A stretch of DNA of 63,907 nucleotides, the filler included, from Pirum gemmata (Eukaryota), in assembly GCA_002812295.1 (NCBI GenBank). It is 9 parts of 9 records of this genome, joined end to end, with 100 filler letters (N's around TTAATTAATTAA, not from the genome) between each part and the next. Parts side by side here need not be neighbours in the genome. Positions count along the whole stretch, not along the records: positions 36,192 to 43,588 come from PDIN01000180.1; positions 43,689 to 50,755 come from PDIN01000181.1; 7 more parts are not named here. One strand, 5' to 3'. The position numbers were made by a program, and so were the translations under genes. The notes beneath the pieces are model-generated. The model was not told the origin of the DNA, did not search any database, and saw nothing but the letters and a program-made list of their open reading frames with translations. Positions 1-63,907 of this stretch are shown piece by piece (within the stretch, counting starts at the first letter, position 1; the number at the start of each line of letters is the position of its first letter).

Positions 1-550
1 ACAACAACAACAACAACAACAACAACAACACTTAGAACAACAAGAACAAGAACAAGAACAACAACAACCACAGCAGCAACCACAGCAGCAACCACAGCAG
101 CAACCACAGCAGCAACCACAACCACAACCACAACCAACCCAGCCAAGCCAAACACCACAAATACCACAGCCACCACAATCTCAATCACAGCTTCAGCAAC
201 TACCACAAGCACCACAAACACAAACACAACTACAACAGCAGCAAATGCAGCAAATGCAGCAAATGCAGCAATTTCAGATGCAATCACATCTACAACTTCA
301 ACAGCAGTCACAAGATCAACAACAGCAACAATTATTGCACATGCACATGCATCCGTCAATGCAAGCTATTTCACAAACACAATTACATCAAGTTCCAGGA
401 CAATCCCATTTGCCACCTCACCAACAACATGAGCAAATGCTTCTTCAGCAATTACAGCTACAACAGTTGCAAATGCAACTTCAACAGCCGCAAGCACAGA
501 CACAGACACAGACACAGACACAGACACAGACACAGCAACAACAACAACAA

Positions 551-594
<44 letters not shown>

Positions 595-3500
595 ACAACA
601 ACAGCAGCAACAGCAACAGCTACCACCGCAAGCACAGCAGCAACAACATCTTCAAAATCCTTTGCATCAGCCGCAAATGGGTTTTCCTATGTGGGGCCAA
701 ATTTCCCAAAATCCTATGGGCAATCGGGCCAATGTAGAGAGCCAACAAGAGAAGAATATGGGTTCTAAGCAAGCGAATATGTTTCTCCCTCCCCAAGGTT
801 ATTGTAGCTACAACTTTTTGATATCATGTCTGTTTTTATTACTACTATTGTAGTTGTATGACCATATGGCAATAACTACAACTATACCTATAGCTATTAC
901 CATTTGGGTATTTCGATTACCATTTCATAATTACGATCACGATCAACACCAACATTCATCAACATCTAGTTTCATCCCTATTACTGCTATGGCTATGGCT
1001 ATGACTATTACCATTATCGCCATTTATTGCTGTTATTATTGCTATTTATTACTGTTACTGTTACTATTTATTGCTGTTATCATTCATTACTGATGTTGAT
1101 GTTATTTTTACTGTTATCTTACCTTATATTCCATCAAGTATTTTTAAATTTAATATTTTTACCACTTACTATTGCATTGTTACTATTTTTAATGAATCAC
1201 AATTGTCATAATCATTATCATTACCATTATCATTACCATTACTACAACCAGTACCATTGCACACCATTACTCTCACGGACATCACCACCGTAATACTTCA
1301 GACACTATTTGATTAACAAATAAACGTTACTCTTTACTAGACTATTCCTTTCCTATCATTGATTAATTTTATCATTTAATTCCAATTTCTATTACTATTT
1401 TAATCATTATACTATCAAACACGGGCACGGGCACAGGTTAGATTTTAATACTATCAAATGCTATTGTTATTACTGCTGCTAATAAGTATAATGTTGTGGT
1501 ATATTCAGTTTTGGGATGGTTATCGGTTATATATTGAAATGGTTCTGTTTTCCTCGTCCTATTCTCTAATACTAATTTATACTCCATAGGTAACGAGGTG
1601 GATTCCAATGTTATGTTCAGTAACAATCCAGTTACTGAAATGATCAAACAGCAAGAATACGAAATACGCATGTTACAGATGGGGCTTCAAGACATATCTT
1701 ACAAGGATATGACTCTAAAATCTAGATTAGGAACAGTGCACCCAGAAGAGCAAGCTATGCTGATCGGAAAAGTGTCCGAGTTACAATTTCATTATCAACT
1801 CAAAGATGGGCAAATGCAAATACGCGTGCATACTCTTCATCAATTACAACAGCTACAGCAACACGTACCGCTGGAAATGCAGGCCCAACTACTACCACAG
1901 ATACAAGATCAGCTACAACAACAATTGACAAATGTTCAACAAGTATTAATTCAGCAACATGAAATGTTTCTTAAGCAGAATGGATTTCCCAGTGTAAACA
2001 TGAACTTTGATCCTCATCCCAATGACAGCGCAGGCATGTCAACGAAACAACAAAGTTTTAACAATCAACCAATTATATCATCAGATAAATATATTACCCA
2101 TTCACACCTACATCCTCAACATGTACAGCCTCAAGCCGAAATTCAACCTCAGGCTCACTCAGACTTAACGCCTGAAGCACAGCAACATCAATATCAACAA
2201 CCACAACAACCACAACAACCACAACAACCACAACAACCACATCAACTCCATACTGAACAACTCCAACAGCTTCAGCCACCACAACCACAACCACCACAGC
2301 AACAACATCTGCAATACCAACCACCACAAGCACAAGCACAAGTACAAGCACAAGCACACGTACAAGCACAAGCACAAGCACAAGCACAAGCACAAGCAAA
2401 AGCACAAGCACAAGCACAAGCACAAGCACAAGCACAAGCACAAGCACAATCGGAAGAACAGCCAATTAAAGCGCAACAAAACCGCTCTGGACAAGGGAAT
2501 CAAGAAGAAAAGGCTAGTCAAGAACAAAGAAAACTGAAAGAGCTACAAAAAATAGAAAAAGAAATAAAAAAACAGCGAAAAGATGCCGAGAAGCAAGTGC
2601 AAGAAAAAAAGGATAGTATGGAAAAAGAAACAGAAAATCAACGGAAAGAGCAAGAAGCGTTGAAGCTTGAACAACAAAGTGAAAAACGAAAGGAGAAAGA
2701 TTCTAAAGAGAAAAGGCGGAAAAAAGATCAAAGGGAAAAGGAAAAAGAACAAGAAGAAAAAGGAAAACAACAGCCAAAGCAGTCTTTAGTTAAATCAGAT
2801 TTATCTGACCAACAAGACGAAAACGTTACAATGAGTGCTACACCAGCTTCTGTTGCTCCGTGGTCTGCTCAAAAGCCAAAATTGGAGAAAAAGCCTTCTT
2901 TATTGGAAATTGAACAGAATGAACAAACAAAGAAGAAAATGGAAAACCAGAAAAAAAAAGAACGTGGACAGCAACAAGGAAAAGAGATGGGAACTGGCGC
3001 ATGGGGAACTCGCCAGGTTTCGGTTTCTGGCGATGCGCCTTTAAGTTTAGGTGAAATCCAAAAGGCAGAAGAGGCTAGAAAAGGTATTTTTTTTTTTATT
3101 TTTTTTTTATTTGTGATTCAAGAAGTATATCAAAATATTATGAAAGTTTTAAATTTGTGTTAATATAATATTTAGAGGTTCTAGAAATTGTAGTTTTTTA
3201 AGCAGTTAGTATTGGGATTTTGGTTTAGGGGGTTTGCGGGATTGGGTCCTAGGTATATTGGGGCTTTATGATTTTGTGTGGGTTTTTTTTTGTGAAACTA
3301 AAAGCTGTGTATTTTATGTTGTTTGAGTTTCATTGCTTCGGTTTAAACTGCATTTATCGTTTTGTGGTTTTGTGGTTTTGGGGATGGGGGAATTGATGGG
3401 TTGATGGGGGTTAAGGGTTTGATTGAGGATTTGTTGTGGGGTGGGTTTGAGATTTGAAATAATAGAGATCAGAAGGCAAGGAGGTAAGGAAGTTTAGAGT

Positions 3501-6500
3501 TTGAATTTGACTCGGGACTGGGTCAAGTGGGTGAGAGATATAGAGAAAGTTGGGAGTATTTGTTTAAAGGGGCGTTACTAATAGATATTTATCATTTTGA
3601 AATCATGAAGCTCAAATGGAAGTTGAAAAAAAGAAGTTAAATGCCCAACAAATGGATTTGGAATTTGCTGAAGATCGTAATTGGTCTGCCCAAGCCATGA
3701 AGCTAACTGGTAGCTCAATGGCATCGGTTCTTGAAACCGAAGAAAAGAGAAGACAGGCCAAGTTACAACGTGAGGAACAGGTTTATATTTTTATGGTTAT
3801 TTTAACGTGTGATTTCGTCTTGTTCTTGTTCTTATTTTTATTCTTATTCTTATTCTTGTTCTTATTCTTGTTCTTATTCTTGTTCTTATTCTTGTTCTTA
3901 TTCTTGTTCTTGTTCTTGTTCTTATTCTTATTCTTATTCTTATTCTTATTCTTGTTCTTGTTCTTGTTCTCAGCTTTTTTTCAATTTTAACACTTTTCTT
4001 CGAACTCCGTCATTAGTTGAGACAACAGCGTGTCGCTGAGCAAACGAAACTTTTAGAACAGCAGCGGCTTCTAGAGGAGAAACAAAAGGAGTTAGCTACT
4101 GCTGGTTGGGGTAAAGCTAAGACCCCCACGGTAATTACGCGTTTCCTGTGTCCTATATTATCTGTGTTTTTTGTTGTGCTTAAGTCCGACTAGCGTTTTA
4201 TTGTTGCGTTTTTCAATTTTTCTTCTGTATGTTTTGAGTTAATCAATTTTAATTTCTTTTCCTTTAAAATAGCATGTGCCCGTCGTTCCAATTGTTACTC
4301 AGGAGAGCAAGAAAATACAAAGCAAAATTAAATCTAGCACCAATAAACAGATTCCGAAAAAGGTGATTGCTGGTGACAACTAGGGTTAAGGGTAGGGTTA
4401 GGGGTTAGGGGTTAGGGGTTAAGTGATTATAGGGATTAGGGTTATAGGGGTTATAGGGGTTATAAGGGTTATAGGAGTTATAGGAGTTATATAGGAGTTA
4501 TAGGAGTTATTTTTAGGGGTCATAGGGGTTATAGGGGTTATTGTGGTTAGGGGTTATAGGGGGGTATACTGGTGTATAGGGGGTATAGGAGTTAGGGGTT
4601 AGGAGTTAAGAGGAGTTAGGAGACAAAGGAGTTAGGAGTTAGGAGTTAGGAGTTAGAAGTTAGGAGTTAGAAGTTAGGAGTTAGGAGTTAGGAGGTAGGA
4701 GTAAAGTTAGAAGTTAGGAGTAGGTGTTCGGTGTTAGGGGTTAGGTCTTAATCAATCGCGCTTATTTTATTACTTATACCGATATCCCCAGACTACAAAT
4801 ACTAAAACATCTACTGCACTTCATCATCAAATTTTCTGTCATATTTAAATTCGAACCCTATACCCCCCCCTTTTTATTTATTTATTTTATTTTTTATTTT
4901 TTATAGACTCCGATAAAAGATGAATGGGAAGAGGATATAAAGTAAGTATTTGGTTTTATTTGTAATAAATAAATCAATAAAATATTAGATGAATGAAATA
5001 GGTGAATAAGTAAGGGAAGATGAAATAGAAAGCATGTTATAAGACTATGTATTAAGTTTCTGTTTAATTATAAATAATGTTAAATATGAAAAAACACATA
5101 AAATAACAAGCTTCCCAAAAAAATAGTAATAATAGTGAAATGAACACTTCCAAGGAAAATGTACATAAACAGAACATGGATGAAAAGAAAACCATGAAAT
5201 ATTAGTGAGAAAAGATAGTGCTAATATTGGCAAAAAGCTAAGTTAATAGTAAGAGTTATTTGTATTTTGTTACTGGTTGTGAAAAAAACAATAATCTTTC
5301 CCCTGATTATAAATTTTGTTTTATTTTTTCACTTTTAAAAATAGATTTGAAGATGGAGTAATGACCAAAGCAATGACCAAAGCTGAAAAAAGAAAAATGA
5401 AGAAAGCTCAACAACAAAAAGAGGAAGATGGTAATTTTGTAGTGTTATTAGTATTTTCAATTAAGTTTTTTATGTTCATCAACTCATCAATGCAGTCGGA
5501 TTGACTTTTCTATTATCATTATTATCGGCACCTTTCTTATACTATATTATATATATATATATATATTTGGAAATTTGTTATAACCAAAAATAAATAAGTG
5601 TTTGTTATTAGTGTAAAATTTATCGAATGCTTGTTTTGTCGTGTGACGAATATTATCGACCTGTTATTAGTATATATATATATCATGTTTTTGGTATTTT
5701 ATTATTTTTTCGGTGGTGTAAGTTAGGGTTGCCGGCATATTTGTGTAGTCGTTGTTTTTGTTGTGAATATGCATTGTTGCTTATATGTATAGTATTATTT
5801 CATGAATGTAGAAGCCGAGGTTGATGTTCTTGCACACCCTTCTGGAAGTAGAACCAGTACCGTTCCGAGCACACACAGTCAATCTGAACTGTCTACAGAA
5901 TCGCAAGCGGAAATACAATTTAGGAATTGGTGTGAACAACGTTTATCTCAACTTGTACAACAACAAGGTGTTGATATACCTACTATTTTTACTTTTCTTA
6001 ACGGGTTAACGAGCGCCACGCTTGTAAAAGAATCAATAAATGATATTCTAGGAAATGATGCTAAAGCGTTTGCTTTCGGGAAAGAATTCTGTCAAAGAAA
6101 AACTCAGGTTTACATTGCATTTGACCTCTTTACTCCACTCTCACATTTTATTCTTTTCTACACATACACAAGGACTAAACTTTTTTATCCCCCCCCCCCA
6201 CCCCCTTTTTTTTTTTTTTTGTTTTTTTTTTTTTTTTTTCGGGTCTGTTAAAGTTTCCCTTTTCTTTTCTAACTTGTCCTTGTCTCTTTTCTCTGATAAC
6301 TGTAGGTTCATGAAGCCAAAAAGCAACATCATGAAATGTTAAAGCGCAAACAACAAGGACAAGTATTACAGCAACAACGTCAACAACAACAAGTAGCACA
6401 GCAGCAGGCGCTATTATTAAAACAACAGCAACAACAGCAACTGTTAATAGAGCAGCAGCATAAAGAGCGCATGCAAAAACAACAACTGTTACAACAGCAA

Positions 6501-6815
6501 CAATATAAAGCTCAACAGAAAGCACGTGCACAGAAAAGGCCTTTAAGTCAGTCGAATTCTATGGTTAACCCACCAAGTCCGAATACATGGCCTAGTTTGA
6601 CACAGACGTACTCGAATGAAAAGGGGAAAAAAATAGTTGAGGAACCCACAAATCCAGCTTCTCAAACGCAAGGAGGTAAGCTGGAACGAGTTGCTTCTTC
6701 TGGTGGTAAAAAAGGCAAGAAGGGCCGACGTCAGAAAGTAGTTGATCCGTCATTGCTTGGATTTAATTCAGGTGACCTGGGCGAAGTTCAGTCAGTAGCG
6801 GATGCTTTTAATTAG
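1..6815 (+). CDS. GIGYF-family (GRB10-interacting GYF / Smy2-like) protein, 5'-truncated; exons <1-797, 1590-3083, 3611-3780, 4017-4130, 4273-4362, 4907-4941, 5345-5430, 5812-6107, 6306-6815
   Basis: All eight introns are GT-AG and keep the frame when spliced by hand. The product has Q-rich and charged coiled-coil tracts, SLLEIEQ/SLGEIQ motifs, the C-terminal domain FRNWCEQRL...VDIPTIFTFL...ILGNDAKAFAFGKEFCQRK and the tail KKGKK...VDPSLLGF, all typical of GIGYF1/2 C-termini. The GYF domain is not in the window. Confidence 0.8.
4381..4745 (+). repeat. Degenerate telomere-like repeats inside an intron
   Basis: TTAGGG/TTAGGGG grading into TTATAGGGG and TTAGGAG units within intron 4363-4906. Confidence 0.8.
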
Positions 6816-7134
6816 ATGATTAGTGTATCTGTTTTGTATGTATATTTGTGTTTTATGCTCGTAAGAGCGAAGATCATTTTTTTCCTGATATGATATAACA
6901 ATAACAAAAAGTAAAACATACGTTTTTCTAATAAGATAATATAATACGTTTTTCTAATAAGATAATATAATAAAAAGCAAAACATACGAAACAAAACTTA
7001 AATTAAAACAAAGGAGTATAAAATTTGTAATAAATATTTCTTTCTCACAACTACCAGTAACTCAGTTGTAATGTTGGTTCGTGTTTGTCAATTATTATTA
7101 TATTATTATTATTATTATTATTATTATTAGAAAA

Positions 7135-7234
7135 NNNNNNNNNNNNNNNNNNNNNNNNNNNNNNNNNNNNNNNNNNNNTTAATTAATTAANNNNNNNNNN
7201 NNNNNNNNNNNNNNNNNNNNNNNNNNNNNNNNNN
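7135..7234. other. Artificial contig-join linker (also 14476-14575, 21695-21794, 28901-29000, 36092-36191, 43589-43688, 50756-50855, 57871-57970)
   Basis: Identical 44 N + TTAATTAATTAA (stops in all six frames) + 44 N, recurring about every 7.2 kb. Confidence 0.97.
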
Positions 7235-7265
<31 letters not shown>

Positions 7266-9225
7266 GAGGTGGTATATATATGGTGCCATTAGAAGTGTAA
7301 CAATACAAGATCTAACAGCTACTTAACTCCAAAGAATATTTTATCCTTTATTGTTATGCTATTATTATTATCATTATTATTATTACACACTGTCAAATAA
7401 ATAAATAATAAAAAATAGAATATTTTAATAAAATAAAAAGTATAAAACTAAAAATAAAAATAAAATAAAAAATATATATCGATAAAAAAAAACATAATAA
7501 AACTTTTTGTCTACTATGCAAAATAAAACTATTTTTTTTTTAAATAATATTATATTTATCTATATACTTATTATGAAATCATAATATGATGTTATTTCGT
7601 TTATTGAAAATTCTAGTTATCCAGACTATCACTCATCATTTTTATAATTATACCCGCTTTATTTATCTCGGAATCGTTGTGATATCAAAAGAAAGGACCA
7701 TATTCAACCGTTTAAAATACTTCTAGTCTCCCGGTTTACGGTTAATTATTTTTGATTTCGCTTCTACACTTCTACTTTAGAAAAAAAGAATAATAATTAT
7801 TCTGAGAAAATATGATTTCTACAATTTCTACAGATAAGATAAATAAAATACATTAACACTTGTACAAAAAACAAATAAACAATAACAAAAACAATAAAAG
7901 TAACAATACCCATAACCATAATAACAACAATAAACAGTAAAAATCATAATAATACTCATAACTATACCAATAACAATAACAATAACAGTACCCACCATAA
8001 TAACACTAAAAATAACGTAATAAAACAATGACAAAAAAAATAAAAGCAATAACAATAACAAATAAAACATACATATCAATAAACACTAACCCAAAACTAC
8101 AATAATAACAAATTAAAGATGGCCAAAAACAAAACAAAGATGGGACCCACAAATAAAAACAAAGATGGGGCGAAAGAAAGGAGAGATGCAAAAAATCGAA
8201 TATTTCTAAAACCCAGGAAGTTAATGAAACTCATTAATTAAACTTCCAATAACCCGTTAGAATGGATAATAACTCATTAATTTACTATATTGATCATATA
8301 AAACACCATAATTCATAAAAAACCACCATAAAAACCCTAAAAACCCTATAAATCATACAAACCCTATAAATCATTATCATACATTAAAAAGAAAACACAC
8401 TATCAGATATAAGTATAACTACTACTATTACTACAAAAAACATTAATATAATATATACTACGTATACAATCACCTTAATTAAACAATTACTAAACTCAAT
8501 ATTAACGAGAAAAAAGAAAAAAACCTATTTTTCTTCTTTCTCCGGCCCATGCTAGCTGTATTATTATACAAAAAACTAAAACAAACTCGTCAAATTTTTG
8601 ATGGAAGATTTTTCTCTTTTTTTTTTTTTTTTTCCTGCNTACCCCGGTCTTCTCCTGCACTCTACTCCTGCACTATTATTACTACCCATGCGTTTTTGAA
8701 AACACCCAAAATAATTCTTTTTTCGAAAATACAGACTAGTTTTTCTACAGCTAACTCCACAAGTTCCGCTGCTTTGAAAAACAGTACCAAGAAAAAGTTT
8801 TATCCAGCTTGGCTATCATATTAAAAAAAAATTAACTGGGGACAACCACAGTTGAACCACTACACTAGGGTCCAAGTTTAATAACAAAAGACGGCTTTGA
8901 GGTCACTGGAATAGGATGCAGAGTTTACAACATGATCAAGTACGAAGGTCCCCGAACACAAACCAAACACTTACACATTCTAATTTTCAAAAACCGTTCT
9001 CAAGAATCGAACCTTTAATTAAGTTTGTTTACAACACTTGAGTGCCGCCACCCATACCGCGTAGGTCGGAACGATATATTTAAAACATGCATAATATGGT
9101 GAAACTAGCTGGGGAGGAATGGTAAGTAGGATTAATGTGTGTGGGCAACGATATAATTATTTAGAACATGCATATGGTGGAACTAGCTGGGGAGGTAAGT
9201 AGGATTAATGTGTGAACCAAAATTT

Positions 9226-9978
9226 ATTTCGAGTTGCGTTTTCAGTCTGCTTACATTACTCTCGTTCCACCATGTTCTTAGACACTCTGAGACTATGGCT
9301 TCCCCCCAGAGTTTGCAATTGTTGACTTTTCTTTTTTGCCTTATTTTTGATGTGGACTTTTATTATTACATTCATGTCTTGAGGGTGAAAATAGCGAAAA
9401 TCTCACATAATATCAATATCTCTCCCGTTCCACCATGTTCTTAGACACTCTGAGACTATGGTTTCCCTCCAGAGTTTGCAATTGTTGACTTTTCTTTTTT
9501 GCCTTATTTTTGATGTGGACTTTTATTATTAAATCTATGTCTTTAGAGGGAAAATAGCGAAAACCTCACATAATATCAATATCTTTGCGACCTACAGATT
9601 CGAACCCCAGACATCCAAACTGGTTGTCACCCGAGAGATGCGTTTTCAACTGTTTTCAGTCTCCTTATTTTCATCTCAAGAGAGGTTCACACATTCCGAC
9701 GTACCATTCCTCCCCCAGCCTGGGTAGTTCCACCAGACACTACCAGACCATGGGTTCCCTCCAGAGTTTGTTAGCTTTTGTGCCATATTTTTGGTGTAGA
9801 CTTATATTATTACGTTCATGCCTTTAGATGGAAAATAGCGAAAACCTCACTTGATATCGTTGCGACCTACAGATTCGAACCCCATTCATTAAAACTAGTT
9901 GATAGTCAACTCAACCACTCTGCCACCCGAGAGCTGTGAGAGATGCAAGTAAGGAGACTGAAAACGCAACTCGGAAAT
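9226..9978 (-). mobile_element. Composite repeat with a tRNA-derived SINE-like head, tandem body units and ~29-bp terminal inverted repeats
   Basis: Minus-strand A box TGGCAGAGTGG (9915-9925) and B box GGTTCGAATC (9872-9881) about 33 nt apart; second B box near 9597-9607; ~160-bp unit at ~9262, ~9425 and degenerate at ~9727; IRs at 9226-9254 and 9949-9978. Confidence 0.55.
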
Positions 9979-10438
9979 TAAGAAAAAATATATAAAAAAT
10001 GATGCGAAGTGGCGCAGTGGTTATTTGGTCAACAACCTGGATCCGGATGTATTTCTCGTTGTCCCAATAACAACCAATCGGGGGTTTCCAATAATTTCCC
10101 CATTTGTAAAAAATCCATAAAATTATCGAGGTTTTAATTTTTATATGATACCTCGAGCTCCTTTAAAATTTAATTTATTTTTTTAAAATTATTATTATTA
10201 TAGTTATTGTTATTTTAAATTAATATATTATATAATTCAGTTTTCACCCTCGTATAAGCCAATAATCCTTTCAATATAGCATAGTGACATTGTGTACAAT
10301 AACTAATATTATAAAATAATTATTATTATATAATTTTATGTCTAAATAAAAATTATTTTTTTCATCGATCAATGTTATTATTTTATTTTATTATTAATAT
10401 TATTTTTTATTATTATCATCATCATCATCATTAATTAA

Positions 10439-10478
<40 letters not shown>

Positions 10479-10753
10479 GTAATTAACATGCTATATAATA
10501 TTATTATTTTTGTTTAAATTTAACCAATAATCATTTACCTATATTATATAGCTATGATATCGATATTGTGTACGTGTACGATAACTATAATAACCATAAC
10601 TTGTACTGTGCCTGAATAAAAACTTACTTTTTTTTATTTTTTTCATCACTGGTATATTTTATTTTATTATTATTAACATTTTTGATATTATTTTACTATG
10701 CATGCTGTGGTTTTTTAATTTTTTTTGATATTAAAGTTTTGAAATTCTGCAAC

Positions 10754-11593
10754 CTACAATGATGGTAAACTATGTTGTTTGTGTAAGTGTAAAAAAGTTT
10801 TCTCTTCATAAAATGGTTCAGGATTATTTGTATAAGAAGAAATCGTATTGTTAAGGTTGCATAGCCTAATTATAGAGTCAATTGCTCTTTTTTCCCCTGT
10901 AGATGGTGAAGAAGAAAATGGAAGGGAATTTGTATTGGTAAACTGTTTCGCATTTAGGCTGGTCAACTTATGTTCATTAAATAAACTAGGTATATTTAAG
11001 GCGGGCATGGTGTCTAAATTTGTTCTAAAATCTGTATTAGAATAATTGGTGTCTAAAGTTGGTCTAAAATCTGTATTGGAATTTGATCTAAGATTATTAT
11101 TAAATTCTATGGAGTCAGTTTCTATATTGGTAGTTGATGTGCTAAATGGAAGGAAATTTGTATTGGTAAACTTTTTAGCATTTAGGCTGGTCAACTTATG
11201 TTCATCAAATAAATTAGACATGCTTAAGGTACACATGGTGCCAAAATTTGTTCTAAAATCTGTATTTGAATTTGATCTAAGATTATTATTAAATTCTATT
11301 ATATTAATATCGTCTATACTCGTGTGTATGATATTATTAAAGTTGTCAAAAAAACGGTTAATTTTAAAGGAAGGTGTAGCTTTTTGTGGTTCAGATACGG
11401 TTTTTAATTTTTTAAAAACATTAATATCCTTTGCTTTTTGAACTGTGCCTTTTTTATTAATTGCTTGTTCTCCGTGTTGAAAACAATATTGATAATACAC
11501 GAGTTTCTGACAACGTGTCCCAAATTTGGTAAAACCGGCGCATCTGTGTCGGGTTTGTTTCAAATCGTGAGCATCACTAATTACAAAAGACAT
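10754..11593 (-). CDS. Hypothetical protein with N-terminal C-x-G-x-T-K-x-G-x-R-C-x8-C-x2-H zinc-finger-like motif and an internal duplication
   Basis: Intronless 279-aa ATG ORF; RCAGFTKFGTRCQKLVYYQYCFQH; IEFNNNLRSNSNTDFR and EHKLTSLNAKxFTNTN each occur twice. Confidence 0.6.
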   Translation of the reverse strand: MSFVISDAHDLKQTRHRCAGFTKFGTRCQKLVYYQYCFQHGEQAINKKGTVQKAKDINVFKKLKTVSEPQKATPSFKINRFFDNFNNIIHTSIDDINIIEFNNNLRSNSNTDFRTNFGTMCTLSMSNLFDEHKLTSLNAKKFTNTNFLPFSTSTTNIETDSIEFNNNLRSNSNTDFRPTLDTNYSNTDFRTNLDTMPALNIPSLFNEHKLTSLNAKQFTNTNSLPFSSSPSTGEKRAIDSIIRLCNLNNTISSYTNNPEPFYEEKTFLHLHKQHSLPSL

Positions 11594-12261
11594 TGCTACT
11601 AATATAAATATTATATATATAATGTTTTTTATATTTTGTTTGTGTAGTTATTTTTATATTTTGTTTTGTTTTGTTGGTTTTTGTTGATTATTTTGATTCT
11701 TTATATAATGTTTTTTTTTTTTGTTTACTTGAGTTATTTACTCTAAAAATAAAAAAAAACAAAAAAACAAACAAACAAAAAAAAAATAGTAATAATTATC
11801 TGACTTATAAATATATATGATTGGGGTACATTTTTTTTAAAAAAACGAAAGAATTATAATTATATAATTATATATAAATAGTTAATTGCAATCCTATAGC
11901 TAATAAAATTTTGCTCTCTACATAATATTATAATATGATACGTATTATCGTCAGAATAATAAAAATTTAAAACCTAACTCTAACCCTAATAACTAGGTCT
12001 CGCTGAGGAAAAGGTGATATAACTGTGATACACATTGTTAAAATGCCATGAACATTTACAAAAGATTACTAAATTTAAAAATATCGCACATTTAAGTTAG
12101 TTTGGATGAGCTTACCAAGCCGGATAAAAATTAGGACTTCTGCCGATACATATTAAGATATCAATGTATTCTAAAGCCTGTTAGAGTTAGTTAGGGAGTG
12201 TTAGGGTAGGAGGAGTCTAATTATAAAAGGTTAGTATCGATATCTAATAATAATAATTTAT

Positions 12262-12430
12262 ATAAAGGGGTCTCTAGCTAGCACTCTACTAGCTAGCTAG
12301 CTAGAGAAATGCTAGTCTAGTTAGTTAGTAGCTACTCTAATCCAATAATAAAGGGGTCTCTAGCTAGCACTCTACTAGCTAGCTAGCTAGAGAACTGCTA
12401 GTCTAGTTAGTTAGTAGCTACTCTAATCCT
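12262..12430. repeat. ~85-bp tandem duplication rich in (TAGC)n
   Basis: ataaaggggtctctagctagcactctactagc... occurs twice in tandem. Confidence 0.8.
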
Positions 12431-12760
12431 ACTAACCCTAACCCTAGTTAGAGTTTACTAGCTAGGTAGTCTACTAGCTAGAGTCTACTAGCTAGCTACT
12501 AGCTAAACTCTCTGACTAATATAAAACTGACTATAACTGTCTTGATCTGTCTCTGGAGTCTGAACTGTCTATTACTTGTCTATTACTAGCTAATTGTCTA
12601 TTAGTGGTGTGTACTTTTTGGCGTTTATTCATTGGTTTATATAATATTGTATTACCGACTTACAAACTTCTAGTCTCTAGTGATTAGTGAGTACTAAGTA
12701 AGAACAAGCAATTTTTTTTTTTTTTTTTTTTTTTTTTTNNNNNNNNNNNNNNNNNNNNNN

Positions 12761-12797
<37 letters not shown>

Positions 12798-13109
12798 AAA
12801 AAAAAAAAAAAGGAATAATTTGATTAGTCAAAACAAGGCTTTCTGTTTATAGATTTCCACACGGCGGGCCATGCGTCTCTCTTTTTAGAAAAGTTCCTTA
12901 TTAATATTAAAAATTTTATAAAAATGAATCACAAAGCAAAACATGATCACAGTTCTACAGTCTATAAGTGTCTATAATACTGTTCTGTAAAAAAAAATAT
13001 ATATATTACATTTATTTTAACAGGCAAACAAATTCGGAGAAAAAAAAGTGACATTCTGGTGACCAATAATATAATAATATTATAATACTTAGAAAAATTA
13101 CTGAATAAC

Positions 13110-13604
<495 letters not shown>

Positions 13605-14304
13605 ACTGTCTTACAAAGCTCTTTACTCTCTAGTGAGTAGTGACTACTAACTACTAGTAATTTAGCTGGTTCCAGACTCTACTCTTTAGGCTGTTATTTA
13701 GTATCTCGAAAATTTTAATTAGTGTCCAAACATGAAAATGTTTGAGTAACACATTCTACCCTATATGCTAATTAATAAACAAGTTGAAGGACAAAATTTC
13801 AGTTATGTTTAATTAAAGAATCACCTTCATAGCATTAATACAGCCCATTCTATGGTTGTTTAAATATTTTCATATGTCTACTTAGGGGTTGTTTTTTTCT
13901 ATAACTAATTTTTCATCTTTTTTTAAAAAAAAAATAAAAATAACAGCATGATAAGGGAGCTATCATAATTTCTGACAAAAACCTACCCACCTACAGCTCC
14001 ACCTACCCAAATGTCACACAATCGTAACATCGAGAAAAATGACCTACCCATGATGACGTAACATTTTAAAAAAATAGTACCTAATTAGTATACTCGAAAA
14101 AGCAAAAAAAGCTCAAAAAATCCCAAAAAAAGCTCTTTTTTTTTTTCCCACTATATAATTATTATGATGAAGACGGTGTTTATTCAGTTTACAAAGATGG
14201 GGGGGTACGAAAGCATTTACCAAACCTGATTTATGGACTTTTATGGGATATGATAAATGCTATTAGAGTCGGTATTTTCGATATTTAATTGATTGACTGC
14301 AAAG

Positions 14305-14338
<34 letters not shown>

Positions 14339-41883: not shown

Positions 41884-42148
41884 GGGAGCGTTCAATAATT
41901 ACGTAACGCTGGGGGGTAGGTAGGGGGGGCCGGATTTTTGTGACAGGCCATGACGCAGTAGGGGGGTAGNGTAGATTTTCGTAATATGACATAACGCAAA
42001 AAAAAATACCCTATATATAACCTGAGGGGTAATTTAGGGTACTATTTTTTCCAAATCGTTACGTCATAAGGGTGACAGGGCTGTTACACGGGGGTAGTAG
42101 GGTAGGTTTTTGTCCCAAATCGGCGTTACGTAATTATTGAACGCTCCC
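41884..42148. mobile_element. Intact PIF/Harbinger (Tourist-like) MITE, 265 bp
   Basis: Perfect 26-bp TIR GGGAGCGTTCAATAATTACGTAACGC (41884-41909 and 42123-42148) with TTA target duplication (41881-41883, 42149-42151). Confidence 0.9.
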
Positions 42149-42921
42149 TTAGGGTTGGGTTTAACATTTATAGGGTTTATACATTATAGTGCTTTTCAGT
42201 TGTTTTGGCATCATAAAATATATAATAAAGAATACCAAATTAATGCAATAAAATTCATTTCATTTAATTTGGTACTCTTTATTATCTATTTATTCACTTA
42301 ATTGAAAAAGACAATTTGAATATTATAACCAACCAAATAAATATTCTGAGTGACAATATAAATGAAAAGCACGATAACTAATAGGGTCAGGGTTACTGGG
42401 TTAGTACCCATTTGTTTACAAACCATAGACTAGACTATTCACCCAATTTCCCCTTTTAAAATAAAATTCATTTATTTTTTAAAATAATTAAATACTGCGT
42501 AAATTTGTCATCATAAATATATATAATAATATTATTATATTAATAGTACCAAATAAATACAATATAAATCCATTTCATGTACAGTATCAACTTAAAACAA
42601 TATAAATCCATTTCATTTCATTTGGTATATTTTATTATATATTTATTTATTTAAAAGCATCAATTTAAATATTGTAGACTAAACAACCAAATAAATATTT
42701 GGAGTGACTAAATAAATGAAAAGCACAATAGACTACACGAATGTCTTTATGAGCGTACGTTCGCGTATATTTTACATTTTAATAAAAAAATATATTATAC
42801 CATTCAATTCAGTACCATTCAATACAGTTCCTTTTAAAATACTGAACAATATTTGTAAATAGTTAATTAGCTACATGTAATAATTAATTAAACATAATTA
42901 GTAATAGTAGTAGTAGTAGTA

Positions 42922-43017
<96 letters not shown>

Positions 43018-43027
43018 CTAGTAGTAC

Positions 43028-43062
<35 letters not shown>

Positions 43063-43811
43063 TTAATAGTAGTAGTAGTAGTACTAGTACTAGCACTAGT
43101 ACTACTACTAGTAGTAGTAGCAGTTGATAATATACTATAGTACTATATGGAATATTTTCTATATTTATAAACAAGAAAGAGAACTGGGAAATATATCTTT
43201 TTCAAAAAATAAATACATAAATAAATATTAATAAATACATATTATATATATAAATACATAAATACATAAATACATAAATACATAAATACATAAATACATA
43301 AATACATAAATACATATGTCAGTTCATAAGCATCAACGAAGCCATAATCACCTCAATAACAAATTGACGATGTGAACCATATTTTTTTAAAAAACCGCCT
43401 TAGTTTTATAGTCTTAGACTCCTATGAGGCCGAAGACTTGTCTGCATACACAAAACATGTTGCAAACTCAAAGTGCTTCCTGGTAGCTTCCACACTAGAC
43501 TATGTATAATAATAAATATCCAAAACAAATAAATAACGTCTACGATATTACGATATTATATATAGATATATTTAATAATAATAATAATNNNNNNNNNNNN
43601 NNNNNNNNNNNNNNNNNNNNNNNNNNNNNNNNTTAATTAATTAANNNNNNNNNNNNNNNNNNNNNNNNNNNNNNNNNNNNNNNNNNNNATTTTTATTTAT
43701 AATAATTTTTATTTATAATAATATTATATTTATAATAATTTTATAATAATTTTATAATAAATTTATAATAATTTTATAATAAATTTATAATAATTTTTAT
43801 TTATAATTAAT

Positions 43812-44888
43812 TTATTTGTTATTAGTAACAAAAGTAGTAACCAAAGTTATCAATACTCCCATTATAAATGCCGAGGTAGAAACAACAATAATCCACACAG
43901 AATATAGCGGACGATTAAAAAAATAGTATAATATAATAGCCAGCATTGAAATAATTCCTATATTGAGACCTACCAGGATAGATGGTGTATCTTGTAATGT
44001 TTTACTAATTATAGAAAGTGAATATCGATGAGGAGTAAAAGACAGTGTATTAAGTTTATTGAAAGTGTACTTTGGTTGAAATTGCTCAGTAGAATCTAAT
44101 GCCCTTCCACCCACAAAATTTAAGTACGAGTGTTCTAATGGAACTTCGTCTACTTTGGTAGGTAAAAGTATTAATGGGTAATTCTTCATTTTATAACCTT
44201 TACCGGTAGGTTCACTTCCAAATAAGAATAGCCTTAAATTCTTTCCGACTTTGTGATAAAAGGCATGAGAGCCTTTAGCGACATAAAATATAGGTCTTTC
44301 GTTAGGTCTGTCTATTTCTACCTCGCTCCAGGGAATCCAACCATTGTCCCCGTGACTACTTAGAGCCACTTTGAAGGGGACATAATTGTTCAAATCTTCT
44401 TTACTTTGGTCGATTTTAAATCGAATGGTCACCGCTTCGGCATCGTAATAATGAGGTGCTAACGTTCCATTATAACTATAATTATACACATAACTAACAT
44501 CTAAAAATTCTCCTTCGACACTGTGGTCTACTTTGATAATAAACACATACCCAGGTGGTTCTAACGGGAATTCAGATTTGTTAACTTGGTTTCGTTTTAT
44601 AAACCATTCACATCCATACTTTAGCCTTTCGGGTTTGTCTTTCAAGTTTAATCGAAAATTCAAATCCTCCTTTCCTGCTTTACCTCCACTGATATCTAAT
44701 GCAGGGTCAACGCTACCTTGGATTATATCGTTATAATCATTAATTTGATTTAAGATTGGCTGGTTGTTTTTATATAATTTACTTTGAAGAATATAATCAC
44801 GTATATCTACTGGAAAGTATTTTTCATCTTTATGAAAATATAATATAGGTTGATAAATATAGATTAACTCGGAAAAGTTCTTGTTCAT
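43812..44888 (-). CDS. Vps62-related protein with two C-terminal TM helices
   Basis: PILYFHKDEKYFPVDI, YNYSYNG...HYYDAEAVTIRF, SSHG, RPIFYVAKGSHAFY motifs; ATG at 44888 preferred over the GTG of the ORF track. Confidence 0.75.
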   Translation of the reverse strand: MNKNFSELIYIYQPILYFHKDEKYFPVDIRDYILQSKLYKNNQPILNQINDYNDIIQGSVDPALDISGGKAGKEDLNFRLNLKDKPERLKYGCEWFIKRNQVNKSEFPLEPPGYVFIIKVDHSVEGEFLDVSYVYNYSYNGTLAPHYYDAEAVTIRFKIDQSKEDLNNYVPFKVALSSHGDNGWIPWSEVEIDRPNERPIFYVAKGSHAFYHKVGKNLRLFLFGSEPTGKGYKMKNYPLILLPTKVDEVPLEHSYLNFVGGRALDSTEQFQPKYTFNKLNTLSFTPHRYSLSIISKTLQDTPSILVGLNIGIISMLAIILYYFFNRPLYSVWIIVVSTSAFIMGVLITLVTTFVTNNK

Positions 44889-44925
44889 TTTTATTAAATA
44901 AATTTTATTTTTTTTATTAATATTA

Positions 44926-45471
44926 TTATCGCGTTTTAAACAGTTTACGAGCACATTTAGGTACAGTCAATTTGGGAGCAAATTTTTTGTGATGTCGGCG
45001 CTTTATTCTCTTAAATGCTTCTTTGTTATTGAGTAAACTTTTAATTGGTGTTTTAAGTTGGTTATATGTATATTTTTTAAAAGGTGCGTATGAAACTTGT
45101 CCTTGATTATTTTGTCCTTGATTATTTTGTCCTTGATTATTTTGTCCTTGATTATTTTGTCCTTGATTATTTTGTCCTTGATTATTTTGTCCTTGTACTT
45201 GTCCTTCTTGTTGATTTTGTCCTTGATTATTTTGTCCTTGTACTTGTCCTTCTTGTTGATTTTGATTTTGTACTTGTCCTTGTTGATTTTCTTGTTTTTT
45301 TTGTTTTTTTTCTTGTTCTTGTTCTTGTCGAAAGTAAAATGTATTAATTGGGGTCAAGTTTTGGTACTCTTTTTTTTCATGTTGTTCGAATAAAAATTTA
45401 ATTGTTTTATCTTCATATTCATTAGTAAAGAAAGAAGAAGGTTCGAGAACAGAGTCCAAATTAATATTCAT
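44926..45471 (-). CDS. Hypothetical protein with QGQNN repeats and basic C-terminus
   Basis: ATG at 45471 in AAAAATG context; 15-bp repeat units; packed between neighbours on the same strand. Confidence 0.65.
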   Translation of the reverse strand: MNINLDSVLEPSSFFTNEYEDKTIKFLFEQHEKKEYQNLTPINTFYFRQEQEQEKKQKKQENQQGQVQNQNQQEGQVQGQNNQGQNQQEGQVQGQNNQGQNNQGQNNQGQNNQGQNNQGQNNQGQVSYAPFKKYTYNQLKTPIKSLLNNKEAFKRIKRRHHKKFAPKLTVPKCARKLFKTR

Positions 45472-45579
45472 TTTTCTTAATTTTTTTCTTAATTTTTTTC
45501 TTAATTTTTTTCTTAATTTTTTTTTTCTCAATTTTTTTTATTAATTTTTTTTTTTCTTAATTTTTCTTTCTTAAATACT

Positions 45580-46548
45580 TTAACGCCTAGTTGAAAAATA
45601 AAATACTACTATCACTGTAAAAATAAGACTCAATAGTAATATGTCGGCAGCGTTGTTTGTTGATTTTACCGGGTTTGTTGATTTTACCAGGTTTGTTGAT
45701 TTTACCGGATTTGTTGATTTTACCGGATTTGTTGATTTTACCGGATTTGTTGATTTTACCGAGTTTGTTGATTTTACCGAGTTTGTTGATTTTACCGAGG
45801 GATAATAATTATCTATGTAATCCTCGGAAAGGGGATCAACAACATTAAAATATGCATTAGAGTCCAATGATCTCTCCAACCAAAAGAGTGACGTGGCTAC
45901 ATTGGCCCACACACCATAAGTACCAAATCTAGCGCACCCTTTACCCCAACTAACTATTCCAATTAGAATATCCATTCTTGGATTTTCTATTTCAATTACC
46001 AAGGGTCCCCCACTATCACCGGAACAAGCATCTTTACCTTTTTTCCCAGCACAAATTTCCGTGACGGGATGAATGTCTCTAATAGAATCTTGACCATCAT
46101 CATTATTGGCCTCGGCACATGTTTCGTAACTCACTAAATTCAATTCGACTCGTTGTTGCATGTCAGGAATTTTTTCCATTCCTTCTTTTTGTCTTCCGAA
46201 GCCGTAGAGAGTACATGGTAAATGTTCTGGTAAATCTAAACAAGAATTTAATATTACTGTATTATTATTATCAATATTCCTGTCCAACCTGATCAAAGCC
46301 AAGTCATGATCATCACTAAAAGTATAACCAATAATTTCGGCATACTCGAACTCGTCCGGGTTGCTGAGTTTTAACCCACCCACTAAAACAAATAATTCAG
46401 ATGGGTCTGGGGTTTCCTTTTGCAAACAATGTTTAGCACTTAATATTACCGAGGGTGAGATAAGAACCCCCGAACAAAAATGAACCTTTTCATTTTTATA
46501 TTGTATCGAAACCATCCATTGCTTTACTTTATCTTGAATGGTGGACAT
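45580..46548 (-). CDS. Trypsin-like serine protease (S1A) with repeat stalk and C-terminal TM anchor
   Basis: CSGVLI...SAKHC (His), DLALIRL (Asp), DACSGDSGGP (Ser; Asp at S1 pocket), GIVSWGKGCA; about eight VKSTN(P/S/L) repeats; hydrophobic tail. Confidence 0.93.
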   Translation of the reverse strand: MSTIQDKVKQWMVSIQYKNEKVHFCSGVLISPSVILSAKHCLQKETPDPSELFVLVGGLKLSNPDEFEYAEIIGYTFSDDHDLALIRLDRNIDNNNTVILNSCLDLPEHLPCTLYGFGRQKEGMEKIPDMQQRVELNLVSYETCAEANNDDGQDSIRDIHPVTEICAGKKGKDACSGDSGGPLVIEIENPRMDILIGIVSWGKGCARFGTYGVWANVATSLFWLERSLDSNAYFNVVDPLSEDYIDNYYPSVKSTNSVKSTNSVKSTNPVKSTNPVKSTNPVKSTNLVKSTNPVKSTNNAADILLLSLIFTVIVVFYFSTRR

Positions 46549-46638
46549 ATTTTATATTTTATAGATAGTAAAAAAAAAATTTCAAATCAATAAAATATAA
46601 AATAAAATTCAATAAAATTCAATAAAATTCAATAAAAT

Positions 46639-46839
46639 TCAATAAAATTCAATAAAATAATTGGAATTTTTTAATTTTTTTCTTTGTCGAAATTGATGTT
46701 CGTTTACTAATTTGTACTTATGGTCATTGATGTCCAGGACATAATAATATTTTTGACCATTGTTATTGACTTCGGAATACCCGTTTTTCTCACCATTAAT
46801 ATTGGTATAGACACTTTTACTAGAAGAAAAATAATTCAT
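46639..46839 (-). CDS. Small hypothetical protein (66 aa)
   Basis: ATG in TAAATG context; fills the gap in a gene-dense contig. Confidence 0.5.
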   Translation of the reverse strand: MNYFSSSKSVYTNINGEKNGYSEVNNNGQKYYYVLDINDHKYKLVNEHQFRQRKKLKNSNYFIEFY

Positions 46840-46904
46840 TTATTTTTAAAAATAATTCATTTATTTTTAAAAAAATAAAATAATTAAAATAAAAAGAAAA
46901 AAAA

Positions 46905-48320
46905 ATGTTATGTATTCCAAAAAGTTTGTTGGGTTGGTGGAAAAAAAAACAGATTTTAAGGTTCCCTGTGGGGACGATTGAACAAAACAGGGTAGAGGAA
47001 AGATTAGTAGCACATCAAAATTGGTGTTTGGTTTTTGTACCTACACTTACTATTACTTATCTAGGCTATCTTGCTATCACCTATTATTATTTCTATGAAA
47101 ATAATTTGGAAACTTACCGTACTTTATTGGGTTTATTAGCATCCGCGACATTGGGGATCTGTACAGTGCTTTTTACCCTAATATTATTTTTACGACATGA
47201 GCAGGAAATATTAGCCCTACACTCCGGCTTTATTTTATTTTTTGGGTTTTTTAGTATATGTGTTTGCGTTGCCCGAATATTAACGGCGTGGGTTCCCGTG
47301 CCTTTGTCTGGTGATACTATTGGTTCTAAAATTTTGTTCTTTTGGTATACCTTTTTCCAATGTTTTTCTAATCAATGCTCTTTAATAGGATTGTTGGTTA
47401 TCCGACAACAAACATTCTATAGTGTATATACAAAAAATAAACTAACTAGTTCTTTTCTTATGGGAGTGCCATTATATTTATGCATATGTTTATTAATAGC
47501 TTTCAATTTTTTTATTTGTGGGCTTATTAACAATGGGTGTTCCTTGTTAGAAAGCTACATTACTTTTTATTGTATAATGGTAATATTAGGAACATTATTT
47601 GGGTATTATTTGTATTATACCTACCCAGCCAGTATTTGTTTCATACAATTTTGGCCAAATGTTAGAATGTTTATTTTACACAACATAGTACAAATAATCT
47701 TCTTTTTAATCATGATAACGGGTAACAAGTTAAGTGTACCCGTACTAGAGCAATTAGTAGGCATGTATTTTGTACTTTTTATCGTACTAGATACACTCTT
47801 TTGGCCTATAACCAAATGTGTGGCCCGTAAATTCTATCAAGCAAATATATGGCCCGAAATGGACGTTATTGGTCTTAGTTATTCAGCCATTGGTAATAAG
47901 CAAGAATTAATCATACATTTAAGCAGTGATATTTTGTATACGAACTTTTACATGTTTTCTCGCACCTTATTTTGTGAAGAAGGAATCCAATTTCTAAGAC
48001 TCATCCAAAATTGGAAAAATAATAAAGTGGTTCACTACAAAGCCGGTCCTTCCATTTCGGAACCGCCTTTAACAGTGACGTATATTGTTAAGGATTATAT
48101 CGAAAACGACGGTGAATTTTGCTTGAACATTAGTGATAAAACTAGGAATAATACGTTACATTTGTATCAAACTTTAGAACATCCAACTTATGCTATTTTT
48201 GAAGAAGCTTTTAACAATGTTATGAATGATACGTTATTAGGTGTTTTTGAGTCTTATAAAAATAGTGATTTTTATCATAAAACTGTCAATTTTATAAAAA
48301 AGGAAAAAATACTTTTATAG
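46905..48320 (+). CDS. Multi-pass membrane protein with C-terminal RGS domain (7TM-RGS type)
   Basis: About eight hydrophobic segments, then FYMFSRTLFCEEGIQFL...IVKDYIENDGEFCLNISDKTR...IFEEAFNNVM, the RGS box pattern. Confidence 0.85.
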   Translation: MLCIPKSLLGWWKKKQILRFPVGTIEQNRVEERLVAHQNWCLVFVPTLTITYLGYLAITYYYFYENNLETYRTLLGLLASATLGICTVLFTLILFLRHEQEILALHSGFILFFGFFSICVCVARILTAWVPVPLSGDTIGSKILFFWYTFFQCFSNQCSLIGLLVIRQQTFYSVYTKNKLTSSFLMGVPLYLCICLLIAFNFFICGLINNGCSLLESYITFYCIMVILGTLFGYYLYYTYPASICFIQFWPNVRMFILHNIVQIIFFLIMITGNKLSVPVLEQLVGMYFVLFIVLDTLFWPITKCVARKFYQANIWPEMDVIGLSYSAIGNKQELIIHLSSDILYTNFYMFSRTLFCEEGIQFLRLIQNWKNNKVVHYKAGPSISEPPLTVTYIVKDYIENDGEFCLNISDKTRNNTLHLYQTLEHPTYAIFEEAFNNVMNDTLLGVFESYKNSDFYHKTVNFIKKEKILL

Positions 48321-49928
48321 TACGGGAATGGCATGATCAGGTAAAGTTCTGGTTTGTCTAGTCGCACCCTCTTGGTAAGTACCATACGTGGTTAGTTTTG
48401 GTTTTAATACTACTTGTGGATCGTACATGGTAAATGGTTGTTGATTATAAAATCCCCCTTTAGCACTAGATACGGGTTCTTGATAGGCAGTTTTTTGTGT
48501 TATGGCCGAGAATGGTGTTTGCTCAGATGTCGGAGCATGGATAGGGGCAAGGTACGATCCTCCGGTTAAATTTGTTAACCCTTGTGTTGTTGTATATTGT
48601 GATGGGTGGTAGTTTTGTATCGATTTAACTTGAGATCCGTACATGTTTTTACTATCTAACAATGAATCATCGTACCCATGTGTACGGGCAGTATAAGAAA
48701 TATCCGGGTTAAATTTGGGCCGAGAACGTTGAAAGGTATGTTGATTATGGTAATTAGGGTTATGGGCTAACATAGATCCTTCGGCATACTTATTATGTGC
48801 ACTGGTTTTAGAATAATTGGCCAAATCCTTTTGTAATCGAGTTTTTCGCACAACATGATTGATTTGATTAGCATATTCTTCATTATTAGTAATAACGTGT
48901 GCTTTTCCCGAATTTGCCGACGTTTGCGTAGGATTAGTCACCACACACCGTTGAACGTCGTCGGATGCTTCTCTGTTGGTGGAGGCCGAATAGACATAAG
49001 GAGCTTTTATTTGACTACCCAAATTTATTACCTTGGACGGGACCGTGGTATGAACCGCCTTGGAACTATGAACTATGTTTTGTGATGGGTTTTCGTTTTT
49101 ATACTTGAGAGGTTTGGTCTTAGTTTTTATTTGTTTGGCATTAATTACTTTATCATTCGACGTTAAAAAATTACTCAATTTGTGTTCGGGAATAGTGTTG
49201 GTACCATTCCCCCATTCCTTCTGACGTTGTGTAAGTACATTGCGAGCTTTTTTCCGATTTGTTTGTTGTTGGTTAACTAGTTTAAAGATGTTGGAAGGCA
49301 GATTTTCCGCTATATTGTTCTTTTTACCCCGGGTAATATTCCCGGCATTGGCTGCAACGTTAATCTTATTGGCTTGGATAGTTGTTAATTCAAGATGTTT
49401 ATCCGGCTTAACCGCAACTCCATTACTATTCTTTTTTATTTGGGTCCCTACCAAAAAAGCCCGGGTTGGTTGTAAATTGTAAATCTTGCTCATATTTACG
49501 TCAGTTGGTCCTAATTTGATTTTGTGTTGGTAGTCGGGTCGCGATACATTTCCTTCACACGCAGTCACTGGTCGAGTTTGCCGTGACAACGGTAATGTGT
49601 CCGTAGGTTTTTGAACTGTCATACGAAATGCACCATTATCCATGATTTTCCGTGGATTAGAAGCTTCTGATCCTCCACCATTAACATTGGAATAAGAAAC
49701 CTTTACCATGGGATTAATCCCGTGCGCAAATTTACTAATGGCCTCATTGATTCGGTCACCGTTGCTTTCAATCATCTCGTTCTTGTAATGGTCTACTTTT
49801 GGTTTAGCACTCGTGTAATATGACTTGGGTGGATCCTTCATAATAGCTAGGTTGGTTCCAAACCCTTCCGTACTAGGGAAAATTGGTCCCTTACCTTTAT
49901 CAATTATAGCACTAAGAGAAAAACTCAT
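48315..49928 (-). CDS. Conserved hypothetical protein resembling an iridovirus/ascovirus/marseillevirus family
   Basis: N-terminal motifs PSTEGFGTNLAIMKDPPKS, GDRINEAISKFAHGINPMVKVSYSN, GAFR...LPLSRQ match my recollection of that family (GTNxxIxRDPPKS, DRIxEAIxxYARGVNPMVxVSY, GAFRPP...LPLSR); ATG at 49928. Confidence 0.65.
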   Translation of the reverse strand: MSFSLSAIIDKGKGPIFPSTEGFGTNLAIMKDPPKSYYTSAKPKVDHYKNEMIESNGDRINEAISKFAHGINPMVKVSYSNVNGGGSEASNPRKIMDNGAFRMTVQKPTDTLPLSRQTRPVTACEGNVSRPDYQHKIKLGPTDVNMSKIYNLQPTRAFLVGTQIKKNSNGVAVKPDKHLELTTIQANKINVAANAGNITRGKKNNIAENLPSNIFKLVNQQQTNRKKARNVLTQRQKEWGNGTNTIPEHKLSNFLTSNDKVINAKQIKTKTKPLKYKNENPSQNIVHSSKAVHTTVPSKVINLGSQIKAPYVYSASTNREASDDVQRCVVTNPTQTSANSGKAHVITNNEEYANQINHVVRKTRLQKDLANYSKTSAHNKYAEGSMLAHNPNYHNQHTFQRSRPKFNPDISYTARTHGYDDSLLDSKNMYGSQVKSIQNYHPSQYTTTQGLTNLTGGSYLAPIHAPTSEQTPFSAITQKTAYQEPVSSAKGGFYNQQPFTMYDPQVVLKPKLTTYGTYQEGATRQTRTLPDHAIPVL

Positions 49929-49989
49929 TTTTATTTGTGACAACTTTTTTTTTTATCAATTTAAAAAAAAGTATACGTTTTCTAAAACA

Positions 49990-50127
49990 ATGAGTTTATT
50001 TGTAAACAAAAAACAAAATATACGTAAAAAATTACTAAATTATTTACAGGAACCAGTACCATTGGAACCAATGTCCTTGAACTCGCACATGAATAAAAAT
50101 GTATCCAACCATCATTATTCTAATCAT

Positions 50128-50184
<57 letters not shown>

Positions 50185-50755
50185 GACCAAATTCTATCGA
50201 ACTTAAACAAACCTAGGCAGAACAATGTTTCGTTTACTCCTTCTAATGGGAAATTCCAAATAAATAAAGCGTTTGGTATTAGTAAACTTGACTCTAATGA
50301 AAATTTAGATCCTGACCTCCCTACTAATGAAAGCTTTTCTACAAAGACAACTCATAATCCAATTGACTCTGATTTTTTTGTAAAATCTGAAGATAAAGAA
50401 ACATCGGAAGTTGATAACGATTATTACGATAACGATACATCGGAAGTTGATGACGATTATTACGCTAGAGTCAAGTTATTAAATAGTTTAATAGGTAACA
50501 AGGGTAACAAGGGTAACAAGGGTAACAAGGATAACAAGGATAACAAGGATAACAAGGATAACAAGGATAACAAGGATAACAAGGATAACAAGGATAACAA
50601 GGATAACAAGGATAATGATATCAAGGATAACAAGGAGAACAAGGATAATGATAACAAGGATGTTAATAATGTTTATAGTGATAAGGATAGTGATAGTGAT
50701 GATTATAAGGATAAGGATGATTATAAGGATGATTATAAGGATGATTATAAGGATG
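49990..50755 (+). CDS. Hypothetical N/D/K-rich low-complexity protein, 3'-truncated
   Basis: ATG at 49990, 61 bp from the divergent neighbour; (NKD)n repeats; runs into the linker. Confidence 0.6.
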
Positions 50756-50855
50756 NNNNNNNNNNNNNNNNNNNNNNNNNNNNNNNNNNNNNNNNNNNNT
50801 TAATTAATTAANNNNNNNNNNNNNNNNNNNNNNNNNNNNNNNNNNNNNNNNNNNN

Positions 50856-50889
<34 letters not shown>

Positions 50890-63907: not shown

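What the first reader, a model, noticed from the sequence alone, without database searches (positions are those of the whole stretch)
43689..50755. Giant-virus-like contig inside a eukaryotic assembly
Seen: roughly 90% coding, seven intronless ORFs, 61- and 65-bp divergent spacers, and none of the MITEs, TTAGGG or TAGC tracts found in other contigs. ORF 48315-49928 resembles a Pimascovirales family (recalled, not searched). Inference: an endogenous viral element or a co-sequenced virus. ORFs are intact, so it is recent or active. Host-like (AAT)n tracts are present, but no virus-host junction is visible.
Basis: partly seen in the sequence, partly recalled or inferred. Interest (0 to 1): 0.8.

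Follow-up and report, generated by a model that had tools for sequence, protein, structure and literature searches.

The report
Iridovirus-related giant-virus fragment with receptor gene
This 7-kb stand-alone contig in a eukaryote assembly is gene-packed DNA carrying a gene otherwise found in iridovirus-related giant viruses, so it is likely a piece of such a virus (likely newly built into the cell's genome, though no junction is visible), and it also carries a cell-type membrane protein predicted to damp G-protein signalling, a gene type not found in the related viruses checked.

Summary
43689-50755 is one contig between artificial spacers. It is 93% ORF (other contigs 4-49%), with 65- and 61-bp divergent gaps. 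ORF6 (48315-49928) belongs to an unnamed, mostly single-copy virus family: 613 protein clusters and 204 viral-contig loci. Named relatives are invertebrate iridoviruses IIV22 and IIV31. Of 46 carrier records, 31 show a capsid gene and 29 of these are iridovirus-type (Pimascovirales). ORF6 is the most divergent of 150 members, yet no frame is broken, so it points to an unsampled lineage rather than a decayed relic. Only this one gene is shown to be viral; no hallmark gene lies on the contig. The other identifiable genes are cell-like membrane proteins: a Vps62-like protein, a trypsin and a 7TM-RGS. No RGS gene was found in 46 related virus records. Integration is undecided. A host-like (AAT)18 run and high repeat load favour it (0.48). 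No CpG loss, no junction and no decay fit a co-sequenced virus equally (0.32). A host island with one captured gene remains possible (0.17). Verdict: new member of a known kind; the virus-borne 7TM-RGS is the part worth following.

The parts
43689..50755 (.). Whole contig, 32% GC, CpG observed/expected 0.98, 93% ORF; both ends lie in tandem repeats
43689..43817 (.). AT-only tandem repeats (11- to 16-bp units) at the left end, where the assembly stops
43812..44888 (-). ORF1, 358 aa: Vps62-like domain and two C-terminal hydrophobic segments; start context ATAAAAATG as in ORF6
   Evidence: Pfam PF06101 31.4 bits, cut-off 22.1, E 8.6e-8; hydropathy; no relative in 46 virus records
44926..45471 (-). 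ORF2, 181 aa orphan with in-frame Q/N/G repeats and a basic C-terminus
   Evidence: singleton cluster, source EukProt; no viral relative
45580..46548 (-). ORF3, 322 aa trypsin-family serine protease: His, Asp and Ser motifs and the S1 Asp present; no signal peptide or IVGG-type start; S/T/N/P repeat stalk; C-terminal hydrophobic anchor
   Evidence: Pfam PF00089 E 1.4e-39; alignment; hydropathy; motifs read from the sequence
46639..46839 (-). ORF4, 66 aa, unsupported small ORF
   Evidence: no Pfam match over cut-off; no viral relative
46905..48320 (+). ORF5, 471 aa: seven hydrophobic segments followed by an RGS domain (7TM-RGS architecture)
   Evidence: Pfam PF00615 35.7 bits, cut-off 23.9, E 1.2e-8, residues 345-459; 7 segments; Atlas neighbours are eukaryotic clusters with RGS in 13-55% of members, score 0.94
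48315..49928 (-). ORF6, 537 aa: conserved N-terminal region of about 140 aa of an unnamed Pimascovirales protein family, plus a variable T/N/K/S-rich tail; likely a virion structural protein (inferred)
49990..50755 (+). ORF7, at least 255 aa, low-complexity (poly-Asn, DNK repeats), cut by the contig end
   Evidence: no Pfam match
50129..50183 (+). Perfect (AAT)18 microsatellite inside ORF7, of a kind common in the host-like contigs and absent from 183 related viral loci

Best explanation
The contig is gene-dense DNA with one gene of an iridovirus-related (Pimascovirales) virus family, and is likely a fragment of the genome of such a virus, likely a young copy integrated in the protist's own genome, whose captured 7TM-RGS gene would act to damp host G-protein signalling. 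Shown: gene packing, the family and taxonomic context of ORF6, the domain content of ORF1, ORF3 and ORF5, and unbroken frames. Inferred: (1) All seven ORFs belong to one viral genome, from packing like that of related viruses, a shared A-rich start context and high CpG. (2) The lineage is deep and unsampled, because ORF6 departs from the family far more than neutral decay without stops allows. (3) ORF6 makes a virion lattice or minor capsid protein: it is single-copy and has an extended conserved N-terminus and a variable tail (about 0.6). (4) The virus captured membrane-protein genes from a non-animal host; in infected cells ORF5 would sit in the membrane and speed GTP hydrolysis on host G-alpha, as cellular 7TM-RGS proteins do (about 0.4 if viral). 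(5) The DNA has been copied under the host's slippage-prone regime, hence integrated. Viral origin overall is about 0.8; this integrated form is about 0.48.
For: ORF6: 613 clusters at E<=1e-3; 204 of 222 pattern hits confirmed in viral contigs. Only 2 of 9 pattern hits in prokaryote genomes were confirmed; one is identical to a giant-virus bin locus and one shares two genes with a viral contig. Named relatives are IIV22 S6DB02 (E 1.7e-4, 32%) and IIV31 A0A068QKC7 (E 4.1e-3, 34%). 31 of 46 carrier records show an MCP and 29 are iridovirus-type. Two of these MCPs score 417-464 bits to 6OJN (iridovirus), 374-377 to 7YJL (melbournevirus) and at most 70 to PBCV-1. ORF cover 0.90 against 0.89 in relatives. 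CpG 0.98 against 0.55-0.79 in the other contigs. ATAAAAATG precedes ORF1 and ORF6 and is the joint commonest context of 109 homologue starts, 9 of 109. For integration: tandem-repeat cover is 14.1%, inside the range of the other contigs (4.8-17.3%) and above all 183 viral loci (mean 3.1%, maximum 13.8%). Perfect trinucleotide runs of 10 or more units occur in 0 of 183 viral loci (2.83 Mb), once here and 13 times in the other 8 contigs.
Against: Only 1 of 7 ORFs has a viral relative. ORF1-5 and ORF7 hit none of 234 loci. RGS and Vps62 were found in 0 of 46 virus records, with no positive control. No hallmark gene, junction, intron, transposon or CpG loss is seen. 7 of 526 7-kb windows from viral loci reach the same repeat cover, and short-read metagenome assemblies may break at microsatellites, which biases that control. 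All in-ORF repeat units are multiples of 3, so the repeats arose while the genes were under selection, which fits a repeat-prone free virus too. Tetranucleotide signal is uninformative: r 0.05-0.40 to host contigs, mean 0.19 and maximum 0.40 to viral loci. Only part of the RGS G-alpha contact motifs is kept in a weak RGS2 alignment (E 0.42; residue roles recalled).
Confidence: 0.48

Rival explanations
1. The contig is part of a free or persistently infecting Pimascovirales virus that was sequenced with the culture. The virus has a repeat-prone genome that broke into short contigs, and its 7TM-RGS, protease and Vps62-like genes are ordinary captured host genes.
For: No stops or frameshifts in 2121 codons; no CpG depletion; in-frame repeats; no host-type dispersed repeat shared with other contigs; the contig is virus-like from end to end. 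Only one run (X1), possibly the source of the assembly, holds it.
Against: The (AAT)18 run and the repeat load match the host-like contigs and exceed the sampled relatives. Young integrated copies are also dense and intact (coding density above 90% in Euglena GEVEs, PMC12455990).
Confidence: 0.32
2. The contig is host DNA: a compact cluster of intronless host genes (7TM-RGS, trypsin, Vps62-like, orphans) into which one virus gene, ORF6, was transferred and kept.
For: All three other identifiable genes are cell-type. ORF5's look-alikes are eukaryotic and RGS families are expanded in several protist lineages (PMC3971589). Host contigs have long intronless ORFs, among them a 7TM protein. ORF6 is the most divergent family member, which could reflect a new role. 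Repeats are host-like.
Against: Gaps of 37-108 bp, with divergent genes sharing 61-65 bp, are unlike all 8 other contigs. CpG is higher than in every other contig. ORF1 and ORF2 share the start context of the viral gene, which 4 host ORFs lack (small numbers, host starts unverified). A likely virion protein is an odd gene for a host to keep.
Confidence: 0.17
3. The contig is an assembly chimera, or DNA of a second organism in the sample.
For: Fragmented assembly; single source run.
Against: No internal gap or composition break; ORF5 and ORF6 overlap by 6 bp at their stops, tying the cell-type gene to the viral gene; X1 holds 0.98 of the sampled words of 43800-50100.
Confidence: 0.03

Closest known systems
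Uncharacterised proteins of invertebrate iridoviruses IIV22 (S6DB02, 329 aa) and IIV31 (A0A068QKC7, 359 aa), and their relatives in aquatic Pimascovirales metagenome bins
   Same: N-terminal region of about 140 aa, 32-34% identical to the named proteins and 33-45% to 149 unnamed ones; one locus per genome in 43 of 46 records.
   Different: ORF6 departs at 14 of 46 strongly conserved columns (others: mean 3.6, maximum 12 of 149) and has the longest terminal branch. The usual neighbours, such as the NUDIX gene in 21 of 54 loci, are absent. That this family is IIV-6 329R / IIV-3 099R, a virion protein shared by 12 invertebrate iridovirus genomes and absent from vertebrate ones, is recalled; the accessions could not be linked.
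Giant endogenous viral elements (GEVEs) of protists: Amoebidium (PMC11244446), Euglena gracilis (PMC12455990)
   Same: Dense, mostly intronless viral gene blocks in a protist assembly, with many orphans and captured host genes.
   Different: Those are Medusavirus-related or Asfuvirales, have host flanks and marker genes, and are methylated or eroded. Here the affinity is Pimascovirales, and no flank, marker or erosion is seen.
'Viral contig-like' Iridoviridae-related regions in eukaryote assemblies (bioRxiv 10.1101/2025.04.19.649669)
   Same: A viral region filling its whole contig, which that study treats as no strong evidence of integration on its own.
   Different: Those cases are in ray-finned fish and fall within Iridoviridae; this one is a divergent lineage beside protist-like contigs.
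Cellular 7TM-RGS proteins of plants, Trichomonas and other protists, chytrids, filastereans and ichthyosporeans (PMC3865004, PMC3971589)
   Same: Seven membrane segments followed by an RGS domain, similar length.
   Different: Intronless, packed against a viral gene, no close relative found; GAP activity untested.
DUF5899 (PF19251) and PBCV-1 minor capsid protein P11 C-terminal region (PF23983)
   Same: Language-model neighbours of ORF6 residues 1-150: 0.92-0.94 for clusters with DUF5899 in 20-45% of members, 0.86 for P11_C; all virus clusters where taxa are recorded.
   Different: Neither profile is among the Pfam matches shown for 81 family members; DUF5899 is over its cut-off in 0 of 20 carrier records. 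A lead only.

Membership tests
Nucleocytoviricota genome fragment | Hallmark genes (double jelly-roll MCP, PolB, A32 ATPase, VLTF3, D5) in the same genome | not testable with these tools
   None among the 7 ORFs; the rest of the assembly is not held.
Nucleocytoviricota genome fragment | At least one gene of a family confined to these viruses | tested here: met
   ORF6; the 2 prokaryote-genome hits look like viral contigs in bins. Eukaryote genomes were not searched.
Nucleocytoviricota genome fragment | High coding density, short spacers, intronless genes | tested here: met
   0.90-0.93 against a mean of 0.89 in 92 AT-rich viral loci.
Order Pimascovirales | Placement by marker-gene phylogeny | tested here: inconclusive
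   No marker on the contig. Indirect: 29 of the 31 carrier records with an MCP have an iridovirus-type one; 2 bins show only a distant MCP.
Family Iridoviridae | Core gene set and branching inside the family | not testable with these tools
   Only one shared gene, at 32-34% identity; unnamed relatives are closer.
Giant endogenous viral element | Physical junction with host DNA | tested here: inconclusive
   No junction inside the contig; both ends stop in tandem repeats. Reads were not examined.
Giant endogenous viral element | Depth equal to host single-copy DNA, or presence in independent isolates | not tested
   One holder run only, possibly the source; depth not measured.
Giant endogenous viral element | Signs of residence: methylation or CpG loss, introns, transposons, broken genes, host-type repeats | tested here: inconclusive
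   No CpG loss, stops or shared dispersed repeats; host-like microsatellite and repeat load present.
7TM-RGS receptor-GAP | Seven membrane segments N-terminal to an RGS domain | tested here: met
   (hydropathy only).
7TM-RGS receptor-GAP | GAP activity on G-alpha, contact residues kept | tested here: inconclusive
   Weak RGS2 alignment keeps the CEE and NI motifs but not the C-terminal one; the single-sequence model was unusable, pLDDT 43.
DUF5899 (PF19251) | Score above the Pfam cut-off of 25 bits | tested here: not met
   No match for ORF6; not among the 25 of 36 families shown for 81 members, the rest being single weak matches; 0 of 20 records over cut-off, and the 2 weak matches lie at other genes.
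Trypsin family S1 peptidase | His-Asp-Ser triad motifs and profile match | tested here: met
   PF00089 136.6 bits; motifs in the alignment.

The most novel reading that the evidence does not exclude
An unsampled, deep-branching Pimascovirales lineage infects and integrates into this protist and encodes its own 7TM-RGS receptor-GAP, with which it switches off host heterotrimeric G-protein signalling. This is a viral mimic of a receptor class that animals lack, and the mirror image of herpesvirus and poxvirus GPCRs. The contig would also give a real host to a large clade of iridovirus-related aquatic viruses known mostly from metagenomes.
Probability: 0.3. Interest if true: 0.68.

Novelty: new member of a known kind. 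Interest (0 to 1): 0.42.

Why it matters
Giant-virus pieces in eukaryote assemblies are common (781,111 viral regions in 7,103 assemblies in one survey), so the fragment alone is ordinary. Two points raise it. First, its one viral gene ties it to iridovirus-related viruses known mostly from metagenomes, and it is the most divergent of 150 sampled members, so it would link an unsampled lineage to a sequenced non-animal host. Second, a 7TM-RGS gene abuts the viral gene. No RGS was found in 46 related virus records, and no report of a viral 7TM-RGS turned up (open-access library only). If the gene is viral and active, it gives a direct, testable route by which a giant virus controls host G-protein signalling.

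Tried and rejected
Own genome: not held, so no hallmark search in the assembly. Sequencing runs: one DNA holder, no RNA holder listed, which is no evidence on expression; depth and junctions remain unmeasured. Single-protein pattern scans of viral contigs for ORF6, ORF5, ORF1, ORF3, ORF4 and ORF2 found nothing; these reach close relatives only, as ORF6 itself shows. Word-index search with ORF5: none. PDB sequence searches with ORF6 alignments: no real match. Foldseek PDB and VIA wide: none; the model is weak (pLDDT 60, pTM 0.23), so these blanks mean little, and the BFVD hits are sequence-driven (TM 0.17-0.19). Pfam on ORF6 relatives: no shared family. DUF5899 membership rejected; no paper holds the term. 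'Long-dead relic' rejected: neutral decay enough to explain ORF6's divergence predicts about 7.6 stops in ORF6 and about 34 in six ORFs, and none is seen (a rough calculation). 'Bacterial gene' rejected. Tetranucleotide assignment was inconclusive. Trypsin domains occur in 5 of 46 relatives, but the best is only locally similar to ORF3, 42% over 53 aa. Linking ORF6 to IIV-6 329R by accession failed. Earlier findings on this genome or sequence: none.
Full report
Observation. The window is a chain of contigs joined by an artificial spacer, and the finding is one whole 7067-bp contig. ORFs of 100 aa or more cover 0.90 of it, against 0.04-0.49 for the other 8 contigs and at most 0.11 in 100 shuffles. 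With the 66-aa ORF4 the cover is 0.93, and the gaps are 37, 108, 90, 65, -6 and 61 bp. CpG observed/expected is 0.98, against 0.55-0.79 elsewhere. ORF7 is cut by the contig end and ORF4 is unsupported. The lack of TTAGGG and TAGC arrays is real but each is also missing from one other contig, and host-like contigs hold long intronless ORFs too. Matches to other contigs are confined to low-complexity tracts.

ORF6 is a virus gene. Its first 140 or so residues match 613 protein clusters at E<=1e-3, 292 of them at 1e-10. Pattern scans confirmed 54 of 104 and 204 of 222 stretches in viral contigs (the best 80 kept) and 131 of 247 in metagenomes (80 kept). In prokaryote genomes 2 of 9 were confirmed; one is identical to a giant-virus bin locus and the other shares two genes with a viral contig. 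A fold search with a weak model (pLDDT 60, pTM 0.23) gave two named relatives on sequence grounds, IIV22 S6DB02 and IIV31 A0A068QKC7. I searched the 46 carrier records that are held; 18 of 38 and 24 of 50 loci offered were not held. Of the 46, 31 show a major capsid gene. Fourteen of 15 in the first set and 15 of 16 in the second are of one type, at 51-86% identity to the G001 capsid. That type scores 417-464 bits against PDB 6OJN, 374-377 against 7YJL and at most 70 against PBCV-1. 6OJN is an iridovirus MCP (PMC9742146, passages) and 7YJL the melbournevirus MCP (PMC13119691, passages). Bins G016 and G027 show only a distant capsid and may be mixed. Genes near the homologues include VLTF3, RNA polymerase, ribonucleotide reductase and MCP (97 of 431 cluster representatives scanned).

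A deep branch, not a wreck. At 46 columns where at least 80% of the family agree, ORF6 differs at 14; the other 149 sequences differ at 3.6 on average and 12 at most, and ORF6 has the longest terminal branch (0.79, median 0.22). If that excess were neutral decay, about 7.6 stops would be expected in ORF6 and about 34 over six ORFs; there are none, which caps neutral change near 2% (a rough count). Every tandem array inside an ORF has a unit that is a multiple of three, whereas spacer arrays include units of 10, 11, 13 and 16. The genes were under selection until recently.

What ORF6 likely does. It occupies one locus in 43 of 46 records (three bins have two; four records show one gene as two pieces). 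It has an extended Pro/Gly/Arg-rich conserved head with little predicted secondary structure and a variable polar tail like that of its relatives. A language-model search puts it near virus clusters partly labelled DUF5899 and, more weakly, the PBCV-1 minor capsid protein P11 region, but the DUF5899 profile test fails and no solved structure matches. I recall the family as IIV-6 329R. A review lists 329R among size-based candidates for the pentameric complex of the virion (PMC5923455, section 7 read). A supplement shows 329R orthologues in 12 invertebrate iridovirus genomes and none in vertebrate ones (PMC5873915, passages and supplement rows). I could not link the accessions, and the proteome paper is not held. 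Virion lattice protein is an inference, about 0.6.

The other genes. ORF1 has a Vps62-like domain and two C-terminal hydrophobic segments. ORF3 is a trypsin-family protease with its catalytic motifs, a repeat stalk and a C-terminal anchor but no signal peptide. ORF5 has seven hydrophobic segments and an RGS domain above the Pfam cut-off. ORF2, ORF4 and ORF7 are orphans. None of the six hits any of 234 loci. Trypsin domains occur in 5 of 46 related records; RGS and Vps62 in 0 of 46, with no positive control. ORF5's look-alikes are eukaryotic and it has no close relative. 7TM-RGS proteins occur in many bikonts, chytrids, filastereans and ichthyosporeans but not in animals (PMC3971589, passages), and they act by speeding GTP hydrolysis on G-alpha at the membrane (PMC3865004, whole text). 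The donor was thus probably not an animal. ORF2 and one host-like ORF are in EukProt, which fits a microbial eukaryote assembly; the host lineage was not determined. A weak alignment to RGS2 (E 0.42) keeps two of the G-alpha contact motifs and loses the C-terminal one (roles recalled), so activity is open. ORF5 overlaps ORF6 by 6 bp at the stops, so it is physically part of the same block. ORF1 and ORF6 share the start context ATAAAAATG, joint commonest among 109 homologue starts (9 of 109), while four host ORFs do not; this is weak support in AT-rich DNA.

Integrated or free. For integration: tandem repeats cover 14.1% of the contig, within the 4.8-17.3% of the other contigs and above all 183 related loci of 5 kb or more (mean 3.1%, maximum 13.8%). 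A perfect run of 10 or more trinucleotides occurs here once, 13 times in the other 8 contigs and never in 2.83 Mb of related viral loci. Against: 7 of 526 7-kb viral windows reach the same repeat cover; 12 of 183 loci have as much microsatellite cover; metagenome assemblies may break at such runs; and there is no CpG loss, intron, transposon, broken gene or junction. Tetranucleotide signal does not decide. The assembly is not held. One run holds the DNA and may be its source. Depth and junctions were not measured. I put a young integrated copy at 0.48, a co-sequenced virus at 0.32, a host island with one captured gene at 0.17 and an artefact at 0.03.

Comparison and novelty. Endogenous giant viruses are described in Amoebidium (Medusavirus-related; PMC11244446, passages) and Euglena (Asfuvirales, coding density above 90%; PMC12455990, passages). 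A survey counts 781,111 viral regions in 7,103 assemblies and treats contig-filling regions as unproven insertions (10.1101/2025.04.19.649669, passages; its supplements are closed and may already list this contig). Permafrost Pimascovirales were reported as free viruses (PMC9546926, passages). A search for Pimascovirales with endogenous and protist genome listed 2 papers, seen as listings only; one search was also seen as a listing only. Earlier notes of this scan describe similar fragments in other protist assemblies (unchecked, and used only to lower novelty). For a viral 7TM-RGS: one search listed one paper, on plankton transcription (listing only); none of the 15 listed papers held '7TM-RGS'; and a review of host-derived giant-virus genes has no occurrence of RGS or GPCR in its main text (PMC10583209, term search). 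The library is open-access only, so this is not proof of absence. The contig works like a stretch of a Pimascovirales genome. Membership of the phylum rests on one family gene plus architecture; order is indirect; endogenous status is not shown.

Verdict. Observation confirmed, interpretation partly supported. New member of a known kind, interest 0.42. The boldest reading not excluded is a deep Pimascovirales lineage that integrates into a protist and carries a working 7TM-RGS to damp host G-protein signalling: probability 0.3, interest 0.68 if true.

Noticed in passing
window, all spacers (e.g. 43589-43688, 50756-50855): Contigs of about 7.0-7.4 kb joined by N44-TTAATTAATTAA-N44; adjacency across spacers carries no information.
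   Followed up: yes
window 10754-11593 (-): Intronless 279-aa ORF with an N-terminal Cys/His motif of a zinc-binding type seen in large DNA viruses and fungi (recalled). No Pfam match and no hit in 234 viral loci; possibly another virus-derived gene.
   Followed up: partly
window 60847-61899 (-): Intronless 350-aa ORF with seven hydrophobic segments and no Pfam match: a likely host GPCR-like protein, showing that the host has single-exon 7TM genes.
   Followed up: partly
window 55750-56976 (+): Asn-rich ORF with a TALE-type homeobox (Homeobox_KN, E 5.4e-17).
   Followed up: partly
window 36225-37946 (-): Intronless 573-aa ORF, present in EukProt, with no Pfam match.
   Followed up: partly
window 1-7134: Gln-rich, apparently spliced gene whose last exons resemble GIGYF-family C-termini (recalled, not searched); this contig has the lowest CpG (0.55) and no TAGC arrays.
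   Followed up: no
window 21795-28900, 62240-62275 and others: Internal TTAGGG arrays and many TAGC arrays in the host-like contigs.
   Followed up: no
G001:C1:236460-241531 (L055, L058-L060): A related virus record carries four tandem, full-length iridovirus-type major capsid genes; G018 also has several capsid copies, some with insertions.
   Followed up: no
L240, L241: Two bacterial MAG contigs carry the ORF6 family; L241 is identical to giant-virus bin locus L037, so these look like mis-binned virus DNA.
   Followed up: yes
L235 (G043): A related virus record encodes a trypsin-family protease that starts almost directly at the mature N-terminus without a signal peptide, as ORF3 does.
   Followed up: partly

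What the first reader, a model, noticed from the sequence alone, without database searches (positions are those of the whole stretch)
46905..48320. Intact 7TM-RGS gene on a giant-virus-like contig: candidate viral regulator of host G-protein signalling
Seen: about eight TM segments plus an RGS box, intronless, overlapping at its 3' end with the virus-like ORF. Known: 7TM-RGS proteins (AtRGS1 architecture) are receptor-GAPs for G-alpha in plants and several protists. Seen: the RGS4-N128 equivalent is kept (CLNIS) but EEN is EEG and the DSYxRF motif reads GVFESY. Inference: a captured host gene acting as an altered GAP or a G-alpha-binding decoy. I do not know of a characterised viral 7TM-RGS, but cannot search.
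Basis: partly seen in the sequence, partly recalled or inferred. Interest (0 to 1): 0.85.

Follow-up and report, generated by a model that had tools for sequence, protein, structure and literature searches.

The report
Host G-protein brake in giant-virus DNA
An intact gene for a protein with eight predicted membrane helices and a G-protein off-switch (RGS) domain sits tail-to-tail with a giant-virus-type gene, and was likely captured by a giant virus from its own host, a single-celled relative of animals, probably to damp that host's G-protein signalling.

Summary
The gene is real: an unbroken 471-codon ORF with a Pfam RGS hit and a confident model with eight membrane helices, a GPCR-like seven-helix bundle plus one extra. 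Its only sequence relatives are TM-RGS proteins of ichthyosporeans (16 of 17 hits named so), and it nests with Pirum/Abeoforma copies. The window is a string of about 7-kb pieces; this piece is 90% coding against 0-37% for the other eight, and the overlapping neighbour belongs to a giant-virus family (54 loci; 8 of 8 classified genomes Pimascovirales PM_01). A second, 89%-identical partial copy abuts the same viral gene and differs mostly at silent sites (12 silent, 6 replacing). Best reading: a host receptor-GAP captured by a Pimascovirales-like virus. No viral core marker or host junction lies on the piece. The 'altered' motif is mostly a family trait, so a decoy is not indicated. RGS proteins are already annotated in Catovirus, Solumvirus, Terrestrivirus and Yasminevirus, which lowers novelty; I found no paper describing them.

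The parts
46905..48320 (+). TM-RGS gene, 471 aa, no intron needed; eight predicted membrane helices and a C-terminal RGS domain; lacks the 22-404-residue tail that 12 of 13 cellular relatives carry after the RGS domain (the 13th is an incomplete model)
47025..47093 (+). extra first membrane helix (about residues 41-63), also present in the 3 close cellular relatives that have an N-terminus
47097..47837 (+). seven-helix bundle (residues 65-311) with a GPCR-like fold; best matches class C receptors, Z 18.2, rmsd 3.2-3.5, 7-10% identity; class A receptors follow within about 1 Z
47937..48281 (+). RGS domain (Pfam match, residues 345-459); keeps Glu359, Asn408, Arg414; has Gly360, Asp442, Gly446, Ser450 where RGS4 has Asn88, Leu159, Asp163, Arg167 (RGS4 numbering recalled; mapping by my alignment)
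48315..49928 (-). 537-aa gene of a giant-virus family without a Pfam name; conserved N-terminal 140-200 residues; overlaps the RGS gene by 6 bases
45580..46548 (-). trypsin-family protease with a repeat stalk and a C-terminal hydrophobic anchor, transcribed away from the RGS gene across 356 bases
44926..45471 (-). 181-aa Gln/Asn-repeat ORF, no family
43812..44888 (-). Vps62-like protein, 358 aa, with C-terminal hydrophobic segments; a Vps62 group of similar length exists among giant-virus gene groups (GVOG00283), but the family is also cellular
49990..50755 (+). repeat-rich ORF cut off by the end of the piece, no family
43689..50755 (.). the whole 7,067-base piece between two assembly linkers: six ORFs, 90% coding, CpG observed/expected 0.98, both ends in low-complexity repeats
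48036..48345 (+). stretch matched by a second, diverged copy in run X1 (RGS domain end plus 25 bases of the viral gene's end), with unrelated sequence on both sides

Best explanation
This is an intact ichthyosporean-type membrane RGS gene that was likely captured from the Pirum/Abeoforma host lineage by a Pimascovirales-like giant virus, and its product would sit in a host membrane and likely speed GTP hydrolysis on the host's G-alpha, damping G-protein signalling during infection. Shown: the ORF, the RGS match, kinship to ichthyosporean TM-RGS proteins, a giant-virus-type neighbour, a gene-dense piece. Predicted: eight membrane helices with N-terminus and RGS domain both cytosolic. Inferred: that the piece is viral DNA (about 0.75), that the direction of transfer was host to virus, that the DNA is now endogenous or persistently carried, and that the RGS domain is an active GAP for the same G-alpha as the cellular copy (about 0.6 if viral). 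Loss of the C-terminal tail may remove host control of the receptor and leave a constant brake; this step is speculation.
For: RGS match above cut-off; model and folds. 16 of 17 hits among 1.84 billion representatives are named ichthyosporean proteins, one identical over residues 270-443 and named Pirum gemmata, one unnamed. In a 14-row tree of residues 215-460 the protein groups with 3 Pirum/Abeoforma proteins at 100/99; holding the 7 nearest cellular proteins together without it is rejected, p-AU 0.021. Neighbour: 54 IMG/VR loci; 8 of 11 genome names looked up were in the table of PMC8575486 and all 8 are Pimascovirales PM_01; Atlas look-alikes are viral clusters. Piece 90% coding against 0-37%, CpG 0.98 against 0.55-0.79; gaps between genes -6 to 356 bases. 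One contig of run X1 carries the last 49 bases of the RGS gene and the whole laid part of the viral gene without mismatch. A second copy has the same tail-to-tail pair and 12 silent against 6 replacing differences over about 51 codons, pN/pS 0.12, p 1e-5 (differences scored by hand, site counts), with Asn408 kept. Glu359 and Asn408 are shared with 13 of 13 cellular relatives; Asp411, Asp442, Gly446 match the Pirum cellular copy. Iridovirus/Marseillevirus-type inserts are reported in the ichthyosporean Sphaeroforma (PMC5294986). RGS domains of Naegleria 7TM-RGS proteins are GAPs (PMC9283941).
Against: No viral core marker among the six ORFs and only 1 of 5 neighbours has clearly viral relatives; scans with the Vps62-like and trypsin genes found no viral locus. 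No relative of the TM-RGS in IMG/VR or JGI metagenomes nor within 10 kb of the 54 viral loci. Long single-frame genes also occur in host-like pieces of the window (350, 408, 573 aa), and codon usage does not separate the gene from them. Ichthyosporeans have 22-119 RGS genes (PMC3971589), so one could lie beside viral DNA by chance. ViralRecall gave no reliable hit in the Pirum genome (PMC11244446). The window protein is a long branch and the AU test was set after seeing the tree. Gly360 replaces an Asn kept in the 7 nearest relatives, and D163G is listed as a predicted loss-of-function variant of human RGS4 (PMC11065749). The selection signal is for the two copies' history, not for present function.
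Confidence: 0.47

Rival explanations
1. Virus-borne as above, but a poor or dead GAP that binds host G-alpha or pairs with the host receptor and acts as a decoy or dominant negative.
For: Gly360 in place of an Asn kept in 7 of 7 nearest relatives; the RGS part is only 19-26% identical to the seven nearest relatives while the membrane parts are 32-47%; tail lost.
Against: Glu359, Asn408, Arg414 are kept; the other departures are family-wide (0 of 12 relatives have the Asp or Arg); other cellular members also lack this Asn (4 of 13, one with Gly); the RGS domain shows purifying selection between copies, which fits binding as well as catalysis and so does not decide.
Confidence: 0.25
2. A fast-evolving host paralogue or retrocopy that merely lies next to a remnant of viral DNA; it works as an ordinary host receptor-GAP or is decaying.
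For: All named relatives are cellular; large RGS families in ichthyosporeans; two more diverged, partial Pirum gene models are closest to this protein (P0008, P0015); no core marker on the piece; host-like pieces hold long single-frame genes.
Against: The whole piece, on both sides of the gene, is gene-dense and CpG-undepleted unlike the other eight; stop codons overlap with the viral gene; an 89%-identical copy keeps the same RGS/viral-gene junction, so the two genes have travelled together.
Confidence: 0.2
3. The RGS gene and the viral gene were joined by an assembly error at a short shared repeat.
For: Run X1 has a 79-base node shared by two copies inside the RGS domain, and the contig for the upstream part of the gene was not shown.
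Against: Both exits from the node lead into the end of the viral gene, so RGS sequence abuts it on either path; contig depths pair the diverged entry (257) with the diverged exit (245), not with the window's exit (493), a hint only; the upstream neighbours are gene-dense too.
Confidence: 0.05

Closest known systems
Ichthyosporean TM-RGS proteins (e.g. Sphaeroforma arctica SARC_10961, Abeoforma whisleri Awhi_evm1s6940, Pirum gemmata Pgem_evm1s3225 and evm1s18519); 7TM-RGS in ichthyosporeans noted in PMC3971589
   Same: Homologous over the membrane part and the RGS domain (26-43% identity for the closest hits); same extra first helix; same non-canonical last RGS motif.
   Different: Long branch; no C-terminal tail; Asn to Gly at residue 360; lies in a gene-dense piece overlapping a giant-virus-type gene.
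7TM-RGS receptor-GAPs: Arabidopsis AtRGS1 (PMC3386157) and Naegleria fowleri 7TM-RGS (PMC9283941)
   Same: Helical membrane bundle followed by an RGS domain; likely the same logic of switching G-alpha off at the membrane.
   Different: Eight helices; no plant or Naegleria protein was among the 17 hits, so likeness is of architecture; no GAP or ligand data here.
RGS-domain proteins annotated in giant viruses: Catovirus CTV1 (A0A1V0SA96, A0A1V0S925, A0A1V0S9D7), Solumvirus (A0A3G5AGB3, A0A3G5AGQ3), Terrestrivirus (A0A3G4ZL92), Yasminevirus (A0A5K0U9R1)
   Same: Viral genes with an RGS fold; three are 434-532 aa and one aligns over 459 columns, so some may be TM-RGS too (their topology not checked).
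   Different: 12-21% identity and Foldseek E above 0.001: no sign of close kinship, so likely separate captures; here the donor lineage can be named and appears to be the host itself.
Giant-virus inserts in ichthyosporeans: Iridoviridae/Marseilleviridae-type islands in Sphaeroforma (PMC5294986); Medusavirus-related inserts in Amoebidium with co-opted host KDM4-like genes (PMC11244446)
   Same: Gene-dense, intron-poor viral DNA in an ichthyosporean assembly; captured host regulator.
   Different: Different host genus, where an earlier scan found no reliable viral hit; captured gene is a G-protein regulator; integration not shown here.

Membership tests
RGS domain (PF00615) | profile match above the curated cut-off | tested here: met
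   35.7 bits against 23.9, E 1.2e-8
RGS domain (PF00615) | RGS helical fold | tested here: met
   best PDB match RGS16, TM-score 0.83 on the target, rmsd 3.7, though E only 7e-3; family profile hits RGS16/RGS2/RGS4 at E 1e-13
Canonical RGS GAP | Asn equivalent to RGS4 N128, critical for GAP activity (PMC11065749), and Glu equivalent to E87 (recalled) | tested here: met
   Asn408 and Glu359, shared with 13 of 13 relatives
Canonical RGS GAP | animal R4-type contacts N88, D163, R167 | tested here: not met
   Gly360, Gly446, Ser450; D163 and R167 also absent from 12 of 12 cellular relatives; not filed as an R4-type RGS
Canonical RGS GAP | accelerates GTP hydrolysis on G-alpha | not testable with these tools
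   needs an assay; no G-alpha sequence was available for a co-fold
7TM-RGS (AtRGS1 architecture) | seven-helix membrane bundle N-terminal to an RGS domain | tested here: met
   residues 65-311 match GPCR bundles, Z 18, with one extra helix in front
7TM-RGS (AtRGS1 architecture) | sequence kinship of the membrane part to plant RGS1 | tested here: inconclusive
   no plant protein among 17 hits; no direct comparison made
Ichthyosporean TM-RGS family | homology over both parts and placement inside the family tree | tested here: met
   tree holds no non-ichthyosporean named outgroup
Nucleocytoviricota DNA | core marker genes (capsid, DNA polymerase, ATPase, VLTF3, D5) | tested here: inconclusive
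   0 of 6 ORFs match one, but the piece is only 7 kb
Nucleocytoviricota DNA | virus-type gene family and dense, intron-poor coding | tested here: met
Pimascovirales PM_01 | placement by marker-gene phylogeny | not testable with these tools
   no marker on the piece; the 537-aa protein is a long branch with no supported home among 43 rows, so not filed under PM_01
Giant endogenous viral element | junction with host chromosome | tested here: inconclusive
   both ends of the piece break in repeats; the short second copy has unrelated AT-rich and AAC-repeat flanks, a hint only

The most novel reading that the evidence does not exclude
An undescribed Pimascovirales-like giant virus of ichthyosporeans carries, and has kept under selection across several related genomes, a tail-less eight-helix receptor-GAP taken from its own host, and uses it to shut off host G-protein signalling; with the RGS genes annotated in klosneuviruses and Solumvirus this would be a repeatedly evolved, unstudied viral strategy that mirrors the activating GPCRs of herpes- and poxviruses, and here host G-alpha, cellular copy and viral copy can be tested side by side.
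Probability: 0.4. Interest if true: 0.72.

Novelty: new variant of a known kind. Interest (0 to 1): 0.52.

Why it matters
Animal viruses are known to pirate GPCRs that switch G proteins on (own knowledge; many such rows). A virus-borne receptor-GAP would be the opposite lever, and none is described in the papers I could search. This case has what database annotations lack: a named donor lineage that appears to be the host, a culturable organism, and a cellular copy for comparison. It also points to giant-virus DNA in a close relative of animals where an earlier scan reported none, related to a viral group whose hosts are barely known (PMC13691094; a first host, Opalozoa, in bioRxiv 10.64898/2026.10.11.758280).

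Tried and rejected
Word-index protein search with the full protein: no hit among 6670 candidates. IMG/VR scans with the TM-RGS, the 537-aa protein alone, the Vps62-like protein and the trypsin: no relative; these scans need exact peptides and miss distant kin. JGI metagenome scan with the TM-RGS alignment: none; with the Vps62-like pair: 6 weak loci at 24-49% over short or partial stretches, context not examined. A degenerate motif for canonical RGS domains in IMG/VR gave 8 loci, none an RGS, a weak test. The fold without alignment was unusable (pLDDT 41). No RNA holder was listed; nothing was laid from X2 or X3; neither says anything on expression. No whole genome is held, so core markers and host depth could not be sought. 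Codon usage did not tell viral from host genes. No kinship with the window's other multi-helix gene. No co-fold was run: no G-alpha sequence was among the session's sequences. The table of 8,863 giant-virus gene groups has no RGS consensus annotation, yet BFVD lists viral RGS proteins, so that blank shows only that they are scattered. Rejected: 'neighbours' outside 43689-50755, which are other pieces; the 88-base intron implied by public model P0001 (GT at 48233, AG at 48320, my reading), which would cut off the last RGS helix and is likely a predictor artefact, untested.

Full report
Observation. 46905-48320 is an unbroken 471-codon frame with Pfam RGS at residues 345-459 (E 1.2e-8, above cut-off). 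A model built on 16 sequences (pLDDT 80.8) shows eight long helices and then an RGS domain. Residues 65-311 align with GPCR seven-helix bundles (Z 18.2 for class C receptors, class A within about 1 Z); the RGS part matches RGS16 and RGS4. So the protein is a 7TM-RGS with one extra front helix, which the three close relatives with an N-terminus share. With eight helices both the basic N-terminus and the RGS domain would be cytosolic (inference). The exact full protein is not in the 15-billion collection; the public model P0001 covers only residues 270-443.

What the window is. Paired N runs around TTAATTAATTAA split it into nine pieces of 5.9-7.4 kb. Only 43689-50755 is the gene's neighbourhood. 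That piece has six ORFs of 150 aa or more covering 90% of it; the other eight pieces have 0-3 covering 0-37%, and lower CpG (0.55-0.79 against 0.98). A named Pirum gemmata gene model is identical to the ORF over 174 residues, so the organism is likely this ichthyosporean; its published genome is fragmented, AT-rich and from axenic culture (PMC5560861, passages), which makes an environmental contaminant less likely (inference).

Is the piece viral? The 537-aa neighbour, searched as an alignment with two relatives, found 54 IMG/VR loci, 21 of them with GVMAG names. I looked up 11 of the 21 in the supplement of PMC8575486 (rows seen); 8 were listed, all Pimascovirales PM_01. The patterns came from those two relatives, which may bias towards that group. 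Atlas look-alikes are viral clusters. The window's copy is a long branch with no supported place among 43 rows, so 'Pimascovirales-like' is as far as it goes. Vps62 and trypsin families occur among giant-virus gene groups but also in cells, and scans found no viral relative of these copies. No core marker is on the piece. Iridovirus/Marseillevirus-type islands are reported in Sphaeroforma (PMC5294986, passages); a ViralRecall run on Pirum gave no reliable hit (PMC11244446, passages; its table S5 not seen).

Linkage and a second copy. In DNA run X1, perhaps the window's own source, one contig holds the last 49 bases of the RGS gene and the laid part of the viral gene without mismatch. A second RGS copy differs at 24 of 217 bases; of the 18 differences listed away from its ends, 12 are silent and 6 replace a residue (scored by hand), against 29 silent and 124 replacing sites (pN/pS 0.12, p 1e-5). 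Asn408 is kept through a silent change. Its likely continuation keeps both stop codons, separated by a 6-base insertion, and 25 bases of the viral gene, then runs into an AAC repeat; upstream it turns to unrelated sequence with an in-frame stop. It thus looks like a 310-base fragment of a sister element that carried the same gene pair, possibly inserted in host DNA (inference; the joining of the two contigs rests on depth, a hint only). A diverged second copy of the viral gene is also present, and two further partial Pirum models are closest to this protein.

Origin. Of 17 hits, 16 are named proteins of Pirum, Abeoforma, Sphaeroforma or Creolimax and one is unnamed. In a tree of residues 215-460 (14 rows; P0001, P0005, P0008, P0015 left out as identical or not covering the region; columns absent from the window protein dropped) it groups with the three Pirum/Abeoforma rows at 100/99. 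Forcing it out of the seven nearest cellular proteins is rejected at p-AU 0.021 (test named after seeing the tree, long branch, no named outside outgroup). Whether it lies inside or beside the three is unresolved. Ichthyosporeans are known to have 7TM-RGS and 22-119 RGS genes (PMC3971589, passages; supplementary figure on TM-RGS not seen). A host-to-virus transfer within this lineage is the simplest reading.

Mechanism. Using RGS4 numbering (recalled; mapped through; conserved stretches and the role of N128 from PMC11065749, passages): E87, N128 and R134 are kept. D163 and R167 are not, but 0 of 12 cellular relatives have them, and the Pirum cellular copy shares Asp411, Asp442 and Gly446, suggesting the same G-alpha partner. 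The one private change is Asn to Gly at 360. RGS domains of Naegleria 7TM-RGS proteins are GAPs (PMC9283941, passages), and AtRGS1 holds plant G-alpha off (PMC3386157, passages). I therefore favour an active, membrane-bound GAP that damps host signalling (0.47 overall) over a decoy (0.25), a host paralogue beside viral DNA (0.2) or a misjoin (0.05). Nothing here shows expression, binding or catalysis.

Novelty. BFVD lists RGS-annotated proteins in Catovirus (3), Solumvirus (2), Terrestrivirus and Yasminevirus among the top 50 rows, at 12-21% identity and E above 0.001; some are long enough to be TM-RGS. So a viral RGS is not new to databases. Searches for a description found none: two papers, listing only, neither on this by title and abstract start; none; the Solumvirus paper does not mention RGS in its main text (PMC6243002, word search), nor does PMC12716839 discuss viral RGS (passages). 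The library lacks most subscription journals. No relative was found in viral or metagenome collections.

Verdict. Real gene, new variant of a known kind, interest 0.52: a likely host-to-virus capture with a traceable donor, held back by the lack of a core viral marker, of any functional evidence, and by existing annotations of viral RGS proteins.

Noticed in passing
window 1-63907: The window is nine unrelated pieces joined by N44-TTAATTAATTAA-N44 linkers; any finding that treats genes across a linker as neighbours is an artefact.
   Followed up: yes
window 45580-46548 (-): Trypsin-family protease with His, Asp and Ser motifs visible, no obvious signal peptide, a KSTNPV repeat stalk and a C-terminal hydrophobic anchor; with the Vps62-like gene and the TM-RGS it makes three membrane proteins in one virus-like block.
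   Followed up: partly
window 48315-49928 (-); loci L001-L054: Conserved giant-virus gene family with no Pfam match in 12 members scanned; Atlas clusters partly carry DUF5899 (20-45% of members). A diverged second copy is in run X1.
   Followed up: partly
window 10754-11593 (-): 279-aa ORF with an N-terminal Cys-Cys-Cys-His motif that I recall from giant-virus proteins; no Pfam or NCBIfam match; on another piece.
   Followed up: no
window 60847-61899 (-): Single-frame 350-aa protein that looks like a seven-helix receptor by eye, no good family match, unrelated to the TM-RGS.
   Followed up: partly
window 55750-56976 (+): Single-frame TALE-type homeobox gene (Homeobox_KN, E 5e-17).
   Followed up: no
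window 36225-37946 (-): 573-aa single-frame ORF without a family match.
   Followed up: no
window 245-6815 (+): Gln-rich exon-like frames that resemble a spliced GIGYF-type gene (resemblance recalled, not tested).
   Followed up: no
BFVD rows: Solumvirus, a relative of pithoviruses, has both a class C GPCR-like protein (A0A3G5AGU0) and RGS proteins annotated; a survey of G-protein-pathway genes in giant viruses seems to be missing from the papers searched.
   Followed up: no
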